In this document: positions 1-64,000 of the stretch, piece by piece | How positions within the stretch are numbered: position 1 is the stretch's first letter | How the letters are laid out: each line of letters opens with the position of its first letter | Source: an uncultured bacterium | GTDB taxonomy: Bacteria > Patescibacteriota > Patescibacteriia > Magasanikbacterales > UBA922 | Assembly (NCBI GenBank): GCA_937861125.1 | Contig: CALMAY010000037.1 | Span: 196,941 to 260,940, forward strand | Direction of reading: 5' to 3' | DNA: 64,000 bases | Made by a program: the position numbers and the translations under genes | Notes under the pieces: model-generated | Database searches by the model: none | Told to the model about the DNA's origin: nothing | Seen by the model: only the letters and a program-made list of their open reading frames with translations

Positions 1-284
<284 letters not shown>

Positions 285-336
285 GTTTTGGAGTTGACGA
301 AGTTTTGGAAGTAACGAAGTTTACCAAGTAATAAAA
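285..336 (+). repeat. Degenerate 17-bp (9+8) tandem array GTTTTGGAG TTGACGAA x3 between the rpoC stop and its terminator
   Basis: Read directly: gttttggag|ttgacgaa|gttttggaa|gtaacgaa|gtttaccaa|gtaataaaa. Confidence 0.7.
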
Positions 337-368
337 AATCCCTGCACGTGAGTGTGGGGATTTTTGTG
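337..368 (+). terminator. Rho-independent terminator of rpoC
   Basis: Hairpin aatccctgcac-gtga-gtgtggggatt followed by a T-run. Confidence 0.7.
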
Positions 369-438
369 TTTTATACAATATATTTTTGTTTAATCGGATG
401 CGTGAAGTTTTGTCTTATACACAGCTTTGTATAATGAG

Positions 439-1230
439 TTAATCGTTGTAATTTAAATTTTCTTGGTCTTTTGATGTACCTTGAAATGGATAAATTATGC
501 TCAAAAAATCACAGAAATGTTTATCATAAATTTCACCGGGTGCTCCTTGGAGAGTAAAACCAAACTCGTTTTTAAACTCATGATTTGAAGGTGTTGCTAC
601 TAGTCCGATTACCCCAGGAACGTTATCTGGTGAAGGGACTATTGTAAGTTCAATTTCTCCTTCAATTGGACTGTTGTAAATAACTTTTTGAGGAATTGGA
701 TTGTTGGGAGATATGTACTTTTTAAGTATATAAAATCCTTTTATTGCGTATCCATTTAAAGTTTTAGTAGTATCAGAGCTATGTATATATTTCAATTCTG
801 GGGTCAAGATTATATCTTGTGTTTTTGTATTACGACAGGCAATATCACAGCCCCATGTTAAAAATCCAAATACAGGACCTCCGTCATTTATGGAATTAAG
901 TGGAAATGATTTAATACTAGCTCCTTTCGGTTTTCCGTTCTTTTCATAACCAGATATAACTCCAGTTCCAGAAATCTGTGCGTTACCGTCAAAGTGATGA
1001 GTTAACTTAGCCTCACCCGATGTAAATGCTGTGTAGCTTGGTGTCACAGTTCTTATACCATGATACTTTGTGTCAGTGACAACCTTATAAATTAAACATT
1101 TTTTATCTTTTACATTAATTCTAATAAGATCTTTAATAAAAAATCCTCCCTCTTTAGTATAAGAGATCATTAAAATTTGTTTTGCCTGGTTACCTAAGTT
1201 TAAACCTATATATGTTTTATGCATAAGCAA
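439..1230 (-). CDS. Hypothetical protein, AT-rich ORFan (263 aa)
   Basis: Long intact ORF with no family motif I recognise. Hand count is 19/60 G+C on line 661 versus 34/60 on line 2341 (gatB). Confidence 0.6.
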   Translation of the reverse strand: MLMHKTYIGLNLGNQAKQILMISYTKEGGFFIKDLIRINVKDKKCLIYKVVTDTKYHGIRTVTPSYTAFTSGEAKLTHHFDGNAQISGTGVISGYEKNGKPKGASIKSFPLNSINDGGPVFGFLTWGCDIACRNTKTQDIILTPELKYIHSSDTTKTLNGYAIKGFYILKKYISPNNPIPQKVIYNSPIEGEIELTIVPSPDNVPGVIGLVATPSNHEFKNEFGFTLQGAPGEIYDKHFCDFLSIIYPFQGTSKDQENLNYND

Positions 1231-1287
1231 AGATAGGTATATTATCTAACCAATTTTATATGTATCATCGGTATAATCAAGTCTAAG

Positions 1288-1310
1288 ATTCCCGCCTACG
1301 CGGGAATGAC
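1288..1310. repeat. Hairpin attcccgc-ctac-gcgggaat plus gac, resembling the right terminus of the GTCATYCCGA repeat family
   Basis: ttcccgcctacgcgggaatgac compares with tccctcggctacgctcgggatgac at 7710-7733. It lies just downstream of the VanW-like gene, so it may also act as its terminator. Confidence 0.5.
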
Positions 1311-1315
1311 ACCGG

Positions 1316-2116
1316 CTAATCCAATAACGGATTATACATCATCAACGCACAATTCTTCGTCACAAATTCTTTAGCAATAATCTCATGTGTTTGTGTGTCG
1401 ATCACTTCACGAACAATCGTGTTGTTTCGTGAATACGCTCCAAATGGTTCGTGAATAATGTGGTGTTCTTTTTCTATTATGTTGTAGGAGTATGGAATAT
1501 CATGCTGCGCGCGCCACTCTCCGATAAGGTGGGTATCAGTGAGTTTCAGATACAGTTGAAATGTTTGGTCTGTATTGTTTTGAATTTTGAGATCAATGTT
1601 TGGATATGAGCAGGTGGCACCACTGCCAAATGGCTGGGTGCGGGAAACATCAGGAAAGACGTCATAGCTGTGTCGCCAGCGTTCGGTGATGGTGAGTGGT
1701 GTGTGCAGTGTCATCCAGTAGATAAGGTTGGAGAGCTGACATAGACCACCACCGACGCCGTAGGTCATAGTACCGCAGTAGAGGATCATCCCATCAGCAA
1801 ATCCGCGCCGTTTGGTCGGTTTGCCAATAGATTTCCAGTATGAAAATGTTTCACCTGGCTTGATGATAAGACCGTCTATTGTGTCGATGGCAAGTGCGAG
1901 GTTTTTGATTTTATTTTCTTGCATTTGTTCGGGCACATTGGCGAGTGGGCGGCGGAGAGGAGTGCTATGTTGGTAGATTGTTGTGGGGAGTTGATCTGTT
2001 GTTTGGTTGGTTGCAAATGGAGTGTAAGCAAAAAACCAAGACAGGTGTGTTTTGGTGGTGTAGTAGAGTTGTCCGAGTGCACGACGAAGAGGGGAACGAT
2101 GGATGGGTTGTTGCAT
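1316..2116 (-). CDS. VanW-family protein
   Basis: GGGLCQLSNLIYW and the surrounding C-terminal region match my memory of the VanW domain signature. Not verified by search. Confidence 0.65.
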   Translation of the reverse strand: MQQPIHRSPLRRALGQLYYTTKTHLSWFFAYTPFATNQTTDQLPTTIYQHSTPLRRPLANVPEQMQENKIKNLALAIDTIDGLIIKPGETFSYWKSIGKPTKRRGFADGMILYCGTMTYGVGGGLCQLSNLIYWMTLHTPLTITERWRHSYDVFPDVSRTQPFGSGATCSYPNIDLKIQNNTDQTFQLYLKLTDTHLIGEWRAQHDIPYSYNIIEKEHHIIHEPFGAYSRNNTIVREVIDTQTHEIIAKEFVTKNCALMMYNPLLD

Positions 2117-2117
2117 A

Positions 2118-2315
2118 TTACTTTTTTGACCGATAATGCAGCCGGAGCGTCTTCAATCGTGCGTCCATTTGATCCGGTGTGATTGTGCCTGTCAATAATT
2201 CTGTCCGCACTAATCGTGCAATGGCGCTGTCAACAATAATTTCTTCAGCTATATCTCTTTTTTGAGATGATGTAGACTCAGGTGTCTGTCGTGGTGTATA
2301 GCGTCGTTCTGTCAT
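2118..2315 (-). CDS. Small hypothetical protein (65 aa)
   Basis: Tightly packed between gatB (stop at 2317) and the VanW-like gene. No recognisable motif. Confidence 0.35.
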   Translation of the reverse strand: MTERRYTPRQTPESTSSQKRDIAEEIIVDSAIARLVRTELLTGTITPDQMDARLKTLRLHYRSKK

Positions 2316-2316
2316 A

Positions 2317-3864
2317 TTATCTCAGCTTCTCCTTCAAAATCTCCTCAATCACCACCGGATCCGCCGATCCTTCGCTTGCTTTCATCGCCATCCCTTTGAG
2401 GAATTGGAGGAGAGGAGTTTTGCCGGCACGGTACTGTGCGACTTGGTCTGGATAGCTAGTGATAACATTGTCTACAATTGATTCGAGAACTGCTGTATCA
2501 CCAACTTGACCATAACCTTTTTCCTCCATGATGTGTGTTGGGTCTGCGTTTTTGCCAGAGGAGAGCATGTCGATGAGGAGTTTCTGGGCGTTGGTTGAGT
2601 TGATTTTTTTGGTGTAAATGAGAGCGATAAACTCAGCAAAGTTTTCTGGTGAAATCGCGAGGGTCTCAATCGTGATATTTGTCTCATTCATGGCACCAAT
2701 CAGTTTGCTGGTGAGCCAGTTGCCTACTGTGCGAGCGACGTCATTGCGACGGAGTGAGCATTCGTCTTCTGTACAACTTTCTCCTTTGGAGAGTTCGTCA
2801 ATCCAGGATGTTGCCTCGCTCATTACTGCTTCGGTAAAATTGGCCCACAGCGCGTCTTCGGTGAGGAAACGTGCGTCGGCATATGAAAGGCCGTATTCGT
2901 CGCGGAAACGGGCTCTGCGCGCCTGTGGGAGCTCAGGAAGAGTGAGGTCTCCTGCCAACATCAGTGGGTGAAATGGAGGAATATCTGGTTCAGGGAAATA
3001 GCGGTAGTCAGCTGCTGTTTCTTTGGCACGCTGGGAGACTGTCTCTCCCGTACTATCGTTATATCCACGAGTTTCTTGGACAATCATTTTACCAGCCTCA
3101 AGTGCTTTGGTTTGGCGTTCTGTCTCAAAGAGAATTGCTTTTTCGACGCTCTTGAATGAGTTGATATTTTTGACTTCCACCTTATTATTTAGTTTGTAAT
3201 CTCCCAGTGGTTTGACGATGCCGTCAACAATTTCAAAACGACCCGTCTCTTGGAGAGAGATGTTTACTTCACAGCGCATGTGGCCTTTTTCCATATCTGC
3301 GTCTGATGCATCGAGTGCGCGTAGTAGTGTTCTGAGTTCCTGACAAAATGTCTTGGCTTCGAGTGCTGTTTTGAAATCAGGGTCAGTAACGATCTCAAGG
3401 AGTGGTGCACCAGAGCGGTTGAAATCAACAAGTGTGCTTTTGTCAGTACCATGTGTGAGTTTGGCGGTGTCTTCCTCGAGGTGGGCACGGGTGATACCAA
3501 TCACGGCAGTGTCGCGGATGTTGTCCTCAAGAGGAAAAAAGAGGGTAAAGTTGCCATGTTCAGCGATTGGTTCATCGTACTGTGATATCTGGTATCCTTT
3601 TGGGAGGTCAGGGTAAAAGTAGTGTTTGCGGTCAAATTTAGAAAGTTCACGAATCGAACAGTTGAGTGCTTTACCTACCAAAACTCCTAGGCGCATCGCC
3701 TCACGGTTTGGGACGGGGAGTGTGCCTGGGTGAGCGAGACAGATTGGGCAGATGTTGGTATTTGGTACTGTCTCATCTGCATCATTTTTGCAACGACAAA
3801 ACATCTTGGAAGCAGTTTTGAGCTCCACGTGGATTTCCATGCCGATGATTGGGGTATAGGACAT
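2317..3864 (-). CDS. gatB: Asp-tRNA(Asn)/Glu-tRNA(Gln) amidotransferase subunit B
   Basis: MSYTPIIGMEIHVELKTASKMFCRC... is the typical GatB N-terminus. Start trimmed to the ATG at 3864; the ORF track begins at a GTG at 3876. Confidence 0.9.
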   Translation of the reverse strand: MSYTPIIGMEIHVELKTASKMFCRCKNDADETVPNTNICPICLAHPGTLPVPNREAMRLGVLVGKALNCSIRELSKFDRKHYFYPDLPKGYQISQYDEPIAEHGNFTLFFPLEDNIRDTAVIGITRAHLEEDTAKLTHGTDKSTLVDFNRSGAPLLEIVTDPDFKTALEAKTFCQELRTLLRALDASDADMEKGHMRCEVNISLQETGRFEIVDGIVKPLGDYKLNNKVEVKNINSFKSVEKAILFETERQTKALEAGKMIVQETRGYNDSTGETVSQRAKETAADYRYFPEPDIPPFHPLMLAGDLTLPELPQARRARFRDEYGLSYADARFLTEDALWANFTEAVMSEATSWIDELSKGESCTEDECSLRRNDVARTVGNWLTSKLIGAMNETNITIETLAISPENFAEFIALIYTKKINSTNAQKLLIDMLSSGKNADPTHIMEEKGYGQVGDTAVLESIVDNVITSYPDQVAQYRAGKTPLLQFLKGMAMKASEGSADPVVIEEILKEKLR

Positions 3865-3893
3865 ATTGATAAGCACTATTATGAAGTTTTTTT

Positions 3894-4026
3894 GTCATTC
3901 CGACCGAAACGACCGGAGGGAGTGAAGTGGAGGAATCGCTTTCTTATATCTGATTTAGCTGGAACGAAGTGAAAAGAAGTATTGCGACTTACGAAAGGGG
4001 TCCCTCGACTTCGCTCGGGATGATAA
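3894..4026. mobile_element. MITE-like repeat, copy 1 (about 133 bp, imperfect terminal inverted repeats GTCATTCCGA.../...TCGGGATGA)
   Basis: Near-identical over most of its length to 7605..7733. The termini are reverse complements of each other. Confidence 0.75.
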
Positions 4027-4059
4027 TTGTAGGTGAATTGTACCACCCAAAAACCAAAA

Positions 4060-4090
4060 AGAAAAGCCCACCAGTGAGGTGGGTTTTTCG
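4060..4090 (-). terminator. Terminator after the membrane-protein gene (hairpin cccacc-agtga-ggtggg with flanking A/T runs)
   Basis: Stem 4067-4072 / 4078-4083. A T-rich run follows on the minus strand. Confidence 0.6.
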
Positions 4091-4100
4091 AACAAATGTC

Positions 4101-4865
4101 TTAATTTTGTGGTGCAACTGGAGTCGCTACTGGGTTGTTTTTGAACTCGTGGTACGCCAAGATAAATGGAATACTGTAGAGTGGGGTAAGGATAATAGTG
4201 GTAGCGAGACTCAAAAGGGTAGTGATGATAGTAACTATTACATTGTCTGGTGCAATTGATGATGGGATGTTGACGATACCTGAGATGACCATGCCGATGA
4301 TCATAAAGACAAACGATGGGGCAAGGATATACCACAATACTTGAAACCAGCGACCCATCACAAGTGATTTACTGTAGGTGAGCGCTTCTTTTGTCTTTTT
4401 GCCCTCTAGTGCGACTGCGGTTGGGGCAAATGAAAACCAGATAGAAAAGATAATACCAGGGATAATGAGTAACAATAATCCTCCAAGTGAAATAAGTGGT
4501 GTGACGATAGAGATAAGAAGGACTGACCAAAAGATCGGTCGCACATCACCGAGCTCTTTGGCAATAGATTCTGGCTGTGTTTTCATGATTGTTTTGTTGA
4601 TGACACGAGCAAATGCAGCGCCAACGAATGTAGAGAATACAATCGAGGCGATCATGATGAGCCCTAAAACAGCAAAATAGAGTGGATTTGCTTGGGCGAT
4701 TTCTCTCCATCCGATCATTTTAAATCCAAAAATGGTAACCACTGCAGTAGCTATAGAGATACCAATCGAGATGAGGTTGATCAAAATACTGTATGGAACG
4801 TATGTTTTGATGTGAGTTTTGTAGGTACTAATAGTTTCTTGGATAATGTCGCTAACAGTTTTCAT
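4101..4865 (-). CDS. Multi-pass membrane protein, function unknown
   Basis: Several long hydrophobic segments in the translation. Confidence 0.6.
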   Translation of the reverse strand: MKTVSDIIQETISTYKTHIKTYVPYSILINLISIGISIATAVVTIFGFKMIGWREIAQANPLYFAVLGLIMIASIVFSTFVGAAFARVINKTIMKTQPESIAKELGDVRPIFWSVLLISIVTPLISLGGLLLLIIPGIIFSIWFSFAPTAVALEGKKTKEALTYSKSLVMGRWFQVLWYILAPSFVFMIIGMVISGIVNIPSSIAPDNVIVTIITTLLSLATTIILTPLYSIPFILAYHEFKNNPVATPVAPQN

Positions 4866-4876
4866 ACAAAGAGAAA

Positions 4877-5581
4877 TTATGAGTGAATGTGTTGAGTAAG
4901 AAATGATTGAGCTATTTGTTTCATTATATCAAGTTCTACGTCTGCATTCAATATGTGTACAGTCGTTCCTCGGGAGGTAAAGTGTGATTGATAGTCTGGG
5001 GAAAGAAATTGATTTCGTGCAAGTGTGAGAAATTCTTGGTGTTCAAACTTGGCATTATCGTCTTTTTCAAATCTACTAGCTAGACGTTTGAGTGCGGTCT
5101 CTGGCGGAATGTCTGAAATAACAAGGTAATCAGGTGCATGTGTGAGTGTCAGTGCATTACCTCTGAGTCCTGCTATATAGCTCATCGCTAGTCCAGTTTC
5201 ACCGAGGCTTTGGTAACAGAGCGAGGTGGAGATGCCACGATCCTGGATAATGTGCACACCTTTTACACGAAGCGGAATCAGTAATCGTGTGTAGAGAATT
5301 TCACGATCGAGTGAAAATGCGTCAGCGATAGTTTCTGTCTGATATGAAGCATCTTTTGAAATCAACTCAGATCGAATCGCTGCGCCAACCCACGCATGTG
5401 TTGGTTCTGCAGAAAATACCACCTGCACATCACCAATTTCTGCTAGAGTTGGGAGTCTTTTTTCTGTTTTACAAAATGCAGTGATATCAAAACAGGTATG
5501 AGTTTTTTGGAGCGTTTCTTTCCAGGTAGACATGATAGTACTTTTGCCAGATCCATCGATACCGTCGATCATGATAAACAT
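4877..5581 (-). CDS. tmk: Thymidylate (dTMP) kinase-family protein
   Basis: P-loop MFIMIDGIDGSGKST and QDRGISTSLCYQ (DRY..S..AYQ-like). Start trimmed to the ATG at 5581. Confidence 0.7.
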   Translation of the reverse strand: MFIMIDGIDGSGKSTIMSTWKETLQKTHTCFDITAFCKTEKRLPTLAEIGDVQVVFSAEPTHAWVGAAIRSELISKDASYQTETIADAFSLDREILYTRLLIPLRVKGVHIIQDRGISTSLCYQSLGETGLAMSYIAGLRGNALTLTHAPDYLVISDIPPETALKRLASRFEKDDNAKFEHQEFLTLARNQFLSPDYQSHFTSRGTTVHILNADVELDIMKQIAQSFLTQHIHS

Positions 5582-5612
5582 ATGTTGAAAATTCAAAGAT
5601 ACAAGAAACAAG

Positions 5613-5664
5613 TTACTAACTAACTAACTAACTAACTAACTTGTGAACTTACTAACTGTCTAAC
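5613..5664. repeat. Tetranucleotide (TAAC)n / 8-bp periodic array
   Basis: ttac taac taac taac taac taac taac ttgtgaac ttactaac tgtctaac, lying between the folA stop and the tmk start. Confidence 0.85.
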
Positions 5665-6130
5665 TTCTTTCATACCTCACAAACGCAAATCCATCATGAT
5701 CATCTCGTGACACTTCCTTCCACACACTTAAATCAATCTTTGGAAAAAACGCGTCACCATCTACTGTTTGGTTGATATGTGTAATTTCAAGTGCATCCGC
5801 TTGATCAATCGTCTGTTTGTACAATTCCGCGCCGCCGATAATGAAAACATCTTCATTGTGTAATTGTGCAAACGCATCTTCTGTTGAAGAAAAAGTTAGG
5901 ACATTATCTGGTACGACGTAGTCAGTCTGTCGTGTGATCACAACATTTTGTCGATTGGGGAGTGGGCGAAACTTTTCTGGTAGTGACTCCCATGTTTTGC
6001 GACCCATCACTACTGTTTTGTGTGTGGTGAGTTCTTTGAAATGCTTGAGATCCTCTGGGATATGCCAAGGCAGTGTACCGTTGTGACCGATACAGTTATT
6101 TTGGGCGATGCCTGCGATGAGGGTAATCAT
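5660..6130 (-). CDS. folA: Dihydrofolate reductase
   Basis: MITLIAGIAQNNCIGHNGTLPWHIPEDLKHFKELTTHKTVVMGRKTWESLP is the canonical DHFR N-terminus. Confidence 0.9.
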   Translation of the reverse strand: MITLIAGIAQNNCIGHNGTLPWHIPEDLKHFKELTTHKTVVMGRKTWESLPEKFRPLPNRQNVVITRQTDYVVPDNVLTFSSTEDAFAQLHNEDVFIIGGAELYKQTIDQADALEITHINQTVDGDAFFPKIDLSVWKEVSRDDHDGFAFVRYERS

Positions 6131-6708
6131 ATGTCTTTATTTACTTCTTTTATTGTTTTTTCTATTTTAATTGGTCCAATGCCTCTTTCCCACATGGTAG
6201 GAATTTTATTGATAGAGTAGTATTCACTAGCAACCGCTGCGTATATTATACAGTCTGTATTTTTTTGTGACTCAAAACTATAAAGAATAAGTGTTTTTGC
6301 AATATTGATTAGTATATTTTCAATATGGTTGTACGTATTTTCTTTTAGACCATAATCTATGTTTAAAACAAAATCACCATCTAATCTATTTAGATTTAAT
6401 GTAATTTGTTCTGTTGATTTTCCAGCATTTTCTGTGTCTAAGAAAAAAGGTTCATATAAAAAATCTTTATACAAGGAATTTATTTTTTCATAATCTTTTT
6501 TTTCCATTAGTACACCCAAAAGCTTTGTAAAAATACTAATTTCAGATAATAATTTTTTTATTTTTTCTTTGTCTTTTATAGAAATAATAATACTGTCTAA
6601 AAAATAAATAAAAATTATGGGTAATTTATCATATTCCTTTGAGGGAAAAATAAAATGAATACCTAGTCCAGAATCAAGAATACCTATTTTTAAACTAGTG
6701 TTGTTCAT
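6127..6708 (-). CDS. Hypothetical protein, very AT-rich ORFan inserted between thyA and folA
   Basis: Intact ORF. Start trimmed to MNNTSLKIG (ATG at 6708). Its TGA stop overlaps the folA ATG (ATGA at 6127-6130). G+C is 9/60 on line 6541 and 13/60 on line 6361. Confidence 0.6.
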   Translation of the reverse strand: MNNTSLKIGILDSGLGIHFIFPSKEYDKLPIIFIYFLDSIIISIKDKEKIKKLLSEISIFTKLLGVLMEKKDYEKINSLYKDFLYEPFFLDTENAGKSTEQITLNLNRLDGDFVLNIDYGLKENTYNHIENILINIAKTLILYSFESQKNTDCIIYAAVASEYYSINKIPTMWERGIGPIKIEKTIKEVNKDI

Positions 6709-6718
6709 ATAAATAGTT

Positions 6719-7591
6719 TTACACCGCAATTGGAAATTCAATCTTCGGGTAACTTTCATATCCGACTACCTTACTATCCTCAGCCTTCCAGTCAAAGATG
6801 GAGGTAAATGGTTCTGTGATTATCTGTGGAAGTGGGTATTGGTTTGGATCACGTGAGAGGAACTCCTGTACTCCGTCCATATGATTGCTATACACATGAA
6901 CATCAGCGAGAAAGCCAACCAGTTTTCCTTCTTTGAGTCCCGTTTCTTTGGCGAGGAGGTGGAGGAGGAGACCATAGCTAGCAATGTTGAACGGCAGTCC
7001 AAGCATAGTGTCGACAGAGCGCTGGTTCCATAGGAGGTTGAGATGTCCATCGATCACAGTGACTTGAAATCCGTAGTGACATGGAGGAAGTGCCATCTCA
7101 GAGAGTTGGTTTGGGTTCCATGCCATCACAATCATGCGACGATCAAATGGGTTTGATTTTATTTTTTCAACCATTGCTTTGAACTGGTCAATTCCTGCGT
7201 TAGTATAGTCACTATCGTATGATGCGTATGGTGCATTGAAATGGCGCCATTGAAATCCGTATACTGGACCAAGGTCGCGTTCTGCAAGCATCTTTGCTTT
7301 GGTTTCTTCGTCATGACCGTATGGTACTTTTTTTGGAGAGCACCATTCATCCCAGATGTGATTGTTTCTCTCTTTGAGCCATTCTTTGTCTGTGTTGCCA
7401 CTGATAAACCACTGGAGTTCTGTCGCAATCAGTTTGAATGGTGTTTTTTTGGTGGTGAGGAGCGGAAAACCTGTCTGCATGTCATGTTCAAACATGGCTC
7501 CTGCAATCGCAATAGTCCCTGTGCCAGTTCGGTCTTGTTTTTCTTTTCCTTCTGTAATAATTTTTTGGACGATGTTGTGATAGGATTGCAT
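6719..7591 (-). CDS. thyA: Thymidylate synthase (ThyA type)
   Basis: MQSYHNIVQKIITEGKEKQDRTGTGTIAIAG aligns from residue 1 with E. coli ThyA ([26 protein letters not shown]). An alternative upstream ATG at 7609 lies inside the repeat terminus. Confidence 0.9.
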   Translation of the reverse strand: MQSYHNIVQKIITEGKEKQDRTGTGTIAIAGAMFEHDMQTGFPLLTTKKTPFKLIATELQWFISGNTDKEWLKERNNHIWDEWCSPKKVPYGHDEETKAKMLAERDLGPVYGFQWRHFNAPYASYDSDYTNAGIDQFKAMVEKIKSNPFDRRMIVMAWNPNQLSEMALPPCHYGFQVTVIDGHLNLLWNQRSVDTMLGLPFNIASYGLLLHLLAKETGLKEGKLVGFLADVHVYSNHMDGVQEFLSRDPNQYPLPQIITEPFTSIFDWKAEDSKVVGYESYPKIEFPIAV

Positions 7592-7604
7592 ATGTTTTAT
7601 AATT

Positions 7605-7733
7605 GTCATTCCGATTGGAACGACTGAAAGGAGTGAAATGGAGGAATCGCTTTCTTATAAATAATTTAGCTAGAACGAAGTGAATAGTAATGAGAAACTT
7701 ATGAAAGGGATCCCTCGGCTACGCTCGGGATGA
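7605..7733. mobile_element. MITE-like repeat, copy 2
   Basis: gtcattccgattggaacgactgaaaggagtgaaatggaggaatcgctttcttata...cgctcgggatgac matches copy 1 at 3894..4026. Confidence 0.75.
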
Positions 7734-7743
7734 CAGGTGTGCG

Positions 7744-8172
7744 CTAAAATATTCCAGTACTCCCAAACCTTCCTTCGCCTCGTTCACTTTCTGAAAGTTC
7801 GTCTACTTCCACTAAATTGGCGTGAATAATAGGGAGAATAACCACCTGCCCAATTTTCTGCCCTTTTTGAATTGTCTGTGATGTGTCTCCCATGTTGAAC
7901 AATCCAACATTGTATTCACCACGGTAGCCTGCGTCAAAAACGCCACCAAAATTTTTGAGTCCTAGTTTGGTAGAAACACTGCTTTTGTCCATGACAAACG
8001 CACCATATCCTTCTGGAAATTCCAGGGCAAAGCCGGTCATAAATACTTTGCGTTCACCTGGTGCAATCACAGTATCTTCTTCGCAGGAATACATATCCAT
8101 ACCTACATCGCCTGGGAGTGCGTAAGAGGGGAGTTTTGCATCTGGTCGGAGGCGTTTAACCTTGATATCCAT
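7744..8172 (-). CDS. dut: dUTP diphosphatase
   Basis: MDIKVKRLRPDAKLPSYALPGDVGMDMYS...RGEGRFGSTG. Start trimmed to M28 of the ORF. Confidence 0.85.
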   Translation of the reverse strand: MDIKVKRLRPDAKLPSYALPGDVGMDMYSCEEDTVIAPGERKVFMTGFALEFPEGYGAFVMDKSSVSTKLGLKNFGGVFDAGYRGEYNVGLFNMGDTSQTIQKGQKIGQVVILPIIHANLVEVDELSESERGEGRFGSTGIF

Positions 8173-8716
8173 AGTGTTTGAGGAGTGTTTCAATCTGTGT
8201 GTAGAGTGTGTCAAAATTTCCATCATTATGAATGGTATTTTCTGCTTGTGCACCTAACTCTTTGATGAGTTTGTCCGCTTCACTTTGTTCATCAGTACAA
8301 AATTGTTCAAATGATTTGTCTGCGTCACCTGGATTTTCATTGCGAAGTTTCATGCGTTCATAGCGAATCTGTGGATCAGCGGTGATATATATTAAATGAA
8401 ACCCAGGAATTTCTTTGAGGTAACTAATGTCAGTGGGACGTCGAATCCCATCAACGACGACGAGTTGTCCTTCATCTTCGAGTACATCTTTGGTAATCAC
8501 TTTGCTCATGATATCTTGACCAAATCGTTCGCGCAGAAGGGTAGAGAGGTCTTGGAGATTTTCTCGTGTTTTCTCGATATAGATACGATCCAAAATATCA
8601 CGCAACATGGTAGAGAAGCGGTACGTATTGCAGTTGTATTTCAGTGCGAGATAGCTCGCGAGAGTTCCTTTGCCCGCAGCGAGGTCACCGACAAAGCCGA
8701 CAATTATTTTTTGCAT
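8156..8716 (-). CDS. P-loop nucleotide/(d)NMP kinase-like protein
   Basis: Walker A GDLAAGKGT and VVDGIRRP, as in the adenylate/dNMP-kinase fold. Its position inside the dTTP module supports a nucleotide kinase role. Confidence 0.55.
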   Translation of the reverse strand: MQKIIVGFVGDLAAGKGTLASYLALKYNCNTYRFSTMLRDILDRIYIEKTRENLQDLSTLLRERFGQDIMSKVITKDVLEDEGQLVVVDGIRRPTDISYLKEIPGFHLIYITADPQIRYERMKLRNENPGDADKSFEQFCTDEQSEADKLIKELGAQAENTIHNDGNFDTLYTQIETLLKHYGYQG

Positions 8717-8721
8717 ATGTT

Positions 8722-9189
8722 TTATTCCCAATCACAGATATATTGTCGATAAGTAATTCCAGCCGCATCAAGCATGTTGCGTGCAGCAATGCATGCTGGG
8801 GTGTTGTGATATAAATCTTTTTCGTAAATCACTTCTGTAATTCCTTTTTGAATAAGCGCTTTAGTGCACTCATTACAAGGAAATAGTGTTGAATATATTT
8901 TGCATTCATGGGTATCAGCATTGGCATTATAGATTGCATTTTCTTCAGCATGGCAGATGTAGGCGTACTTCGTTTCGTGAAGTTCACCTTCACGTTCCCA
9001 TGGAAATTTGTCTGCATCGATGCCTCGTGGAAAACCATTGTAGCCAATACCAACAACCACATTATCTCGTGTGGCGATAACAGCACCAACTTGGGTAGAA
9101 GGATCTTTGGAACGCTCTGCCATTGTGCGAGCAATACGCATAAAACATTCGTCCCAGGAGAGTGCATTTGTGCGTGGTTCTGTAGCCAT
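8722..9189 (-). CDS. comEB: dCMP deaminase (ComEB/CDA-fold zinc deaminase)
   Basis: HAEENAI ... PCNECTKALIQ zinc-binding motifs. Start trimmed to MATEPRTN (ATG at 9189). Confidence 0.85.
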   Translation of the reverse strand: MATEPRTNALSWDECFMRIARTMAERSKDPSTQVGAVIATRDNVVVGIGYNGFPRGIDADKFPWEREGELHETKYAYICHAEENAIYNANADTHECKIYSTLFPCNECTKALIQKGITEVIYEKDLYHNTPACIAARNMLDAAGITYRQYICDWE

Positions 9190-9255
9190 ATTTGTGTAGT
9201 AATAATGTGCTTGTATCGTATCAAATATGATGGTATGAGGCAATAGCCAAAAGAG

Positions 9256-9288
9256 ACAAAAAACACCCTCCGATTGCTCGAAGGGTGT
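9256..9288 (-). terminator. Terminator of rplA
   Basis: Stem acaccct/agggtgt (9263-9269 / 9282-9288), then T6 on the minus strand. Confidence 0.65.
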
Positions 9289-9306
9289 TTTGAAATTGTA
9301 TAGGTT

Positions 9307-9981
9307 TTAGATCGTTGCTTTGATACTTGGACCCATAGTACTGCAGACGTGTACTGATTTGATATAGGTACCTTTCATTGCCTGTGGTTTGAGTTTTTGG
9401 AGCACTTCGATAAATGCAGTTGCATTTTCAATAAGTTTTGCCTCGTCAAAACTGACTTTACCTACGCCTACGTGGATGTTGCCAGTTTCATCATTTTTGA
9501 AAGCAACCTTACCACCTTTGAGCTCGGCAATCATTTTTTTGACATCCTTGTCCACTGTACCGTTCTTTGGGTTAGGCATGAGACCTTTTGGACCGAGTAC
9601 TTGAGCGGCGATAGCGAGTTTCGGCATCATTTCAGGAGTAGCCACTGCTACTTCAAATGCGATTTTTCCAGATGTTTTGATATCTTTGATATCTGCTTCT
9701 GTGTAGACAAAATCTGCACCAGCCTCTTTTGCTTCTTTTTCATCGTTTGGTCCGACGAAGGCTGCAATGATTTTGGTTTTACCACTTCCGTGTGGGAGAG
9801 ATACGGTTGAGCGGATCTGCTGGTCACTCTTTTTGACATCAATGCCAAGGCGTACGTGGATTTCAATTGATCCATCAAACTTGGTAGTACTAGTACTTTT
9901 TGCCAGTGCTACTGCCTCTGCAAGAGTGTAACTTTTTGTCGCGTCAATTTTGGCGCGAGCTGCTGTCATTTTCTTTGACAT
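9307..9981 (-). CDS. rplA: 50S ribosomal protein L1
   Basis: MSKKMTAARAKIDATKSYTLAEAVALAK...HVRLGIDVKKSDQQIRSTVSLPHGSGK. Trimmed to 224 aa and the ATG at 9981. Confidence 0.9.
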   Translation of the reverse strand: MSKKMTAARAKIDATKSYTLAEAVALAKSTSTTKFDGSIEIHVRLGIDVKKSDQQIRSTVSLPHGSGKTKIIAAFVGPNDEKEAKEAGADFVYTEADIKDIKTSGKIAFEVAVATPEMMPKLAIAAQVLGPKGLMPNPKNGTVDKDVKKMIAELKGGKVAFKNDETGNIHVGVGKVSFDEAKLIENATAFIEVLQKLKPQAMKGTYIKSVHVCSTMGPSIKATI

Positions 9982-10051
9982 ACAAATATGTGTTATGTGG
10001 TACAAACCCCTCTGTATAAAGACGAGAGGGTCCCACATGAATAATGGGCGT

Positions 10052-10080
10052 AGTGTAGCGGATTTTGGGTGGTCTGTCAA
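10052..10080 (-). promoter_or_regulatory. Sigma70-like promoter for rplA (TTGACA-17-TACACT)
   Basis: Minus strand reads ttgaca gaccacccaaaatccgc tacact. A roughly 60-nt leader follows, containing the hairpin ccctct...agaggg. Confidence 0.5.
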
Positions 10081-10084
10081 GGGG

Positions 10085-10900
10085 CTATTTTTGATGTGTC
10101 CGACGGAGTTGTTTGTACAAAAATGTGATAACAAAGAGCAAAATTGAGATGCCAACGATAGTTGGGCCGCTCTGGGTGTCGATGGTGTAGGAGAGGTAGA
10201 TACCGCTCCAGACACTGACAACCGCATATCCGATAGCGAGGAGAATGGTTTTTTTGAAGCTGGTTTTGTAGAGGACCGCAGTCATTACTGGGATGATGGC
10301 GAGGGCGCCGATGAGGAGTGCGCCGACAATGCGAAGAGAAAATGAGATAACCCCCGCTGCCAAAAACAAGAGGAGTGCATTGTACATAGTCACATTAAGT
10401 CCACTTGATTTGGCGATATCCTCGTCAAAGGAGATGAGAAAGAATTGTCGGTAAAACCGAGTGAGGAGAAGTGCTGTGATGAGTGCGGTGGTGCCAATAA
10501 CCGCAATATCAGACCAAGTAATCGTCACGATACTACCAAATAAATACTGAAAAATACTCACATACGCCGTGTCAGAGAGAGAAAAGAGAATCATGGCGAG
10601 TGAGAGTGATCCAGCGAGGAGGAGTGCGAGGAGTGATTCTGGATAGACACTTCGTTTGGTGCGTGTGTACTCTATGAGTGCGACGGCACCAAGTGCGCAG
10701 ACAAATGCACTGAGCAGTGGGTGGATACCCGTGAGGAGTCCTAGCGCAATACCAAAGAGCGAGACATGAGAGAGTGTGTCTGAGAGGAGTGAAAGACGGC
10801 GTACAACGAGAAACGAACCGATCCACGGTGCGATAAGTGCTATGATGGTACCACCAATGACAGCACGTTGCATGAATTCAAATGAGAGAAAATCAAACAT
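10085..10900 (-). CDS. znuB: Metal (Zn/Mn) ABC transporter permease, ABC-3 family
   Basis: Polytopic membrane protein in an operon with the ATPase, the SBP and the Fur-family regulator. Confidence 0.75.
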   Translation of the reverse strand: MFDFLSFEFMQRAVIGGTIIALIAPWIGSFLVVRRLSLLSDTLSHVSLFGIALGLLTGIHPLLSAFVCALGAVALIEYTRTKRSVYPESLLALLLAGSLSLAMILFSLSDTAYVSIFQYLFGSIVTITWSDIAVIGTTALITALLLTRFYRQFFLISFDEDIAKSSGLNVTMYNALLLFLAAGVISFSLRIVGALLIGALAIIPVMTAVLYKTSFKKTILLAIGYAVVSVWSGIYLSYTIDTQSGPTIVGISILLFVITFLYKQLRRTHQK

Positions 10901-10905
10901 AGATA

Positions 10906-11643
10906 CTAGTGGTGATGGTGGTCGTGATGCAGCACGTGTACGTGTCCGCCATACATTTTGTTGATAGCATCAGACATGTCTAGGTGACTCGTTCCTGAGA
11001 AGCACATCATCGAGTGGTTGATACACAGCACTGTGTCTACCTCTTTGGCGATTCGATCGATATCGTGTGAGACGAGGAGGATCGTCATGCCTTCATCGTG
11101 GAGTTCTTTGAGGAGTTGAAAAAACTGTTGCTCAGAGGCGATATCCATGCCAGCAGTTGGTTCATCCAGTATAAGAATGTGTGGATTCATCAGGAGTGTG
11201 CGTGAGACGAGTACGCGCTGGCGTTCACCGCCAGAGAGCCCGCTCATGTGTCGGTCGATGAGGTGAGTGCAATTTGTTTTTTCTAGAGCAGCGAGAATAC
11301 GCTCTTTTTTTTCTTTTCTTCGTACATGTTTGGTGAGTCCGCTGGCTACTACATCACTGACTATGGCTGGAAAGACAACATCATTTTGTACAAGACGTTG
11401 CGGGACATATCCAATAGTTGGGTGTGGAATCTGTTCATTTCCAATATGAAATGTGCCTGATGTTTGGGGTAGTAGATTAAGGAGTACTTTGATCAGTGTA
11501 CTTTTTCCACCACCGTTTGGACCAATCACACCGACGTATTCTCCCATATTCAACTCAAAACAGATATCAGAGAGAATTGATATCTCGTTGAGTGTGACAC
11601 AGAGATCACGTACGGTGATGAGTGGTTGCGGTGTTATTTGCAT
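10906..11643 (-). CDS. znuC: Metal ABC transporter ATP-binding protein with a His-rich C-terminal tail
   Basis: GPNGGGKST, LSGGERQR and ILILDEP motifs. C-terminus is GGHVHVLHHDHHHH. Confidence 0.8.
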   Translation of the reverse strand: MQITPQPLITVRDLCVTLNEISILSDICFELNMGEYVGVIGPNGGGKSTLIKVLLNLLPQTSGTFHIGNEQIPHPTIGYVPQRLVQNDVVFPAIVSDVVASGLTKHVRRKEKKERILAALEKTNCTHLIDRHMSGLSGGERQRVLVSRTLLMNPHILILDEPTAGMDIASEQQFFQLLKELHDEGMTILLVSHDIDRIAKEVDTVLCINHSMMCFSGTSHLDMSDAINKMYGGHVHVLHHDHHHH

Positions 11644-12653
11644 GCGAGTGCTATTTTGAGGTTATTGAGGTTTTGTTCCATCAGTGAAATATATGTTGCA
11701 TTTGCTGCTGCTTCCTCTTCATTTCGTCCTTCAATTGGTGTGAGGACGAGTGTTTTTGCGCCTACTTCTGCTGCGAGTGTCTCTGCTAATTTTGGACTGA
11801 CAAGTGATTCAAAAAAGATATATTCCGTCTTGTTTTCTTTGGCTTCTTCTGCGAGCTGAGATAGTTGTTTTGCAGATGGTTCAGCACTTGGTGAGAGTCC
11901 GGCAATTGCGTGAGTAGTAAATCCGTATCGTCCACTGAGATATGCAAACGCATCATGTGAGACGATGATACTGTCTTTTTCACATGTCGATAGTCCTGTT
12001 TTATATGCTTGATCAAGTGATTCGAGCGCAGAGAGAAATACCTGTGTTTGTTGTGCGTATTGTGTCGCATTGTTTGGATCAATTGACATCATTTCGTCAC
12101 GCAGTGCAGTCGCTGCACGCATCATCACAGTTGGGTCTAGCCAGACATGTGGATCTTTTCCTGTCTCATCTTCATGAGTGTGTCCCACTTCGTCTGCATG
12201 AAATTCTTCTGCTGCGTGCTCATCCTCATTATGATGTTCTACTGTCTCTTTGTGTGCTGCGTCATTATGGTGTTCGTGCGCACCACCTTCTTTGAGCGCC
12301 ATACCGTCTGTCAGTTCGAGCACCGTTACTTGTTTTGTTTCTAGATCAGTGTGCAGTTTTTCACCCCATGGATCGAGCCCTGCGCCATTCATAAAAAAGA
12401 CATCAGCAGAGAGGATCTGTTCAATTTGTTTTGGCGTTGGTTCGTAATCGTGTGGTTCTGTGCCCTCTGGTGTGATGACAACCACATTGGCTAGATCACC
12501 CAAAACTGCACGACTCACCTCAGCGATAGGGAAAAAGGTTGCTACGACGGTTGGTTTTTCTGTATTTACTTCTGTTGGTTTTAGAGTACTGTTTGATGCG
12601 CACCCCGCGCCCATCAGGAGTACTGCTGCAACGAAGAGGAAAGAATATTTCAT
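11634..12653 (-). CDS. znuA: Metal ABC transporter substrate-binding lipoprotein (ZnuA/TroA type) with a His/Asp/Glu-rich loop
   Basis: Signal peptide plus lipobox MKYSFLFVAAVLLMGAGC. The loop HEHHNDAAHKETVEHHNEDEHAAEEFHADEVGHTHEDE is typical of ZnuA. Start trimmed to 12653. Confidence 0.8.
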   Translation of the reverse strand: MKYSFLFVAAVLLMGAGCASNSTLKPTEVNTEKPTVVATFFPIAEVSRAVLGDLANVVVITPEGTEPHDYEPTPKQIEQILSADVFFMNGAGLDPWGEKLHTDLETKQVTVLELTDGMALKEGGAHEHHNDAAHKETVEHHNEDEHAAEEFHADEVGHTHEDETGKDPHVWLDPTVMMRAATALRDEMMSIDPNNATQYAQQTQVFLSALESLDQAYKTGLSTCEKDSIIVSHDAFAYLSGRYGFTTHAIAGLSPSAEPSAKQLSQLAEEAKENKTEYIFFESLVSPKLAETLAAEVGAKTLVLTPIEGRNEEEAAANATYISLMEQNLNNLKIALACK

Positions 12654-12670
12654 ATTCGTAATATACATGA

Positions 12671-13084
12671 TTAGTGATTGTGAAGTTTTTTGTCGCATGA
12701 TCGACAGAGCCCTGTCAGAGCGAGTGTGTGGTGAATATGGGCAAAACTTTTGAGAATAATATCGGGGATGGCGCATGACACTTTCTCTGTTTTATTGCAT
12801 GAGTTACAGACGATATGATGTGCATGTGCTTTGTTATGCATGTGTAGTTCATAGAGCTGTTCGCCATCTCGCACTGTGACTGGATGGATGACGTCGAGCT
12901 CCGTGAGGAGGTCAATGGTGCGATAGATGGAGACACGGTCTACCTCAGTGAGGCGTGTGATGATGTCATTGGCAGAAAAAAGTGATTTCTGTTTGATGAT
13001 ATTTCGAATGACTGCATCACGCTGAGGGGTTTGCTTGTATCCATTTTTGGAGAGAGTTTCGTAGATCTGTTTTGTCAATGTCAT
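12671..13084 (-). CDS. zur: Fur-family metalloregulator (Zur-like)
   Basis: HAHHIVCNSCNK ... GLCRSCDKK (Fur-family HxHH and CxxC pairs). It heads the znu operon. Confidence 0.8.
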   Translation of the reverse strand: MTLTKQIYETLSKNGYKQTPQRDAVIRNIIKQKSLFSANDIITRLTEVDRVSIYRTIDLLTELDVIHPVTVRDGEQLYELHMHNKAHAHHIVCNSCNKTEKVSCAIPDIILKSFAHIHHTLALTGLCRSCDKKLHNH

Positions 13085-13107
13085 ACGTGTACAATGTATA
13101 TATGTCT

Positions 13108-13136
13108 AGTATATGCAACTCAGTTGCATTTGTCAA
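13108..13136 (-). promoter_or_regulatory. zur-znu promoter (TTGACA-17-TATACT) with a 7-1-7 palindrome operator in the spacer
   Basis: Minus strand reads ttgaca aatgcaactgagttgca tatact. The perfect palindrome aTGCAACTcAGTTGCAt lies at 13113-13129. Confidence 0.65.
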
Positions 13137-13158
13137 GTACGTTATTCACATATTACTA

Positions 13159-13188
13159 TTGACTATTGCAACTGAGTTGCAGTATAAT
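13159..13188 (+). promoter_or_regulatory. Divergent plus-strand promoter (TTGACT-18-TATAAT) carrying the second copy of the palindrome
   Basis: ttgact attgcaactgagttgcag tataat, with TGCAACTgAGTTGCA at 13167-13181. Confidence 0.5.
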
Positions 13189-13229
13189 AGTTTTGCGCCT
13201 TGCACATAGACGCATGTTCCCTAAACAGC

Positions 13230-13259
13230 AAAAAACCCGACGTAATAGTCGGGTTTTTT
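13230..13259. terminator. Bidirectional terminator (A6-cccgac-gtaata-gtcggg-T6)
   Basis: Stem 13236-13241 / 13248-13253, flanked by an A-run and a T-run. Confidence 0.75.
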
Positions 13260-13264
13260 GTTTA

Positions 13265-13810
13265 CTATGATTTCCGTGTGTGTAGGGCAGTGACGAGCAT
13301 TGTTATATACACGATGACTGCCATGCTTGGAATCGTGATAAAACCATACATTATAAATGGTGGAGTAGAACAAGCGACACCACTTTCTGCTGAACAGAGA
13401 AATGCTGGAATCCAACCTTGCTGTAATCCGATATGGTAACTCGATAAAGCAATGCCACCGAGTATGAATGGGTAGGTAAAGATGGTAATGTCTTTGCGCT
13501 GTGTGAGAAGGGCTGTGCCTGTAATGATCGCAATTGGATACATACAGATCCGTCCATACCAACAGAGTGCACATGGGACGAGATTGAGAATTTCAGAATA
13601 AAACAAACTACCTAAGAGGCTAGTAAATGAAAAAAAGAAGAGTATTTCAATCTTATATTGTGCAATAAAAATCTGTACTGGTTTGATCATTTTTTGAACT
13701 GCACTACTGCGTGTCGCAACTGCGTAACTCAGGAGGAGGAGTATCAGGAGAATCAAGATAATAAGTCCACCAGTAGGAAGGAGCCAGGAGATAAAAGAGA
13801 TAGGATTCAT
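13265..13810 (-). CDS. Disulfide bond formation protein, DsbB/BdbC family
   Basis: PCALCWYGRICMYP matches the BdbC-type PCxLCWYQRIxMYP motif. Four hydrophobic segments. Confidence 0.7.
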   Translation of the reverse strand: MNPISFISWLLPTGGLIILILLILLLLSYAVATRSSAVQKMIKPVQIFIAQYKIEILFFFSFTSLLGSLFYSEILNLVPCALCWYGRICMYPIAIITGTALLTQRKDITIFTYPFILGGIALSSYHIGLQQGWIPAFLCSAESGVACSTPPFIMYGFITIPSMAVIVYITMLVTALHTRKS

Positions 13811-13849
13811 AATATGTATGTATGGTGTATGAGGTCTTTAGTATGGCGT

Positions 13850-15079
13850 TTAGTGGTGGTGATGTCCATGCCCGTGATGATGGTCGTCGGCTCGTTCCGT
13901 TTCTGTTAGTGGTGTATGTGCATAGCTCCATGCTGCGAGTGCTGTGGTAATAGGAACTGCAAGAACGAGTGTGATGCTTCCAACAAATGTGCGAGCAATT
14001 TCTTCCATCACAATCGAATTATTCAGTGTTGTCCACCATGGTTGTGGGTAGACAAAAAAGAGGAGGAGGAGTGGAAACGATGCGCCAGTGTAGGCAAGGA
14101 TGAGTGTGTTGACGAGTGAAGTGATGTGCTCTTTGCCTACTGACGTGGCACGACGATAGAGTTCCACAAAAGAAAAATTTTGGTTGGCACGATGAAGCTC
14201 TTCTACTATCGCTGCTTGAGCTGTCGTAATATCATCCAAAACACCCAGTACACCAAGGAGTATGCCACCAAGCAGAAGTCCTTTAACATCAATATGCATA
14301 TTTGGAACTGCTTGGAGGAAAAAAGCTTCTTCTGTCCCAAGTCCTGTGAGCGTTAGAAACCAGCCAGAGATATATGCAAACACAATCGTTAGTACAATTA
14401 AAAGAATTGTACTGATGATAGCGAGAATGGTGCGTCTGTTTTTACCATGTGCCAATAAGACAGATAATACACCAATACAAATACTACTGATGCCACAAAT
14501 AAGCAGTGGTGGGTATCCAGAAAGGATGGATGGGATAGTAAAGAAAAAGAGGATACCAGCAGTGCTGAGTAGGCCTAGCAATGATGTAAACCCGCGGTAT
14601 CCTGCAAATATGACGGTGAGAATAAAAAAGAGGCAGCCGAGTATGAGTGTGGCATGGAGACGATAGAAGTCATAAAAATAGTATGATGTTGGAGCGTCAG
14701 ATGGTGTGGTTTTGCCTATGATAATAGTGTCTCCTACGTGAAGAGACATACTGTCAGCTTCTTTTTGTGTTTGTGTGAGTGTAATTGGCGCGTGCGTATT
14801 GGCATCATCACCATTTTTGATACGAGCAATAAATTTGGTAGTTATATTTGTATCATTTGTGCCATCACCATCACCATCATAGTCATACGTTTTTTCTTCT
14901 GTTGAGAGTATGTCGGTGATGTGTCCAATCATCAACGAATCATTGTTTTCGACATAGGGTGTGTTGGGATTGTCGAGTGATCCAGGTGGACTAAACGGTG
15001 GGCGTAGGTATGACCAAACAATACTCACTATAATGAGAGTAATGCTGATATATATAAGATGTTTTTGGGAGAGATGCAT
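13850..15079 (-). CDS. YibE/F-like polytopic membrane protein with a C-terminal His-rich tail
   Basis: Large N-terminal extracytoplasmic region followed by many TM segments. C-terminus is ADDHHHGHGHHHH. The family call is from memory. Confidence 0.55.
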   Translation of the reverse strand: MHLSQKHLIYISITLIIVSIVWSYLRPPFSPPGSLDNPNTPYVENNDSLMIGHITDILSTEEKTYDYDGDGDGTNDTNITTKFIARIKNGDDANTHAPITLTQTQKEADSMSLHVGDTIIIGKTTPSDAPTSYYFYDFYRLHATLILGCLFFILTVIFAGYRGFTSLLGLLSTAGILFFFTIPSILSGYPPLLICGISSICIGVLSVLLAHGKNRRTILAIISTILLIVLTIVFAYISGWFLTLTGLGTEEAFFLQAVPNMHIDVKGLLLGGILLGVLGVLDDITTAQAAIVEELHRANQNFSFVELYRRATSVGKEHITSLVNTLILAYTGASFPLLLLFFVYPQPWWTTLNNSIVMEEIARTFVGSITLVLAVPITTALAAWSYAHTPLTETERADDHHHGHGHHHH

Positions 15080-15108
15080 GTGAATAAAGAGTAGAATGAC
15101 CTAGATAC

Positions 15109-15197
15109 GTTCCCCTGCTTGGAAAGGAGGGGACAGGGGCGGTTGATTGGCCGTGGACATTAACCCCTTCTAACCTTCCCTTTCCAAGGGGAGGAAC
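15109..15197. repeat. 89-bp imperfect palindromic element (gttcccctgcttggaaaggagggg ... ccctttccaaggggaggaac)
   Basis: The arms are roughly 75% reverse-complementary by eye. Intergenic, between the YibE/F start and the rplY terminator. Confidence 0.65.
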
Positions 15198-15230
15198 TAT
15201 CTTATTGTAACAGTGTATCATTTTTAAAAC

Positions 15231-15258
15231 AAAAAAACGACCCCCATACGGAAGTCGT
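15231..15258 (-). terminator. Terminator of rplY
   Basis: Stem acgac/gtcgt, with T7 on the minus strand. Confidence 0.5.
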
Positions 15259-15272
15259 TTTGTGTATAGATA

Positions 15273-15941
15273 TTATTCTTTTTTTGCTTCGTCCTCTGCT
15301 GGAGCATCTTCTTTCTTCTTTTTCTCTACTTGTTCTACTGCATCAACTCCTTTACTTCCTTCTTCTTCGAGTGCTTTGAGTTCATCTTCTGTAAGCGGTG
15401 CTGTTACGGTGACCAAGAGTAGACTTGGTTCTTCGTTGACAGTAATACCAGTTGGTACCACCAAGTCAGAGACAGAGATACGGTGTTCAAATGTCTCCAT
15501 ACCACTAACGTCGATGTCGATGTGTGATACGAGATCTTTTGGTAAACAACTTACTTCAATTTCATCACGCATAGTAACGAGCGTACCACCGAGTGCTTTG
15601 ACTGCTGGGGCTTCGCCAATGATGTTGAGAGCAACTTTTACTGTCATTTCTTTGTCCATTGGAATGGTACGCAAATCAGCGTGAAGTGCACGGCCTTTGA
15701 CCGGTTCATATTGTACATCTTGGATAAGAACCATGACTGGCTCTTTGTCTCCCTCGATAGAACATGAAATCAAACTAGCATATCCAGCTGTTTCTACAAG
15801 CTTGTCAAAAGTGCGACCATCGATACTCACACTTCGTGATGCATATCCTGGTCCATACATAACTGCTGGAACCATGCCATTTGCACGAAGCTCGTTGAGA
15901 TCTTCGGTACTACGTGGTTTTACGATGAGACTATATTGCAT
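15273..15941 (-). CDS. rplY: 50S ribosomal protein L25 / general stress protein Ctc (long form)
   Basis: MQYSLIVKPRSTEDLNELRANGMVPAVMYGPG with an acidic/Lys-rich C-terminal tail. Confidence 0.85.
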   Translation of the reverse strand: MQYSLIVKPRSTEDLNELRANGMVPAVMYGPGYASRSVSIDGRTFDKLVETAGYASLISCSIEGDKEPVMVLIQDVQYEPVKGRALHADLRTIPMDKEMTVKVALNIIGEAPAVKALGGTLVTMRDEIEVSCLPKDLVSHIDIDVSGMETFEHRISVSDLVVPTGITVNEEPSLLLVTVTAPLTEDELKALEEEGSKGVDAVEQVEKKKKEDAPAEDEAKKE

Positions 15942-15952
15942 ATATCAAATGA

Positions 15953-16342
15953 TTATTGTTGGTATGCGGCAAGTACTGATTGTTCAAATACGTGCTGGTC
16001 AGTTAATAATGAATGAAAAGAGAGGAGTTCTTCTTCGGTGATAGATGATTTACGACTTACACGAGCGATGTCCTGTGCTGTAAGATCGGTAATCATACCT
16101 ACAGAACTCACACCAGTATGTGATGTCATCACCAGTGCCATCACACTTTGATGGCATACGCTACAGGTGCAGTGAAGCAAATTGGCTCCATCATGCTCAT
16201 CAATGGTACGAAACATTTCTGCCGCGTATTGCGTGTTGCAAATCGGACATTGACGTAGGAGTGTCAATGCGCGAGAAATTGGTGTTTCATTGCTCTGTTT
16301 GGCAGGATTCATATAGGACAATATGAAAGAAAAGAGCGCCAA
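15953..16342 (-). CDS. Hypothetical zinc-ribbon-like protein
   Basis: CPICN...CTCSVCH cysteine pairs. The start may be MNPAKQ at 16312. Confidence 0.45.
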   Translation of the reverse strand: MALFSFILSYMNPAKQSNETPISRALTLLRQCPICNTQYAAEMFRTIDEHDGANLLHCTCSVCHQSVMALVMTSHTGVSSVGMITDLTAQDIARVSRKSSITEEELLSFHSLLTDQHVFEQSVLAAYQQ

Positions 16343-16392
16343 TTGAGTGGCGTCACTCTATCAAAAAAAAGGAAGTTCGTCAAGAGGGTTCG

Positions 16393-17502
16393 TTAGTCCG
16401 TGTATTGGCCACGACTAATACAGAGGGCAATACCCAGCAGTGTGTAGCTAATGAGCAAAGATGAACCTCCGTAGCTTACAAATGGTAATGTTACCCCTGT
16501 AATAGGGAGAAGCCCCGTTGCACCCCCTATATTAAACACGAATTGGATAAAAAAGACAAATGCAATGCCGGTGAGTACATAGGCACCAAATTCGCTTTTG
16601 GCTGCTTTGATATGGGTGATGAGACGCCATAAAAAAAGAGCAAATAGGAGTAAAATACAGGCCGATCCAATAAATCCAAGTTCTTCGGCAATCACTGCAA
16701 AGACAAAGTCTGTCTGCGCTTCAGGGAGAAAGCGAAGCTGGCTTTGTGAGCCAAATCCCAATCCTCGACCAAAAAAACCACCAGATCCGATTGCAATGAT
16801 GGATTGGGAGACGTTGTAGCCAGCGCCAAGTGGGTCGCGCGATGGGTCAACAAAGGTGAGAATACGCTCTTTTTGGTATGGGGCAAAGAGAAAGAACCAT
16901 CCAACAATAGCGGTACATATACTGATCAATATTGTTCCTAATGTATAGCGATAGGGTACTTGGAGCGTGACAAGCATGCCAAACCAGATACAGCAGAGTA
17001 CGAGAGCAGAACCAAGGTCTGGCTGGAGCATGATGAGCAGTACAGGGAACGCTGTAAAGAGGGCGCTGGCAGCGATAAAACGAAACTGCATAAAGTTTCT
17101 TCCGTATCGTGTGATGAGCCATGAGAGGATGAGGATAAGTGATATCTTGGCCAATTCTGCTGGTTGAAATGAATTGCCAGCAATTCGAAACCAGCCTTGG
17201 GTGCCGCGAATTTCAACTCCAAAAAAAAGCACACTTATTAAAAGAAGGAGTGATGTGCTGTAAAGAAGTGTGGCGGTGCTGTATAGTGTGCGCGCATGTG
17301 TGAGGTAAAGCGATATACACACAAATAATCCAATCATGCACGCGATGAGCTGTGTTCGTAGATACGAATTGCTAAATGTGTGCTGGAGTGAGAGATCGAT
17401 ACTATATTGTGCGGCAAAACCAAGACAGGTGAGAAAGAGGGGGGCGCACAGTAATATCCAATCAAATGTCTTGTATCCAGAGAAAAAAGGACGCATACCC
17501 AT
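16393..17502 (-). CDS. ftsW: FtsW/RodA/SpoVE-family (SEDS) cell-wall polymerase
   Basis: About 10 TM segments, plus PDLGSALV, QSIIAIGSGGFFGRGLG and LPEAQTDFVFA motifs. Confidence 0.85.
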   Translation of the reverse strand: MGMRPFFSGYKTFDWILLCAPLFLTCLGFAAQYSIDLSLQHTFSNSYLRTQLIACMIGLFVCISLYLTHARTLYSTATLLYSTSLLLLISVLFFGVEIRGTQGWFRIAGNSFQPAELAKISLILILSWLITRYGRNFMQFRFIAASALFTAFPVLLIMLQPDLGSALVLCCIWFGMLVTLQVPYRYTLGTILISICTAIVGWFFLFAPYQKERILTFVDPSRDPLGAGYNVSQSIIAIGSGGFFGRGLGFGSQSQLRFLPEAQTDFVFAVIAEELGFIGSACILLLFALFLWRLITHIKAAKSEFGAYVLTGIAFVFFIQFVFNIGGATGLLPITGVTLPFVSYGGSSLLISYTLLGIALCISRGQYTD

Positions 17503-18408
17503 TTAGATACTTGGTGCGATGAAACTGTTTGGGTCAAAAATGTTTACGAGTGGAAAAAATTCAATGGTTTCAACCTGGCCCAAAGAAGAGAGAAAACGAA
17601 TATCAAACGTTCTCGCTTCATCTGAGAGGAAACGATCGATTGTGATAGGTCTGATACCTGTCAATGTATTGCTGGTATAGATAGCGATATATCCATTGAC
17701 TTGGTAGAAGCTATAGGCGCTTTTATTGTGGAGTGTAAACAAAAGGCGATCGGTCGGTCCAGAGAGTCCACCTGCGGGGATATGGGAGACATCTGTTGTT
17801 TCGATATGAAGGCGTTCTTTGGTGTATGATGGGACGTCAAAGATGGTGTGCGGAGAGATGCGCTGCCATTTCGTAGAGAGGATGCGAAATGATGGTTTAT
17901 TTGGATATATATTTGTACTCAATCCAAGTTCGGCTGCAAGCTGTTTTTGTCCTGGGAGAATTGCAATAGTTTTGGTGGGGGTTGTCGTGTTGCTGAGTGC
18001 GTATGTAAATGTGACAAAGGCAATATGGCGCGTGTTTGGGTTGGTGATTGTTGATACTAGGTCATATGTGTCGTCTGCACTGACAACGACTGTGGGAGCT
18101 GATATGTTGAGTGGTTTGGTACTATAGAATGTTTGTGTGTTTGTTTGTGTGAGTGATGCTTGTTCTGCAAGTAGTTTTTTGTCCTGCCAATATCCAAGAA
18201 TAGCATATTCTGCCCAACGATAGGTACTATATCCAACACTAATAATGCACCAAAGTACGAGGGAAAATGTACCAATACTGACAAATGTCTCCTTGTGTTT
18301 AAGAAGCCAAACAGAGATGGCAAGTTGCTTGTTTGACAAATCACCGTCTGTTGGTTGATACAGCGTTGATGGATCGGTTGGTTTTTTGCCAAAGAAATTC
18401 ATAGTCAA
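17503..18408 (-). CDS. Hypothetical membrane-anchored protein
   Basis: One TM segment near the N-terminus. Abuts ftsW with no gap. Confidence 0.5.
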   Translation of the reverse strand: MTMNFFGKKPTDPSTLYQPTDGDLSNKQLAISVWLLKHKETFVSIGTFSLVLWCIISVGYSTYRWAEYAILGYWQDKKLLAEQASLTQTNTQTFYSTKPLNISAPTVVVSADDTYDLVSTITNPNTRHIAFVTFTYALSNTTTPTKTIAILPGQKQLAAELGLSTNIYPNKPSFRILSTKWQRISPHTIFDVPSYTKERLHIETTDVSHIPAGGLSGPTDRLLFTLHNKSAYSFYQVNGYIAIYTSNTLTGIRPITIDRFLSDEARTFDIRFLSSLGQVETIEFFPLVNIFDPNSFIAPSI

Positions 18409-18441
18409 TGATGATAGTATACAGCAATCTATGAGTTTTGA

Positions 18442-20582
<2,141 letters not shown>

Positions 20583-20583
<1 letters not shown>

Positions 20584-20618
20584 TTTTGGAAGTTTTCTGA
20601 GTTGGCTAAGTTGTAAAA
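20583..20618 (+). repeat. 4 x 9-bp array gttttggaa|gttttctga|gttggctaa|gttgtaaaa between the gyrB stop and its terminator
   Basis: Read directly. Same unit type as the array at 285-336. Confidence 0.7.
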
Positions 20619-20644
20619 CCCTCCGTTTTTGCGGAGGGATTTTT
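20619..20644. terminator. Bidirectional terminator (ccctccg-tttttg-cggaggg)
   Basis: 7-bp GC stem flanked by A4 and T4. Serves gyrB (+) and the convergent ORFan (-). Confidence 0.75.
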
Positions 20645-21527
20645 ATTGTATAAGGAGTTTGTCCAAGCTAGTATGTACTATCTCTTGACAACGTAAAATA
20701 AATTTTAACGTATCATTATCTTCATCTTTTCTAGGATGAGAAGAGTTATAATTTTTTATTTTTCCAGAATGGAGATGTCCAGATCTCACTGCATATGGAT
20801 TTTCACCAAAATTGTTTTCTATTGAGTTGTATATGAGTTCAGAGTATGTATTGTTACAAAAAATTTCTTTAAATCTTTTTTCTTTTTTTCTTTCTTTGAG
20901 GGAAAATCTTGTGTCAATATCTGAGTAGATCCCCATTTTATTTGGTCTCGTATATATAGCCTCAACTGCAGAGATGGCGGAAGTTATGGAAGAGCTATCC
21001 TCCCCTTTATAAAATCTTATTTTTGATTCATGTATTAGATATGTAGCGGACGTAAAGTATCCAGTATCTTCCATTGTCAGTTTGTCAATTTTATCAAATA
21101 TATTTTTAATAAACTCATTGCTTATTGTAGTGGCATTTCTGATTTCAATTCCCCTATAATTCTGAGGATAAGTAAGTAGTACATTGGCTGACAATACACC
21201 TGGATATCTGTAGTATCCGTGCCATGTTGTATCAAAAATATATTCGTTAATGAGTAAGGAAAGAATAGTGGCAATTTCTAAACTTCTCTCGAATACTATG
21301 AACACATCATTTGGTTCATACTGTACTCCCATCCAAAAATAGGTATATTGGCCGAATTGGCCAGATTTTCCAGGTGCATGGGGGATCGAGTAGTCAAGAA
21401 TTTCGTTAGAATTTACAATGAAGTATTCCTTATCTCTGTATTTAAAGTTTGTTTCTACGAGGGCATCAAGCGGACATGTTATGCCTTTTTTAAGAAATAG
21501 CACGGGATTGTATGTGTTTGGAATCAT
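20643..21527 (-). CDS. Hypothetical AT-rich ORFan with a C-terminal HEPN-like Rx4H motif
   Basis: Intact 294-aa ORF with 19/60 G+C on line 20881. YAVRSGHLHSG at nt 20769-20786 fits the HEPN R-x4-H pattern. Confidence 0.55.
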   Translation of the reverse strand: MIPNTYNPVLFLKKGITCPLDALVETNFKYRDKEYFIVNSNEILDYSIPHAPGKSGQFGQYTYFWMGVQYEPNDVFIVFERSLEIATILSLLINEYIFDTTWHGYYRYPGVLSANVLLTYPQNYRGIEIRNATTISNEFIKNIFDKIDKLTMEDTGYFTSATYLIHESKIRFYKGEDSSSITSAISAVEAIYTRPNKMGIYSDIDTRFSLKERKKEKRFKEIFCNNTYSELIYNSIENNFGENPYAVRSGHLHSGKIKNYNSSHPRKDEDNDTLKFILRCQEIVHTSLDKLLIQ

Positions 21528-21604
21528 ATTTTTTACTCAAAATATTACACTTTTTTTCTAAAAATAGCCAGTTTTGGGTATTAATCAGATATTAAAGTAG
21601 CCTC

Positions 21605-21633
21605 TTGACTTTCTCACCCAAAAGGTGTATAGT
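21605..21633 (+). promoter_or_regulatory. Promoter upstream of secE (TTGACT-17-TATAGT)
   Basis: ttgact ttctcacccaaaaggtg tatagt, followed at 21646-21665 by the hairpin cggcc-gcg-ggccg plus T5. Confidence 0.55.
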
Positions 21634-21677
21634 ATCTCTGTAATTCGGCCGCGGGCCGTTTTTAAGTACCAATCATT

Positions 21678-21765
21678 TTAAGGCGTAATAGGCTTAAAAA
21701 GCTCAAAAAGCTCACAAAATAGCCTCTTAAGCATCATAAGCCTTTTAAGCCTCTTAAGCTTTATA
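21678..21765. repeat. 9-bp periodic array pair: 4 reverse units (NNNAGGCTT type, 21678-21713) and 5 forward units AGCCTNNTA (21721-21765), ending 4 nt before the secE ATG
   Basis: agcctctta|agcatcata|agcctttta|agcctctta|agctttata|ctgt|ATG. Confidence 0.85.
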
Positions 21766-21769
21766 CTGT

Positions 21770-21961
21770 ATGAACCTCGTTCAATCTCTTAGTACCTACT
21801 TCCGTGGTGCACTCGAAGAAGTCCGCAAAGTCTCTTGGCCTACCCAAAAACAGGTCACTGTCTACTCAGCGATCGTGATTGGTCTCTCTGTTGGTATGGC
21901 GATTTTCTTTGGCGCACTCGACTACGTTCTCAACTTGGGACTTACTGAAATACTCAAATAA
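21770..21961 (+). CDS. secE: Preprotein translocase subunit SecE
   Basis: 63 aa. EEVRKVSWPTQKQV followed by a single TM segment. Precedes nusG. Confidence 0.85.
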   Translation: MNLVQSLSTYFRGALEEVRKVSWPTQKQVTVYSAIVIGLSVGMAIFFGALDYVLNLGLTEILK

Positions 21962-21963
21962 GT

Positions 21964-22008
21964 AGCCTTTTAAGCATTTTAAGCCTTGTAAGCCTCCTAA
22001 GCCTTTCA
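21964..22008 (+). repeat. 5 x 9-bp AGCCTNNTA array filling the secE-nusG spacer, ending 5 nt before the nusG ATG
   Basis: agcctttta|agcatttta|agccttgta|agcctccta|agcctttca|acact|ATG. Confidence 0.85.
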
Positions 22009-22013
22009 ACACT

Positions 22014-22559
22014 ATGGCAAAACAAACCCTCAACCTCGGACGTCGCTGGTATGTGCTCCACACCTACAGTGGCTACGAGGAAAATGTCAAACGCAATCTC
22101 GAACAGCGTATCGATACCTTTGAAATGCAGGAAAAGATTTTTAATGTATTGGTACCAAAAGAAAAGAAAATTAAAATCAAAAATGGAAAACGCCAGACGA
22201 TTGAGGAAAAGATTTTCCCTGGATATGTGCTCGTGGAGATGATTGTAACTGATGACTCATGGTACGTCGTACGCAATACTCCAAATGTGACTGGATTTAT
22301 CGGCTCAGGTACCACACCAACTCCGATTGATCAAAAAGAGGTAGATTCACTGATGAAACGTGTCGCAGTCGAGCAACCAACACATACGTTGGATGTCGCA
22401 GTCAATGATGCGGTACGAATTGTCGATGGACCGTTCAAGAACTTTGAAGGAAAAGTCAGTGCAGCTGATGCGACTCGTGGCAAGGTGAAAGTCATGGTCA
22501 ATATGTTTGGTCGTGAAACTCCAGTTGAGCTCGATGCGCTCCAAGTACAAAAAATCTAA
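22014..22559 (+). CDS. nusG: Transcription termination/antitermination factor NusG
   Basis: RWYVLHTYSGYEENVKRNLEQRI ... KOW region GKVKVMVNMFGRETPVEL. Confidence 0.9.
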   Translation: MAKQTLNLGRRWYVLHTYSGYEENVKRNLEQRIDTFEMQEKIFNVLVPKEKKIKIKNGKRQTIEEKIFPGYVLVEMIVTDDSWYVVRNTPNVTGFIGSGTTPTPIDQKEVDSLMKRVAVEQPTHTLDVAVNDAVRIVDGPFKNFEGKVSAADATRGKVKVMVNMFGRETPVELDALQVQKI

Positions 22560-22675
22560 ATAGGCTCTAGGGCCTATGATGTATACAACACATGTGGTCT
22601 CCCGCAGGGAGACGCTTCTCACACTCGTGTTGCCTATATCACACGCCTTATAAGTCTCATTAACGTTACATGTAT

Positions 22676-23101
22676 ATGGCTAAAAAGCTTATTACACAAG
22701 TCAAACTTCAGATTCAGGGTGGCGCTGCAAACCCAGCACCTCCAGTTGGTCCAGCACTTGGTCAACATGGTCTCAACATCGCAGGATTCTGTAAAGAATT
22801 CAACGATCGTACCGCAGATCGCAAAGGTGAAGTCGTGCCAGTGGTTATCAACGTGTATGAAGATCGTACCTACGATTTCATCATGAAGGTGGCTCCAGCA
22901 TCTGAGCTTATCAAACAAGCGCTCAAGATCAAAAGTGGCGCACACAACCCTCTCAAAGAGAAGGTCGGGACACTCACCAAAGCACAGCTTCGTGAGATCG
23001 CTATCAAAAAAATGCCAGACCTCAATACGACCAATGTCGAAGCGGCAATGAAAACAATTGCAGGAAGTGCTCGTCAGATGGGTGTGAAAGTGGAAGCATA
23101 A
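22676..23101 (+). CDS. rplK: 50S ribosomal protein L11
   Basis: [35 protein letters not shown]. Confidence 0.92.
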
Positions 23102-23135
23102 CATTGATGTAATTGATTCAAAAAGATTTAGACAG

Positions 23136-23162
23136 AAAACTCGCCCTTTTGGGCGAGTTTTG
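23136..23162 (+). terminator. Terminator after rplK (ctcgccc-tttt-gggcgag-TTTT)
   Basis: Perfect 7-bp stem and a T-run. Confidence 0.75.
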
Positions 23163-23169
23163 GTATACT
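23161..23169 (+). promoter_or_regulatory. Extended -10 element TGGTATACT, 8 nt upstream of the ldh ATG
   Basis: tggtatact atgtgtat ATG. The same 9-mer recurs at 35811, 54554 and 56943 (tggtatagt at 28688). Confidence 0.5.
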
Positions 23170-23177
23170 ATGTGTAT

Positions 23178-24119
23178 ATGAATATTTTTTCTTCACATAA
23201 AAAATCTACATCTCGCTCTAAAGTCGCTATCATTGGTGCAGGTGCAGTCGGCTCCACCGTCGCATATACCGCAACGATCAAAAATATTGCTGCAGAGATT
23301 GTGTTGATTGATAAAGATACACCAAAAGAAGAGGGGAATGTGATGGATATTGATGATGGGTTGTGTTTTGTCGAGACTGGGTGTATCAAGGGGGCGGATA
23401 TGAGAGCTGCGTCGGACGCTGATGTGATCGTTATTACCGCGGGAGCCGCACAAAAACCAGGAGAGACACGACTGGATCTGGTACAAAAAAATACTGCTAT
23501 TTTCAAATCAATATTCAAAAGTATTGGCAAGATAAAAAAGAGTGCAATTATTATTGTGGTGAGCAATCCAGTCGATGTACTCACACATGTCGCACAACAA
23601 GCATCTGGTTTACCAGTCAATCAAGTGTTTGGTACTGGTACAGCACTTGATACGTCACGTCTCAAGACACAGCTTGGACATGCGTTTGGCATCAACACCA
23701 AAAATATTCATGGCTATGTGATGGGTGAACACGGAGATAGTGAGTTTGTGGCGTGGAGTACGGTATCTATCGGTGGTGTACCGATCAATAAAATTCCTGG
23801 ATTTACCACTACTGTCGCCAAAGATATTGAAGAGTCTGTTCGACGTGAGGCATACGAAATTATCAATAAAAAAGGGGCAACATATTTTGGTATTGCACAG
23901 GTGGTGACAAATATTCTCAAAGCAATTATTTTTGATCAGCATATTATTGTCCCTGTTTCGACGTGTGTACAAAAGTACCATGGTGTATCGGGTGTTTGTA
24001 TTGGGGTACCAGCTGTGATCGGTCAGTATGGGGTAGAAAAAATTTGGACGACAGAATTGTCTGCTGTAGAAAAAAAGAAGTTTCAGAAGTCAGCAGAAGT
24101 TATTCGCTCATATTTGTAA
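23178..24119 (+). CDS. ldh: L-lactate dehydrogenase
   Basis: KVAIIGAGAVGST, ITAGAAQKPGETRLDL (Gln at the LDH/MDH discriminating position) and GEHGDSEF. Confidence 0.85.
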   Translation: MNIFSSHKKSTSRSKVAIIGAGAVGSTVAYTATIKNIAAEIVLIDKDTPKEEGNVMDIDDGLCFVETGCIKGADMRAASDADVIVITAGAAQKPGETRLDLVQKNTAIFKSIFKSIGKIKKSAIIIVVSNPVDVLTHVAQQASGLPVNQVFGTGTALDTSRLKTQLGHAFGINTKNIHGYVMGEHGDSEFVAWSTVSIGGVPINKIPGFTTTVAKDIEESVRREAYEIINKKGATYFGIAQVVTNILKAIIFDQHIIVPVSTCVQKYHGVSGVCIGVPAVIGQYGVEKIWTTELSAVEKKKFQKSAEVIRSYL

Positions 24120-24142
24120 GATAGATAGAAGAGAAATCTGTA

Positions 24143-25201
24143 GTGTTTATGAAATACACACCAGAAACAACCCAACTTATTAATCGCATTTCTGCGCTGT
24201 GTATAGGGTTAGCTATTTTGGTTATTCTGTGGTTTGTGTTGCGTGGGACGATCGGACAAAATCCAGATGCAATCGTAGAAAATCCTGACAACAAAAAAGT
24301 AAGTGAGTGTGTCTATGAGCGAGTGCTTGATGGTGTGTGTGTGACAACTCAAGCTGAGGCTAATCCACAGCTTGTAGCGATCATGATTGAGAACTCACTC
24401 GAAGCGCGTCCACAGTATGGACTCAGTAAAGCGTCTATTGTTTATGAATCACCGGTAGAGGCAAATTTCACCCGCTTTATGGCGATTTATCCAGCCAATG
24501 CTGAGGTGTCACAAATTGGGCCTGTGCGCAGTGCACGACCATACTATCTCGATTGGCTTGCGGAGTACGGTACGCCACCATATTTGCATGTGGGCGGGAG
24601 TAACGAGGCGCTTGCAATACTCAAAGAGCGTGGTGTCTTTGATGTTAATGAATTTTATCGCGGATGGCTCTTTTGGCGTGGCACTGATCGTCTCGCTCCG
24701 CACAATGTCTATACCAACAGTACCAATTGGAATGAAGCACTGACAAAATACGCATCGTCGTATACGACCAATTTTTCTCATGGATGGAAGTTTGAAGATG
24801 TTGATCCATGTGTCAATAATTGTACTGTTACGACGTCCATTGTTTTTAACGGATTGGCATATAGCGTACAATGGCGATACAATACGACAACAATGGACTA
24901 TGTGCGATATCAATCAGGTGATCCACATACTGATGGTCTCGGTGGTGTGATGACGGCTGATACTGTAGTTATTCAGTTTGTCAGTTCGCAAGTTTTGGAC
25001 GATGTGGGACGACTTGATATTGAGACGCTTGGAAGTGGTGAGGTGATCGTGCTGCGTCGTGGATACAAGGTGACTGGTACGTGGAAAAAGGAATCAGTGA
25101 ATGACCGAACGAGGTTTTATGATGCTGCGGGAGCGGAGATTCCGTTGCAGCGGGGAAAGATTTGGGTGGAGGTTGTCAATGAGAGGACAGAGGTGAAATA
25201 A
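24143..25201 (+). CDS. DUF3048 (YerB-like) domain protein, membrane-anchored
   Basis: N-terminal TM segment. SIVYESPVEANFTRFMAIY...GPVRSARPYYLDW resembles the DUF3048 signature (from memory). Confidence 0.55.
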   Translation: MFMKYTPETTQLINRISALCIGLAILVILWFVLRGTIGQNPDAIVENPDNKKVSECVYERVLDGVCVTTQAEANPQLVAIMIENSLEARPQYGLSKASIVYESPVEANFTRFMAIYPANAEVSQIGPVRSARPYYLDWLAEYGTPPYLHVGGSNEALAILKERGVFDVNEFYRGWLFWRGTDRLAPHNVYTNSTNWNEALTKYASSYTTNFSHGWKFEDVDPCVNNCTVTTSIVFNGLAYSVQWRYNTTTMDYVRYQSGDPHTDGLGGVMTADTVVIQFVSSQVLDDVGRLDIETLGSGEVIVLRRGYKVTGTWKKESVNDRTRFYDAAGAEIPLQRGKIWVEVVNERTEVK

Positions 25202-25204
25202 ATA

Positions 25205-25230
25205 AAACCGCTCAGATAGGGCGGTTTTAT
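25205..25230. terminator. Bidirectional terminator (aaaccgc...gcggttt)
   Basis: Hairpin between convergent genes. Confidence 0.6.
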
Positions 25231-25240
25231 TGCGTGTCTT

Positions 25241-26062
25241 TTACGGGCGTATTTTTTGAGAAAAGAGTGGATCGGTTTCAAACTGCATCGCACGTTCATT
25301 GATATGATACTTTTTTCTTGCTTTTTCAATCGGAAGGTCGGTGTCAAGGAGACCGATACTGAGTGCGTACTCGTCAGCTGATTTTGGGAGAAGAAATGAG
25401 TTGTCCCATGGGATTCTTTCTGGAAATAATTCATTGACATGTGCTGCAATATTCGTAGTGCAATTGTTTGCGATTGTGTTATATATTTCTGGATATTGTT
25501 GAAGTTGCTGCGCACGGGTGAGCATGGAGACAAAGAGTCGTTGGGCGCGTTCAGGCGTGGTTTTGATTGGGTAGAGATAGACATCATCCTTGCGATGAAT
25601 GGCGCGGAGTCCGAGCACGTCACGCTCGTCGGCGATGACGTACATGAGTTCGTAGTTGCGTAGTATTCCTTTGAGTGGAGAAAATAATTCTCCTACTTCT
25701 TTTCGTATTTCTACTGAGATGGCAAGGTAACGTCCATCACGGAATTCAAATGAAACGAGGGTATGTGCGGCACCAATTTTGTTTTGAAGAAATGGCTCGA
25801 CAGCAAACCAGACGCGAGTGATATCTGAAATGTTGTAGGTAGCATCGTAGTAGTTTGGAGTATACTCTGTTGTAGATTGGTAGGTGAAGTTGCGAATGTT
25901 TTTGATATCTACCGTGTCACCGTCAATTGTGATTATTGGGAGAATTGCTTGGTCAGTATTCCAATTGCGGTCGTTACTCGGGCGACGAACAATAACTAAT
26001 AGAGTGTAAGCAATGAGTATGCTAATTATAAACAATCCAATTCTAGTAATTATCTTTTTCAT
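25241..26062 (-). CDS. DUF4105-like membrane-anchored protein
   Basis: N-terminal TM segment, RNWNTDQA and YNTIANNCTTN motifs, recalled from DUF4105/Lnb N-terminal domain proteins. Confidence 0.5.
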   Translation of the reverse strand: MKKIITRIGLFIISILIAYTLLVIVRRPSNDRNWNTDQAILPIITIDGDTVDIKNIRNFTYQSTTEYTPNYYDATYNISDITRVWFAVEPFLQNKIGAAHTLVSFEFRDGRYLAISVEIRKEVGELFSPLKGILRNYELMYVIADERDVLGLRAIHRKDDVYLYPIKTTPERAQRLFVSMLTRAQQLQQYPEIYNTIANNCTTNIAAHVNELFPERIPWDNSFLLPKSADEYALSIGLLDTDLPIEKARKKYHINERAMQFETDPLFSQKIRP

Positions 26063-26952
26063 AGAGTAAGTGACACAATTCTGTCATGACCAAGGAGATC
26101 TTTGTGTGTCATTATTGTACCATGAGGGAATTGTTCTGTGCAGTGTGTGGTAAGTGATACTGTTTGTGCTGGGTCGATTTCCATGAAAAGAGTAACTTGT
26201 AATCTGTAACGAGTAACGAACAATTTGATTTGTTCTAGTAATTCTTTGTAGAGTGCGAGGCCGTTATCGTCGGCGACGAGGGCGGAGTAGGGTTCTTTTT
26301 GGATTGAGGGTTCGGAGTCGAATTGAGACTTTGTGAGATAGGGAAGGTTGGCGGTGATAGTAAGTGAACAGTGATCAGTGAACAGTGATCGATGATTGGT
26401 GAGTGGTTGTAGTAGATTTCCGTGCAAAAAAGTAATGTTTGTGCCATGTTTTTTTGCGTTCTTTTTTGCCACACGAAGTGCTGGCTTAGAGATGTCTATG
26501 GCAATACATTCGCTTGCTCCTTGTTCTTTGTTCAGTGTTCTTTGTATAGATATTGGAATACATCCAGAGCCTGTGCCTACGTCAATCAGCACACAACTTT
26601 TAACTTGCAACTTTTGACTTTTGATTGCTTGCACAGCAAGTTCCACCATCAGCTCTGTTTCAGGTCGTGGCACGAGTGTGTGTTTGTTGACCAAAAAGTC
26701 TAGTCCATAAAACTCACGATGGCCAGTGAGATGCGCAAGCGGATATCCGCGTCGTAGTTTCCATGACAAGTATTTGTATCTTGTTTCTTGGAGTTTTGAA
26801 ATTTTCACTTCTGGATGTGCAATCAAAAACTCACGTGGTTTTTTGAGTACGTATGCAAGTAAGAGTTCTGACTCTCGTCTGGGTGTACTGTGTTTGAGAA
26901 TAGCGTCTATGTTCATAGTAAAAAAGATGAGGAGATTATTCCTCATCCTCAC
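26059..26952 (-). CDS. prmC: Release-factor glutamine N5-methyltransferase PrmC/HemK (motif IV reads NLPY)
   Basis: SAM motif [11 protein letters not shown] and TANLPYL. Sits downstream of, and overlaps, prfA. Alternative start MNIDAIL at 26916. Confidence 0.8.
26772..26809 (+). repeat. GATACAA/TTGTATC-family repeat copy inside prmC (antisense to the coding strand)
   Basis: atttgtatcttgtttcttggagttttgaaattttcact matches the 47073-47110 copy at about 31/38 positions by eye. Confidence 0.6.
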
Positions 26953-28015
26953 TTCCTACTGTATCAAACCCTTCGATACTCTTTTTTTGTAATGCTTCAA
27001 TCACCGGTTCGAGATCACCATTTAAAATACGTTCAATACTGTTCCAACTTTGGTGAATCCGATGATCGGTAATACGATCTTGAGGAAAGTTGTAGGTGCG
27101 AATTTTTTCACTTCGATCACCGGTACCAATCTGCGCTTTTTTTTGTGCACTGAGTTCTGCACGTTTTTTTTCTTGATCCATTTCAAACAAGCGTGAACGT
27201 AAAATCTGCATTGCTTTGATACGGTTTTGTTGCTGACTGCGTTCGTTTTGGCACTGCACAATCAGTCCAGTTGGTAAGTGAACGATACGTATCGCTGTCT
27301 CCACTTTGTTCACATTTTGTCCACCAGCCCCACCAGCACGATATGTGTCGATACGGAGGTCTTTGGCTTCGATTGTTACTTCTGTTTCTTCTATTTCAGG
27401 CATGACTGCGACACTGGCAGTGCTCGTGTGAATACGTCCAGCTTTTTCTGTCTGTGGAACACGCTGCACTCGGTGTACGCCCATCTCAAATTTGAGTGCA
27501 CCATAGACATTGGTTCCTTCAAGCTGGATAATAACTTCTTTGTATCCACCCTGTTCATTCATACTCTCGTCCAATAGTGTCACACGCCAGCCGTGTTTTT
27601 CTGCATATCGCATGTACATCTTCATGAGGTCTCCTGCAAAGAGACCTGCTTCATCTCCACCAGCACCAGCACGAATTTCCATGATGATATTTTTTTTATC
27701 AAGCGGATCTTTTGGCCTCGTTTCCTCTTCAAGCTCTGCGTTGAGTAAAGAGCATTTTTCTGTCAGGTCGGCCTGTTCGAGTTCAAGCATGCTGCGCATT
27801 TCACTATCTGTTTCTTGTGAGAGCATGTTGGCCCCATCTTTGAGCTGGGTTTCGAGCAACTCGAGGCGAATAATTTTTTCTGCAGTGTCTTTGAGTTCGG
27901 TATATTCTTGTGATGTTTCTTTGAGTTTTTGTTGGTCACCAAGAATAACTGGATTTTGCAAATCAGTTTCAAGGGAGTGAAATCGGTTTTTGATGTCGGT
28001 GTATTTTTGATTCAT
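26936..28015 (-). CDS. prfA: Peptide chain release factor 1
   Basis: [23 protein letters not shown] (GGQ) and [17 protein letters not shown] (RF1-type PxT tripeptide, here PQT). Confidence 0.9.
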
Positions 28016-28019
28016 ACTT

Positions 28020-28126
28020 TTTAAGGCTTAACAGGCTTAAGAGGCTTAGAATGCTTACAAGGCTTTTCCACTTCATTTGGTAGCCTCCTAAGCCTTGTAA
28101 GCTTGCTGAGCTTACTAAGTCTTCAC
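28020..28126. repeat. Divergent pair of 5 x 9-bp AGCCTNNTA arrays (minus-oriented at 28020-28065, ending 4 nt before the prfA ATG; plus-oriented at 28082-28126)
   Basis: Minus strand: agccttgta|agcattcta|agcctctta|agcctgtta|agccttaaa|aagt|ATG. Plus strand: agcctccta|agccttgta|agcttgctg|agcttacta|agtcttcac. Confidence 0.85.
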
Positions 28127-28148
28127 ATGCTATTGTACCACATTGAAA

Positions 28149-28180
28149 CAAAAAGACAGGTGCTGATGGGCAAACCTGTC
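28149..28180 (-). terminator. Terminator of rpmE
   Basis: Stem gacaggt/acctgtc (28155-28161 / 28174-28180) plus a T-run on the minus strand. Confidence 0.65.
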
Positions 28181-28196
28181 CTTTGGAATGTAAAAG

Positions 28197-28523
28197 CTAT
28201 TTTTCGTCTGATTTTGCAGCTTTCTTTGCTTTTGTAGCCACTGTTTTTGCCTTTTTGCCTTTGCGAACAGCGGCTGCTGCCTCCACTTTGGCTTGGCGTT
28301 CTTTGAACTTATCCACACGACCGGCAGTATCGACAAAGCGGTGCTGACCAGTAAAGAATGGGTGAGATGCACTTGAGATTTCTACATTGATAACAAAGTG
28401 TTCAACACCGTCAATCATACGTGTTTCAGAACTCTTGAGCGTAGAGGTACTGACAAATTCAGCCCCACAAGAGGTGTCTACAAAGACGACTGGATAGATG
28501 GTTGGGTGGGTATCTTTTTTCAT
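28197..28523 (-). CDS. rpmE: 50S ribosomal protein L31, Cys-less (type B) form with a Lys/Ala-rich C-terminal extension
   Basis: MKKDTHPTIYPVVFVDTSCGAEF...SHPFFTG lacks the CxxC pairs of the zinc form. The tail is KGKKAKTVATKAKKAAK. Confidence 0.85.
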   Translation of the reverse strand: MKKDTHPTIYPVVFVDTSCGAEFVSTSTLKSSETRMIDGVEHFVINVEISSASHPFFTGQHRFVDTAGRVDKFKERQAKVEAAAAVRKGKKAKTVATKAKKAAKSDEK

Positions 28524-28667
28524 AGAAAAGTATCAAAAGTGGCCTTATCTTAGCATGGGTTGGCTAGCTTGTCAAGGGCAATTCCTCAGATTGACAGACG
28601 TCTATGAGGTGTAGCATACGTAGGGGGCAGACGATTTTAAGTCTTGTGAGCCGTACTGTGCTATCTC

Positions 28668-28696
28668 TTGATTTGTTTGTTGGGTTGTGGTATAGT
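28668..28696 (+). promoter_or_regulatory. secG promoter (TTGATT-17-TATAGT with TGg extension)
   Basis: ttgatt tgtttgttgggttgtgg tatagt. Confidence 0.5.
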
Positions 28697-28717
28697 ATGT
28701 ATATACTTATTTTTGTT

Positions 28718-28942
28718 ATGCTCAATACGATTCTTCTTGTTAGTCAATTTGTTCTCGCTCTTTTGTTGATTGGTGCAGTATTGCTCCAGCAGCGTGATTC
28801 TGGTTTGGGTGCTGGATTTGGCGGTGGTTCCAATGGTGGTATTCGTGCCACTCGTCGTGGTCCTGAAAAAGCTCTCTTTACTGCTACTATCGTTATTGCT
28901 GTTCTCTTTTTTGCTGTATCACTCGCAGTGGTATTGTTCTAA
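28718..28942 (+). CDS. secG: Preprotein translocase subunit SecG
   Basis: MLNTILLVSQFVLALLLIGAVLLQQRDSGLGAGFGGG. Start trimmed to the ATG at 28718. Confidence 0.8.
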   Translation: MLNTILLVSQFVLALLLIGAVLLQQRDSGLGAGFGGGSNGGIRATRRGPEKALFTATIVIAVLFFAVSLAVVLF

Positions 28943-28966
28943 TATCATCGTCTTCACCTCTTTATT

Positions 28967-31012
28967 TTGGGAGGAGTGGGTCGTGTTATCTCTTTTTTTG
29001 TGTCTCTTTATCGACGCATTACATCAGTATTTTCATTGTATCGCCATCGATCGCCGTTGCGATCATTGCATCATGATATGACGCTGCTTCGACGTGTGTC
29101 AGGAATTCGTTTTCCGTCATTTCGTCAAATTCGGCATACCATACACATGTGCAGTTCACATGAGAAAAAACTGTATACCATCGGTGTTACTGGCATGGTA
29201 GTGAGTTTGTTTTGGGGTGCTATATTAGGATTATCTTTGTTTCGTGTACAAGTGCCTGCTGTGGGTGGTAGTTATGTTGAGGGTGTGGTGGGGACTGTAC
29301 AACGTCTCAATCCATTGTATGCTCCACTTTCTGATGCTGAGATGGATGTCTCTCGCTTGTTGTTTTCTGGTTTGATGCGTATTGATAGTAAAGGAAGGTT
29401 AGTTCCAGATATTGCGGCTAACTATACGTTGAGCGAAGATAAAAAGTTGTATACATTTACATTACGTACGGATGTGCTTTGGCATGATGGTGAGCCACTC
29501 ACTGCCAAAGATGTTGCGTATACGATTGAGACAATCCAACGTCCAGAATCAGCGAGCCCTCTGCTCATGTCATTTCAAGGAGTGGTGGTGACTGTAGTGG
29601 ATGATCATACTATTACTTTTGCACTTTCTGAACCATTTCCTGCTTTTCTCAACGCATTGACAGTTGGTATTATTCCTGAACATATTTGGAGTGATACTGC
29701 ACTAGCTACATTGCCCATTGTACAAAAAAATCTTCAGCCGGTTGGGACTGGTCCATTTGCATTAGATACATTGGTGAAAGATGAAAACGGTATAATTACT
29801 CGTATCAATTTGAAACGATTTGATGAGTATTATCGTCAACCTCCTTTTTTAAAAGAATTGTCATTTGTGTTTTTTAGTGATTATGATGGAGATGGTGGTG
29901 CAATTGCAGCACTTCGTCAGGGTCATGTTGATGGGTTGCATGCAATTCCAAATGAACTCAAGGATAAGGTAGCTCGTCGTGGTATTGAGTTGCATACATT
30001 GCAGTTTTCACAATACACCGCGTTGTTTCTTAATCAACAACATCCTGCACTTAAGCAAAGTGCGGTTCGCGATGCATTGTCTTTGGCTATTGATAAAGAA
30101 CGATTATTGAAGGAGGCAATTGATGGTAATGGTTTTATTATTGACGGCCCAATTCTTCCTGGATTCCCTGGGTATGTAGAGAGTACGACCACGCCTGTGT
30201 TTTCTCTTGAACAAGCAAATACGTTACTTGATGCAGCATATCCTCGTATTACTGCAGAGAGTTATGTGGCTCAAAGACGAGAAGAGTTGCTGGCTGCGGC
30301 AGTAGTAAGTGCAAATACAAATATATATACTGCAAGTGATACATCGTCTACTGTGTCGACCACACCATTTACTACATCGACATTGCCAAGTGATATTGTG
30401 GCGAGTGTAGACGCACAATTGCAAGCAGATATATCTGAGGCACAGACGTTTTATCGCAAAAGTAAGAGTGGTGAAGTCCTTCATTTATCTATTGTGACAG
30501 TAGATACGTCAGAATATCGAGCCGTCGCACAGCGTATATCTGGCTTTTGGCAAGAAATAGGTGTTAAGACAGAACTTTCTTTTGTTCCTGCTAAAGATTT
30601 TTCTCGAACAGCACTGCGTTCACGTGCATACGATGTACTTTTGTATGGAGTAGTTTTGGGAAGTGACCCCGATCAGTTTGCTTTTTGGCATTCTTCACAG
30701 GTGGCACATCCAGGACTAAATCTGTCACAGTATACCAATGCAAGTGTTGATGCATTGTTGTTGCAGGCACGAGCAGCTTCTGATCTGACTGCACAGGAGC
30801 CGCTATATCAAAAGCTAGCAGAGACACTCAAAAAAGATAAACCAGCAATTTTCTTGTATTCGCCAACGTATACATATGTGTTGCCATCAAACATGCAAGG
30901 TACCTCGTTGAGTCGTATCTTTGTTCCATCTGATCGTTTTGCTGGTGTGATTCACTGGTATACCAAGACAGAGGGGTCATGGCAGTGGAAAAAAGATATA
31001 CCGTCTCAGTAG
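28967..31012 (+). CDS. ABC transporter substrate-binding protein, family 5 (peptide/nickel type), membrane-anchored
   Basis: Size, the N-terminal TM segment and motifs such as YTFTLRTDVLWHDGEPLTAKDVAYT are typical of SBP_bac_5. The true start is uncertain (several in-frame ATGs). Confidence 0.7.
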   Translation: MGGVGRVISFFVSLYRRITSVFSLYRHRSPLRSLHHDMTLLRRVSGIRFPSFRQIRHTIHMCSSHEKKLYTIGVTGMVVSLFWGAILGLSLFRVQVPAVGGSYVEGVVGTVQRLNPLYAPLSDAEMDVSRLLFSGLMRIDSKGRLVPDIAANYTLSEDKKLYTFTLRTDVLWHDGEPLTAKDVAYTIETIQRPESASPLLMSFQGVVVTVVDDHTITFALSEPFPAFLNALTVGIIPEHIWSDTALATLPIVQKNLQPVGTGPFALDTLVKDENGIITRINLKRFDEYYRQPPFLKELSFVFFSDYDGDGGAIAALRQGHVDGLHAIPNELKDKVARRGIELHTLQFSQYTALFLNQQHPALKQSAVRDALSLAIDKERLLKEAIDGNGFIIDGPILPGFPGYVESTTTPVFSLEQANTLLDAAYPRITAESYVAQRREELLAAAVVSANTNIYTASDTSSTVSTTPFTTSTLPSDIVASVDAQLQADISEAQTFYRKSKSGEVLHLSIVTVDTSEYRAVAQRISGFWQEIGVKTELSFVPAKDFSRTALRSRAYDVLLYGVVLGSDPDQFAFWHSSQVAHPGLNLSQYTNASVDALLLQARAASDLTAQEPLYQKLAETLKKDKPAIFLYSPTYTYVLPSNMQGTSLSRIFVPSDRFAGVIHWYTKTEGSWQWKKDIPSQ

Positions 31013-31172
31013 TATACGAACAACAAGTAAGGAGTTACAGAGACAAGTAAGATAAATAGTATGAGAAACTGAGTCAGGAATTAAATAAAAATAAAACAAA
31101 AATGAAACAGAAATTATCGTCTAATATTTGCTTGATTTCTGTATAATTTTCGATTCATTATCGTTTACAAAC

Positions 31173-31255
31173 GCCGAGATGGTGAAATGGTAGACACACT
31201 AGATTCAGGTTCTAGCGGGGGCAACCCCATGGAGGTTCAAGTCCTCTTCTCGGCA
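31173..31255 (+). tRNA. tRNA-Leu (anticodon CAG), long variable arm, no encoded CCA
   Basis: Acceptor gccgaga/tctcggc, anticodon stem ctaga/tctag with loop ttCAGgt, variable arm cgggggcaaccccatg, T-arm ggaggttcaagtcctc. Confidence 0.85.
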
Positions 31256-31421
31256 CGCACCGACAATTAACTGTTGACTGGTAACTATTAACCGTTGACA
31301 CTCTATACACTCTCGTTGCACAGAGCGTAAGCGGTCGTCATGGGTGTGAATGTTAATTGTTAAAAGTCAATTATTAATTGTTTTTTTACGGCCTTTGTGC
31401 CGATATTTTGAAGTAGTATTT

Positions 31422-33455
31422 ATGTTTTTTCATTCAAACAAGCCAAAGCCTGTAGCACCACGTGTGCCTACTGTGCCACCGCAACGTGCGCAGCAATATA
31501 CAGCACGTCCACGTCCAGCGCAGAATACTCAGTCGTATACACAAAATCAGGTACGACGTCATACGCTACCACCGGTACCGCCTATTCCAACGAGAAAACC
31601 ATCACCAGTAGCTGCTATCCCTACTACATCAATAGCGCAGAATCATCTGCGTACCAGTAGTGCATCACAACAATCACGTCGTTCATCATTTGGTGGTCGT
31701 CCACGTGCCAAGGTAACAGCACCATTTCGTGCTGAGCACAACCAGCCAAAACGTCCTGAGGTAGTCGCCTCAGTGCCAGTCGCTGGAGGACCGCTCGCCT
31801 TGCGTATTATTCCACTTGGTGGATGCGAAGAGGTGGGTCGTAATATGACTGTCTTTGAATATGGCAATGATATTGTTATTCTTGATATGGGTGTGCAGTT
31901 TCCAGAGGAAGATATGCCTGGAATTGATTATATCGTTCCAAACACCAAGTATCTCGAAGGAAAAGAAAAAAATATTCGTGCTGTTATCTTTAGTCATGGA
32001 CACCTTGATCACATTGGTGCAGCCCCAATCTTGCTTGAAAAACTGGGTAACCCAATGATTGTTGGTCGTGATTTGACGTTGGCAATGATCAAGCACAAAG
32101 TAGAGGATTATAAAAAAGGTACGAGCAAAAAACTCAAAACTGTACGTATCAACAGTATTGATCAGGTGATGACATTTGGCGCAATCAAGATTTCGTATTT
32201 TCAAGTCGAACACTCAATCATGGATGCGGTGGGTGTGACAGTGGAAACTCCATCAGGAAGTGCGATTCATCCAGGAGACTGGACACTTGAGCGTGATGCC
32301 AACGGCAAATCAACACTTGATTATACACACTTGCGCAACGTCACAAAACCATCAGTACTCATGCTTGAGAGTCTGGGGGTGCTCCACGACAAACGTGGTG
32401 TGAGTTATCAGGAGATGTATGATTCGCTCCAAGACATTTTGCGCAAAGCGCCTGGGCGTGTCATTATTGGTACCTTTAGTTCTCAAATCGAGCGTATCAA
32501 GTGGGTGATCGAAGCCGCACAGAGACTCAATAAAAAAGTCTTTCTTGATGGATACTCAATGAAAAACAATATCGAGATTGCCAAAGAGCTTGGGTATATA
32601 AAAATTGATAAAGGAGTGCTCGTGGATATCAAAGATGTCAATAAATATGACGACAAACAAATCGTTGTGCTTTGTACTGGCGCACAAGGTGAAGAAAATG
32701 CAGTGCTTTCACGTATTGTCAATGGTGAACATCGTACATTACGTTTGATCAAAAATGACACAGTAGTATTTTCATCCTCTGTCATTCCTGGAAACGAGCG
32801 CACGATTCAGCGTCTCAAAGACAACATGTATCGTCAATGTGATAATGTGATTCACGGACAAGTGATGGATGTGCACGTCTCTGGTCATGCAACCAAAACA
32901 GATATTTTGGAGGTGATACAGATGGTACAACCGACATACTTTATGCCGGTGTACGCTAACCATTTCATGCTCAAAGAGACAGAAAAATTGGCACGCAACA
33001 ATGGATTTGATCCAAGCAAGATTATCGTGCCAGACAATGGGACTGTTGTAGAAGTGTTGCCAAATGGTGCCAAGGTGCTTGATAAAAAAGTACCGACTGA
33101 TTATGTTTTTGTCGATGGACTCGGAGTGTCAGATACACAGCATCTCGTATTACGTGATCGTCAGCTCCTCGCTGAAGAGGGAATGGTGGTGGTGATTGTG
33201 ACAGTGAATCATCGCACTGGTGCACTGGTACAGAATCCAGATATTATCTCTCGTGGATTTGTCTTTCTCAAGGACAACAAGAAATTGATTGAGGATATGC
33301 GTCACAAAGTCTCTGAGATGGTGATTCAATCAAACCCAGCGACATGGGCAGATGTCAACATTATCAAAAACAATATTCGCGACAAGATAGGCCAGTATGT
33401 TTACACAAAGACGGAGAAACGTCCGATGATCTTGCCAGTAGTTATCGAAGTGTAA
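31422..33455 (+). CDS. rnj: Ribonuclease J with a roughly 125-aa Pro/Gln/Arg-rich N-terminal extension
   Basis: RIIPLGGCEEVGRNMTVFEYGNDIVILDMG...FSHGHLDHIGA (metallo-beta-lactamase/beta-CASP). Confidence 0.85.
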   Translation: MFFHSNKPKPVAPRVPTVPPQRAQQYTARPRPAQNTQSYTQNQVRRHTLPPVPPIPTRKPSPVAAIPTTSIAQNHLRTSSASQQSRRSSFGGRPRAKVTAPFRAEHNQPKRPEVVASVPVAGGPLALRIIPLGGCEEVGRNMTVFEYGNDIVILDMGVQFPEEDMPGIDYIVPNTKYLEGKEKNIRAVIFSHGHLDHIGAAPILLEKLGNPMIVGRDLTLAMIKHKVEDYKKGTSKKLKTVRINSIDQVMTFGAIKISYFQVEHSIMDAVGVTVETPSGSAIHPGDWTLERDANGKSTLDYTHLRNVTKPSVLMLESLGVLHDKRGVSYQEMYDSLQDILRKAPGRVIIGTFSSQIERIKWVIEAAQRLNKKVFLDGYSMKNNIEIAKELGYIKIDKGVLVDIKDVNKYDDKQIVVLCTGAQGEENAVLSRIVNGEHRTLRLIKNDTVVFSSSVIPGNERTIQRLKDNMYRQCDNVIHGQVMDVHVSGHATKTDILEVIQMVQPTYFMPVYANHFMLKETEKLARNNGFDPSKIIVPDNGTVVEVLPNGAKVLDKKVPTDYVFVDGLGVSDTQHLVLRDRQLLAEEGMVVVIVTVNHRTGALVQNPDIISRGFVFLKDNKKLIEDMRHKVSEMVIQSNPATWADVNIIKNNIRDKIGQYVYTKTEKRPMILPVVIEV

Positions 33456-33513
33456 ATATTTTTCGCCACAGCGTTATCCTGTCTTGCAACAGGGGATTAC
33501 ATAGATTTTTTAA

Positions 33514-33548
33514 ACACCGTTCCTCTATACAGAGGGACGGTGTTTTGT
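33514..33548 (+). terminator. Terminator of rnj
   Basis: 13-bp stem acaccgttcctct/agagggacggtgt (one mismatch) plus a T-run. Confidence 0.7.
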
Positions 33549-33563
33549 TATGATTGTTTTTGT

Positions 33564-34721
33564 ATGATGAATTTTGCACAACGCGCTTCAATTCAAGAAT
33601 CTGATACACTTCGTATCAATGCTCTTGCTACAGCGAAACGATCGCGTGGGGAGCGAGTATACAATCTCTCTGTTGGTGAACCCCTTGTTTCGCTGTCTGC
33701 TCATATTATCGAAGCGGCAGATGCTGCGATGCGGCGAGGAGATACTCGATATCCACCAGTCAACGGTATTCCTACCTTGCGTGAGGCTGCTTGTGTGTGG
33801 ATGAATAGTGCATATTACACTGACTACACTTCATCACAGTGTCTCGTGACTGCAGGTGGAAAGTTTGCGTTGTTTGCACTGTTTGGCGCATTGATAAATC
33901 CATGGGACGAGGTACTTGTCATCGCACCATATTGGGTGTCGTACCCACCGATGATTTCCTTTTTTGGTGGTGTGCCAAAAGTTGTGCAGACGCAGTATGA
34001 ACAGCAGTGGAAAGTATCGGTTGCATTGCTTGAGGCACAGCGAAGTGAAAAAACAAAGATGTTGGTGTTTAACAATGCGAGCAATCCAACAGGTGTGCTG
34101 TATTCTCGTCAAGAGATACAAGAAATTTTGGCATGGGCACAGGCGCATGATATATTTGTCGTTTCTGATGAGGTGTATAGTGGATTGGTGTATGATGGTG
34201 GTGAGTATGTTTCGTGTGGTTCATTTCCCGAGCACAAAGAGAGTGTTGCGGTGGTACAAAGTGTATCAAAGAATTTTGGAATGACTGGACTTCGTGTCGG
34301 ATTTTTATTTGCATCAGAAGATATTATTCGTACCTGCGGTACGATACAGGGACAGAGTACGAGTGGACCATCTATCGTCAGCCAGTATGCCGCGTTGGCT
34401 GCGTGTGAGCATGCAGATGAAATTTCTGGGTATATTAGATCCGAGATGCATCAGCGTCGTGATGTACTTGTTTCTTCATTTGAAAAACATGACGTTGTAA
34501 TACCCATGCCCCAGTCCGCATTGTATGCGTTTGTTCCGTTGAGTTCATTTGGTGTAGCCGATATGACTTCTGTTGGGTTTTGTGAAAAAATGTTGGAAGA
34601 AAAAGGTGTGGCGATGGTATCAGGAAGTGCGTTTGGGGTGGAGGGGTATGTACGACTGTCGTTTGGGGGAACTGATGCAGATCTTCGAGGGGGTATAGAG
34701 TTATTGTGTAATCGTGATTGA
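33564..34721 (+). CDS. Class I/II pyridoxal-phosphate aminotransferase (aspartate aminotransferase-like)
   Basis: SVSKNFGMTGLRVGF (PLP-lysine motif) and NNASNPTG. Confidence 0.8.
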   Translation: MMNFAQRASIQESDTLRINALATAKRSRGERVYNLSVGEPLVSLSAHIIEAADAAMRRGDTRYPPVNGIPTLREAACVWMNSAYYTDYTSSQCLVTAGGKFALFALFGALINPWDEVLVIAPYWVSYPPMISFFGGVPKVVQTQYEQQWKVSVALLEAQRSEKTKMLVFNNASNPTGVLYSRQEIQEILAWAQAHDIFVVSDEVYSGLVYDGGEYVSCGSFPEHKESVAVVQSVSKNFGMTGLRVGFLFASEDIIRTCGTIQGQSTSGPSIVSQYAALAACEHADEISGYIRSEMHQRRDVLVSSFEKHDVVIPMPQSALYAFVPLSSFGVADMTSVGFCEKMLEEKGVAMVSGSAFGVEGYVRLSFGGTDADLRGGIELLCNRD

Positions 34722-34755
34722 TTTTATTTCTACTCTAGGGTACGATATCTCTACT

Positions 34756-35748
34756 ATGCAACGAATCCTTACAGGCGACCGTCCTACCGGCAAACTTCAT
34801 ATTGGGCACTATCTTGGTTCCCTGCAAAATCGCGTTAAACTGCAAGATGAGTATGAGCAGTTTATTATGATTGCTAATGTGCAGGCATTGACAGATAACT
34901 TTGCTCATCCAGAGAAGGTGCGAGAAAATATTGAAGAATTGCTGTGTGACTATTACGCAGTGGGAATCGACTTTACCAAAAGTACCGTTTTTATCCAAAG
35001 TGAAGTACCAGAGATTCATGAGATTTTTATTTATCTTTCCAACTTTGCAACACTCCAGCAGCTCTCACACAACCCAACACTCAAAACAGAAATTGCACAA
35101 AAGAAATTTGAATCATCCACTCCGCTTGGGTTCTACATCTATCCACTGCATCAGGCGGCGGATATTCTCTGTGTCAATGCTGACTTGGTTCCAGTTGGAC
35201 GTGATCAGGCACCGATGATCGAGGATTGTCGTGAGCTCGCACGCAAGTTTAATGCGACCTATGTTGTCTCAGCACTCCATGAGCCACAAGCACTTTTTGG
35301 TGTTTCTAAAAATGTGCCAGGTATTGATGGAGGAGAGAAAATGGGCAAGAGTCTCGGGAACGCTATCTATCTCTCTGACACTGAGGATGAACTTCGTGTC
35401 AAAATCAAAAAAACAAAATCCGATCCAAATCGTAAGAGTCCGACTGATCCGGGTGTGGTCGAGGATAGTACGGTATTTACCTATCATGATCTTTTTAACG
35501 ACAATCTCTCTGAGGTGGAGGAGCTCAAAGCTCGCTACCGTGCAGGAACTGTAGGAGACGCAGAGGTCAAAGATCGTCTTTTTGTTGCAATGAATCGAGT
35601 GCTTACTCCGATTCGTCAGCGACGTGCTGAGGCAGAGGGAAAAAAAGCTGAATTGCTTGCGTCTGCACTGGAGGGAAGCCAGAAAGTTCGTACGATTGCA
35701 CGCGGTGTGGCAGATAGCATGAAGGAGGCGATGAAAATTAAATTTTAA
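34756..35748 (+). CDS. trpS: Tryptophanyl-tRNA synthetase
   Basis: ILTGDRPTGKLHIGHYLGSL (HIGH) and KMGKSLGN (KMSKS). Confidence 0.88.
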   Translation: MQRILTGDRPTGKLHIGHYLGSLQNRVKLQDEYEQFIMIANVQALTDNFAHPEKVRENIEELLCDYYAVGIDFTKSTVFIQSEVPEIHEIFIYLSNFATLQQLSHNPTLKTEIAQKKFESSTPLGFYIYPLHQAADILCVNADLVPVGRDQAPMIEDCRELARKFNATYVVSALHEPQALFGVSKNVPGIDGGEKMGKSLGNAIYLSDTEDELRVKIKKTKSDPNRKSPTDPGVVEDSTVFTYHDLFNDNLSEVEELKARYRAGTVGDAEVKDRLFVAMNRVLTPIRQRRAEAEGKKAELLASALEGSQKVRTIARGVADSMKEAMKIKF

Positions 35749-35781
35749 AGAACATAGAGCAAAGAGTAGGGAACAAAATAT

Positions 35782-35804
35782 ACGCGCGACAAGCGCGTTT
35801 TTTG
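35782..35804 (+). terminator. Terminator of trpS
   Basis: cgcgc-gacaa-gcgcg plus T6. Confidence 0.65.
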
Positions 35805-35828
35805 TTTTTGTGGTATACTATTGGAAAA

Positions 35829-35912
35829 TCCAAAGATACAAACACCAAGAAACAAATAGAGCGCATAAAGTTAATTTGTTTCTTGTATCTTGTTTCTTTT
35901 AATTTTCATCAT
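35829..35912 (+). repeat. GATACAA/TTGTATC-family element with an internal hairpin (caagaaacaaat ... atttgtttcttg), ending at the ATG of the downstream gene
   Basis: caaagatacaaacaccaagaaacaaat-16 nt-atttgtttcttgtatcttgtttcttttaattttcatcatATG. Confidence 0.7.
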
Positions 35913-36902
35913 ATGATTCATGAACCCACCTACCGCGATGCACTTCGTGCTGCGTGGAGATGTACTACCGCACATCCTATTTTATTGTTGCTTGGTGTCT
36001 TTGCAACGTTTGTCGGACAGCTTGGTATTTTGGAAGTAGTGACACGTGTGGCGTTTGTCGATCCAGAGCGTTCGATGGTGCCGTGGTGGGTAGTGATGCC
36101 TGATTTTGTTTTTTCACCACTTTCTTTGCTTCCATCATTACATCTGTCTGCACCACAGTGGGCAGCTGTGGGGTTGTTTCTTACTGTTTGTGCTGGATTT
36201 TTTTTCTTTCTGATTTTTGTCTCTGTTACTTCTCATGGTGCACTGGTATATGCGACTGCCAAGACGTTTCGTCGTATTGGGAGTACACCGCATATGAGTG
36301 TCTCGTGGCATGTAGGACTCTCTCATTTTTGGAAATTACTCAGTATCCATATTGTTCGCAAGCTGGTTTTGTTTATTACTATGATGGCAGTGGGATTTGC
36401 GTTGGTCAATGGGGTGATAGACGCAACACTCTCTGATTTGTTCCTCTTTATTGCATTGTTTATCCTCGCAGTACTTGTGGCGATGGTCGTATCATTTGTC
36501 TGTGTGTATGCGACACTCTATATTGTGATTGAGGAATATCGACCTGTGGAAGCGTTACATAGAGCATGGAGATTGTTTATGAACCACCGGATTGTCTCTC
36601 TTGAGGTTGGTCTGATTGTGTTGGCAGTAGATGTTATTGTGAGTCTTCTTGTATTGGCATTTTTCTCTGTAGTACTCATACCAACGATATATTTGTGGTC
36701 TAGTGTTATTATGCTTCTTTCATTCCCTTTGTTTGTCCTCAGTATTGCTATTGTGGCGACGTTGGCAGTATTACTTGTTATGTTTGTGGGGTCTGGAATG
36801 ACGGTATTTACCACGGCATTATGGAGTTATCTCTTTATGCGTATGCACAAAGAGGGTATCGTCAGTCGGGTACTTCACGCTGCCGGTGCATATAAAAAAT
36901 AG
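35913..36902 (+). CDS. Multi-pass membrane protein, function unknown
   Basis: Multiple hydrophobic segments. Start trimmed to MIHEPTYRD. Confidence 0.55.
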   Translation: MIHEPTYRDALRAAWRCTTAHPILLLLGVFATFVGQLGILEVVTRVAFVDPERSMVPWWVVMPDFVFSPLSLLPSLHLSAPQWAAVGLFLTVCAGFFFFLIFVSVTSHGALVYATAKTFRRIGSTPHMSVSWHVGLSHFWKLLSIHIVRKLVLFITMMAVGFALVNGVIDATLSDLFLFIALFILAVLVAMVVSFVCVYATLYIVIEEYRPVEALHRAWRLFMNHRIVSLEVGLIVLAVDVIVSLLVLAFFSVVLIPTIYLWSSVIMLLSFPLFVLSIAIVATLAVLLVMFVGSGMTVFTTALWSYLFMRMHKEGIVSRVLHAAGAYKK

Positions 36903-36910
36903 TGTTTTGT

Positions 36911-38656
36911 ATGAATGGGTTTGGTCAGTCGTTGATTCCAAATAAAATTCCAACAGCAGTGTCACATGATACAGGTGATTTGTCGCACCCAACTATCGCT
37001 GTCTCTACAAGTGAGGTGCAAAAGGCTTTTGAAAAAAAAATGGATGAAGTGGGTGTGAAACAGCGAGAAGCAGAGACAATCAAGAATGCACAAATATATG
37101 GGGTGCCATATATTGATTTAGATAAATTTCCACTTTCTCATGCGGCTCTGCGGCTTGTCAGTGAAGATCAGGCACGACTCAATGGTGTTGTTTGTTTTTT
37201 TGCTACTGAAACGGATGTTCGTGTGGGAGCACTTGAACCAAAGAGTAGTAGTGTGGCCAATATCGTAGATCAACTACATACTCGGACAAGCGCACATGTC
37301 TCAGTATATATGATTTCACAGCATAGTTTTGATCATGTGATGGAGATGTACAAGACGATGCCGTATGTCAAGCCGATTACCAAAGATGTATCCATCTCTG
37401 AGGAAGATTTACAAAAAGTATCTGCAGATATTAATGATATGCAGTCACTTGCAGCGTTACTCGCTCATGCGAATGCGTCAAGTAGTTTGACGTTGATACT
37501 GGGAGCTGCATTTAAACTTAATGCATCAGATATACATGTTGAGGCCGAAGAAACACGTGTGGTGGTACGTTTTCGTCTCGATGGAATATTGCATGATGCA
37601 GCAGAGATGCCTCGAGAGATGTATACCAAGCTGGTAGGACGTATTAAGTTACTTTCATCGCTGAAGATGAATATTTCCAATGTGCCTCAGGACGGTCGTT
37701 TTACTATTAAGTTTCAATCAGGCGACGTTGATGTGCGTGTGTCGACTATTCCGACTGTGTTTGGTGAGAGCATTGTGTTACGTCTATTGCGTCAATCGCG
37801 AGAGGGTATTGGGCTTGATATACTGGGTCTATCCGCACGTGATTACAAGGTATTGATGACTGCAATTGAAAAACCAAATGGTATGATTGTCACCACAGGA
37901 CCAACAGGAAGTGGTAAGACAACAACATTGTATGCCTGCATGCATCTTCTCAATAAGCCAGGAGTCAAGATTGTCACATTGGAAGATCCGGTGGAATATC
38001 GTATGGATGGAATCAACCAAAGTCAGATTGATCATAGTAAAGGATATACGTTTGCCAAAGCACTTCGTTCGGTACTTCGTCAGGATCCTGATATTGCAAT
38101 GGTGGGAGAAATCCGTGATTTGGAAACTGCTGAAGTGTCAGTGCAGGCAGCATTGACAGGTCATCTTATTCTCTCGACAATTCATACTAATAGTGCGGCT
38201 GGTGCAATTCCACGTTTCTTGTCTATGGGGGTGCAGCCTTTTTTACTCGCACCAGCATTGACATGTGTGATGGGGCAGCGTTTGGTACGAACACTCGCAC
38301 CAGAACACAAAGTAGTAGCAACACTTACACCAGAGCAGCAGGCTCGTGTGGATGCGCTGATTGCTGATATGCCAGAAGAAGTCCGTTTAGAGGTGGAAAA
38401 AAAGCCAAAGATATTTTATACCGCACCAGAGTATACAGAATCAGGAGAGCTTGGGTACAAGGGGCGTATTGGTATTTATGAGATGTTTGAGGTGACGCCA
38501 GAGCTTTCACAGATGATGCTTTCACCATCTGTGTCAGAGTATGATATCGAGCGTGTGGCCAAAAAGCAGGGGATGCTGACAATGGCACAAGACGGATTAA
38601 TTAAAGCACTCAATGGTATTACGTCACTTGATGAGGTGTTGCGTGTAGCGGGATAA
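36911..38656 (+). CDS. pilB: Type II/IV secretion / type IV pilus assembly ATPase (GspE/PilB family)
   Basis: GPTGSGKTTTLYA (Walker A), ALRSVLRQDPDIAMVGEIRD and LTGHLILSTIHTN. Confidence 0.85.
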   Translation: MNGFGQSLIPNKIPTAVSHDTGDLSHPTIAVSTSEVQKAFEKKMDEVGVKQREAETIKNAQIYGVPYIDLDKFPLSHAALRLVSEDQARLNGVVCFFATETDVRVGALEPKSSSVANIVDQLHTRTSAHVSVYMISQHSFDHVMEMYKTMPYVKPITKDVSISEEDLQKVSADINDMQSLAALLAHANASSSLTLILGAAFKLNASDIHVEAEETRVVVRFRLDGILHDAAEMPREMYTKLVGRIKLLSSLKMNISNVPQDGRFTIKFQSGDVDVRVSTIPTVFGESIVLRLLRQSREGIGLDILGLSARDYKVLMTAIEKPNGMIVTTGPTGSGKTTTLYACMHLLNKPGVKIVTLEDPVEYRMDGINQSQIDHSKGYTFAKALRSVLRQDPDIAMVGEIRDLETAEVSVQAALTGHLILSTIHTNSAAGAIPRFLSMGVQPFLLAPALTCVMGQRLVRTLAPEHKVVATLTPEQQARVDALIADMPEEVRLEVEKKPKIFYTAPEYTESGELGYKGRIGIYEMFEVTPELSQMMLSPSVSEYDIERVAKKQGMLTMAQDGLIKALNGITSLDEVLRVAG

Positions 38657-38696
38657 TTTCTTATTTTTTATTTTTTGTGTTATACTAGTTGTCACT

Positions 38697-39821
38697 ATGA
38701 CACCCAGACATATCGAGACACGTGTACCCACACAGCCAGTACGCGTTTACAAAATACTTGCAATTACATTTCTCACTATTACTGTGATTCTTCTTGCGGT
38801 GATTGGGTTTATGTCTTCCAAGCGTGCGACGATTACCATCACGACCAAAGAAACTCCGGTGGAGACCAATGTTCGTGTCGCACTCTCTGACGTAAATGGA
38901 AGTATTTCAACGGTCACTACTACTCAAACACAAACATTTTTTGTTACTGGGGGTGCTGAAGTCCCTGGTAAGGCTACAGGAATGATGCGAATTTACAATA
39001 CCTCTGCTACTGCGCAGCCATTGGTAGCCACGACACGTTTTCTTTCAACTGGTAATGTTCTCTTTCGTCTCAAAGCAGGAGTAGTGGTTCCTGCAAATGG
39101 ATTTATTGATGCAGAAGTAGCTGCTGACAAAGAAGGAAAAGAAGGAAACATTGGTCCAGATTCTTTTACTATTCCAGGACTTGATGCTGTGAGACAAAAA
39201 GAGGTGTATGGGAAAACAGAAAGTGTAATGCAGGGTGGTATTCGTACGCAAGGGGTGGTGTCACAAAAAGATCTTGATGTTGCTCAGGCAACACTTGAAC
39301 AAAAGATATTGGATACCGCAGCAACATTGTTTACAGATTTGGTAAGTACGAGTACAAACGCGTTATATTCAGTACATAACACACAGTTTAGTACCGGGGT
39401 AAAAGTAGGAGATACGGTTAGTGAGTTTGGTGGCTCTCTTACGGCTGATGTTACTCGTGTGTACTATGATGCGTCTATGATACAAAGTAAAGCCACGGAA
39501 TCGCTCTATGAACGTGTGGTAGATGATGCAGAACATATTGATTTGGGGAGTGCGGAGCCTGTTGTTACAATAGGGTCACTCACAACTGAGCCAAAGACAA
39601 CTGAACTTTCTGTAGTACTCTCAGGTGTAGCGACACTCAATCCAGATAGTCCGAAACTTGAAAAATCAGTATTTTTTGGTAAAACAAAAGATGAAATTCG
39701 TCGCTATGTCCTCACGATGGATCATGTCCATGGAGTAGATATACATTTTTCTCCAGCGTGGATGCAGACAGTACCACATGTGGCAGATCATGTAGATGTG
39801 GTGATTAAGGAAGTGAAATAA
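38697..39821 (+). CDS. Hypothetical N-terminally membrane-anchored protein
   Basis: One TM segment (ILAITFLTITVILLAVIGF) followed by a beta-rich region. Confidence 0.5.
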   Translation: MTPRHIETRVPTQPVRVYKILAITFLTITVILLAVIGFMSSKRATITITTKETPVETNVRVALSDVNGSISTVTTTQTQTFFVTGGAEVPGKATGMMRIYNTSATAQPLVATTRFLSTGNVLFRLKAGVVVPANGFIDAEVAADKEGKEGNIGPDSFTIPGLDAVRQKEVYGKTESVMQGGIRTQGVVSQKDLDVAQATLEQKILDTAATLFTDLVSTSTNALYSVHNTQFSTGVKVGDTVSEFGGSLTADVTRVYYDASMIQSKATESLYERVVDDAEHIDLGSAEPVVTIGSLTTEPKTTELSVVLSGVATLNPDSPKLEKSVFFGKTKDEIRRYVLTMDHVHGVDIHFSPAWMQTVPHVADHVDVVIKEVK

Positions 39822-39837
39822 TATTGTTAAACAATAT

Positions 39838-39867
39838 AAAAATCTCCCGCTGTTGGGAGATTTTTTT
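39838..39867. terminator. Bidirectional terminator (atctccc-gctgtt-gggagat)
   Basis: 7-bp stem flanked by an A-run and T7. Confidence 0.75.
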
Positions 39868-39884
39868 GTACCAGCTTGTGTGTT

Positions 39885-40943
39885 TTATTCATTGTTTCTA
39901 TATACTGCTACTTTTTTGCATAGTGTGTGTTGGGTGGGGTCACTGAATGTGGTGTCGCATAGATGCTCGGATTCTTCATTGGTTAGTGTAGTTTGTTCCA
40001 TACTTTCAATGTCAAAGAAATAGTACAAAATACCACCCTCTATACATGCATCTGACAATGTCGTGTTGGTAAAATTTTTGCAGGTATTAAGTGCTGTTGG
40101 TGGATGGTCGATATGATATTTCATGAGCGAATGACCAGTCCCTGCTGCACAGGTTGGCATGTAGTTTGTTTCTACAGATTCACACAGGTCTTGATAATAG
40201 GTAAATGATACCTCTTTTTGATGTGCGTATATACGAGGAAGATAAAAATAACAACTTGTTTTGTATGGCGTTTTGGTATTTATGCAGTAAGTGGGTGCGG
40301 TAGTTGAGAGGTCTGTGGTTAGAGTAGTACTTGTTGTGTCATGCATACCAGTTTCTTCTAAGTCAAATACATGCATCCAGACACCATCAAAACAGTTTCT
40401 ACGGCCTACTATTGGGAGTAGGTCACAATATGACAATGATGCGGGTGTATTAAGTTTGGTGGCAATCATCAGTCCATGGCCAATACCGTGGTAACATGAA
40501 CCATCACCTATAGGACAGATGACGGGGAGTTGCTCAATAATATCTTTTTCTTGGAGTAAACCGAAGCGACTTTCAATGATGCCATGTATATATCCACCAC
40601 CACAGATACCATCTTGATATGACATGGCTTTTGAAAATCCAAATGTTTCAAATGCTTCGTGCCCCATTTTGTGAGCAATGCCGTGGCATGTGTTATGTGC
40701 TATAGGAGTGGCTGCCAGTATTTCTCGATATCGATGAAATGCTGCAGGAGGGTCGTGGCGGACGAGTTCGATGAGCTCGTCTTGATATGATGAGTATTGT
40801 TTGGATGTGGCTATATCATACTGGTAACTGATAAATCCTCTGTGTTCATATATAAACGGTATTACTAGGCTTCCAATAGCAAGTATCCCAAGAGATGTAC
40901 TGACGTAGTATAATATGTGCTTTTGTTTTTTTGAAAGTACCAT
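39885..40943 (-). CDS. Hypothetical membrane-anchored Cys/His-rich protein
   Basis: TM segment at the N-terminus. Repeated CHGIAHKMGHE / CYHGIGHGLM-type motifs. Start trimmed to the ATG at 40943. Confidence 0.5.
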   Translation of the reverse strand: MVLSKKQKHILYYVSTSLGILAIGSLVIPFIYEHRGFISYQYDIATSKQYSSYQDELIELVRHDPPAAFHRYREILAATPIAHNTCHGIAHKMGHEAFETFGFSKAMSYQDGICGGGYIHGIIESRFGLLQEKDIIEQLPVICPIGDGSCYHGIGHGLMIATKLNTPASLSYCDLLPIVGRRNCFDGVWMHVFDLEETGMHDTTSTTLTTDLSTTAPTYCINTKTPYKTSCYFYLPRIYAHQKEVSFTYYQDLCESVETNYMPTCAAGTGHSLMKYHIDHPPTALNTCKNFTNTTLSDACIEGGILYYFFDIESMEQTTLTNEESEHLCDTTFSDPTQHTLCKKVAVYRNNE

Positions 40944-41020
40944 AACGCATGTCTGAAGTTGATGTTGCTTTTTTATGTGAGTATAGCATTGCTTGTGCCT
41001 CTTAGCAATTTTTTTGAACC

Positions 41021-41049
41021 TTGACAATAGCTCTGTAAGGTTATAGTAT
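41021..41049 (+). promoter_or_regulatory. Promoter of the thrS leader (TTGACA, then TATAGT/TAGTAT)
   Basis: ttgaca atagctctgtaaggt tatagtat. Confidence 0.45.
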
Positions 41050-41054
41050 AGATA

Positions 41055-41233
41055 TATTCGTCAAAGAACCAGCCCAGCTTGCCCGGAGTACAGCCGAAAG
41101 ACTAGTCTCAAGAATAGTATGGTACCACTCTTGGAGATCTGACAATGTATCAAAAGTATAATCTCGGGTGGAACCGCCGAAAGGCCCCGATGCGGTATCA
41201 ACAGTGTTGTTGGTGTTGTGTCGGGGTTTTTTT
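41055..41233 (+). promoter_or_regulatory. T-box riboswitch leader of thrS
   Basis: T-box core GGGTGGAACCGC at 41166-41177. Antiterminator is cggg[tggaacc]gcc-gaaa-ggc-cccg. The competing terminator is ggccccga(41183-41190)...tcgggg(41221-41226) plus T7. Confidence 0.8.
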
Positions 41234-41289
41234 ATTTACTAGTTCATAGCCAGTAGTTCGAAGCCAATAGGAATTATATATTTAGTTTT

Positions 41290-41313
41290 AATCTCAATCT
41301 CAATCTTAATCTT
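41290..41313 (+). repeat. Hexanucleotide array AATCTY x4, 7 nt upstream of the thrS ATG
   Basis: aatctc aatctc aatctt aatctt. Confidence 0.8.
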
Positions 41314-41320
41314 TTTATAT

Positions 41321-43066
41321 ATGTCAGAACAGAATCTCGAACATCTCCGCCACACTGCAGCCCACCTTCTCGCTGCGTCAGTGTTGGAATTATATCCAAA
41401 CGTCAAACTAACTCTCGGTCCTGCGATTGAAGATGGGTTTTATTATGATATGGATTTTGGTGACGTGAAACTCTCTGAAGAGGAATTACCAAAGATTGAA
41501 AAGAAGATGGAAGAACTTGTTAAGCATTGGAGTGAATTTACACATCGTGAAGTGTCTGTCGATGAGGCACGGCAGATCTTTGTGGGCAATGAATACAAGC
41601 TCGAATTGATTGATGGAATTGTTGAACGTGGAGAAGCGATTACACTGTATACGTGTGGTAATTTCACAGATCTCTGTCGTGGTGGGCACTGCGAGGAGCC
41701 AAAGAAAGAATTGCGCAATTTCAAATTACTCAGTGTTGCTGGTGCGTACTGGCGTGGGAGTGAGGAGAATGCGATGTTGACTCGTGTCTATGGTACGGCA
41801 TTTCCTACCAAAGAAGAGTTAACTCACTACATTTGGCAACAGGAGGAGGCAAAAAAACGTGATCACAAAAAACTAGGTCGTGAGCTAGGTCTATTTACGC
41901 TCTCACCGTTGATTGGGTCTGGTTTGCCATTGATGCAACCAAGAGGAATGATTGTTCGTAAGGTGATTGAGGATTATTTGTGGGAATTGCACAAAGAGAA
42001 GGGGTATGACCGTGTCTGGACCCCGCATATCGCCAAAGAAGATCTCTATGTGACCTCAGGACATGCTGTCAAGTTTGGTGATGAGCTCTTTCGTGTGCAG
42101 GGCAAGGAAGAAAAGTTTTTTCTCAAACCAATGAATTGTCCACATCACATGCAGATTTTTGCAGATAATCAATTCTCGTATCGTGATTTGCCGGTGCGCT
42201 ACTTTGAACCAGCGACGGTGTATCGTGATGAAAAGAGTGGGCAGCTCGGTGGTCTGACTCGTGTGCGCAGTATTACACAGGATGATGGGCATCTCTTTTG
42301 TCGTGTGTCTCAGATTGGAGATGAGGTTGCGACCATTGTCTCAGTGATCAAGCAGTTTTATACGACGATGGGACTGATGAGGGACTACTGGGTGCGTCTC
42401 TCTGTGCGTGGGGAGGATAGGACGCAATATCTGGGGTCAGACGAGGTATGGGAAAAAGCAGAGGGGGCGCTGGAGAATGCAGCCAAAAGTATGGAACTCA
42501 ACTATCGTCGTGTAGAGGGTGAAGCAGCGTTCTATGGTCCAAAACTCGACTTTATGTTCAAGGATGCGATTGGTCGTGAGTGGCAGCTGGCAACAATCCA
42601 GTGTGATTTCAATCTCCCAGAACGATTTGATCTCTCGTATGTCAACGAATCTGGTGAACGTGAGCGTCCAGTGGTTATCCATCGTGCGATCTCTGGTTCA
42701 CTCGAGCGATTTATGGGTATCATCATTGAGCATTTTGCGGGGGCGTTTCCGCTGTGGCTCGCTCCAGTACAGGTAGCAATCCTTCCAGTATCAAGTGATA
42801 ATCATACTGCTGGAGCAGAGGAAATGGCGCAGAAGTTGCGTGGGTATGGTCTACGTGTGTCGGTAGATAGTGCGGATGAGTCAGTGGGTAAAAAGATTCG
42901 CAATGCTGCGAAAGCAAAGATTCCATACGTCCTCGTCGTGGGTGACAAAGAGCTAGGTGGCGAAGACTTAATGGTGCGTGTGCGAGGGCAAGAAGAACAA
43001 GTGAGTATGAGTATGGATGTATTTGTCAGTCGATTACAACAAGAAATTTCATCTCGATCATTATAA
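41321..43066 (+). CDS. thrS: Threonyl-tRNA synthetase (short form without an N-terminal TGS domain)
   Basis: LRHTAAHLLAASV (editing-domain HxxxH), NCPHHMQIF and TRVRSITQDDGHLF. 581 aa. Confidence 0.88.
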   Translation: MSEQNLEHLRHTAAHLLAASVLELYPNVKLTLGPAIEDGFYYDMDFGDVKLSEEELPKIEKKMEELVKHWSEFTHREVSVDEARQIFVGNEYKLELIDGIVERGEAITLYTCGNFTDLCRGGHCEEPKKELRNFKLLSVAGAYWRGSEENAMLTRVYGTAFPTKEELTHYIWQQEEAKKRDHKKLGRELGLFTLSPLIGSGLPLMQPRGMIVRKVIEDYLWELHKEKGYDRVWTPHIAKEDLYVTSGHAVKFGDELFRVQGKEEKFFLKPMNCPHHMQIFADNQFSYRDLPVRYFEPATVYRDEKSGQLGGLTRVRSITQDDGHLFCRVSQIGDEVATIVSVIKQFYTTMGLMRDYWVRLSVRGEDRTQYLGSDEVWEKAEGALENAAKSMELNYRRVEGEAAFYGPKLDFMFKDAIGREWQLATIQCDFNLPERFDLSYVNESGERERPVVIHRAISGSLERFMGIIIEHFAGAFPLWLAPVQVAILPVSSDNHTAGAEEMAQKLRGYGLRVSVDSADESVGKKIRNAAKAKIPYVLVVGDKELGGEDLMVRVRGQEEQVSMSMDVFVSRLQQEISSRSL

Positions 43067-43080
43067 AAATATCATACATA

Positions 43081-43117
43081 AAAAACCTCCGAAGTAGAGA
43101 TCGGAGGTTTTATTTTT
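43081..43117. terminator. Bidirectional terminator (acctccga...tcggaggt)
   Basis: 8-bp stem with flanking A5 and T-runs, between convergent thrS and the PP2C-like gene. Confidence 0.75.
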
Positions 43118-43124
43118 GATTTTA

Positions 43125-45953
43125 TTATTCTCCACGAAGCATGGTTTCAAATGCTCTATTTATGCGTATCCAATCAATCAGTGTTGGTGAGTTGGCACGT
43201 AATCGATAGCGGAGATCACGAATGGTTTGCGGCGGAAGATTTTGTATACCATTTGGATATTGCTGTGCAATTTTTTCTAGTGTGAGGCCAAGTCTTGAGT
43301 TGAGATAGTCAATTGATGGTCCGTTGTATTGGTACGGTGTTTGTTCACTGCGTGGTTGTTCTGCTTGGGTTGTTGGTGCGACTTGGTTTGGCTGAGGTGG
43401 GTTTTCTGGAGTAATTTCTTCCAAATCACTGTCATCGAGTTCTATGATATCATCATCGGATTCAGGAGTGGGTATGTTTGTTGGCGCTATTTCTGGTGGA
43501 CGTGGTACAGGTACTAGTGCTACGTGTGTTCGCTCAAGCGGAGCACGTACTGCATAGCGGCTGAGATTTGGGGCCGGTATTTCTATAGGGATACGACGAG
43601 GAGGAGTTTCATTGAGTGTGCTGAGGTCGCCAACTATTTGTGCTTTGTTTGCGATACGTTCAGCTGTCATTCTTCCACGTTCTCCTGCAATGACACGTGC
43701 GACACGGTCTGTGTTTTGTTGATCACCGCCGCGTTCTTCGATGTGTCTGAGTGCTCGTTGGACTTCAGGTGAGTCTACTCCTGTGGCTTCGGTGGAATGT
43801 TGTCTGTTGATGCGGGTTGGTGGTACATCTTCATGTTCGTGTTGTTGTGGTTCATCTCGAAAATCTCCTACCTCTTCGTCAGTAGACACCATTTCATTTT
43901 GTGGTGCTGTAGCTGTTGTTGTCTCGGCTATAAATCCTTCATCATCTGCAAAGTTCATCTCTGGTGCGAGCCTATTTGCATCAGGTGTATCCACTGTTTG
44001 GGCTATTTGTGCTGGACTTTCTGGTTCAGATTGTTCACTTCTTTTCTCTTTGCCTCCAAAAATACCAAACATTGCCGTGCCAGCGAGTGCAACTCCAGCA
44101 GCCCATTTACCAACATGTTTCCATAGAGGCTGTTTAACGGGTGCATTCGTAGGAATGATTTGGATTGCCTGACTTTCTCTGGTTGGCGGTTGTTGTGGTG
44201 TCGGTATATTTGACAACTTCTTTTGAAGTTGCTGAGCTTGTGTTTTTGGTACTATAGGAGCAACTGATGGTATCTCAATTCTTGTGACGTGGACAGTGAT
44301 ATTGTCTCCTTTGCCACTACTTTCCCGTGTGATCTTTGTACCATTTTTGGTTTTCATTTCATAGGAAACTCCTCTAGTAAGATTGTTTCGGTGATACGCG
44401 AGATGGAGTATCTCTTCTTGGAGTTGTGCTGGGTTATGGCTGTACTGTGCGACAAGGTCAGATAGTTCTGTTTCGCTTATCACATCACCTACACCGTCAC
44501 TAAAAAGTATAGCGACATCCCCAAAAGTACTTGGAACTTCGTGTGTATCTAGTTTAGTGACATTTTTGTCTGTTATTTGTTTAAAATGTGCCTCTCCTAC
44601 ATCACCTAAGGATGATCCGAGTGTATTGAGTACAGTGCTTTGTTCTTTGCTAGGCCGTAATAATGAGAGTTCTGTATCTCCGTTTGTGTGGGCAGCAGCT
44701 AAATTTTGCATCTCTGTGGCTGCCTTTAATGTGCCGTCTTGGGAAAATAAGAGTGCGCGAGTATCTCCCGCACCTACCATTTCAATCATTCTTGTTTTCT
44801 TGTCAATTCGGATGGCTGCACCGCATGCGTATCCCCGTTTGTTTGGATCTGTTTCGTCTTTCCATGCATCATGACTGAGAATTTCACCAGAAACGGCGTT
44901 TACTATATCTGTCAATGATGTGTGGGTACCATTATTTGTCTGTTGCACAAAGGAACCGATACCAACTTCAGCAGCGACATATCCAGGGTGTGTTACGCCA
45001 GACTTACTACCAGAGTCACTGGACCCATCAATAAGAAAAGCAGAGTAGTTACCCTCTGGGTCAACGAGTGTAACGTATGCATCTTCGTTGCGTTTATTTG
45101 GTAATTTATTTGCTGGGCCACCAGCGGTAGTTTCTCCTACATAGGAAACAAAACCGGGGATTTCTCCTGTAGTTCTTCGTGCACCTCTATTGGCTTCTGT
45201 TTCAGCTGTGTTTAGTGGCCAGAGTACAATGCTATAGTCGTATGGGTTTCGTATAGGCTCTGTTTCTGTGAGGGGTGGGGGCGTTTCACTGCCCTGTGTC
45301 GGTTGGTTTGTATCATTCTGTAGTTCTGCAAGTAAACGAGCAACATCATCTGATGGTTTTGCTATTTCTCTCTCTTCTGCGACAAGTGTTTTGCCTACAT
45401 GCACTCCGTCTCCTGTTGTTTTTGCTGATTTCCTTGCAATGTTATCTCTTATGTCTTGTAGTATTTTTATTTTTCTTTTTATTTCTTCTGTGCTATCACT
45501 TCTTGGTCTAACTGTTGAGAGGGGCTGGGTACTTTTTGTTGTAGAGGAGGGTGGTGTAGTTTGTTCTTCTGTGGAGGCAGCTGGTTCGTCTGGGCCTACG
45601 TTAATGGTTGGCAGGCCGTGAGGAGTGGTGCGTTGACGTGGTGGTGTGGTTGTAGGTTTTGTTGGGACAACTTTAGAGCTATCTCGTATTTGTCTTGGTA
45701 GTTGTGCAGTAACTGGTTCAAAATCGGTCGCATCCACGTCTTCTACTACAATAGGAAGATCAGGTTCGTCGTCATCTTTATCAGTATCATCTGTAACTGA
45801 AATAATTTCAAAATCACCCGGTTCCAATTCAGTAACTTCAGGTTCAATCGGTATTGCTGCACGTAGTTTTGCATCACGCTGATCACGCAATGCTTTTGCT
45901 TCAGCTTCTATGCGTGCCCTTCTTTGTTCTGGTGAATGTGTTTCTGATGCCAT
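43125..45953 (-). CDS. Large membrane protein with a PP2C-like Ser/Thr phosphatase domain flanked by long low-complexity regions (942 aa)
   Basis: KRNEDAY, LIDGSSDSG, GAGDTRALLF, ILFSDGVGDV and GKGDNITVHV follow the order of PP2C motifs (nt about 44277-45158). One TM segment, WAAGVALAGTAMFGIFGG (44055-44117). Start trimmed to MASETH (45953). Confidence 0.65.
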   Translation of the reverse strand: MASETHSPEQRRARIEAEAKALRDQRDAKLRAAIPIEPEVTELEPGDFEIISVTDDTDKDDDEPDLPIVVEDVDATDFEPVTAQLPRQIRDSSKVVPTKPTTTPPRQRTTPHGLPTINVGPDEPAASTEEQTTPPSSTTKSTQPLSTVRPRSDSTEEIKRKIKILQDIRDNIARKSAKTTGDGVHVGKTLVAEEREIAKPSDDVARLLAELQNDTNQPTQGSETPPPLTETEPIRNPYDYSIVLWPLNTAETEANRGARRTTGEIPGFVSYVGETTAGGPANKLPNKRNEDAYVTLVDPEGNYSAFLIDGSSDSGSKSGVTHPGYVAAEVGIGSFVQQTNNGTHTSLTDIVNAVSGEILSHDAWKDETDPNKRGYACGAAIRIDKKTRMIEMVGAGDTRALLFSQDGTLKAATEMQNLAAAHTNGDTELSLLRPSKEQSTVLNTLGSSLGDVGEAHFKQITDKNVTKLDTHEVPSTFGDVAILFSDGVGDVISETELSDLVAQYSHNPAQLQEEILHLAYHRNNLTRGVSYEMKTKNGTKITRESSGKGDNITVHVTRIEIPSVAPIVPKTQAQQLQKKLSNIPTPQQPPTRESQAIQIIPTNAPVKQPLWKHVGKWAAGVALAGTAMFGIFGGKEKRSEQSEPESPAQIAQTVDTPDANRLAPEMNFADDEGFIAETTTATAPQNEMVSTDEEVGDFRDEPQQHEHEDVPPTRINRQHSTEATGVDSPEVQRALRHIEERGGDQQNTDRVARVIAGERGRMTAERIANKAQIVGDLSTLNETPPRRIPIEIPAPNLSRYAVRAPLERTHVALVPVPRPPEIAPTNIPTPESDDDIIELDDSDLEEITPENPPQPNQVAPTTQAEQPRSEQTPYQYNGPSIDYLNSRLGLTLEKIAQQYPNGIQNLPPQTIRDLRYRLRANSPTLIDWIRINRAFETMLRGE

Positions 45954-46039
45954 AAATATATGGAAAAAAAGATAGAGATAGTATACTAAAAAACAGGCAC
46001 GTATACAATAAAATACGGTTGTTGTCAATATATACGCCG

Positions 46040-46068
46040 TTGTATCTATTGCTGCTTTTTCGTATACT
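46040..46068 (+). promoter_or_regulatory. miaA promoter (TTGTAT-17-TATACT), with the -10 ending 8 nt before the ATG
   Basis: ttgtat ctattgctgctttttcg tatact atggtcgt ATG. Confidence 0.45.
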
Positions 46069-46076
46069 ATGGTCGT

Positions 46077-47006
46077 ATGATTCAAAATGTACCAAAATTG
46101 ATTGTCCTGTGTGGTCCGACTGGGAGTGGAAAAACTGATCTTTCTCTTCGTTTGGCGAAACGATTTGGTGGTGCTATTGTTTCTGCTGATTCACGACAGC
46201 TCTACAAAGAGATGACGATAGGGACGGCCAAGCCTATCGGGAGGTGGCAGTGGCGAGGATTTCGTCGTGTGTACATAGTGGAAGGAATCGAGCATTACAA
46301 TCTTGATTGGTTGAGTCCAAAAAAGGTGTTTAGTGCTGCTGAGTTCAAGATGCGAGCACGCAAGTGGATCGGCCGTGTTTTGAAACAGAAACAAGTACCG
46401 TTTGTGGTCGGCGGAACTGGATTATATATTGATGCGTTGGTAGATAATTTGTCTTTCCCAAAAGTGGTAGCGAATCAGAAATTACGAGATGAGTTTTCTC
46501 AGAAATCTTTGGAAGAGCTTTTGACTCAATTGAATGAAGTTGACCCAGAAGCCGGAGCAATGATTGATCGAAACAATCCTCGTCGTGTGATTCGTGCGCT
46601 TGAAGTGTCATTACTTTCTGGTACACCATTTTCTGCTCAGCGAATAAAAGGGGAAAAACTGTATGACGTGCTGTACTTAGGCGTTTCTGTGCCAAAAGAA
46701 GAGTTAGATCGTCGGTTAGATAGACGGATTGATATGATGATGGAGGGTTGCTTGGTAGAGGAGGTCAGAAAATTGGCGAAAAAATATCCGTTCAGTTTGC
46801 CAAGTATGAGTGGGATTGGATATAGAGAGTTTGAGGGGTTTGTAAAGGGAGAGGAAACATTGGAACAAGCGATCGTAAAACTCAAAACCGATACACGGCA
46901 GTATGCCAAGAGACAGATGACATGGTTCAAACGACGAAATGATATTGTGTGGTGTAAGGTGTATGAGGAGATGGAGGAGCGTGTCGCGGAGTTTTTGAAA
47001 AGGTGA
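46077..47006 (+). CDS. miaA: tRNA dimethylallyltransferase
   Basis: LIVLCGPTGSGKTDLSLRLAKRFGGAIVSADSRQLYKEMTIGTAKP. Confidence 0.9.
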   Translation: MIQNVPKLIVLCGPTGSGKTDLSLRLAKRFGGAIVSADSRQLYKEMTIGTAKPIGRWQWRGFRRVYIVEGIEHYNLDWLSPKKVFSAAEFKMRARKWIGRVLKQKQVPFVVGGTGLYIDALVDNLSFPKVVANQKLRDEFSQKSLEELLTQLNEVDPEAGAMIDRNNPRRVIRALEVSLLSGTPFSAQRIKGEKLYDVLYLGVSVPKEELDRRLDRRIDMMMEGCLVEEVRKLAKKYPFSLPSMSGIGYREFEGFVKGEETLEQAIVKLKTDTRQYAKRQMTWFKRRNDIVWCKVYEEMEERVAEFLKR

Positions 47007-47040
47007 TAGAATATGATAAAAGGACACAAATTAAAAATCT

Positions 47041-47112
47041 CAAGGATACAAACAAATAATACGTTAGGTTGTGTTGTATCTTGTATCTTTTTCTTTTGAA
47101 TTTTTCACTCGT
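47041..47112 (+). repeat. GATACAA/TTGTATC-family element ending at the ATG of the downstream gene
   Basis: caaggatacaaacaaat...gtgttgtatcttgtatctttttcttttgaatttttcactcgtATG. Confidence 0.65.
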
Positions 47113-47769
47113 ATGTCTCCAATCTCCTCTATTTTTTCTCGCGGTAACTTGAGTCGACCTGTTAGTAGTATTGGCAATATTTCTGGTACCAATAAAGCAG
47201 TGTCTTCAGCGCTGGGTGCTACGACTGCCAAGGCCTCTAGCTCTGTGTTTCATGAAGCATATTCTGCACAGCGTGGTTCTACCTCTATCTTTCATCCTGC
47301 TGGGTATGGACAATCAGGGACAACATCTATCACACATATTCAAAATGGTGATGTGGCAGCACAGACAAGTGATGATGCGATGCGTGATCAAATTCGTGAC
47401 GATGCACGATATCGCTATGCGAGAAAAATGATTCGCCAACGTCAAGAGCAAGAGGGTTCATATGAGGGAAGTGTATTGGGTCGATTTGGAACGGGTCGTG
47501 CTGCTGGGACAGCAAAAAAGTTTAAGAAAGGTCTCTTTAGTATGGTAAAGTCGATGCCGGGTAAATACAAAAATCTCAGTGCTGCAGATCAAAAATATTT
47601 TCGAGATTTGGTACGTCGGTATGCCAAAAGTTTGCCAACTGGATCTGGGTTTGATCTTCGTATGCGCAACAAGATGAAACGTGAAATATACAAAGATACT
47701 CAATCCTATAAAGTAAATAAGGTAGATAGAAAGGGATTTGAAGATTTGATTGATCAGCTTCCACGATAA
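47113..47769 (+). CDS. Hypothetical Ser/Gly-rich then basic protein
   Basis: Intact ORF with no recognisable domain. Its 3' end overlaps the convergent gene by 16 nt. Confidence 0.45.
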   Translation: MSPISSIFSRGNLSRPVSSIGNISGTNKAVSSALGATTAKASSSVFHEAYSAQRGSTSIFHPAGYGQSGTTSITHIQNGDVAAQTSDDAMRDQIRDDARYRYARKMIRQRQEQEGSYEGSVLGRFGTGRAAGTAKKFKKGLFSMVKSMPGKYKNLSAADQKYFRDLVRRYAKSLPTGSGFDLRMRNKMKREIYKDTQSYKVNKVDRKGFEDLIDQLPR

Positions 47770-48578
47770 GGTGAGAGGGTGCAGCATTTGGCTGCGCCAC
47801 CTGATTTGATATATTCAGCCATCTCGACAAAGAACGGTGTGTATCCGTTTTTTTGTAATTGTGTTGCGGTTTTTGGATTATGTGATGGGAGAATGATATG
47901 TTTTTGTATAGCGATTGCATTGCATGCAAACCGGTGCGCTTCTTCTTCTGACACCTCGATGAGCGTGCCGCCAAGTGCTTTGATATCATCAAAACTTTTT
48001 TTGGAAAATGCACCTGGATATATGAGGGCAGTGCTGTCATCAAGGGGGCAAAAACAGGTGTCGAGGTGGTAAAAGTGTGGATCAACAAGTTCTACTGGAA
48101 GTGTTGAAATCGGTTGCGTCTTTTCTATCCAATTGTATGTATTTTTTGTGCCACGAAATCCGGTACCGCCGATGAGGTGATTGCGAAAAAAAAGAGCGTC
48201 GCCCGCTCCTTCAAAATAATGTTTCTCTGGTGGTTGGATGACTGTATATCCTTCTTTTCCAAACAATTCTTGCCAGACTGATTCTTCTCTTTGGCGTTCT
48301 TTAAAACGAAAACGTGAGAGAATGAATGTGTCGTTGATGATGAGTCCTGCATTGGCAATAAAAACACTGTCAGGATAGAGATTTCCTGCAATTGGTTTGA
48401 CGTCCGTGCCAGCTTGGATAAGTGTATCACAGAGTATCTGCCATTGTTGTATAGCAACAGCTGTATCGATTTGGTTCGTGGTGTCCATCCATGTATTGAT
48501 TTCGTATGCGAGTGTAAATGAGGTGGGTGGACAGACGTAGATTGTGGGTTTTGTATGCATATATCTATAAAAAAACAT
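47754..48578 (-). CDS. Guanidino-group-modifying enzyme superfamily protein (DDAH/amidinotransferase-like)
   Basis: FYHLDTCFCPL and the C-terminal GGAAKCCTL (catalytic Cys context) are typical of the amidinotransferase/DDAH fold. The size is too small for arginine deiminase. Confidence 0.6.
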   Translation of the reverse strand: MFFYRYMHTKPTIYVCPPTSFTLAYEINTWMDTTNQIDTAVAIQQWQILCDTLIQAGTDVKPIAGNLYPDSVFIANAGLIINDTFILSRFRFKERQREESVWQELFGKEGYTVIQPPEKHYFEGAGDALFFRNHLIGGTGFRGTKNTYNWIEKTQPISTLPVELVDPHFYHLDTCFCPLDDSTALIYPGAFSKKSFDDIKALGGTLIEVSEEEAHRFACNAIAIQKHIILPSHNPKTATQLQKNGYTPFFVEMAEYIKSGGAAKCCTLSPYRGS

Positions 48579-48759
48579 CCCGCATGTCGGGATGTTATCT
48601 CAAAAATAAAGTGTTGAAGTTGTGGAGTTGTTTGAGCATATTAGAAAGTATAGTACACCGATTTAAAATGGTTGTAAAGGGTATGTAATTTCGTCCTATA
48701 TTGCATGCTGTTCTGTGTATATTGTATATTGTATCTATATCTGTGTAATCAATGTTTTT

Positions 48760-49488
48760 ATGTCAGGTCATAGCAAATGGCACAATATTGCCGCTCGAAA
48801 AGGAAAACAAGATAAGCTGCGTTCTAATATATTTACCAAACTGTGTAAGGCGGTGACGGTAGCAGCACGTGAAGGTGGGGGAGATCCTGATACCAACGTG
48901 AGTCTGCGTGTCGCAATCGAAAAAGCTAAAGAGGCGAGTGTCCCAAAGGATAATATTGAACGTGCAGTCAAGCGTGGGACGGGGGATATCAAAGATGGGG
49001 CTGACATCGTCGAGCTCCTCTATGAAGGATATGCACCAGGTGGTGTGGCAGTATTGGTAGAGGCAATGACGGATAATGTGACACGTACTGCGGGGGATAT
49101 GAAACATCTCTTTAATAAATATGGTGGGTCTTTGGGTGCTCCCGGAGCGGTTCAGTGGCAGTTTCAACGTCTCGGCGTGATTCGCCTCGACAGAGAGCAA
49201 GGATCAGTGATCAGGGATCAGGAAAAAGAATTGCTATTGATGGATGCTGGGATGGGTGATCTCATTGAGAGTGAATATGGTGTAGAAATTCGTTGTTCAA
49301 TTCCTGCATTTCAAAAAGTGATGGAGGTGGTACAATCATTTGGTGTGACGACAGAAAGTGCTGGATTTGAGTGGATTGCCAAAGATACTGTGCCTGTGTC
49401 AGCAGAAGTATCTGAGCAGGTAGCGACGTTTGTCGAAGCACTTGATGAGCTCGATGATGTGAAAGAAGTGTTTACTAATGAAAATTAA
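48760..49488 (+). CDS. yebC: YebC/PmpR-family transcriptional regulator
   Basis: MSGHSKWHNIAARKGKQDKLRSNIFTKL. Confidence 0.9.
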   Translation: MSGHSKWHNIAARKGKQDKLRSNIFTKLCKAVTVAAREGGGDPDTNVSLRVAIEKAKEASVPKDNIERAVKRGTGDIKDGADIVELLYEGYAPGGVAVLVEAMTDNVTRTAGDMKHLFNKYGGSLGAPGAVQWQFQRLGVIRLDREQGSVIRDQEKELLLMDAGMGDLIESEYGVEIRCSIPAFQKVMEVVQSFGVTTESAGFEWIAKDTVPVSAEVSEQVATFVEALDELDDVKEVFTNEN

Positions 49489-49535
49489 AAGATACAAGAA
49501 ACAAGATACAAATTATCTTGGTGTTTGTCCGTCGC
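49476..49535 (-). repeat. GATACAA/TTGTATC-family element (minus orientation) overlapping the yebC stop codon
   Basis: Minus strand reads acaaacaccaagataatttgtatcttgtttcttgtatcttttaattttcat. This shares acaaacaccaaga, cttgtatctt and ttaattttcat with the 35829-35912 copy. Confidence 0.6.
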
Positions 49536-49582
49536 GAGACTGGATAATGCTGTGGCAAAATATCTTAGTGTTTTGAAGTTTT

Positions 49583-50053
49583 ATGAGAATACTCGGTATC
49601 GATCCCGGCTATGGCCGCATGGGTTGGGGAGTGATAGAGGGAAACAAAAACGGGTGGAAACTCGTCTCTTCAGGGTGTCTGGAAACCAAGGCGTCAACGC
49701 CGTTTCTTAAACGTTTGCAGGAGTTGCGTAATTGTTTGCAGCATGTAATAAAAACATACAAACCAGATCGTGCAGGTGTCGAGCAATTATTTTTTGCCAA
49801 AAATGCCAAGACGGCGATGGATGTGGGGCAGGCACGTGGCGTGATTCTTGTTACACTTTTTGATGCAGGACTGCCGATTACTGAAGCGACACCGATGCAG
49901 GTGAAACAGTCAGTGGTAGGGTATGGTAAGGCGGATAAATTACAGATACAACACATGGTCGCATTGCAGTTGGGTTTGAAAAATAAAAAAATGCAGGATG
50001 ATATGGCGGATGCATTGGCGATTGCGTTGACGGTGGGATTTATTTCACGGTAG
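49583..50053 (+). CDS. ruvC: Crossover junction endodeoxyribonuclease RuvC
   Basis: MRILGIDPGYGRMGWGVIE...QVKQSVVGYGKADKLQIQHMV...DMADALAIAL. Confidence 0.88.
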   Translation: MRILGIDPGYGRMGWGVIEGNKNGWKLVSSGCLETKASTPFLKRLQELRNCLQHVIKTYKPDRAGVEQLFFAKNAKTAMDVGQARGVILVTLFDAGLPITEATPMQVKQSVVGYGKADKLQIQHMVALQLGLKNKKMQDDMADALAIALTVGFISR

Positions 50054-50100
50054 TTATCGGTTTGCATATATGATACTCGATCCACTATAGTAACTGACAT

Positions 50101-52152
50101 ATGGAACGAAATTCACAATATCTTGTTGAAAAATACCCCGACCTTGCTGGTTCAAAACCAGTAGAGGCGGCAGTTACAAAAAGTATTGCTAGTGGTGAAA
50201 AAGGACCAAATACCAGAGTAGACCGAGTCGAGCGATACCTCGCTCGTCTGGAGGCAATCACCAAAAAGAAAGACGGACAAACACCAGCCGAACGCGGTGC
50301 CTTGTTTGCGTACGATCGAACTGAAGAAGTAGACGAAACGCCCGATCATACGGCCCAGCAACATGCACAGCATCCAGAACGTACTGCAGAATACCTCAAA
50401 GACCGTATCCTCAAAGAATACTGTCTCGACACGACAGACAAAGTCACAGTAGAAGCAGTTATTCGTAGTTTGTATGAATCCGAAAAACAGACTGCCAGAG
50501 ACAATGGTCATGGTGCACAAGTGCGACAGTTGGAAACACTGCGTCCACAGGATATATACACCAAATATCATGATTTGGTATTGAAAAAAGCCAAAAAACA
50601 ACAAGAATCACTTAGTGATTGGTTGGATTACCTCAATCAAAATCAGGCGTTTTACCCCATGTGGTTCCAATACTTCGTCGTCCGTGAGCTCAAAAAAATG
50701 GGTAATATTGACACCGATCATTTCACATACACACGTCGGAGTAAAAATACCGCTGTACCATTTCCAGATCTTGATCCTGAGGCACTTGCTTGGGTGTTTA
50801 AACGTATCACAAACAAAGATGGCGAAAGTATACCATCAGATTGGTATGTCCCACGCGATGAGACAGTTGCTACTCATCGAGATGTCCTTGTACGAGCACT
50901 CGATAAAAAAGACTTCGCCTCTCTCTACGCTATAGCTACTCTTGAAACCGCAGGTGAAGCCAACAAAGAAACCATTGACGGTGAGTGGCGAACCTACAAA
51001 CAAGGCAGCGATCCTAGTATTCTCGAAGCAGATTTACGAAACAAAAAAACCAGCTGGTGCACTGCCGAAGGATCAGCACCAGGCTATCTCCAAAGAGGGG
51101 ATGCGTATGTATACTACACTAAAACAGAATCAGGATATACTCAACCACGCTTGGCAATTCATATGAGTAATGGCGAAGTGTCTGATGTACAAGGAATACA
51201 AGGTGGAAAGAAGCAAGAAATAGAACCTGTACTTTTGGATATTGCCAAAGCTAAATATGAATCCCTACCAGGCGGCGACAAGTTTGCTAAAAAAGGCAGA
51301 GACATGAAACAGATGACCTCCATCTACAGCCAATATGACCCAGAAACTAAACAGTGGAAACGTCCGCTCACTAAAGATGAACTGGTATTTCTCTATGAAA
51401 TAGAAGATAAGATTGTTGGTTTTGATCAGTTTGGCGGTAAAGATGAACGAGTGGATGAACTCCGAGCTGCTCGCAAAGACGCCAGCCTGCTTGAAGCAGA
51501 TATGCTTACTATCTTTGACTGCGAACCAAATCAAATAGCATTTTCCAAAGAACAGATAATAAAGAACAAAGAGCAAAACATTGAAACCAAGGCATACGTC
51601 GGATCACTTTACCCCAACATCTTCATCGATCTAGAAGACGTCGAACACATCTACATCAGTTTTCCCGAACGCAGAGTACGAAAAGAACAAATTACGCACG
51701 GTAACAAAACAGCAGGTCAGCTTGTAGTTGATATGGCACAGCTCGGATTTAGGTTTTGTGGACTTGCCAAAAAGATGATGTATCACAAAGACTTCACTAT
51801 ACCCAAACAAGAAATAAAAACTGAATTTGTCCGCCTTACTGTCCGCGATCTCTTTGGTGATGCCAATACCCACACCACCGAACAAATATGGAACAAAGCC
51901 AAAGAACTTGGTCTTGGTCTGTGTCCGTTAGATTTCGGCCCCCATTATCGCCTGCGATATGTCGATCAGCCAATGGATGAACGGCTGGTGATTGCTATGG
52001 ATCCAGTCATAGTGGAACATGTTCCGTTCATTTTTGGTCTCCATTGCAATGCCAATAATTTGGATCTCATCAGCTTCGTGGGCGCGCCGCAATTCAATTG
52101 GGATTCTGACAGAGAGTTCGTCTTCACTATTCGTTCGTCTTTCAGTAAGTAG
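50101..52152 (+). CDS. Large hypothetical protein (683 aa), no domain recognised with confidence
   Basis: Intact ORF with backbone-like composition. Only a weak resemblance to PcfJ-like Cys/Tyr/Gln-Gly segments (SWCTAEGSAPGYLQRGDAYVYY...VQGIQGG). Confidence 0.55.
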   Translation: MERNSQYLVEKYPDLAGSKPVEAAVTKSIASGEKGPNTRVDRVERYLARLEAITKKKDGQTPAERGALFAYDRTEEVDETPDHTAQQHAQHPERTAEYLKDRILKEYCLDTTDKVTVEAVIRSLYESEKQTARDNGHGAQVRQLETLRPQDIYTKYHDLVLKKAKKQQESLSDWLDYLNQNQAFYPMWFQYFVVRELKKMGNIDTDHFTYTRRSKNTAVPFPDLDPEALAWVFKRITNKDGESIPSDWYVPRDETVATHRDVLVRALDKKDFASLYAIATLETAGEANKETIDGEWRTYKQGSDPSILEADLRNKKTSWCTAEGSAPGYLQRGDAYVYYTKTESGYTQPRLAIHMSNGEVSDVQGIQGGKKQEIEPVLLDIAKAKYESLPGGDKFAKKGRDMKQMTSIYSQYDPETKQWKRPLTKDELVFLYEIEDKIVGFDQFGGKDERVDELRAARKDASLLEADMLTIFDCEPNQIAFSKEQIIKNKEQNIETKAYVGSLYPNIFIDLEDVEHIYISFPERRVRKEQITHGNKTAGQLVVDMAQLGFRFCGLAKKMMYHKDFTIPKQEIKTEFVRLTVRDLFGDANTHTTEQIWNKAKELGLGLCPLDFGPHYRLRYVDQPMDERLVIAMDPVIVEHVPFIFGLHCNANNLDLISFVGAPQFNWDSDREFVFTIRSSFSK

Positions 52153-52310
52153 TATTTTGTTTTGTTCTTTTGATGTCGTTATAGTTTGATACTTTGACTT
52201 TTTTATACTTTAGATTGTTGCTGGTCATTATCAATATATAATTTAATCTACACAAAACACAAAAAAAAGAGTATACTAGAGTGGTAATTCCACTCTTTAT
52301 GTTTTTTTCT

Positions 52311-53312
52311 ATGGGCACTACTCGTATTGCAATCAACGGCTTTGGTCGTATTGGTCGTCATGCGTTCAAAATTATCGCAGCGACCAAAGGAATGGAAGTA
52401 GTTGCGATCAATGATCTTACTGATAGTCGAACACTTTCACACCTTTTGAAATACGACACTGCCTATCCTGATTTCGCATCTGCTGTGTCGTATGATGAAA
52501 AAAATATCATCGTTGCAAAGAAAAAAATTCCTGTGTACGCAGAAAAAGAACCACAGCTGTTGCCATGGAAAAAATTGAAAGTGGATGTGGTGCTCGAATG
52601 TACCGGAAGATTTACGAGTAAAGAAGGTGCTGAGCTTCATCTCAAAGCTGGTGCGAAAAAAGTAGTGATTTCTGCTCCAACTAAAAGTGCTGATGTACCA
52701 ACCTTTGTGATCGGAGTCAATGAGAAACAATACAAAGGCGAAAGTATCGTCAGTAATGCATCGTGTACGACTAACTGTGCATCACCAGTGATGAAAGTAC
52801 TCGAAGATACATTTGGAATTGAGAAAGCAATGCTCACTACTGTGCATAGTTACACCGCCACACAACCACTCCAAGATGGTCCAAGCAAAGATCTGCGTGA
52901 AGCACGTGCAGCGGCACAAAATATGGTACCGACGACTACTGGTGCGGCGATTGCAACCACGCTGACGATCCCGCAGCTTGCAGGAAAATTTGATGGTCTC
53001 TCTGTGCGTGTGCCAACGATTACAGTATCTATGGTAGATATCACTGCGGTGCTCAAAAAAGAGGTGACCAAAGAGCAGCTCAATAGTGCATTTATAAAAG
53101 CAACAAAAGGTCCAATGAAGTCAGTACTGGCAGTCTCAGAAGCGCCGCTCGTCTCATCTGATTTTATTGGTGACGAGCATTCTGCGACGGTTGATCTACC
53201 GCTGACCTATGTGGTTGGTGGAAATCTGGTCAAAGTAATTGCGTGGTATGACAACGAGTGGGGATATGCAAATCGTCTTGTGGAGATGGCAAAATTAGTG
53301 GCAAAAAGATAA
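52311..53312 (+). CDS. gap: Glyceraldehyde-3-phosphate dehydrogenase (type I)
   Basis: RIAINGFGRIGRHAFK, SNASCTTNC and WYDNEWGYANR. Confidence 0.92.
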   Translation: MGTTRIAINGFGRIGRHAFKIIAATKGMEVVAINDLTDSRTLSHLLKYDTAYPDFASAVSYDEKNIIVAKKKIPVYAEKEPQLLPWKKLKVDVVLECTGRFTSKEGAELHLKAGAKKVVISAPTKSADVPTFVIGVNEKQYKGESIVSNASCTTNCASPVMKVLEDTFGIEKAMLTTVHSYTATQPLQDGPSKDLREARAAAQNMVPTTTGAAIATTLTIPQLAGKFDGLSVRVPTITVSMVDITAVLKKEVTKEQLNSAFIKATKGPMKSVLAVSEAPLVSSDFIGDEHSATVDLPLTYVVGGNLVKVIAWYDNEWGYANRLVEMAKLVAKR

Positions 53313-53315
53313 TAT

Positions 53316-54548
53316 ATGGCGATTCGCTCTTTGTCTTCACTTCATATATCACCAGGTGACGTGGTGCTGGTTCGGGTTGATTATAATGTGGCGATAAAAA
53401 ACAAAAAAGTAGTAGAGGATGAAAAAATTCGAGCTTCAATCCCAACCATTCATGCATTACAACAAAAGGGAGCAAAAGTATTGCTTGTGTCACATTTGGG
53501 CAGACCAGAGAGCAAGATCGATGTACAGTATTCTCTTGAACCAGTTCGAAAAGTACTTGAAAAAATATTGAGTTATAAAGTTATAAAGGTAGAAAGCTAT
53601 AAAGTTGTATCTTCGAGTAAAGAAGTTATTTTTGATATTCCCTCTATTCGTGTACAGATAGAAAAGATGAACGCGGGCGATGTAGCTTTGTTTGAAAATA
53701 TTCGGTTTGCCAAAGGGGAGGAGAGAAATGATCGTGCGTTTGCAAAAACACTTGCATCGTTTGCTAATGCGTTTGTACTCGATGGGTTTGCAGTGTCGCA
53801 CCGTGATAGTGCGTCAGTGTCTGGTGTGGCGCAGTATCTACCAGCGTATGCTGGGGTGTTGCTGGAGCGTGAGGTCAAAAGTCTTGGACAAGTTATGGAA
53901 AAACCCAAAAAACCATTTTGCTTGGTACTCGGTGGTGTCAAAATGGAAACCAAGATTCCAGTACTAAAAAAACTGTTACCAAAAACACAGTCAGTGTTGC
54001 TCGGTGGAGGTGTCGCCAATACGTACTTTGCTGCACGAGGATATGGAGTAGGAAAATCAGTGATTGATAGTGCATATACAAAGGAGATTGTGCGATATGC
54101 AAAACAAAAGAAAGTGGTTTTGCCAGTTGATGTGGTGGTGGGCACGCCTGACGGGAAACAATACCGCGTGGTGTCAATTGAAAAAAAGCCGCATCAGATC
54201 TGCAAACGAGGGGAGATGATTTTGGATCTCGGACCTGTAACACTTTTGCACTATGCTACGTATATACAGGCAGCAAAGACGATTGTATGGAATGGCGGTA
54301 TGGGGTATATGGAGGTCAAACCGTATGATGTGGGCACACTCACTGTCGCACGACTCGTCGCAGGGCGATCACGTGGTCAGGCATATGGTGTAGTAGGTGG
54401 TGGTGAGACGATTACCGCTCTTAGTCAGACCAAGATGTCACAGTATGTCGACGTTGTTTCTACTGGCGGAGGTGCAATGCTTGAATTTTTGTCAGGGAAA
54501 CAACTGCCTGGTGTAAAAGTGGTGACAAAAAAATGGTATCATCGATAA
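53316..54548 (+). CDS. pgk: Phosphoglycerate kinase
   Basis: VLVRVDYNV, LVSHLGRP, GGGVANTYF and VVGGGETI...STGGGAMLEFL. Confidence 0.9.
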   Translation: MAIRSLSSLHISPGDVVLVRVDYNVAIKNKKVVEDEKIRASIPTIHALQQKGAKVLLVSHLGRPESKIDVQYSLEPVRKVLEKILSYKVIKVESYKVVSSSKEVIFDIPSIRVQIEKMNAGDVALFENIRFAKGEERNDRAFAKTLASFANAFVLDGFAVSHRDSASVSGVAQYLPAYAGVLLEREVKSLGQVMEKPKKPFCLVLGGVKMETKIPVLKKLLPKTQSVLLGGGVANTYFAARGYGVGKSVIDSAYTKEIVRYAKQKKVVLPVDVVVGTPDGKQYRVVSIEKKPHQICKRGEMILDLGPVTLLHYATYIQAAKTIVWNGGMGYMEVKPYDVGTLTVARLVAGRSRGQAYGVVGGGETITALSQTKMSQYVDVVSTGGGAMLEFLSGKQLPGVKVVTKKWYHR

Positions 54549-54689
54549 AAATATGGTATACTTCCAATGAAATAAAATTATACAAAAATTAAGCATAAAT
54601 TATTTTTAGATATTTGTTTCATTTTTGTATAATTTCTGTTTCGCCTATCTTTATATTTTTCTATTCATTTTTTATTTTTGTTTTGTCTT

Positions 54690-55481
54690 ATGGCAACCAA
54701 TACGCAGCAACCACAACCATTTTTTGGTGAGTTCGGCCGTAAATTTATGGCCACATTAGTGAGTATTTTGTTGGTGTATGTTATCGTACTCGTCGGTACC
54801 ATGATCCGCAATAACATGCAAAAGTATAATACGATCGGTCAGGTAGACAGTATGCCTACTACTATTACCGTAGTTGGTGAAGGCAAGGTAACAGTCAAAC
54901 CAGATGTTGGTACTATCAACCTCGGTTTTTATACACAGGCTGATGATCTCAAAGCAGGTATTGCAAAAAATAATGAGATTATCAATAAGATGGTATCAGG
55001 TCTCAAGGCACTGGGTGTCGCAGAGGGTGATATCAAAACAGGTGGTCCTCAGACCAATCCACGTATGACATGGAATCCAGATGGAAGTAGTACACAAAAT
55101 GGATATGATATCAATCAAAATGTGACAGTAAAGGTACGTGATTTAACAAAATCACAAGACATTATCGGACTCGCTGGTGAGTCAGGGGCAAACACTGTCT
55201 CTCCACTTACCTTTGATGTAGACGAACCAAAAAATTATGAAGCACAGGCTCGACAAGAAGCAATCAATGAAGCATATGAAAAAGCACGTGTGCTGACACA
55301 ACAGCTCGGTATTTCAATTGTTCGTATGTCAAGTTACTATGAGACTAATAATGGTGGGTATCCAATGTATGATTATGGATATAACGCTGGGATGCCAATG
55401 GCAAAAACAATGGAGTCCACTGTAGAGCCAGGCAGTCAAGATGTAAACGTAGTAGTAAATATTGCTTTCGAAGTTCGCTAA
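54690..55481 (+). CDS. SIMPL/DUF541-domain protein, membrane-anchored
   Basis: TM segment, then TITVVGEGKVTVKPDVGTINLGF...QARQEAINEAYEKARVLTQQLG, typical of SIMPL (from memory). Confidence 0.6.
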   Translation: MATNTQQPQPFFGEFGRKFMATLVSILLVYVIVLVGTMIRNNMQKYNTIGQVDSMPTTITVVGEGKVTVKPDVGTINLGFYTQADDLKAGIAKNNEIINKMVSGLKALGVAEGDIKTGGPQTNPRMTWNPDGSSTQNGYDINQNVTVKVRDLTKSQDIIGLAGESGANTVSPLTFDVDEPKNYEAQARQEAINEAYEKARVLTQQLGISIVRMSSYYETNNGGYPMYDYGYNAGMPMAKTMESTVEPGSQDVNVVVNIAFEVR

Positions 55482-55497
55482 GTGTAGTTTCTAAAAA

Positions 55498-55529
55498 ACA
55501 GTCCTGCTACAATAGGGCTGTTTTTTTTC
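55498..55529 (+). terminator. Terminator after the SIMPL gene
   Basis: acagtcct...agggctgt plus T8. Confidence 0.65.
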
Positions 55530-55576
55530 TTAGGCGTGTTGTACACTATAGGGGTATGGATAGTTGGTGCATATTT

Positions 55577-55611
55577 CAACTGTCCAACTTACCAACTTAT
55601 TAACTGATTGT
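55577..55611 (+). repeat. 8-9-bp periodic CAACTNNN array abutting the eno ATG
   Basis: caactgtc|caacttac|caacttatt|aactgattgt|ATG. Confidence 0.7.
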
Positions 55612-56859
55612 ATGAATACAACAATAAAGCAAGTGCACGCCCTAGAAATCCTCGACTCCCGCGGCAATCCAACAGTTCGTGCCTATGTCACCCTCGTAGA
55701 TGGTTCTATCGGCGTGGCTTCTGTCCCAAGCGGGGCAAGTACGGGCACACATGAAGCGTGTGAACTTCGTGATGGGGGCAAACGGTATGGTGGTAAGGGT
55801 GTACGAAAAGCAGTAGACCATGTCAACGGTCCGATTGCCAAAGCATTGCGCGGGCTCGACGCGACGCAGCAGCGGTTTATCGATGGTGTGATGGTCAATC
55901 TGGATGGGACAAAAAACAAAAAGAAACTTGGTGCAAATGCGATACTTTCTGTGTCGCTCGCAGTTGCTCGTGCGGCTGCAATGAGTAAAAAGAAACCACT
56001 GTATAGTTATCTACGCACCGCGTTTCGCATCAAAGAAAAAGGATATTCATTTCCACTCTTTGGGATGAATATTATCAATGGCGGTAGGCATGCGGATAAC
56101 GGATTGACAGTGCAGGAGTTTATGATTGTACCACTGATGAAGACTGTCTCTGAGCGTGTGCGTGTCGGCGCAGAGGTGTTTCATACACTTGGTGCGTTGC
56201 TGAGTAAAAAAGGATTTCATATTGGTGTAGGAGATGAAGGTGGATATGCACCAGAACTTTCCAATAATGAGCAGGCAATTTTATATATTATTCAGGCAAT
56301 CAAACTCGCAGGGTATATTCCTGGAAAACAGGTTGGGATTGCACTGGACGTTGCGGCATCAGAGTTTTATCTCAAGGGACAATATTTTTTTGCAAATAAA
56401 AAAGACGGGATGACATCAGATGCACTTTCAACTGAGTTGCAACGGTTGATAAAAACATATCCATTTGTTTCTATTGAGGATCCATTTGCAGAGGATGATT
56501 GGAGTGCGTGGACACAGTTTACCAAGATATTGGGTAAAAAAATGCCAATTGTCGGAGATGATTTGTTTGTCACAAATGTTGAACGTTTGCAAATGGGAAT
56601 TGAGAAAAAAGCAGGGAATACGATTTTGATCAAAGTCAATCAAATTGGTTCGCTGACAGAAACAATGGATACCATTGCACTTGCACGAAAACATGGGTAC
56701 AAGATCTTTATGTCGCATCGCTCTGGTGAGACGGGGGATACCTTTATTTCTGACCTCGCTGTGGCTGTGAATGCTGAATATATGAAGACTGGTTCGCTCT
56801 CTCGTAGTGAGCGGATTGAGAAGTATAATCGGATGTTAGAGATTGAAGAGGAAATGTAA
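55612..56859 (+). CDS. eno: Enolase
   Basis: IKQVHALEILDSRGNPTVRAYVTL...SHRSGETGDTFISDLAVA. Confidence 0.92.
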   Translation: MNTTIKQVHALEILDSRGNPTVRAYVTLVDGSIGVASVPSGASTGTHEACELRDGGKRYGGKGVRKAVDHVNGPIAKALRGLDATQQRFIDGVMVNLDGTKNKKKLGANAILSVSLAVARAAAMSKKKPLYSYLRTAFRIKEKGYSFPLFGMNIINGGRHADNGLTVQEFMIVPLMKTVSERVRVGAEVFHTLGALLSKKGFHIGVGDEGGYAPELSNNEQAILYIIQAIKLAGYIPGKQVGIALDVAASEFYLKGQYFFANKKDGMTSDALSTELQRLIKTYPFVSIEDPFAEDDWSAWTQFTKILGKKMPIVGDDLFVTNVERLQMGIEKKAGNTILIKVNQIGSLTETMDTIALARKHGYKIFMSHRSGETGDTFISDLAVAVNAEYMKTGSLSRSERIEKYNRMLEIEEEM

Positions 56860-56907
56860 TAAGTGACGAAGAAAAGAAGTTGTGAAGAAACGAAAAGAAA
56901 ACAAAAA

Positions 56908-56933
56908 AGAGAGTAACGTTACTCTCTTTTTTG
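56908..56933 (+). terminator. Terminator of eno
   Basis: agagagtaac/gttactctct palindrome plus T6. Confidence 0.75.
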
Positions 56934-56962
56934 TTCCATGTATGGTATACTATATCTATATT

Positions 56963-58594
56963 ATGAACACAAAAAAGAGTCAGAAGCCTACTCGCCTTAC
57001 TCAAAAGAAAAAGGTGAGTAAAATGAAAGAAAGACGTGTCAAAAAAACACCTGTTGTTTTGGTTATTTTGGATGGATTCGGTTTGGCAAATGAAAAAAAC
57101 AAAGGCAACGCAATTACCAAAAAAACAGCTCCAAATATCTTTGCCTACATGCACCACTATCCGACGACAACGTTGACGGCGCATGGTGAAGCGGTGGGGT
57201 TGTTCAAGGATCAAGAGGGAAATTCGGAGGCGGGACATTTTAATATTGGTGCGGGACGGGTGGTTGAACAGGATTTGGTGCGAATTTCACGTGCGATTAG
57301 TGATGGGACTTTTTTCAAAAATACTGCATTTGAACAGGCGGTGTATCATGTGCAAAAATATAAAAGCGCTGTACATGTAATGGGACTTTTGACAGATAAT
57401 CAAAGTGCACACGCACGACCAGAACATTTGTATGCAACGCTTGAATATCTGCGTAAAAAGAAAATTAAAAAAGTGTATCTTCATCTGTTTACCGATGGAC
57501 GTGATGCGCCACCGCATGCTGCGGTGATGTTCCTCAAGGAGCTTCGTTTGAGATTGTTACCACATGAACGTATTGCCTCTATCTCCGGCCGTTTTTATGC
57601 GATGGATCGAGGTAAAAATTGGGACCGTACCGAAAAAACATATGCAGCGTTGGTGCATCCTGTTGGTACGACACGTATTGCTCGTAGTGCTGAGGAAGCT
57701 ATTATGCATGCGTATAATAATGGAGAGAGTGATGAATATATTCTCCCTACTGCAATTGTTACAGATGATGGTCCGGTTGGGACGATTGAGAGCAATGATG
57801 TAGTATTCTTTTTCAATGCGCGCAGTGACCGAGCGAGACAGCTCACCAAAGCGTTTGTACAAAAAGAGTTTGTTAAACTTAACCCAGGTGCTTTTGTTCG
57901 TCGTGACGCACCAAAAAACATTCGCTTTGTGGCGATGACTGATTTTGGTCCAGATCTTGATCATGTACTTAGTGCGTTTCCGAGTCCAGACGTCTCTATG
58001 TGTCTGGCCAAGGCGATTGGAATGGAGAGAAAACAACTGTATATTTCTGAGACAGAGAAGTACGCTCATGTTACCTATTTTCTCAATGGTGGATATCCAG
58101 ATCCAATTGATGGGGAGAAACGAGAACTTATTCAGTCTACGAGTCATGTGTCTTATGTAGAACGCCCACAGATGGAGATCAAAAAAGTAATTGATACAAT
58201 TATTCATCATATTGAACGAGGGAGATTTGATTTTATTTGTGTCAATTTACCAAATGCTGATATGGTGGGACATACGGGCGATTTTGCAGCAGCCAAGCAG
58301 GCAGTCAAGATATTGGACAAAGAATTAGGAAGATTGGTAGACTGCTTGCGTCAACATCATGGATTGTGTATAGTCACAGCAGACCATGGGAATGCTGAGG
58401 AGATGATTGATCTTAAAACTGGACTTCCATTCACTGAGCATACGACTAATCCTGTACCGTTTATCCTTGTTTCGAACAGACTTTATGGGAAAAAACTACA
58501 TAAGGGTGGCGCGCTGTGTGATGTGGCGCCGACGGTGCTGGGATTGTTAGAAATTGAGAAACCAAAGGAGATGACTGGAAAAAGTCTTTTATGA
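56963..58594 (+). CDS. gpmI: 2,3-bisphosphoglycerate-independent phosphoglycerate mutase, copy 1
   Basis: VILDGFGL, GNSEAGHFNIGAGR, FTDGRDAPP, NLPNADMVGHTG and TADHGNAEEM. Alternative start at 57023 (MKERRV), preceded by aaggtga. Confidence 0.85.
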   Translation: MNTKKSQKPTRLTQKKKVSKMKERRVKKTPVVLVILDGFGLANEKNKGNAITKKTAPNIFAYMHHYPTTTLTAHGEAVGLFKDQEGNSEAGHFNIGAGRVVEQDLVRISRAISDGTFFKNTAFEQAVYHVQKYKSAVHVMGLLTDNQSAHARPEHLYATLEYLRKKKIKKVYLHLFTDGRDAPPHAAVMFLKELRLRLLPHERIASISGRFYAMDRGKNWDRTEKTYAALVHPVGTTRIARSAEEAIMHAYNNGESDEYILPTAIVTDDGPVGTIESNDVVFFFNARSDRARQLTKAFVQKEFVKLNPGAFVRRDAPKNIRFVAMTDFGPDLDHVLSAFPSPDVSMCLAKAIGMERKQLYISETEKYAHVTYFLNGGYPDPIDGEKRELIQSTSHVSYVERPQMEIKKVIDTIIHHIERGRFDFICVNLPNADMVGHTGDFAAAKQAVKILDKELGRLVDCLRQHHGLCIVTADHGNAEEMIDLKTGLPFTEHTTNPVPFILVSNRLYGKKLHKGGALCDVAPTVLGLLEIEKPKEMTGKSLL

Positions 58595-60165
58595 AACCAA
58601 AACCACTTGTACTCGCCATCCTCGATGGCTGGGGCGTCGCTCCGCCTAGTGAGGGTAACGCTATCATGCATGCCAAGACTCCAGCAATGGATAGTTTTTT
58701 GCGTGAGTATCCGTGTATGACATTGTTTGCTTCAGGAGCTGAGGTTGGGTTGTCATTTGGTGAGATGGGGAATTCTGAAGTGGGGCATCTTAATATTGGT
58801 GCGGGGCGTGTCTATTATCAGACCCTTCCGCGTATTGATCATGCAATCGTCGACCGAACATTTCATACCAATAGTGCGTTTGTCCAAGCCGCTGAACATG
58901 TTAAAAAAAATAACAGTAGATTACATCTGATTGGATTGGTGAGTCATGGTAATGTTCATGCGAGTCAAGATCATTTGCATGAGCTTTTAGCATTTGCAAA
59001 ACAACAAGATTTGGATGAAGTGTATATCCACGCGATTCTCGACGGACGTGACGCTTCACGTGATAGTGGGGCGACGTTTATCGAAGAACTTCAGGGGGTG
59101 ATGAAGAAACATAAAGTTGGCGAAATCGCGACACTGTGTGGACGCTACTATGCGATGGATCGTGATAATCGTTGGGATCGTATTGAAAAAGCATATTTGG
59201 CAATGGCACAGGGAATTGGGCAAGCATATGCCAAAGATCCACTTGATGCGATCACTGAGTCATATAAAAATAATGTATTTGATGAAGAGTTTTTACCAAC
59301 AGTGATTGGAAAAGAAGGAAAACCTACCACAGTCATTGCTGATGGAGATGCAGTTATATTTTTTAATTTTCGTCCCGATCGTGCTCGACAGTTGACCAAA
59401 GCATTTGTGTTGCCTGCATTTGAAAAATTTGAGCGACACTATATTGAAAATCTTTTTTTTGTGACGATGACAGAATATGAAAAAGAAACGCCAGTTGTTG
59501 TGGCCTATCCACCAAATGTGGTGGTCAATTCACTCGCAGAAGTGGTAAGTAAAGCTGGGCTCAAACAGTTTCATATTGCTGAGACAGAAAAATATGCACA
59601 CATTACGTTCTTTTTAAATGGGACCATTGAGGATGAATTTCCCAAAGAGGATCGAGCGATTATTCCTTCTCCGCAAGTTGCTACGTATGATCAGGCACCT
59701 GCCATGTCAGCATACGAAATTACCAAAGAGGTGATTCGTGTGATTGATGGGGAGGAATACGATTGTATTTTTCTCAATTTTGCTAATCCAGATATGGTGG
59801 GGCATACAGGAAATCTTAAAGCAACGATTGAAGCGATAGAAATTGTGGATGAATGTTTGCAAAAAATTGCAGATCACACATTGGCAAAAAATGGTGTGTT
59901 GGTAGTCACTGCAGATCATGGCAACGCAGAAGAGGTGACCAATGTGCAAACAGGAGCAATGGATAAAGAACATAGTACCAATCCCGTTCCACTTATTATC
60001 ATTGGCAATCAGTATCGAGGACTTGCTGGTCCAGCAGGAGATCCTCCAAATGGCGATCTCTCACTGATGCCGCCAGTAGGTATGCTCTCAGATGTGGCGC
60101 CAACTATTTTGAGATTACTTGAGATAGAGCAGCCTCCAGAGATGACAGGGAGACCATTGGTATAG
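58591..60165 (+). CDS. gpmI: 2,3-bisphosphoglycerate-independent phosphoglycerate mutase, copy 2
   Basis: AILDGWGV, GNSEVGHLNIGAGR, ILDGRDASRDSG, NFANPDMVGHTG and TADHGNAEEV. Its ATG overlaps the copy-1 TGA (ATGA). Confidence 0.88.
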   Translation: MKPKPLVLAILDGWGVAPPSEGNAIMHAKTPAMDSFLREYPCMTLFASGAEVGLSFGEMGNSEVGHLNIGAGRVYYQTLPRIDHAIVDRTFHTNSAFVQAAEHVKKNNSRLHLIGLVSHGNVHASQDHLHELLAFAKQQDLDEVYIHAILDGRDASRDSGATFIEELQGVMKKHKVGEIATLCGRYYAMDRDNRWDRIEKAYLAMAQGIGQAYAKDPLDAITESYKNNVFDEEFLPTVIGKEGKPTTVIADGDAVIFFNFRPDRARQLTKAFVLPAFEKFERHYIENLFFVTMTEYEKETPVVVAYPPNVVVNSLAEVVSKAGLKQFHIAETEKYAHITFFLNGTIEDEFPKEDRAIIPSPQVATYDQAPAMSAYEITKEVIRVIDGEEYDCIFLNFANPDMVGHTGNLKATIEAIEIVDECLQKIADHTLAKNGVLVVTADHGNAEEVTNVQTGAMDKEHSTNPVPLIIIGNQYRGLAGPAGDPPNGDLSLMPPVGMLSDVAPTILRLLEIEQPPEMTGRPLV

Positions 60166-60171
60166 ACAAAA

Positions 60172-60199
60172 ACACTCACGATACCGTGGGTGTTTTTAT
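60172..60199. terminator. Bidirectional terminator between gpmI copy 2 and the DHH gene
   Basis: acactcacg...cgtgggtgt (one mismatch) plus T5. Confidence 0.6.
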
Positions 60200-61341
60200 G
60201 GATTCATTTTTTGTTTGATACTCTCAATGAGTATTGTTTCAGATTCATTAAGTGTTTTATTGCTTAGCTTAATCTGTGCAAGTCGTTTTGTGCCAACTGG
60301 ATTGAATCCTTTGAGGAGATCCAGTGCGTTATACTCTTTGCTTGTACTGAGATGTGCGGTGACAAATGTCTTATCTGCTTCACTTTGTTCGTACAGGAGT
60401 GCTACGAGTTTTGCCTCAGGAGAGTTGATAATGAGTTCATCGATGATATCGATGAGATCTTCTTTGGTTGCACCTGAGCGTGTAAAGTCTTCGCGTGTGA
60501 TAGTAGTTGAGACGAGATTAATATCTTTTTCTAGTTTGAGATGTGTCAGTGCAGTACCCCAGAGTCGTAGCGCAGAGACGGTGCGTGTGCGGTAGAGGTG
60601 CTTGACGATATCATCTCGGTCTGCACCCATGCGGATGAGTTCGCTCGCGGTTGAGAGAGTGTGTGGACGTACATTTTCTGATTTGAAACTACGAGTACGG
60701 GCGATGATAGCAGTAAGTAATGCAGTAGCTACTGTTTTGTCTATATATTCTTTTCCAATTTCTTTCATGAGTGAGAAAAGAAGTTCTCCGGTCGCGGTTG
60801 CAGTGATGTCCACCAGGTTGATATGTCCGTGATGTTCATTACTACTATCGTGATCGATATTAACAACAGGTGTTTTGTGAAAGAGCTCACTGTGCGCACT
60901 GTGTACGATACCCAGCTGTGCATGATCTTGAACCCCCAGTGTAAAGACGAGATCATATTTGAAGTCTGATTCTGCAGTCTTTACTTGCTCTTGTTTCATG
61001 ATGCCGTTTTTGGGTGTGATAAAGATGCGAAGTTTGTCTGAGACGAGATCATATCGGAGTTCATCCACTCCTGTCTCTGTGACGTCTAAAGTGATGATAA
61101 ATGTCTTGACTTGCGTTAGCGAGGGTGCGATACGGTCACTGTGTTTGAGAAATTGATAATTACTACTGAGCACAAAATCAGGCGAGACGATATCTGCTCG
61201 TTTGCCCATGTTTGATAGATATGTAAGCAATGCCAAAGCACTCCCAATCGCGTCGCCGTGTGGAGAGCGGGGAATAGCAATCAGAATATGTGATTTGTCG
61301 CTTATCAGCTTTTTAATTTGTTCTTTTTGTTCGAGTACCAT
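60196..61341 (-). CDS. DHH-family phosphoesterase (NrnA-like; motifs partly degenerate)
   Basis: ILIAIPRSPHGDAIGSALAL and VVNIDHDSSNEHHG. Start trimmed to MVLEQKEQ (61341), because the upstream 114 codons of the ORF-track ORF are Arg-rich and lie in a compositionally foreign segment. Confidence 0.55.
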   Translation of the reverse strand: MVLEQKEQIKKLISDKSHILIAIPRSPHGDAIGSALALLTYLSNMGKRADIVSPDFVLSSNYQFLKHSDRIAPSLTQVKTFIITLDVTETGVDELRYDLVSDKLRIFITPKNGIMKQEQVKTAESDFKYDLVFTLGVQDHAQLGIVHSAHSELFHKTPVVNIDHDSSNEHHGHINLVDITATATGELLFSLMKEIGKEYIDKTVATALLTAIIARTRSFKSENVRPHTLSTASELIRMGADRDDIVKHLYRTRTVSALRLWGTALTHLKLEKDINLVSTTITREDFTRSGATKEDLIDIIDELIINSPEAKLVALLYEQSEADKTFVTAHLSTSKEYNALDLLKGFNPVGTKRLAQIKLSNKTLNESETILIESIKQKMNP

Positions 61342-61409
61342 ATTGTTTGGCTCACCACAGACGACAAGCGGTGTCTCTGGTGAGCCCCTCCTTCCTCCTT
61401 GGATTTGGG

Positions 61410-61673
61410 CTACAGTTTGCGACCACGCGCTCGTGCGAGACGTGGGTCGTAGGTAACGGGTGGACGTCGGTTTCGCCTTTGTCGGCGCCATTTCCTCAAA
61501 AAGAGATAGGCGCGAATAAAGACGAATAGAACGAACGACGTCCCCATCATCCGCGGTGCATCCGGAAACGCTCCTATGGAAAAGAGCATTCCTGTAATTA
61601 CCGTGGTAGTGACGAGGGCGACGGGCGTCTCGACGGAATGGAAAATGATGATCGGATCGTCTTCTTGGGTCAT
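61410..61673 (-). CDS. Small GC-rich ORF: predicted 2-TM protein with a poly-Arg tail (87 aa)
   Basis: Two hydrophobic segments and the tail RKWRRQRRNRRPP...RLARARGRKL. Third codon positions are G/C-enriched in this frame. Local G+C is 35/60 and 36/60 on lines 61441 and 61381. Confidence 0.45.
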   Translation of the reverse strand: MTQEDDPIIIFHSVETPVALVTTTVITGMLFSIGAFPDAPRMMGTSFVLFVFIRAYLFLRKWRRQRRNRRPPVTYDPRLARARGRKL

Positions 61674-61768
61674 CCTTCCTCATGTTTGTCGGAAAGTCGA
61701 CAGCTCACTATATCCTATACGAAGTGTGCTGTCAAGGCAAAATCTGTGGGTAAATACGCTAAAAATGC

Positions 61769-61797
61769 TTGATTTTCGCCCTTTATTAGGGTACGAT
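61769..61797 (+). promoter_or_regulatory. valS promoter (TTGATT-17-TACGAT), with the -10 ending 10 nt before the ATG
   Basis: ttgatt ttcgccctttattaggg tacgat accagatact ATG. Confidence 0.45.
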
Positions 61798-61807
61798 ACC
61801 AGATACT

Positions 61808-64000
61808 ATGTCTCTTATTGAATTACCAAAATCATACGAAGCCAAAGAGTACGAAGATCTCTTGTACAAAAAATGGGTAGAATCAGGGCTGTTTAACCCT
61901 GATATTTGTGTAGAAAAAGGCTACACAGAGCCAAATGCGACAGGGTATTCAATAGTATTGCCTCCACCGAATGTGACTGGAACGTTGCATATGGGTCATG
62001 CTGTTATGCTTGCCATTCAGGATGTGCTTATTCGATACCACCGCATGAAGGGAGATAGAACGCTTTGGGTGCCAGGAACTGATCATGCTGCCGTGGCGAC
62101 TCAAGTCAAAGTTGAAGGAAAAATGATTAAAGAAGAGGGATATACTAATCCAAAAGAAGAGTTGGGCCGCGAAGCGTTTTTGGAACGTGTTCGTGCATTT
62201 GCACAGGATTCTCATGATACGATAGTGAACCAGGCCAAGAAGATGGGTGCGTCACTGGATTGGTCTCGTGAAGCATATACACTTGATGAAGCACGTAACC
62301 TCGCGGTGCGGACAATGTTTGCGCAGATGCATGCTGACGGTTTGATCTATCGTGGCTATCGTGTCGTCAATTGGTCTGTCAAAGGACAATCAACGTGTAG
62401 TGATGATGAGCTTGTAATGATTGAACGTCCTGCAAAACTCTATACCTTTACCTACGGACCAGAATGTCCGATTGCGATCGCAACGACTCGTCCAGAAACA
62501 AAACTCGGAGATACTGCGATTGCAGTGCATCCTGAAGGAAGGTGGAAAGAGTACATTGGACAAACATTTACGATTTCTGATTTTGGACAGTCAGGTCACA
62601 CACTGACGTTGAAAGTGATTGGCGATGAAGGAGTAGAAGATGATTTTGGTACTGGTGCGCTCGGTGTGACTACGGCACACAGTCCGATTGACTTTGAAAT
62701 GTATACAAAACAAAAAGCACTGGGCAATGATATCGGGTTGATTTCGGTGATTGGTGAGGATGGAAACATGACGGCTCATGCAGGCGGCGAATATGCAGGC
62801 CTCTCTGTTGGTGATGCCAAAGAAAAGATTGTCTCTTGGCTTCGTGAAAGTGGAAGATTGCAAAAGGAAGAAGATATTACTCAAAACGTCGGCACCTCTG
62901 ATCGATTTTCTGATGTCGTAGAACCATTACCAAAGACACAGTGGTTTATCGATGTAAACAAAAAGATTGCTGGTAAAGGAATCTTTGCAGGACGACAGGT
63001 CTCTCTCAAAGAAATGATGCAAGAAGCCGTTCGTGGTGGGCATACCAAGATTGTTCCGGATCGTTTTGAAAAAACATATTTTCATTGGATTGATAATTTG
63101 CGTGACTGGTGTATTTCACGTCAGATTTGGTTTGGGCATCAGATTCCTGTATGGTATAAAACATTTAAAAAGCCAATTACCGTTACGGTGTGTCGACATG
63201 GGCAGTCAGAGCTGAATGTGTTGCATAAATCTGCGGGTCACATGGAGACATCTTTGACTGAAAAAGGGAGAGAAGATGCACAAAAAGCAAAAGAACTATT
63301 TGGAGATATTTCACAATATGATGCAGTATTTTGTTCTGATCTAGGTCGTGCAAAAGAAACGGCCACTATTATTTTTGGTACAGATGTTGAGATTCATTAT
63401 GATGCACGTTTGCGAGAAATTAATTACGGTGACCTTAATGGTGCTGATGATCATGCTGTAGATGAGTTAAGAATGGGCACGTATCCAAACGGAGAAAGTT
63501 ATCAAGATGTAAAAGCAAGAATAATACAGTTCTTTGATGATATTTCAGAAATGTATTCTGGAAAACGTATTGCTATTATTGGGCACACAGGCACTTATCA
63601 AATTATTGAGCATCTTGCGACAAATACTCCGTTGAGTATAGAGTATCTTTCAAGTCCTGCCAAACGAGAACCTCATACTTTTGTATTGAGTGATATTGCG
63701 ACTGTAAGTATAAAAGATTTGGATGGGGATGGGTGGGTGCAAGATCCTGATACACTTGACACTTGGTTTAGTGCTGGTATTTGGACATTTTCTGCACTAG
63801 GCTGGCCAAACGAAACAAATGATTTCAAGACATATCACCCAACAGCAGTGCTTGAAACGGGGTATGACATTTTGTTCTTTTGGGTTGCACGCATGATTCT
63901 TATGACGACATATGCGATCGGTAATGTGCCATTTAAAGATGTGTATCTGCATGGTCTCGTTCGTGATGAACAGGGGCGAAAGATGAGTAAGACACTGGGA
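61808..64000 (+). CDS. valS: Valyl-tRNA synthetase (3' end outside window) carrying an internal histidine-phosphatase domain insertion
   Basis: Hand translation gives an uninterrupted frame: PPPNVTGTLHMGHA, TTRPETKLGDTAIAVHPEG, WCISRQIWFGHQIPVWY, [insert with CRHGQSELN...IIGHTG], QDPDTLDTWFSAG, KMSKT. This ORF is absent from the ORF track, presumably because it runs off the window. Confidence 0.9.
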   Translation, partial: MSLIELPKSYEAKEYEDLLYKKWVESGLFNPDICVEKGYTEPNATGYSIVLPPPNVTGTLHMGHAVMLAIQDVLIRYHRMKGDRTLWVPGTDHAAVATQVKVEGKMIKEEGYTNPKEELGREAFLERVRAFAQDSHDTIVNQAKKMGASLDWSREAYTLDEARNLAVRTMFAQMHADGLIYRGYRVVNWSVKGQSTCSDDELVMIERPAKLYTFTYGPECPIAIATTRPETKLGDTAIAVHPEGRWKEYIGQTFTISDFGQSGHTLTLKVIGDEGVEDDFGTGALGVTTAHSPIDFEMYTKQKALGNDIGLISVIGEDGNMTAHAGGEYAGLSVGDAKEKIVSWLRESGRLQKEEDITQNVGTSDRFSDVVEPLPKTQWFIDVNKKIAGKGIFAGRQVSLKEMMQEAVRGGHTKIVPDRFEKTYFHWIDNLRDWCISRQIWFGHQIPVWYKTFKKPITVTVCRHGQSELNVLHKSAGHMETSLTEKGREDAQKAKELFGDISQYDAVFCSDLGRAKETATIIFGTDVEIHYDARLREINYGDLNGADDHAVDELRMGTYPNGESYQDVKARIIQFFDDISEMYSGKRIAIIGHTGTYQIIEHLATNTPLSIEYLSSPAKREPHTFVLSDIATVSIKDLDGDGWVQDPDTLDTWFSAGIWTFSALGWPNETNDFKTYHPTAVLETGYDILFFWVARMILMTTYAIGNVPFKDVYLHGLVRDEQGRKMSKTLG

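Follow-up and report, generated by a model that had tools for sequence, protein, structure and literature searches.

AT-rich ORFans are taxonomically restricted, horizontally acquired bacterial genes, reportedly described by Daubin and Ochman in 2004, among others. Such genes are short, richer in A+T than their host, confined to one lineage, and missing in sister species. The gene described here, ORF X, shares these traits but differs in its surroundings: it belongs to no genomic island or prophage but is a single bare reading frame, positioned to the nucleotide in the 4-nt stop/start overlap between two genes of an essential operon, with the overlap re-created at its 3' end.

A second comparison is offered by the free-standing homing endonuclease genes of T-even phages. 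In T4, mobE lies between nrdA and nrdB, depends on an upstream promoter, and overlaps its neighbor at UAAUGA (PMC2988022). ORF X is likewise a single compact gene among conserved nucleotide-metabolism genes, with a start abutting an upstream stop and a sporadic distribution, and its expression would rely on the promoter of the upstream gene. Unlike these phage genes, however, it has no HNH, GIY-YIG, or LAGLIDADG domain and no family at all, and is located on a bacterial chromosome. In behavior, free-standing homing endonucleases of the T4 mobE type are the nearest counterpart of ORF X, although none of the testable hallmarks of that group was found in it. Overall, ORF X is an AT-rich ORFan, ordinary in kind, in an unusually tidy setting.

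Results

ORF X is a foreign, AT-rich coding sequence

The window, i.e., the whole 64-kb stretch of DNA analysed here, is part of a chromosomal contig carrying rpoB/C, ribosomal proteins, ftsW, and gatB, and includes the dTTP-synthesis operon in which ORF X resides (Table 1). The source species itself is absent from the GTDB representatives scanned, among which the best DHFR match, to Patescibacteria/Magasanikbacteria-type MAGs, is 61–63% identical; the nearest named genomes, also of this type, span 57–63%. Closer relatives, with DHFR proteins 83–87% identical, were identified in a large protein collection, and a metagenome scan with DHFR, swamped by a conserved peptide pattern, gained few close relatives. 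Of 50 long ORFs in this host, 47 have no Shine-Dalgarno-like core ahead of them, and no terminator-like site was detected on the minus strand from thyA to tmk. Elsewhere in the operon, the dut–thyA gap holds a MITE-like element of ~130 nt, and a stretch of 64 nt with a (TTAG)n tract lies between folA and tmk.

Table 1 Features of the dTTP-synthesis operon and of the insert, in window coordinates.
Feature	Position	Strand	Description and evidence
dTTP-synthesis operon	4877-9189	-	Order: dCMP deaminase, kinase, dUTPase, thyA, ORF X, folA, tmk
dCMP deaminase	8722-9189	-	Pfam, called genes
AAA_17/18 kinase	8156-8716	-	Pfam, called genes
dUTPase (dut)	7744-8172	-	Pfam, called genes
thyA (thymidylate synthase)	6719-7591	-	Pfam PF00303, E=4e-97; called gene 290 aa; stop TAA 6721-6719
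Lineage-specific insertion	6131-6722	-	592 bp; blastn against L082, L083, and L084, junctions read directly
Spacer, thyA stop to ORF X ATG	6709-6718	-	10 nt, AT-rich, AACTATTTAT, without Shine-Dalgarno
ORF X	6127-6708	-	193 aa; ATG 6708-6706, TGA 6129-6127; family: none known
ATGA stop/start overlap	6127-6130	-	Now ORF X TGA/folA ATG; ancestrally thyA TGA/folA ATG
folA (dihydrofolate reductase, DHFR)	5660-6130	-	Pfam PF00186, E=9e-55; ATG 6130-6128
Thymidylate kinase (tmk)	4877-5572	-	Pfam, called genes

The initial annotation had placed a 193-aa ORF across the thyA–folA gap, beginning 10 nt past the thyA stop and terminating in a TGA that overlaps the folA ATG, and all of these positions agree with our coordinates. 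An alternative reading from an ATG at 6759, within thyA, would yield 210 aa. The product is soluble and acidic (22.3 kDa, pI 5.5), and a Kyte–Doolittle 19-residue maximum of 1.47 bears out the earlier statement that it has no transmembrane segment.

With a G+C content of 0.244 and a 300-nt minimum of 0.21, ORF X is the lowest-G+C spot of the window, ~5 sd below the window mean of 0.427 (sd 0.043), and no other region falls below 0.29. The extreme AT-richness first noticed from hand counts of 9/60 and 13/60 G+C was therefore real, and both counts were reproduced on the rows starting at 6540 and 6480; the flanking genes, by contrast, measure 41–44% G+C rather than the 45–55% estimated at the time. 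The shift in G+C is sharp at both ends of the insert, and the GC3 calculation suggested alongside the initial annotation returned 0.165 for ORF X vs. 0.31–0.43 for host genes. As judged from these values, ORF X is of foreign, AT-rich origin.

A sharp break in composition at both ends of an insert would also be expected from a chimeric contig, or another assembly or binning artefact, a reading to which we attach next to no credence. The same arrangement is found on 8 contigs, up to 329 kb in length, from assemblies of ENA, NCBI, and Logan; the joins are exact at single-base level, and neither flanking gene is disrupted. Since 8 contigs are recorded for each of the identical ThyA, ORF X, and DHFR proteins, with contexts that collapse to one, all available assemblies of this population carry the insert, which is fixed in the population as sampled. 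A single ORF X allele is on record.

ORF X displays the codon-position signature of a coding frame, with GC1/2/3 of 0.325/0.237/0.165 (i.e., GC1 > GC2 > GC3) and a frequency of G at position 1 (0.16–0.30) well above that at position 3 (0.05–0.06) in each third of the gene. Stops are common in DNA of such AT-richness, yet this frame of the 592-nt segment is free of them, vs. 7–22 in the other five, and its open run extends over 196 codons, whereas 3000 composition-matched shuffles averaged 55 and never exceeded 141. ORF X is a genuine protein-coding sequence, and the uniform bias over its 193 codons, of a kind typical for coding sequences with a long evolutionary history, establishes a coding past; present function is not addressed by this bias.

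A precise insertion at the thyA–folA overlap

Five of the close relatives with 83–87% identical DHFR were retrieved. In four of these (L082, L083, L084, and L167), thyA and folA overlap directly by ATGA without any insert, the overlap reading ...CCAATTGCGGTATGATTAC... and the insert-free form of the junction being GCGGTATGATTAC; the fifth (L166) carries another cargo at the junction. Gene order in the operon region is conserved among relatives as far as their contigs reach, the longest of these starting at znuABC and L1 and reaching, beyond the operon, UPF0259 and gatB. A blastn alignment of the operon against L082, L083, and L084 placed the breakpoints at 6723|6131, with one T alignable on either side. 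Because the relatives have a direct overlap and the breakpoints are exact, we conclude that the window carries a precise 592-bp insertion. The junction comparison proposed initially thus supports the inference made at the time: relatives with the same gene order have the two genes in direct overlap, and ORF X was inserted into this conserved junction, where it is intact and coupled.

The insert begins on the minus strand immediately after GCGGT and ends immediately before ATGATTAC, and consists, in order, of a G, a TAA, the AACTATTTAT spacer, and the ORF X sequence ATG...GACAT. On the thyA side, the first G of the insert completes the ThyA valine codon (GTA becoming GTG) and the TAA provides a new stop, so that the ThyA C-terminus (...FPIAV) is unchanged. 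On the folA side, the last ORF X codon (ATA) and its TGA stop are completed by the ancestral ATGA, next to which the DHFR N-terminus (MITLIAG) is also unchanged.

The relative L083, whose thyA is 0.899 identical to that of the window at the nucleotide level, a value exceeded by no other relative, is itself insert-free. Since a genome as near to the window as any relative lacks the insert, the insert-free state is, on this comparison, ancestral. The suggestion that ORF X is a recently acquired or a fast-evolving gene can accordingly be narrowed down. Acquisition agrees with the four insert-free congeners and the foreign GC3, and a fast-evolving resident gene is less likely because the insert-free state is ancestral. 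Tight spacing of the two genes extends beyond the closest relatives, with an ATGA overlap of thyA and folA also in L003 and L005 (61–63%), and spacers of a few to ~12 nt between the two genes in L168, L002, L006, L009, and L070. Across all relatives examined, the distance from the end of the upstream ORF to the folA start is 0–30 nt, and folA starts 8–30 nt past the upstream stop in L166, L168, and L002.

The insert is little more than its ORF. Searches for inverted and direct repeats at its ends picked up only AT-rich noise, Rfam gave no match, a terminator was not detected, and the number of promoter-like sites did not exceed chance expectation. Divergence in its flanks is typical of the clade, with no foreign co-conversion tract.

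ORF X has no recognisable relatives

Individual comparisons of ORF X to reference databases were uniformly negative. No match was obtained with Pfam, for the whole protein or either half (E ≤ 10), or with NCBIfam; PHROGs returned only noise (best E=0.12), and IMG/VR viral contigs gave no match, nor did tblastn and blastn searches against phages and plasmids. A word-indexed search of 5.8 billion clustered proteins recovered ORF X alone, and an exhaustive phmmer search of 1.84 billion representatives found no homologue beyond ORF X itself. Matches in a phmmer search of the PDB were at noise level, and included no endonuclease at E ≤ 10. The early impression that the protein has no recognised motif is consistent with these empty searches. 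Remote homology by structure, which had been put forward as a way to place ORF X, added no relative: a single-sequence AlphaFold2 model reached a pLDDT of 34.8, a Foldseek search of the PDB returned nothing below E=1, and neither is usable. ORF X thus combines the properties by which ORFans are recognised, i.e., no detectable homologue outside its lineage, an orthologous site that is empty in sister taxa, and a deviant composition.

Several specific identities were considered and set aside. A P-loop NTPase or nucleotide kinase, such as the neighboring tmk and AAA_17 kinase genes encode, might be suspected from a partial Walker A motif, NAGKST, at residues 94–99. Measured against the full criterion of GxxxxGK[ST] after a beta-strand together with a family profile match, however, the motif has D in place of the first G, and no Pfam P-loop model matched. 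A toxin–antitoxin module, which would comprise two small adjacent cognate genes or a recognisable toxin or antitoxin domain, does not fit an insert taken up by one ORF of 193 aa without a Pfam or PADLOC domain, and a known anti-phage defence system finds no support, as the defence models of PADLOC-DB v2 returned 0 families at E ≤ 10. An integron gene cassette would require an attC site, for which there is no room in an ORF that ends on the folA ATG, and the inverted repeats found are AT-rich noise. ORF X is also not a duplicate of another gene in the window, as tblastn against the window gave nothing below E=1 and hhalign against a DHFR profile gave a probability of 0.6%.

One similarity called for closer inspection. 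The N-terminal region of ORF X (KIGILDSGLG...IYFLDS...KDKEKIKK) resembles that of glutamate racemase (MurI; KIGVFDSGVGG...IYYGDT...KDKDTIIK), and the top PDB phmmer match, covering residues 1–91, was the C. jejuni MurI 3uhf, which raised the prospect of a degenerate, MurI-derived pseudoenzyme. This match has an E-value of only 0.43, however, and hhalign against a MurI profile gave a probability of 4.3% over 13 columns, the profile being of low diversity, with Bacillus and Enterobacteriaceae members. Neither the Pfam model for Asp_Glu_race (PF01177) nor any NCBIfam model matches ORF X, which is moreover ~70–90 residues shorter than MurI, lacks the catalytic cysteine motifs ACNTA and GCTHYP, and has its single Cys in neither context. 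Given the E-value, the profile probability, and the missing cysteine motifs, we reject this identification and consider a MurI ancestry extremely unlikely.

We also evaluated whether ORF X could be a free-standing homing endonuclease of a new nuclease family, cutting insert-free alleles and copied into them by double-strand-break repair. Much about the locus fits such an element. ORF X is AT-rich, compact, promoterless, sporadic among close relatives, and coupled to an upstream stop; it was inserted with nucleotide precision, and its position between conserved nucleotide-metabolism genes recalls that of mobE between nrdA and nrdB (PMC2988022). On the other hand, models for LAGLIDADG, GIY-YIG, HNH, and other nucleases are silent even at E ≤ 10, no recognisable nuclease domain (LAGLIDADG, GIY-YIG, HNH, or PD-(D/E)XK) emerged from the Pfam and PDB searches at this threshold, and GILDSGLG, an N-terminal LAGLIDADG look-alike, is supported by no model and is missing the second of the two acidic residues. 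Homing families are large, yet ORF X has no relative among the 1.84 billion representatives searched, and its flanks are ordinary for the clade, with no foreign co-conversion tract. The position itself is equally well explained by selection for an intact ThyA C-terminus and DHFR N-terminus. Taken together, these observations make a homing origin very unlikely.

Unrelated cargo at the thyA–folA junction

A literature search on thyA–folA coupling or on inserts at this junction found nothing relevant. We surveyed 102 loci in which thyA lies upstream of folA: the gap is ≤30 nt in 74 and contains >150 nt of unrelated cargo in 18. Across the surveyed gaps, this cargo includes genes for GNAT and SET-domain proteins, another IVP protein, and a membrane protein. 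A 23S-rRNA-IVP cassette is also known from Planctomycetales (L052).

Two cassettes are especially close in their placement to ORF X. The first, in the congener L166 (DHFR 84% identical), is a 115-aa 23S_rRNA_IVP/bAvd-like gene (PF05635) at the identical nucleotide position (after GCSGT), in an insert that also starts with GTAAA and in the same genus-level clade. It differs from the repeat-free, nearly all-ORF insert of the window in being bounded by 31-nt inverted repeats and in having no overlap with folA, and the identity matrix indicates that it was inserted independently of ORF X. The second, in the more distant Patescibacteria MAG L004 (JAHIUG010000038) and with the same sequence in L086 (Ga0180009_10002452), comprises a HicB-like/UPF0150 gene and hicA (PF07927, E=2e-13) between thyA and folA. 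As with ORF X, the left end of this cassette gives thyA a new TAA, and the hicA stop forms an ATGA over the folA start; unlike ORF X, which is single and without family or partner, the HicAB cassette is recognisable, has two genes, and is only mildly AT-shifted (0.36 vs. 0.39–0.41). Other junctions of the operon are also affected: in L167, a gene for an SH3-domain protein separates the kinase gene from dut, and the operon of the window has itself taken up the MITE-like element and the (TTAG)n tract.

The insertion point shared by these cassettes requires no site-specific mechanism, since it is the sole position that spares the termini of both enzymes, and selection would suffice. The free C-terminal carboxylate of thymidylate synthase helps to close the active site, a role which would explain why each cargo brings an immediate stop.

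Selfish cargo at the same junction also bears on the functions that had been proposed for ORF X. A selfish insert gains indirect support from the HicAB and IVP cassettes, whereas a regulator or an anti-phage factor gained none, given the empty defence search and the lack of homologues. In its broader form, the latter proposal has ORF X either acting on ThyA/DHFR, as regulator, inhibitor, or chaperone, or serving in defence or immunity with a link to the dNTP pool, and occupying this position for stoichiometric co-expression. Its location between, and coupled to, both enzymes of the dTMP cycle is what such a partner would show, as is its presence on all 8 contigs with this allele. Every congener with the same operon lacks ORF X, however, so the pathway has no need of it; the slot is filled by unrelated selfish cargo in relatives, PADLOC returned 0 matches, and a gene without homologues provides no co-occurrence signal. 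We therefore regard a pathway partner as improbable. With selfish cassettes as the other tenants of the junction, and with congeners that all do without ORF X, we rank a passenger or selfish accessory role above that of a pathway partner, and, arguing from these neighbors and from the lack of homology, ORF X is most likely such a gene rather than a component of the dTMP cycle.

Discussion

The explanation that we favor, as slightly on the probable side when taken as a whole, is that ORF X is a foreign AT-rich gene that entered the thyA/folA overlap as a 592-bp segment and has since been riding the operon as a passenger. Under this scenario, a bare segment would have entered one Magasanikbacteria-like (Patescibacteria) lineage exactly at the 4-nt overlap. 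ORF X would be transcribed solely by read-through from the operon promoter (dcd-kinase-dut-thyA-X-folA-tmk), and translated by ribosomes that finish at the thyA TAA and re-initiate 10 nt downstream, before being handed over to folA via the re-created ATGA. Given such read-through, re-initiation, and hand-over, the insertion would be nearly neutral for the operon, and ORF X could persist because the operon is left undisturbed.

Translational coupling may also have contributed to this persistence. A frameshift in ORF X would end translation early because a stop is met within a few codons, and following either a frameshift or a nonsense mutation, ribosomes would halt hundreds of nucleotides before folA. 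An imprecise deletion of ORF X, for its part, would damage thyA or folA, two essential genes. Both effects would shelter a newcomer gene, and we consider such sheltering of ORF X by coupling plausible. This step is weakened by L166, L168, and L002, in which folA starts past the upstream stop rather than overlapping it, so that folA does not depend on an exact ATGA. ORF X could also be too young for decay, with a single allele on record.

These considerations lead to another reading, in which the ORF X product is useless, and the gene is intact either through recency or because the frame, and not the protein, is selected, premature stops stranding ribosomes before folA. The lack of a homologue anywhere searched is in line with this, as are the one recorded allele and a GC3 that is still 0.165, with no drift toward host composition. 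In a host that does not use Shine-Dalgarno sequences, internal cistrons plausibly rely on nearby termination, and an upstream ORF does end 0–30 nt before folA in each relative examined. The uniform codon-position bias weighs against a useless product only insofar as it records a coding past, being silent on present function. We rate this reading as rather unlikely, though deserving of some weight.

Whichever way ORF X is maintained, the passenger insertion that we favor provides a clean, nucleotide-resolved case of a foreign orphan gene settled among the closely overlapping genes of an essential operon, in a host whose streamlined genome works without Shine-Dalgarno sequences. Since the ThyA C-terminus is unchanged, an insert at this overlap must bring its own stop codon for the upstream enzyme and must run out right at the start codon of the downstream gene. 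In related Patescibacteria, this one slot has been occupied by ORF X, HicAB, and the IVP cassette, three cargos unrelated to each other, which suggests that gene junctions are the few permissible landing pads in these compact genomes, where newly arrived genes may be protected from decay by translational coupling. The case would gain weight should ORF X turn out to be produced and to work as a new nuclease or as a ThyA/DHFR modulator. It is a long shot that ORF X founds such an active new family, be it a homing-like selfish element that targets the thyA|folA overlap by means of an unrecognised nuclease fold, or a protein binding or modulating ThyA or DHFR that would, in an episymbiotic bacterium, tie dTMP supply to phage/host conflict.

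Gene starts and base composition

Mechanical open reading frames of tmk, dut and thyA, the last being the gene next to the AT-rich 193-aa orphan ORF X, extend further upstream than the called genes (table). Alignment with relatives favours the shorter versions, in which tmk begins with the ATG at 5572, dut at 8172 and thyA at 7591. Shine-Dalgarno sequences are essentially missing in this host, with the core absent at 47 of the 50 long ORFs across the whole window. A TATACT −10-like box lies 3–14 nt 5′ of the start codon at several genes (11 sites vs. 5.9 expected). These start-proximal boxes hint at leaderless or very short-leader mRNAs. Besides ORF X, only 20626-20975 and 54476-54825 reach a 300-nt G+C as low as 0.29, and their AT-richness is much milder; the first or second of them falls towards the 3′ end of a 294-aa ORF on the minus strand, its counterpart around an intergenic region and a gene start.

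Insertions and probable gene turnover at operon junctions

The window carries two copies of a MITE-like element, each ~130 nt and roughly 85% identical to one another, with terminal inverted repeats GTCATTCCGA...TCGGGATGAC and a predicted RNA folding far below shuffled sequences (z = −4.5). Similar sequence was absent at both sites in the close relatives compared (L082–L084). The folA-tmk gap likewise holds a lineage-specific insertion, the core of which is a (TTAG)n/(AACT)n microsatellite with some 6 repeats when read on the minus strand; in relatives this gap is merely 15–24 nt.

At the thyA-folA junction itself, other genomes carry cargo of their own. The cassette of one congener (L166) encodes a 23S rRNA-intervening-sequence protein (IVP) and has an inverted repeat of 31 nt at either end (84% complementary), which makes it a palindromic, IVS-like cassette located outside rRNA. 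The same gap of a Planctomycetales MAG contains a similar gene. A more distant Patescibacteria MAG has a toxin-antitoxin pair instead, in which HicB/HicA and HicA/folA each overlap by 4 nt and which brought a new TAA for thyA.

Features of the window and of related loci (L082, L083, L166, L167, congeners; L004, distant Patescibacteria MAG; L052, Planctomycetales MAG)
Feature	Sequence	Coordinates	Remarks
MITE-like copy	window	7605-7734 (+ strand)	fills dut-thyA gap
MITE-like copy	window	about 3894-4024 (+ strand)	gatB-UPF0259 gap
Insertion, about 64 nt	window	5593-5660	between folA and tmk
tmk, mechanical ORF	window	4877-5611	244 aa from TTG vs. 231 aa called
dut, mechanical ORF	window	7744-8253	169 aa from GTG vs. 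142 aa called
thyA, mechanical ORF	window	6719-7609	296 aa vs. 290 aa called
Start-proximal signals, examples	window	38681-38699, 46063-46079, 18400-18421	
23S_rRNA_IVP/bAvd-like cassette	L166	2582-3001	thyA-folA
IVP gene	L052	4965-5363	thyA-folA
HicB-like/UPF0150 + HicA	L004 (L086, same sequence)	5601-6004	thyA-folA
SH3-domain gene	L167	780-1679	kinase-dut
NUDIX gene	L083	3201-3668	L1-dcd
Two small opposite-strand ORFs	L082	2647-3561	L1-dcd, as NUDIX gene

Gene content also varies among congeners at other junctions of the operon region (table), which suggests that small genes at such junctions turn over fast in this clade.

Follow-up and report, generated by a model that had tools for sequence, protein, structure and literature searches.

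Two palindromic boxes in back-to-back promoters beside a Fur-family gene of Patescibacteria: putative operators of a zinc-uptake operon and of a candidate small RNA

A Fur-family operator that overlaps the promoters of metal-uptake genes is a well-known kind of element, and to our knowledge gene regulation in the ultrasmall Patescibacteria (CPR) is almost unexplored. The locus described here lies within a stretch of 64,000 nucleotides that was analysed at its full length (the window), and it raises the question of which protein reads two palindromes located in divergent promoters next to a Fur-family gene, to which metal this protein would respond, and what the promoter facing away from that gene might produce. 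Along the minus strand the order is L25, YibE/F, DsbB-like protein, a bidirectional terminator, the intergenic region with the boxes, the Fur-family gene, ZnuA, the ABC ATPase, the ABC-3 permease and L1. An earlier note on this DNA had named the neighbouring genes zur-znuA-znuC-znuB, and a Fur-family regulator, ZnuA, an ABC ATPase and an ABC-3 permease do adjoin the boxes. The features are:

10085-10900, minus strand: ZnuB-like ABC-3 permease.
10906-11643, minus strand: ZnuC-like ABC ATPase with a C-terminal HHDHHHH tail, ending in HVHVLHHDHHHH.
11634-12653, minus strand: ZnuA/AdcA-like zinc-binding lipoprotein with a long His-rich loop (PF01297; start codon according to the L018 gene call).
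12671-13084, minus strand: Fur-family regulator of 137 aa (PF01475, E = 1.5e-15).
13136-13108, minus strand: predicted promoter P_zur, with the -35 element TTGACA (13136-13131), a 17-nt spacer and the -10 element TATACT (13113-13108).
13114-13128: box 1, TGCAACTcAGTTGCA, in the 17-nt spacer of the zur promoter, at a position also kept in lineages L022, L006 and L002.
13159-13188, plus strand: predicted divergent promoter P_div, with the -35 element TTGACT (13159-13164), an 18-nt spacer and the -10 element TATAAT (13183-13188).
13167-13181: box 2, TGCAACTgAGTTGCA, in the 18-nt spacer of the divergent promoter.
13195-13262, plus strand: candidate Zur-repressed small RNA of ~66 nt, with a 5' stem-loop (13195-13213), an invariant AUGUUCCCUAAAC predicted to be single-stranded, and a terminator.
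13229-13260: bidirectional intrinsic terminator, with arms 13229-13241 and 13248-13260 that are 100% complementary (CAAAAAACCCGAC, 6 nt, GTCGGGTTTTTTG).

Positions 13100-13190 read tagTATATGCAACTCAGTTGCATTTGTCAAg ... aTTGACTATTGCAACTGAGTTGCAGTATAATa and hold perfect copies of the palindrome TGCAACTNAGTTGCA at 13114-13128 and 13167-13181. The earlier note had described these as two 7-1-7 palindromes, the first in the 17-bp spacer of a minus-strand promoter and the second in the 18-bp spacer of a plus-strand promoter. Both copies are indeed perfect and lie 53 bp apart (start-to-start), box 1 widens to 8-1-8 (ATGCAACTcAGTTGCAT, 13113-13129), and the promoter scan places them in the same two spacers. 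In this sigma-70-type scan P_zur and P_div each match the consensus at 11/12 positions, and they have the top two consensus scores in the surrounding 3 kb, in opposite orientations, with transcription predicted to start near 13101 and near 13195, respectively. The box fills spacer positions 3-17 of both predicted promoters alike, and the two promoter-box cassettes form a 23-nt inverted repeat (13114-13136 / 13159-13181) whose arms are 91% complementary and 22 nt apart. When each box is read along its own promoter, the two have the same sequence in the window, L022, L006 and L002, and in L002 they do so although two inner positions have changed (TGCAACCCAGTTGCA). The -35 and -10 elements of P_zur are invariant across the window, L006 and L002, and the predicted zur leader (13085-13101) has ~17 nt, without a recognisable Shine-Dalgarno sequence.

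The scan at 1-2 mismatches that had been suggested for the box was run over the 64-kb window, and the palindrome pattern with up to 2 mismatches has 4 matches there against 0.38 expected, a number reached by none of 100 shuffles. Besides the two boxes, these are two imperfect matches inside coding sequences, one in enolase (56427) and the other in a peptide-chain release-factor gene (27957). When 1 mismatch was allowed, the window-wide scan for weaker boxes gave no further intergenic site, and the intergenic sites at 2 mismatches lack palindromic quality. The core box thus has two sites in the window, both at one locus, and no regulon past this locus can be defined there.

The regulator has few close homologues, with five clusters found, and a scan of one genome per species added ten loci at ~30% protein identity, nearly all labelled Saccharibacteria; three more lineages (L022-L024), reached via the YibE/F neighbour, carry the same boxes. 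Every one of the 16 loci collected initially has the core TGCAA-N5-TTGCA (~0.13 sites expected in their 137 kb, 27 observed), as do all 19 independent related loci with a regulator homologue; the latter comprise seven lineages from the window's clade along with ten MAGs of Saccharibacteria. The core lies just 5' of the regulator gene or of a box-bearing neighbour, and each of the ten Saccharibacteria loci has exactly one core, 18-54 bp upstream of the Fur-family gene. The core was absent from four control loci without such a regulator arrangement. The distant loci found in a DsbB homologue search have neither a zur gene nor a box, and the one locus that the regulator alignment retrieved from metagenomes (L017), partial and of a more distant homologue, lacks an upstream box.

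The palindromes could instead be sites of an unlinked transcription factor, a dispersed repeat, as the earlier note had considered, or chance palindromes. We regard this explanation as highly improbable, considering that the observed palindrome count exceeds that of every shuffle of the window, that the core is confined to a single locus in the window and accompanies the Fur-family gene across lineages, down to ~30% protein identity and whatever else is nearby, and that it is missing from the control loci lacking a Fur-family gene. The boxes combine dyad symmetry above chance, overlap with the core promoters, co-inheritance with the regulator and zinc-acquisition neighbours, as would be looked for in an operator. 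Because the core stands upstream of homologous regulator genes and its neighbours are zinc importers, we consider the boxes very likely to be operators of the adjacent Fur-family protein, in an autoregulated zinc-uptake operon, as the earlier note had proposed on the basis of the window. This reading of predicted binding is now supported by phylogenetic footprinting: across lineages the core would represent the footprint of an autoregulated zinc regulon, which supports, and does not prove, binding.

The comparison across lineages also modifies the architecture of the box. Among 16 distinct sites, T1, G2, C3, A4 and A5 and T11, T12, G13, C14 and A15 are invariant and positions 6-9 are variable; G10 is kept in 14/16, in contrast to position 6, its mirror. 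Within the window's clade, conservation extends to C6, T7, A9 and G10, giving the 7-1-7 appearance. The 7-1-7 description given previously therefore stands for this clade, whereas the family-wide core, as judged from the aligned sites, is 6-5-6. The Streptomyces coelicolor Nur box, tTGCaa-N5-ttGCAA, as established in a DNase I footprinting study (PMC2691836), has this same core. Its outer hexamers and 5-bp gap recur in the sites described here: those of the Saccharibacteria (TTGCAA-N5-TTGCAA) match exactly, and those of the window read aTGCAA-N5-TTGCAt and cTGCAA-N5-TTGCAa.

The half-sites of characterised Zur boxes are of the TCGTAAT, TGAAAAT and GTTATA types, from which the half-site TGCAAC found here differs. 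The earlier note had held the half-site TGCAACT to be unlike known boxes, and this remains so for these Zur half-sites but not for the core, which equals the Nur box. In other respects the boxes resemble the characterised Zur boxes of Bacillus subtilis, Streptomyces/Mycobacterium and Enterobacteria, being dyad sites that overlap the core promoter of zinc-uptake genes beside a Fur-family regulator. The system departs from the characterised ones in having zur as the first gene of the uptake operon, a mirrored second cassette, and a protein that falls below the Zur equivalog cut-off. We found no description of a Zur box in Patescibacteria, nor of a Fur-family box with TGCAAC, in the searchable literature, which appears not to cover this particular box, how far it is conserved across Patescibacteria, or that its core is that of Nur.

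The identity with the Nur core leads to the question of which metal is sensed. The regulator is a divergent member of the Fur family that reaches none of the NCBIfam equivalog cut-offs for Fur, Zur or PerR (36.6 bits with the Zur model NF008646, against a cut-off of 167), and its designation as Zur, which we infer, comes from genomic context. Two CxxC motifs and His81/87/89/90/116/118/119 are invariant within the clade. Like Nur, the presumed binder is a Fur-family protein with a YR motif in the recognition helix. In contrast to Nur, the nickel-site residues His70, His72 and His126 align to Pro68, Thr70 and Thr120, and the M-site His33 to Leu35 (alignment to 3eyy); whereas the targets of Nur are sodF and nik, here zinc importers adjoin the box and no sod or nik genes are present at any locus. 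The regulator is not a Nur orthologue. In the Nur study the nickel site was held responsible for 6-5-6 recognition (PMC2691836), and if the proteins studied here bind the core, reading a 6-5-6 site without a nickel site would be an exception to the idea that the site dictates recognition. A Nur-type core shared by proteins devoid of this site bears on how members of the Fur family choose their DNA targets.

The genes flanking the core are in all cases zinc importers, either an AdcA/ZnuA-like ABC system or ZIP permeases, together with a His-rich secreted protein. The ZnuA-like protein of the window has AdcA, YcdH and Synechocystis ZnuA as its best solved relatives (6e-57 to 4e-36), against ~5e-28 or weaker for Mn/Fe binders. 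Contigs of the window's clade show the same synteny, with a ZIP permease instead of ZnuABC in two lineages, directly 3' of the regulator gene (L002 4402-5139, L006 1547-2287), which is a non-orthologous replacement at a conserved operon position. In Saccharibacteria the sites are placed between the regulator gene and a divergent gene for a ZIP permease, ZnuA or an uncharacterised membrane protein. In L001, L005 and L023 a TTGACA-box-TAAGAT/TAATAT cassette precedes the gene of the secreted His-rich protein, which is likely a zinc-starvation protein.

On these grounds zinc is quite likely the sensed metal. A different signal, with nickel, manganese, iron or peroxide acting on the same adjacent Fur-family protein, would fit the identity of the core with the Nur box, the best sub-threshold matches of the regulator, which are to Fur and PerR rather than Zur in NCBIfam and the PDB (the best one in NCBIfam being a Fur model), and the ability of ZIP and cluster-9 ABC systems to carry other metals. 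Nevertheless, it appears very unlikely: the Nur residues His70, His72 and His33 are replaced by Pro68, Thr70 and Leu35, the binding protein is nearest to the zinc-specific AdcA, YcdH and ZnuA, with E-values lower by ~30 orders of magnitude, and carries a His-rich loop as is usual for zinc binders, and at none of the loci is the core linked to sod, nik, peroxidase or iron-uptake genes.

The second promoter has no protein gene downstream; a segment of ~66 nt runs from it into the terminator, which is common to dsbB (minus strand) and to the candidate RNA (plus strand). Block 13200-13228 of this segment is invariant at 25/29 positions among four lineages whose regulators are only ~60% identical, compared with 7/23 positions in the zur 5' leader and 10/22 in the inter-promoter DNA, and the block is single-copy. 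A P_div-like TTGACA-17/18-TATACT/TATAAT promoter with the box in its spacer is present in 7/7 lineages, and promoter, box, body and terminator are kept together in these seven, three of which have an RRM gene opposite instead of zur. The predicted fold, a 5' hairpin of 5-6 bp followed by the single-stranded AUGUUCCCUAAAC and the terminator, is alike in all homologues tested, and the terminator stem of L002 has been rebuilt from other sequence (CTCCCCGA/TCGGGGAG). Paired cells make up 88% of the 5' stem, versus 24-56% with slid partners; its covariation is not significant, with one compensatory pair that is equalled in 159 of 500 shuffles. Searching 12600-13900 against Rfam at a permissive threshold gave sub-threshold chance matches only, and over the whole window Rfam reported one tRNA only.

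A peptide on the plus strand (MFPKQQ...) was considered and rejected. A 1-nt deletion in L002 shifts the frame of the only plus-strand ORF, and because this frameshift destroys it we take the segment to be non-coding. The minus strand opposite the 5' hairpin holds a mini-ORF, overlapping it at 13192-13212 of the window (ATG CGT CTA TGT GCA AGG CGC ..., MRLCARR...). Its first seven codons, MRLC(A/T)(R/K)R, are conserved among the lineages with mostly synonymous changes, and the whole mini-ORF is 7-35 codons long, depending on the lineage; it could explain the same substitutions that are seen in the 5' stem.

This mini-ORF enters into another explanation of the second box, in which box 2 is only an auxiliary operator: cooperative dimers on the same face of the DNA would repress zur, the plus-strand promoter would be unproductive, and the conserved downstream block would serve otherwise, as the mini-ORF MRLCxRR or as the site of another protein. 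The spacing of the boxes, 53 bp start-to-start in the window, L022, L006 and L002 and 43 bp in L001, L023 and L024, differs by 10 bp, about one helical turn, and so stays in helical phase, as such a function would have it. Likewise, in L001, L023 and L024 the second box is found just upstream of the -35 of the RRM gene and not in the spacer, as if the box pair itself were needed, the 5'-stem substitutions are mostly synonymous in the mini-ORF, and the covariation of the candidate RNA is not significant. Weighing against it, the -35 and -10 elements of P_div are kept in 7/7 lineages with the box at the same spacer position, which an auxiliary site would not need. The mini-ORF, for its part, lies downstream of the dsbB terminator without a promoter of its own, ranges in size as given above, has its putative RBS 2 nt from the ATG, and leaves the most conserved part of the block, AUGUUCCCUAAACAG, outside its coding part. 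We therefore judge a purely auxiliary function of box 2 to be unlikely.

As regards the preferred reading, in which box 2 controls a productive promoter, we give about even chances to the plus-strand segment being a Zur-controlled small RNA. A Zur-repressed sRNA was first reported in 2026, namely ZinS of Staphylococcus aureus, which has 274 nt and also encodes the peptide ZinP (PMC13586535). The candidate shares with ZinS, as predicted features, a Zur box at a stand-alone promoter of its own and a bidirectional Rho-independent terminator common with the convergent gene; in contrast to ZinS it is a prediction from sequence, has ~66 nt and no conserved ORF on its own strand, and belongs to an unrelated lineage. 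If the short RNA is real, Zur-controlled riboregulation would extend from S. aureus to a very distant lineage. Among Fur-repressed sRNAs, RyhB, PrrF and FsrA are short RNAs that have an unstructured conserved region and an intrinsic terminator, and RNAs of the FsrA type use C-rich single-stranded stretches. Here, similarly, a candidate short RNA would be under a metal-sensing Fur-family repressor, the stretch being UUCCCU, whereas the metal and the lineage are different and there is no sequence similarity (no Rfam match).

Targets of the candidate RNA were looked for within the window. Among 57 translation-initiation regions the best predicted duplex relies on long internal loops, a 9-nt match (TAGGGAACA) near 35765 falls in a 3' region that precedes a terminator, and no convincing target was found within these 64 kb. 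Possible, and put forward tentatively, is the broader proposal of a trans-acting Zur-repressed RNA of ~66 nt that uses AUGUUCCCUAAAC as its seed in a zinc-sparing response, combined with a Nur-type core that is read without a nickel site. If true, no riboregulator would have been proposed for CPR bacteria before it, and it would be only the second type of Zur-controlled sRNA, unrelated to ZinS.

In Zur systems generally, repression takes place when zinc is bound (PMC13586535). Under the full model, with two Zur operators in back-to-back promoters that control the uptake operon and a short RNA, and which we consider probable as a whole, a zinc-loaded Zur dimer would occupy each box when zinc is sufficient and keep RNA polymerase off both promoters, whereas upon zinc scarcity Zur would leave the DNA and both P_zur and P_div would fire. 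Transcription from P_zur would yield zur-znuA-znuC-znuB, providing negative autoregulation as well as zinc import, and transcription from P_div would yield the ~66-nt conserved non-coding RNA, ending at the terminator that is common with the convergent dsbB. The boxes being whole helical turns apart, the two Zur dimers may interact. Conserved from the window's clade to the Saccharibacteria, the box offers a testable regulon marker for zinc homeostasis in host-dependent bacteria, and the Saccharibacteria include cultivable, genetically tractable members.

Several observations were made on the surrounding genes. The YibE/F membrane protein (13850-15079, minus strand) has a His-rich end (DDHHHGHGHHHH), and the order L25 - YibE/F - DsbB - zur - zinc importer - L1 is kept in 7/7 related lineages. 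The His-rich tails of YibE/F and ZnuC and the conserved gene order suggest that YibE/F is possibly metal-related too; no box was found upstream of its gene. The more distant named relatives of YibE/F are from Magasanikbacteria and Gracilibacteria, in agreement with an assignment of the window to Patescibacteria.

The secreted His-rich protein (L001 5208-5873, L005 225-881, L023 7528-8232) has ~220 aa, no Pfam match, and His-rich stretches at its N-terminus (HNHNHGEHTHDH) and C-terminus (HHH...HGGHPEH). The small RRM-type RNA-binding protein is encoded between the candidate RNA and zur (L001 4791-5060, L023 7053-7418, L024 4079-4357), and its being a partner of the candidate RNA is speculation. 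Homologues of these two proteins of the relatives were not found in the window with tblastn. The divergent membrane protein of L011 (4357-5253) and L012 (5027-5953) has ~300 aa and an HGITPDEH motif, without a Pfam match, and may be an uncharacterised metal transporter. In L007-L010 and L013 (for example, L007 5968-6003) a third half-site TGCAAC is situated between an extended -10 element (TGcTATACT) and the ATG. Finally, the distantly related contig L019 carries a DNA gyrase B gene with an intein (1479-3851).

Follow-up and report, generated by a model that had tools for sequence, protein, structure and literature searches.

In a 64,000-nt stretch of DNA from an uncultured bacterium of the Magasanikbacterales (the window), the start codons of secE, nusG and prfA are each preceded by a tandem array of five 9-nt units, and arrays of the same build recur in front of start codons in related genomes. 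These arrays are probably RNA-level elements that act at translation initiation, because their geometry is fixed relative to the ATG, they occupy intercistronic sites, they are oriented towards the gene and they are under purifying selection. No prior description of such arrays was found in the searchable literature.

The original prediction placed five-unit arrays 4–5 nt before the secE and nusG ATGs, and direct reading of the sequence confirms this (Table 1). A third array with the same architecture had been proposed before prfA and is indeed present, with a 4-nt gap. The nusG array is a solo array and takes up the spacer between secE and nusG. The units in the window follow the consensus AGC[C/A/T]TNNTA. 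When at most one mismatch is allowed, AGCCTNNTAAGC has 16 matches in the window, all confined to the secE, nusG and prfA loci, vs 2.19 ± 1.5 in shuffled sequences, and 0 of 100 shuffles reach 16. The program TRF independently reports the same period-9 arrays. The share of window genes with an array is ∼5%. A possible decayed array precedes rplK; it is weak in the window, and the same junction carries clear arrays or palindromic modules in the relatives L052, L051 and L072. Other tandem arrays with 6–9-nt units of different sequence lie directly before the ATGs of thrS (41288–41313) and tmk (5615–5641), and arrays of this kind are also found in relatives.

The secE array is accompanied upstream by reverse-oriented units, as had been noticed, and prfA has a reverse array too, downstream of which no plus-strand ORF is found. 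The secE locus had been described as a divergent pair; the reverse units are real, but an imperfect palindromic module is the better description. Likewise, AGCAT is the second unit in all three window arrays, as claimed for secE and nusG, but relatives carry AGCAT at various positions. A special role for AGCAT at unit 2 is rejected, since the placement is peculiar to the window genome and is not general in its relatives.

Table 1. Features of the secE–nusG–rplK and prfA loci. Positions are those of the window; array units are separated by spaces and read on the strand given.
Feature	Position	Strand	Description
Predicted sigma-70 promoter of the secE–nusG transcript	21605–21633	+	TTGACT-17-TATAGT; 10/12 matches in a consensus scan
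GC hairpin and U run in the secE 5′ leader	21646–21665	+	CGGCCGCGGGCCG TTTTT; terminator-like match
Reverse-oriented arm of the secE module, ∼4 units	21678–21713	−	AGCTTTTTG AGCTTTTTA AGCCTATTA CGCCTTAAA
Forward five-unit array of secE	21721–21765	+	AGCCTCTTA AGCATCATA AGCCTTTTA AGCCTCTTA AGCTTTATA; then ctgt (21766–21769), ATG at 21770
secE	21770–21961	+	ORF, 63 aa; orthologues with Pfam SecE
Forward five-unit solo array of nusG	21964–22008	+	AGCCTTTTA AGCATTTTA AGCCTTGTA AGCCTCCTA AGCCTTTCA; then acact, ATG at 22014
nusG	22014–22559	+	ORF, 181 aa; 81–88% identity to Candidatus Magasanikbacteria proteins named NusG
Possible decayed array of rplK	22644–22675	+	CGCCTTATA AGTCTCATT AACGTTACA, then tgtat, ATG at 22676; weak
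prfA	26936–28015	−	ORF, 359 aa; the name prfA is carried over from the original prediction
Forward five-unit array of prfA	28064–28020	−	AGCCTTGTA AGCATTCTA AGCCTCTTA AGCCTGTTA AGCCTTAAA; then aagt (28016–28019), ATG at 28015–28013
Reverse-oriented arm of the prfA module	28082–28126	+	AGCCTCCTA AGCCTTGTA AGCTTGCTG AGCTTACTA AGTCTTCAC

A scan of one genome per species (GTDB) with the pattern AGCNTNNTAAGCNTNNTAAGCNTNNTAAGC returned at least 117 loci. Among the matches listed, 15 loci belong to Magasanikbacteria and 2 to Patescibacteria, and nearly all loci outside the CPR are perfect 9-bp microsatellites, which are unrelated; the units at the CPR loci, in contrast, are heterogeneous and lie directly before start codons. 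A scan of viral contigs for phage mimicry gave mostly perfect microsatellites or coding repeats and a few imperfect ones, none with the start-adjacent architecture. Several records titled ‘Gammaproteobacteria’ carry a Magasanikbacteria-like secE–nusG–rplK region, with NusG 77–80% identical.

The geometry of the arrays was compared in a set of 29 start-adjacent arrays from ∼20 related genomes. Five units are present in 18 of the 29 and four units in 6, the gap from array end to ATG is 1–5 nt in 23, and a T occupies position −1 in 28, so that the five-unit length and the short gap seen in the window are general across relatives. As a consequence of the unit number, the fixed short gap and T(−1), the base composition upstream of these genes shows a 9-nt phase from −50 to −5, with the last UAAGC core at about −15 to −11. 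Across 147 units, positions 1–3, 5, 8 and 9 are 80–98% conserved and positions 4, 6 and 7 are variable, although the search pattern demanded the core bases (AGC, T5, TA) and so inflates their conservation in part. The genes led by arrays include many of the translation and transcription apparatus (rpsL, rpsG, fusA, rplK, nusG, prfA, trmD, era, rlmH, queA, aspS and cysS), together with gyrB, ftsW, xerC/D, an M16 peptidase and an EamA transporter. All nine solo start-adjacent arrays are oriented towards the ATG, in a set that was chosen on the presence of an ATG downstream. Where no ORF is adjacent, the array is mostly the reverse partner of a forward array, and only ∼2 of ∼45 arrays are neither start-adjacent nor such a partner. 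When tandem arrays of any unit sequence are counted, 7 of 90 called genes have one just upstream of the start and none of the 90 has one only after the stop.

Copies of the array are conserved once present, yet lineages have gained and lost the module, as the nusG and era copies and a survey of the secE–nusG junction show. The window and the relative L162 share ∼90% nucleotide identity; a single change separates their nusG spacers (52 nt), whereas 56 of the 246 third positions in secE and nusG codons differ (23%; binomial p ∼2e-5), and the array keeps the same five units with one substitution. In the module before era, 1 of 81 array nt differs in a pair of genomes with 83% identity over the region, and L035 and L056 keep both arms conserved. 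These substitution counts indicate that the nusG array and the era module are under purifying selection. The recurrence of the arrays, the orthologous nusG junctions and this selection support the original view of a functional 5′ module rather than random simple sequence.

The turnover is seen most clearly at secE. L162 lacks the palindromic module altogether: after the shared promoter and GC hairpin comes a leader of 36 nt that contains about one reverse and one forward unit. The boundary of the secE insertion relative to L162 has no terminal inverted repeats and no target-site duplication. Short secE leaders without the palindromic module are also found in L160, L161 and L052. The secE copy is dispensable, since a strain of 90% nucleotide identity lacks it. 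At the secE–nusG junction, an array is present in the window, L162, L105, L052, L051 and L072, a single unit remains in L160, and no array is found in L159, L161 and L163, with a spacer of 2–3 nt in L159 and L161; the junction of L164 holds a palindromic array with units of another sequence. The array-free junctions, together with the missing secE module, indicate that the module is needed at no particular gene. Conservation in relatives, which had been put forward as a check, therefore holds for the nusG array at orthologous junctions but not for the secE module. Sister lineages have different repeat units at the same positions and many other short tandem or palindromic arrays.

The arrays occur in genes that are read without an obvious Shine-Dalgarno (SD) sequence. 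No GGAGG-like motif is found before secE, nusG and prfA, nor before the other genes of the window, which agrees with the earlier statement that secE and nusG have none. In relatives, an SD-like core is found before 11 of 90 genes, a frequency equal to background (9%), and the clade, judging from its upstream regions, does not use SD:anti-SD pairing. U(−1)AUG is the start context in 77 of 90 called genes of the clade. A recent study in E. coli reportedly describes quadruplet pairing between the initiator tRNA and the transcript, to which the U(−1) of the clade may presumably be linked. The 16S rRNA itself is conventional. A partial 16S rRNA (5′ part) on L113 gave a lineage-specific pattern, and the metagenome scan yielded 41 loci; the 34 3′ ends recovered, which are those of relatives, all read GGAUCACCUCCUUUCU(GGAG), the canonical form. 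A survey detected the anti-SD motif less often in some Parcubacteria (PMC9297842). In the Magasanikbacteria lineage examined here the anti-SD is intact.

The position of the arrays is set relative to the ATG and not to promoter elements. They lie directly upstream of the start, in predicted 5′ leaders or in intercistronic spacers of conserved operons (secE–nusG and rpsL–rpsG–fusA), and predicted promoters are found upstream of them at a variable distance of ∼30 to ∼90 nt. A promoter or UP-like role, one of the functions originally proposed, is thus unsupported, and a sigma-70 promoter or UP element is rejected. A leaderless-transcript promoter inside the array is rejected as well, because the −10-like hexamers of the last unit are too near the ATG, and so is an N-terminal coding extension, because an in-frame TAA lies inside the array (secE, prfA) and the frame of the gap varies among loci. 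Upstream of secE, the order of promoter then hairpin is shared with L160, L161, L162, L052, L051 and L072. This GC hairpin is kept, with covariation in the stem, in all relatives examined; it is separate from the repeat module, whose insertion begins after it. Several window genes have a TATACT box 7–10 nt before the ATG, a pattern expected of leaderless mRNAs.

Many arrays have an inverted partner, and the structures that the two arms could form are informative about which strand is constrained. An imperfect hairpin is predicted for the secE module (−25.5 kcal/mol, z −3.3) and the arms of the prfA module also pair (−36.1 kcal/mol, z −2.7), whereas the solo nusG array has no significant structure (z +0.42). 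A partner arm is present in 20 of 27 start-adjacent arrays, the arms are ∼75% complementary, and the predicted hairpins range from −25 to −57 kcal/mol. Complementarity between the arms depends on unit position: 89–96% at positions 2, 3, 5 and 8, and 55–73% at positions 1, 4, 6, 7 and 9. Arm–arm pairing in the sense RNA would contain 64 A.C mismatches vs 28 G.U pairs, and the sense leader folds less stably than the antisense in 19 of 27 cases, with a mean difference of +5.8 kcal/mol. The excess of A.C and the low complementarity at variable positions indicate that the forward arm is not optimised for pairing in the sense RNA, and a sense hairpin selected at the RNA level is rejected on these grounds. 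In the forward arm UAAGC is retained, whereas the AA positions have degenerate counterparts in the reverse arm (68–70%), so the two arms are under different constraints, which favours a strand-specific (RNA) role of the forward arm.

Among the functions proposed at the outset, a translation-related leader fits best, because the position of the arrays is fixed to the ATG rather than to promoters and because arrays lie between cistrons. Our leading candidate, held tentatively and at somewhat less than even confidence, is an SD-independent mRNA leader that recruits or positions the ribosome through a putative factor. Such a lineage-specific leader would consist of ∼5 phased 9-nt units, written as (AGCCUUGUA)5, each with a UAAGC core and a variable, mostly pyrimidine spacer; it would span roughly −50 to −5 and end 1–5 nt before U(−1)AUG. 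The single-stranded forward array would serve as a ribosome-binding platform, and the 30S subunit would be recruited and positioned by a putative factor, such as a bS1-like multi-domain protein, that recognises the units in register. The reverse-oriented arm would be optional and form an imperfect 5′ hairpin, which may be a 5′ stabiliser against RNase J or a remnant of module copying. Transcription of the arrays and a positive rather than a negative effect on initiation are inferred, and the partner may be a ribosome-associated RNA-binding protein such as bS1. A further-reaching version is possible but rather doubtful: the phased UAAGC-N4 ×5 in front of U(−1)AUG would constitute a ribosome-binding code of a second, non-SD kind, read in register by a multi-domain protein on the ribosome or by another trans-acting factor while the canonical anti-SD is kept but unused. 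Leadered and internal cistrons alike would then have a modular ribosome binding site that can be copied and that works through a protein.

SD-independent enhancers are known from other systems, such as the TMV omega leader, with three 8-nt direct repeats and CAA repeats, the epsilon element of phage T7 and AU-rich S1-binding leaders; their presumed mode of action is protein (S1) or ribosome capture rather than SD pairing. The arrays resemble them as short direct repeats in a leader, next to the start and low in self-structure, although this last point applies to the solo form, the modules with an inverted arm being predicted to form stable hairpins. They differ in the UAAGC-N4 unit, in the fixed copy number and register to the ATG, and in being spread over the chromosome in one bacterial phylum, often with an inverted arm. 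Several observations stand against the SD-independent leader. Over half of the arrays have a reverse partner, and a hairpin of the predicted stability should sequester the platform; the secE module is missing at 90% identity and several relatives have array-free junctions; and only ∼5% of window genes carry an array. The case for one sequence-specific partner is weakened by the other repeat units that occupy the same positions in some relatives. What the leader mainly leaves unexplained is why an inverted arm is so frequent and why sister lineages have different units.

The closest rival, which we consider unlikely, is a periodic RNA operator, on which a ring- or filament-forming repressor would bind the phased UAAGC cores, block the start and co-regulate housekeeping and translation genes. 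The model systems are TRAP, which binds (G/U)AG repeats with 2–3-nt spacers, and HutP, which binds UAG-N4 triplets; their operators can overlap the ribosome binding site. The arrays share with these a short conserved core, variable spacers and a constant spacing, and the preferred copy number of five, the abutment on the start codon, the purifying selection at the sequence level and a gene set rich in the translation and transcription apparatus are all consistent with an operator. However, the period is 9 rather than 5–7 nt, in ∼5 copies, and many unrelated housekeeping genes are involved rather than one pathway: the set also holds gyrB, ftsW, xerC/D, the M16 peptidase and the EamA transporter. 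Arrays are gained and lost at orthologous genes of close relatives, which is unusual for a regulon, and sister lineages bear other unit sequences at the same places. We know of no cognate oligomeric protein for the arrays. The ribosome-recruiting platform is favoured over this operator.

It is improbable that the arrays are REPIN- or MITE-like modules that are copied between intergenic sites, by recombination or some enzyme, and tolerated in leaders with little or no function in translation. Like REP, BIME, REPIN and Correia elements, they are dispersed, imperfect intergenic palindromes of ∼90–100 nt that coexist as doublets and singlets and vary between strains. Copying is suggested by near-identical 90-nt modules before rpsL and rpsG in one genome (L011), by the presence or absence of the secE module in close strains and by the many other short arrays of sister lineages, and the poor optimisation of the arms for sense pairing also speaks for such elements. 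Unlike them, the arrays are built from 9-nt tandem units, point to a gene 1–5 nt away, with a modal number of five units, and are strongly constrained relative to synonymous sites. The orientation of the solo arrays (9/9, again in the set chosen for a downstream ATG) and the bare boundary of the secE insertion also count against a mobile module. REP elements are usually located 3′ of genes, whereas the tandem arrays counted above are upstream in 7 of 90 genes and only downstream in none.

We give little credence to an array of DNA operators, in which a small DNA-binding protein of the ribbon-helix-helix type (omega/ParR-like) would occupy consecutive 9-bp sub-sites in direct and inverted orientation and control transcription. 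In favour of this, both arms share a skeleton, in the four positions of high complementarity, and L035 and L056 conserve both arms. The omega protein of pSM19035 binds 7-bp heptads in direct or inverted orientation, and ParR at parC is a similar example; a period that is unequal to the helical repeat is therefore no bar to a DNA operator. Nevertheless, the arrays are found between cistrons or on the downstream side of predicted promoters and are placed by the ATG rather than by −35/−10 elements, the start-adjacent solo arrays all face the gene, and UAAGC is kept in the forward arm but degenerate in the reverse. A hairpin for mRNA stability or processing, protecting from RNase J or separating cistrons through RNase III with proximity to the ATG as a secondary matter, has only a slim chance. 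It would fit the fold z of about −3, the prfA transcript start predicted at the hairpin base (from a promoter read by eye and absent from the promoter scan) and the RNase J gene in the window (31350–33455). But the hairpin-free solo arrays of nusG, gyrB and others share the geometry and are conserved, and the arms, imperfectly complementary, are biased to A.C mismatches in the sense strand.

Base pairing with 16S rRNA, through an altered SD:anti-SD or directly with the repeats, is very improbable and largely refuted. The genes lack SD motifs, the last UAAGC core lies about as far upstream of the start as an SD sequence would, and the h44/h45 linker of 16S rRNA contains ACAAGGC, the complement of GCCUUGU. 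However, an altered anti-SD is rejected by the 34 canonical 3′ ends of relatives, among them those of L126 and L152, which carry an array before trmD. The tail of the lineage is the canonical CACCUCCUUUCU (CCUCCU), and the pyrimidine-rich arrays resemble the anti-SD strand and not the SD strand; they also extend over ∼45 nt in five phased copies, unlike the single 4–9-nt site of an SD sequence, and are rejected as SD sites for want of complementarity to the related 16S tails. In RNAduplex comparisons with the L126 16S rRNA, a fraction of 0.23–0.55 of shuffled arrays pairs at least as well, so the proposed complementarity to the 16S 3′ end fails against its controls. Pairing with the conserved GUUGAAAAAAGCUAAC just 3′ of h26 or with the ACAAGGC linker would involve minority units only, or structured rRNA. 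We take the ACAAGGC site, from the established 16S structure, to include one base of the h45 stem and to lie within the decoding-centre region, and this location counts against direct pairing.

Other known elements do not account for the arrays. Contingency-locus simple sequence repeats are also short tandem repeats near gene starts whose presence varies between strains, as at secE, but the array units are heterogeneous and the genes are essential housekeeping genes; phase variation is rejected because nusG has five units in both the window and the diverged L162, and secE differs by a whole module. The boxA of phage lambda (CGCUCUUAA) bears what we take to be a resemblance to the unit GCCUCUUAA. 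A boxA/Nus site is rejected, since the rrn leaders of the lineage carry a (C)UUUAACAAUUUA or CAUUACAAUU-type, CUUUAACAAUUUA-like boxA, unlike AGCCUYGUA. Known Rfam RNAs gave no match at E ≤ 1 in 21530–22700, and the whole window at the gathering threshold gave one tRNA only.

How start codons are found without SD pairing is an open question across much of the bacterial tree, including the CPR. The array combines a defined sequence with a fixed geometry, is conserved across a candidate phylum, occupies the position of a ribosome binding site and is under purifying selection, and so offers a concrete experimental handle on this question. It could sharpen the annotation of start sites and operons in CPR genomes and, should it prove to be an enhancer, would provide a portable SD-independent part for translation.

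[quoted passage not shown] This pattern suggests that leaderless mRNAs are widespread in the organism. Among the called genes of loci L159–L164, from related genomes, T occupies position −1 in 77 of 90 (window gene starts were also looked at), and the same holds for 28 of 29 array-led genes: the UAUG start context is clade-wide. SD-like cores precede 11 of the same 90 called genes, which is the background rate.

At the 16S rRNA 3′ end, all 34 genes of the lineage (L119–L158) read CACCUCCUUUCUGGAG, diverging only beyond it. If retained in the mature rRNA, the conserved GGAG could pair with the CUCC of the anti-SD, a possible form of self-sequestration. In the rrn leaders, 100–330 nt upstream of 16S (L113, L118, L126 and other loci), a long stem (GGAAAGAAAAAAGAG ... 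CUCUUUUUUCUUUC) is conserved; a boxA-like element, CUUUAACAAUUUA, and a AAUGUGACAAAGA box are likewise shared. On its upstream side the 16S gene has trmD as a conserved neighbour.

Further short tandem arrays, with units unlike AGCCT, directly precede start codons in the window, L159, L160 and L164. Their units are AATCTC, AGTT, ACTTTATA, AGTCCGT, AAAAGCT, ACCGAAG, ATCCGTAC and GGGTCA-type, and some are accompanied by an inverted partner. Start-adjacent tandem arrays may be a broader habit of this clade, with the AGCCT family as one instance.

Coordinates of features in the window and in related loci
Feature	Locus	Position	Remark
TATACT/TATAAT box	window	38675–38699	
TATACT/TATAAT box	window	46058–46079	
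TATACT/TATAAT box	window	23160–23180	
TATACT/TATAAT box	window	18390–18408	minus strand
Tandem array	window	41288–41313	before thrS (ATG at 41321)
Tandem array	window	5615–5665	minus strand; before gene ending at 5611
Tandem arrays	L159	6111–6146, 9732–9806, 19144–19183	before start codons
Tandem arrays	L160	11001–11037, 14701–14732	before start codons
Tandem array	L164		secE–nusG spacer
Promoter, GC hairpin and U run	window	within 21605–21665	upstream of secE; hairpin and U run GSCCNNGGSC GUUUUUAAA
Spacer hairpin	window	22598–22616	nusG–rplK
23S_rRNA_IVP family protein gene	L160	10593–10955	between nusG and rplK
PDDEXK_3 nuclease-like protein gene	L164	3784–4167	between nusG and rplK
Non-coding stretch upstream of era module	L035; L056	3050–3147; 4274–4371	no ORF
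gyrB gene with intein	L021	4718–7999	
RNase J gene	window	31350–33455	

The era module is preceded by a ∼100-nt non-coding stretch that is nearly invariant between L035 and L056, from genomes with 83% identity. Read on the opposite strand, the array there has a U run after it. This stretch may represent either a terminator or a small RNA that annotation has missed. In the nusG–rplK spacer (116 nt), a hairpin shows compensatory changes between the window (ggtctcccgcagggagacg) and the close strain L162 (ggtctctcaaaagagacg), the remainder being nearly identical. The spacer, whose hairpin/leader has no Rfam match, may be a structured L11-operon leader. Some relatives hold additional genes in this interval.

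Three loci (L051, L052, L072) are titled ‘uncultured Gammaproteobacteria bacterium’ in GTDB/INSDC, yet contain secE–nusG–rplK. Their NusG is 77–80% identical to that of the window, and these records are probably CPR bins under a wrong label. The same arrays occur in L047 and L073; the marker-gene comparison covers L051, L052 and L072. In one Magasanikbacteria genome gyrB carries an intein, its Intein_splicing domain lying between those of GyrB and Toprim.

A strong sigma-70-type promoter precedes secE, and after it, within ∼10 nt, come a small GC hairpin and a U run. The whole arrangement is kept in all relatives (L159–L163, L051, L052, L072), and the stem bases covary. The hairpin, which has no Rfam match, looks like a terminator, attenuator or 5′ stem-loop. 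The window also encodes RNase J, which bears on the idea that 5′ hairpins shield leaders from 5′-exonucleolytic decay.

Follow-up and report, generated by a model that had tools for sequence, protein, structure and literature searches.

A predicted histidine phosphatase lobe in the CP3 hairpin of a patescibacterial valyl-tRNA synthetase

A gene at the end of the window (the whole 64,000-nucleotide stretch of DNA analysed here) appears to encode the housekeeping valyl-tRNA synthetase (ValRS) of a Patescibacteria bacterium, with Candidatus Magasanikbacteria as its nearest named relatives, and it carries an additional domain at the tip of its CP3 hairpin: a complete branch-1 histidine phosphatase that, judging by its catalytic residues, is very probably active. 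Structure prediction pictures this phosphatase as an autonomous, separate lobe with the ValRS fold kept. Few enzymes are as conserved as the aminoacyl-tRNA synthetases, and new catalytic domains in their core are rare and usually mark new biology such as editing, signalling, or resistance. As the best explanation overall, we propose a phosphatase-bearing housekeeping ValRS in which the added domain has a role tied to charging, a reading to which we give an even chance. The features of the gene are collected in Table 1.

Table 1. Features of the ValRS gene and of its phosphatase insert, in window coordinates.
Feature	Position	Strand	Basis
ValRS gene, first 731 codons, running off the window; product P0388 (1067 aa)	61808..64000	+	translation; full-length protein 100% identical
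HIGH-type class I signature HMGH, residues 61-64	61988-61999	+	translation
CP1 editing-domain motif TTRPETKLGDTA, residues 226-237	62483-62518	+	translation
WCISRQIWFGHQIPVWY, residues 434-450: CP2-CP3 linker and first CP3 strand, left border of insert	63107-63157	+	translation
Segment absent from syntenic orthologue, residues 452-638 (~187 aa replacing 11 aa)	63161..63721	+	protein and DNA alignment with P0389 / L028
Histidine phosphatase domain PF00300, residues 460-610	63185..63637	+	Pfam, AF2, Foldseek, phmmer
RHGQSELN: Arg463, nucleophile His464, Asn470 (RHG at 63194-63202)	63194..63217	+	translation
Arg514 of SDLGRAKETA, phosphate pocket	63347..63349	+	translation and alignment
Glu537 of RLREINYGDLNG, expected proton donor	63416..63418	+	translation and alignment
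His593 of IAIIGHTG, second catalytic His	63584..63586	+	translation and alignment
Return linker, residues 605-640, probably a flexible tether	63620..63727	+	low confidence in full-length AF2 model
Second hairpin strand DGDGW, kept, then QDPDTLDTWFSAGIWTFSALGWP; right border of insert	63722..63808	+	alignments
QDPDTLDTWF	from 63740	+	translation
KMSKS-type signature KMSKT, residues 725-729	63980-63994	+	translation

The synthetase itself is readily recognized. Its frame translates without interruption to the end of the window, and the ValRS landmarks named in the preliminary description were recovered, each motif in its place. Pfam matched PF00133 to the ORF (E = 1e-109) in two stretches, and P0388 scored above the NCBIfam ValRS equivalog cut-offs (935.2 versus 704 for NF004349 and 857.3 versus 612.1 for TIGR00422), both of these matches likewise falling into two stretches that are broken by the insert at model positions ~416-448. 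Beyond the window, full-length P0388 continues into the anticodon-binding domain (PF08264) and the C-terminal arm (PF10458). Its AF2 model (pLDDT 85.7) resembles the ValRS of Thermus thermophilus (1GAX; TM 0.80, normalised by target length), with which it has in common the HIGH and KMSKS signatures, the CP1 editing domain, the anticodon-binding domain, and the C-terminal coiled-coil arm, while the phosphatase lobe on its CP3 hairpin tip adds ~187 residues. The ValRS parts of P0388 thus look intact around the insert, and charging of tRNA-Val has probably been retained. The gene order iPGM-iPGM-DHH-ValRS-TyrRS-ArgRS is the same as that around the insert-less ValRS of a relative, and this shared syntenic position indicates that P0388 is the orthologous housekeeping copy. 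Rfam and tRNA scans of the window returned only a tRNA-Leu at 31173-31256.

Comparison with the syntenic orthologue P0389, in which VWY and QDPD are separated by 18 aa, places the insert precisely. The residues replaced in P0388 are NEEMYCGVTAP, the tip of the CP3 hairpin, a position that holds a CxxC...CxxC zinc knuckle in many ValRS, several related insert-bearing ones among them. Since K451 and DGDGW (639-643) are remnants of the ancestral hairpin, the insert proposed earlier at about residues 451-644 does lie there, but only 452-638 is novel. Similarly, the earlier placement within the "catalytic core" holds insofar as the insertion is within the ValRS, whereas the site proper is a hairpin of the connective polypeptide and not the Rossmann core. 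That this is an in-frame insertion and not a neighbouring gene is borne out by the single open frame, which contains both PF00133 and PF00300. At the right border, in the region of QDPDTLDTWFSAGIWTFSALGWP, a motif that hardly ever varies carries three unusual substitutions. The insert is bracketed by an 8-bp direct repeat, GTATAAAA, whose copies at 63154 and 63708 are 554 bp apart, no multiple of 3; we treat it as chance rather than as a target-site duplication or an excision scar. On the left, WCISRQIWFGHQIPVWY of P0388 is homologous to the CP2-3 linker ARDWNVSRNRYWG of yeast isoleucyl-tRNA synthetase (IleRS), which lines the pocket for the tRNA CCA end (PMC7955072).

The phosphatase assignment is supported at the level of sequence, predicted fold, and conservation. 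PF00300 matched the ORF with E = 7.6e-31 and the insert alone with E = 3.8e-32 (112 bits versus a cut-off of 21.7), both well outside what chance would give, and the full set of branch-1 motifs reported in the preliminary description is present, with R463, H464, N470, R514, E537, and H593 all occupied. The RHG, the second Arg, the Glu, and the second His align with those of PhoE, and none of the catalytic residues varies across 10 junction sequences, whose identity to the window sequence is ~36-39%. Among 110 synthetase-hosted copies, the nucleophile His is found in 109, the second Arg in 108, the second His in 104, the Asn in 99, the first Arg in 98, and the Glu in 95. These filled and conserved positions, together with a low dN/dS ratio (below), agree with the earlier description of the module as probably active. 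Modelled by itself, the insert folds with high confidence (AF2 pLDDT 90.6, pTM 0.88), and a search with this predicted structure retrieved PhoE, PspA, Rv2419c, CobC, and dPGM (Foldseek E 1e-13 to 1e-11), the closest being PhoE 1H2E (Foldseek E 1.4e-13, TM 0.79; phmmer 3e-15). The two models, of the insert and of the full-length protein, thereby favour the autonomous lobe sparing the ValRS fold for which the preliminary description had proposed a structure prediction. In the full-length model, pLDDT drops below 50 only at residues 605-630 and 632-639; with the return linker this poorly modelled, the lobe could be mobile.

Alignment of ValRS orthologues, the route suggested earlier for dating the insertion, points to a recent event. 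P0389 lacks the insert and retains the ancestral hairpin consensus, and its N-terminal flank is 93.6% identical to that of P0388. At the DNA level, the identity between the two loci is 97.7% just upstream of the insert and 74% just downstream of it. Of 735 control windows, only 1.6% have a GC3 as low as that of the insert (0.237), and across the tree of the ValRS core the insert states are scattered as a patchwork in which one of two sites, or none, is occupied. The insert thus appears to be an accessory and recently exchanged element, dispensable for ValRS given the close relatives without it, and the most likely route of exchange is that alleles recombined across the strongly conserved motifs on either side. 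The dN/dS ratio in one related pair came to 0.08 over the insert against 0.07 over the ValRS core, values that are only approximate because dS in this pair (1.49) is near saturation. In most close pairs, including every pair with an insert at site B, the identity of the insert equals or exceeds that of the core. We read these data as purifying selection on the insert that apparently matches the selection on the synthetase in strength.

The arrangement is far from unique to this gene. An exhaustive search yielded no fewer than 63 ValRS and IleRS cluster representatives that contain one to four phosphatase domains, with multiple copies in 14 of them. The insertions occupy four loop sites (in CP3, in CP2, or after KMSKS), and by sequence they derive from three or more phosphatase clusters. 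Among the best 150 representatives, the multidomain hosts longer than 600 aa were all ValRS or IleRS except for one triple dPGM, an apparent host specificity that is inflated since the homologue searches were anchored on ValRS flanks. In two ValRS match lists, PF00300 was by far the commonest extra domain, with dozens of proteins versus one with ASCH. Besides ASCH, the same loops hold a transposase-like segment and unassigned segments of ~150 aa; for those in the longer relatives P0264, P0268, P0286, P0305, P0334, P0432, and P0244, no Pfam family matched. The species-representative genomes returned only insert-less ValRS, with ~58-aa matches to the flanks. The architecture is spread widely among Patescibacteria proteins from public metagenomes, in both ValRS and IleRS, and its recurrence in dozens of related synthetases suggests that it was probably selected for. 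A literature search of open-access papers and preprints found no paper on a synthetase with this architecture, in line with the earlier statement that none had been described, although such an absence is no proof. Neither did we find a curated model for a phosphatase-bearing synthetase. An already widespread and annotated ValRS subtype, which the preliminary description had named as grounds against its claim, is therefore half realized: widespread, in IleRS as well, but with no curated subtype for it. An automatic double name is attached to one JGI record of such a protein, and several relatives are named just "class I tRNA ligase family protein".

Among characterized enzymes, the best match to the insert in both sequence and fold is PhoE (YhfR) of Geobacillus stearothermophilus (1H2E, 1EBB), a branch-1 phosphatase of broad specificity. 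Their identity in the Foldseek alignment is only 25-26%, the insert (domain ~155-165 aa) is ~12 residues shorter in the cap region, and PhoE is free-standing whereas the insert is embedded in another enzyme. The label "PGAM/CobC-type" given in the preliminary description should be dropped, as the models for CobC (TIGR03162; 91.6 bits versus a cut-off of 162.9), dPGM (TIGR01258; 60.3 versus 81.7, covering model positions 4-100 of 245 only), and SixA (TIGR00249; 17.4 versus 74.5) all remained below their cut-offs. Nearer in sequence (40-47% identity) are stand-alone histidine phosphatases of ~180 aa from Patescibacteria and DPANN (P0121-P0240), collected by an insert-only, word-indexed search that is biased by shared 5-mers and missed the synthetase-hosted copies. 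They share with the insert the motifs DAVFCSDLxRA, RLRExNYGDLNG, PNGESY, and IAIxxH, and the ValRS inserts P0275, P0286, P0394, and P0430 are clear members of this family (>200 bits). At the first position of RHG, the family has V in 76, T in 26, and R in 5 of 119 sequences, while the insert in the window has the canonical RHG. At two of three loci of the nearest stand-alone relatives a NUDIX gene is adjacent, and HD, MazG, and 2H-like genes are nearby. An HMM built from the insert together with its stand-alone relatives detected no further gene for such a phosphatase anywhere in the 64-kb window. Grafting of an autonomous domain has parallels, the connective-polypeptide region being the classic insertion zone of class Ia synthetases: both the CP1 editing insertion and the family NF040702 ([quoted passage not shown]) are of this kind. 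In comparison with these, the chemistry predicted to be added here is phosphomonoester hydrolysis, and the domain is often present in several copies and varies between near-identical orthologues. The RNase H / CobC-type acid phosphatase (NF005567; Rv2228c-type) also joins a branch-1 phosphatase to a nucleic-acid enzyme, but as a terminal fusion to another partner enzyme rather than as a loop insertion, and its model gave the insert 70 bits against a cut-off of 326.

If active, the lobe would hydrolyse a phosphomonoester through a phospho-His464 intermediate, with Arg463, Arg514, and His593 holding the phosphate and Glu537 acting as the acid. We give even odds to any link at all between its role and the synthetase or tRNA. 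Because the lobe adjoins the CP2-CP3 linker that lines the CCA-end pocket, the favoured substrate would be a phosphate or pyrophosphate on the 2' or 3' end of the tRNA that blocks charging. A specific action on the tRNA 3' end is nevertheless a tentative proposal that we consider rather unlikely: the NUDIX neighbours of the stand-alone relatives point rather to small nucleotide substrates, and we know of no enzyme of the histidine phosphatase superfamily that acts on RNA 3' ends. A substrate of this type does exist in toxin biology, where toxSAS enzymes attach pyrophosphate to the CCA end, in some cases in a tRNA-specific manner (bioRxiv 10.1101/2021.04.30.441581; PMC11559606).

The main rival of a tRNA-linked role is a hitch-hiking metabolite phosphatase, that is, a PhoE-type enzyme for small molecules or nucleotides whose chemistry is unrelated to charging and for which a permissive loop of a constitutive, essential gene would secure expression and inheritance in a tiny genome. 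The broad specificity of PhoE as the closest solved relative, the NUDIX, HD, MazG, and 2H-like neighbours of the stand-alone proteins, the dispensable and patchy nature of the insert, and the ASCH, transposase-like, and unassigned segments in the same loops are all consistent with it. We regard it as possible, if on the doubtful side, since convenience alone hardly explains why ValRS and IleRS in particular have captured such domains again and again, at four sites, from three or more clusters and with up to four copies per protein, where a metabolic need would be met by one copy; moreover, PF00300 vastly outnumbers the other inserted domains. A further scenario of which the oddity of the architecture is the only recommendation is an artefact or a different element: a chimera, an unannotated intein or intron, or a dPGM or CobC gene fused by misassembly. 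It is scarcely conceivable. The same 1067-aa protein, without a single difference, is encoded on at least 13 contigs that were assembled independently, from several assemblies and independent samples, which argues against an assembly chimera, and homologous full-length proteins number in the dozens. The reading frame is uninterrupted and apparently under purifying selection, the dPGM, CobC, and SixA models fall short, and two iPGM genes already lie directly upstream. An intein was rejected: the junctions VWY|KTFKK and DLDGDGW|VQD have no Cys, Ser, or Thr start and no His-Asn signature, and the insert has a phosphatase fold.

Two other readings give the lobe a protein substrate or no catalytic role. 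By analogy, it could be a built-in protein phosphatase that removes an inhibitory phosphate set by a toxin or regulatory kinase on the synthetase or on a neighbouring translation factor. The small size of the domain and its shortened cap would suit this, as small caps in the superfamily (SixA, PGAM5) accompany open active sites and protein substrates, and a patchy occurrence, in several copies and with fast turnover, is what conflict systems typically show. There is also a precedent in the HipA-family kinases, which phosphorylate and thereby inactivate GluRS and TrpRS (PMC6581861). Against this stand the purely analogical nature of the argument, the SixA model that remained unmatched, and the lack of any kinase gene adjoining the loci that we examined. 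To our knowledge, no kinase targets ValRS or IleRS, and we judge the idea quite improbable. Still less probable is a non-catalytic module, be it a ligand sensor, an RNA or protein docking surface, a spacer, or a neutral, decaying passenger. While a minority of hosted copies have lost residues (the first Arg in 12, the Glu in 15, and the second His in 6 of the 110) and the first Arg is mostly missing from the nearest stand-alone family, the copy in the window has all catalytic residues, the nucleophile His is nearly universal among hosted copies, and both the dN/dS ratio and the confidently predicted fold argue for a working enzyme.

A second, unrelated active site is thus predicted beside the channel for the tRNA acceptor end, acquired repeatedly in two synthetase families of the Patescibacteria, minimal genomes in which each domain costs. 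On the practical side, the insert drops some of these synthetases under their family cut-offs and so affects annotation. One broader reading, which we think unlikely, is that the lobes are conflict-driven, horizontally exchanged repair modules, stripping a toxin-installed phosphate or pyrophosphate from the cognate CCA end (as set by toxins of the toxSAS, CapRel, or FaRel2 type) or from the synthetase (HipA type); this would explain the class Ia host specificity, the multiple sites and copies, the presence or absence between near-identical orthologues, and the strong purifying selection. Should the target of the lobe indeed be tRNA ends or the synthetase, this would amount to a new layer of tRNA quality control or a defence against toxins that target translation. 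If it is only a passenger, it would provide a clean natural case of a domain insertion that spreads between alleles of an essential gene without homing machinery.

We found that a single ValRS reading frame encodes both a synthetase and a histidine-phosphatase domain. In the window ORF, Pfam matched PF00133 (tRNA-synt_1; E 1e-109) in two stretches and PF00300 (His_Phos_1) between them, on residues 460-610; searched by itself, the insert scored 112 bits against PF00300 (cut-off 21.7; E 3.8e-32). The ValRS landmarks and phosphatase motifs of the preliminary description were all found where it had placed them, and its in-frame phosphatase domain was borne out. ValRS equivalogs were the top-ranked NCBIfam models for the window ORF, and the full-length protein (P0388; 1067 aa, 100% identical to the window part) scored above both equivalog cut-offs (935 versus 704 and 857 versus 612), both matches being interrupted exactly where the insert sits. 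P0388 contains the anticodon-binding domain as well as the ValRS C-terminal arm. At least 13 contigs, the longest of 329 kb, encode an identical protein; they come from different assemblies (ENA ERZ724543; Logan SRR5676449 and SRR5676435; NCBI records), which rules out an assembly chimera. The gene order enolase, iPGM, iPGM, DHH(-), ValRS, TyrRS, ArgRS recurs unchanged on L028, a 433-kb contig from a close relative whose ValRS, P0389 (888 aa), lacks the insert. Because this order is shared around an insert-less ValRS, the window gene is, judged by synteny, the orthologue of the ordinary housekeeping ValRS and no spare paralogue. Farther downstream, L028 has an additional 160-aa ORF between TyrRS and ArgRS, and the ArgRS regions of L028 and L025, a contig extending downstream of the window, may differ by gene replacement.

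Alignment of the syntenic orthologues (93.6% identity over residues 1-450, 88.8% after the insert) located the graft precisely: residues 452-638 substitute for an 11-aa hairpin tip, which reads VWY-K-NEEMYCGVTAP-DGDGW-TQDPD in P0389 and VWY-K-[187 aa]-DGDGW-VQDPD in the window ValRS. The P0389 hairpin conforms to the consensus of >70 insert-less relatives (VWYKGEExYxGVxAPxGxGWxQDPD), and on that ground the insert-less form is taken as ancestral. In other lineages, the same hairpin is a CxxC...CxxC zinc knuckle, and in the relatives P0001, P0002, P0004-P0006, and P0102 the phosphatase lies between its two CxxC halves. Another Patescibacteria ValRS (P0020) carries an ASCH domain (PF04266) at exactly this hairpin, between VWY and QDPD. 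In yeast IleRS, the "CP2-3 linker" ARDWNVSRNRYWG lines the tRNA CCA-end pocket and is followed by CP3 (PMC7955072). Since the window motif WCISRQIWFG is the counterpart of this linker, the host site is, by that correspondence, CP3 of the connective polypeptide, adjoining the acceptor-end channel; the insertion within ValRS thus stood, but its placement in the catalytic core did not, as CP3 is not the Rossmann core itself.

Modeled alone from a 119-sequence alignment, the insert gave pLDDT 90.6 and pTM 0.88, with PhoE/YhfR (1H2E) as the closest structure (E 1.4e-13, TM 0.79), followed by PspA, Rv2419c, CobC, and dPGM; PhoE was its best solved relative by sequence too (3e-15). The full-length P0388 model (pLDDT 85.7, pTM 0.77; synthetase parts mostly >90) matched Thermus thermophilus ValRS 1GAX with E 3e-57 and TM 0.80 (normalized by target length), and its only segment with pLDDT <50 was the return linker, residues 605-640. 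From these models, the insert is predicted to form an autonomous lobe on a probably flexible tether, with the ValRS fold intact. The initial label "PGAM/CobC-type" had to be dropped: CobC, dPGM, and SixA models each scored under their curated cut-offs. A need for a mutase was likewise rejected, as two iPGM genes already lie upstream of ValRS, and so was an intein, given the wrong junction residues and the phosphatase fold. An HMM of the insert and its stand-alone relatives, scanned over the 64 kb, picked up no further gene for such a phosphatase.

The insert has the complete catalytic set proposed for it (Arg463, His464, Asn470, Arg514, Glu537, and His593), and these six positions are invariant in ten junction sequences ~36-39% identical to that of the window. 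Across 110 synthetase-hosted domains, the nucleophile His is kept in 109, the second Arg in 108, the second His in 104, the first Arg in 98, and the Glu in 95. For P0391/P0392, a pair whose inserts belong to the window insert's cluster, dN/dS (Nei-Gojobori) was 0.08 in the insert, close to the 0.07 of the core; both values are approximate because dS is near saturation. In close pairs, the insert was about as conserved as the core and in most pairs more so (insert versus core identity, 94.6 versus 88.3% and 93.8 versus 90.3% at site B; 88.6 versus 84.5% at site A). Such conservation reads as the signature of a working domain, and the lobe is very probably an active phosphatase, in line with the earlier proposal; a noncatalytic lobe has only a very slim chance.

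Locations of the features discussed (window numbering unless a contig or protein is named)
Feature	Position	Detail
tRNA-Leu(CAG)	31173-31256	sole RNA gene detected in 64 kb
Glycolytic cluster	52281-60165	GAPDH, PGK, SIMPL/DUF541 protein, enolase, then two iPGM genes
iPGM paralogues	56882-58594 and 58591-60165	tandem, overlapping; pair also in syntenic relative
DHH-family protein	60196-61683 (-)	upstream of ValRS; 495 aa; 381-aa and 87-aa ORFs there in syntenic relative
ValRS frame	from 61808 (+)	731 open codons to window end (translation)
Residues 452-638	63161-63721	insert
Direct repeat, 8 bp, GTATAAAA	63154-63161 and 63708-63715	brackets insert
Motif directly after insert	63767-63808	FSAGIWTFSALGWP in window
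Site A	P0389 ~450-465	CP3 hairpin, as in the window; 63 domains in ValRS, 17 in IleRS
Site B	P0389 ~491-494	after GWP; 20 domains in ValRS, 1 in IleRS
Site C	P0389 ~387-398	CP core/CP2 boundary; 4 domains
Site D	downstream of KMSKS	5 domains, IleRS
TyrRS and ArgRS after ValRS	L025 8211-11134	ArgRS region DNA 50-60% identical to L028; neighboring genes 80-95%
~40 non-ValRS-like residues just before YHWIDNLRDW	P0074 / L002 1-150	Candidatus Doudnabacteria; starts at contig edge
ValRS as adjacent ORFs, Patescibacteria	L037 3406-5578	194 aa + 525 aa, 10 nt apart; long contig
ValRS as adjacent ORFs, Patescibacteria	L036 3033-5203	249 aa + 400 aa; long contig
Transposase-like segment	P0362 residues 326-472	IleRS with phosphatase insert; REP-associated tyrosine transposase NF047646, 81.3 bits versus 80

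A junction-region profile, searched against 1.84 billion cluster representatives, gave 521 matches at E ≤1e-30. Among the best 150 of these, 63 were ValRS or IleRS (38 of them ≥1000 aa and 14 with more than one phosphatase domain), 71 were tandem two-domain phosphatases of ~400-430 aa, and 12 were stand-alone proteins; except for one triple dPGM, no multidomain hosts beyond ValRS/IleRS occurred in these 150. One relative (P0241) has up to four phosphatase copies. The domains map to four insertion sites, with at least three phosphatase sequence clusters (BLAST clustering) at site A alone, and named hosts are Candidatus Magasanikbacteria, Candidatus Doudnabacteria, and "Patescibacteria group." In two ValRS match lists, PF00300 occurred in 10 of 120 and ~35 of 120 proteins as the sole recurrent extra domain, and an ASCH insertion was a single case. 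Automatic names of relatives read "class I tRNA ligase family protein" and, for one, "valyl-tRNA synthetase/broad specificity phosphatase PhoE." Our literature searches (open-access papers and preprints) found no description of a histidine phosphatase inside a synthetase, and NCBIfam, which models the IleRS-GNAT combination separately, offers no model of the present one. As the preliminary description had it, the architecture is undescribed, but the 63 synthetases show that it is not unique to this genome. The extra residues of P0074 may represent an additional domain insertion at the CP core/CP2 site, and the two-ORF ValRS of L037 and L036 may reflect either gene splitting or frameshifts.

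The window insert's cluster groups with a stand-alone ~180-aa family from Patescibacteria and DPANN (P0121-P0240), 40-47% identical to the insert, which has (V/T)H(G/S)TTxDN where RHGxxxxN is expected; of 119 aligned sequences, 76 have V at the first catalytic Arg position, 26 have T, and only 5, the window insert among them, have R. In a neighbor-joining tree of the ValRS core (816 columns after removal of the inserts), proteins with a domain at site A, with one at site B, and with none were intermixed down to sister tips, such as P0388 (site A) and P0389 (no insert). The window insert lacks close relatives: the most similar insert (P0475; 46% identity) sits in a protein whose core is among the most distant, and the insert of P0391, closer by core, is only 35% identical. 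At the DNA level, the window and the syntenic relative are 97.7% identical just before the insert, 74% over the first ~116 nt downstream, and 82-89% beyond. Directly after the insert, the window differs from FSSGLWTFSTLGWP by three substitutions at nearly invariant positions; all nine other insert-bearing junction sequences have FSSGLWTFSTLGWP, or FSSALWTFSTLGWP in one, and the same three positions follow the consensus in 112 close relatives, two of them at ≥90%. The insert GC3 is 0.237 against a control mean of 0.365 (lowest 1.6%; 735 windows, 22 genes of the region). Together, these observations suggest that a divergent donor allele recently contributed the insert and some of the flank downstream of it, likely by homologous recombination across the ultra-conserved flanks. 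The direct repeat is probably chance in AT-rich DNA, because its 554-bp spacing is not a multiple of three.

The domains associate strictly and repeatedly with class Ia synthetases, occur in multiple copies per synthetase, and lie beside the CCA-end pocket; these features argue for a charging-linked substrate, and we give a role tied to the synthetase or to tRNA an even chance. Pulling the other way, the insert is PhoE-like and dispensable, and a NUDIX gene adjoins the stand-alone family gene in two of three loci examined. These points argue for an unrelated hitch-hiker, that is, a small nucleotide or metabolite phosphatase for which the synthetase is a mere carrier; with the repeated capture and the multiple copies against it, this is possible but rather doubtful.

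For a charging-linked role, known biology offers candidate substrates, since toxSAS toxins attach pyrophosphate to the CCA end of tRNA, some of them tRNA-specifically (10.1101/2021.04.30.441581; PMC11559606), and HipA-family kinases phosphorylate synthetases (PMC6581861). The tRNA 3′ end specifically is the favored candidate, though less likely than not, and a protein phosphatase, for which the HipA-family kinases provide the precedent, is a long shot. The intact ValRS would charge tRNA-Val as usual, and the lobe, tethered at CP3, would hydrolyze a phosphomonoester via phospho-His464. The architecture is that of a synthetase with a grafted domain, widespread yet undescribed, and its evolutionary pattern is unusual.
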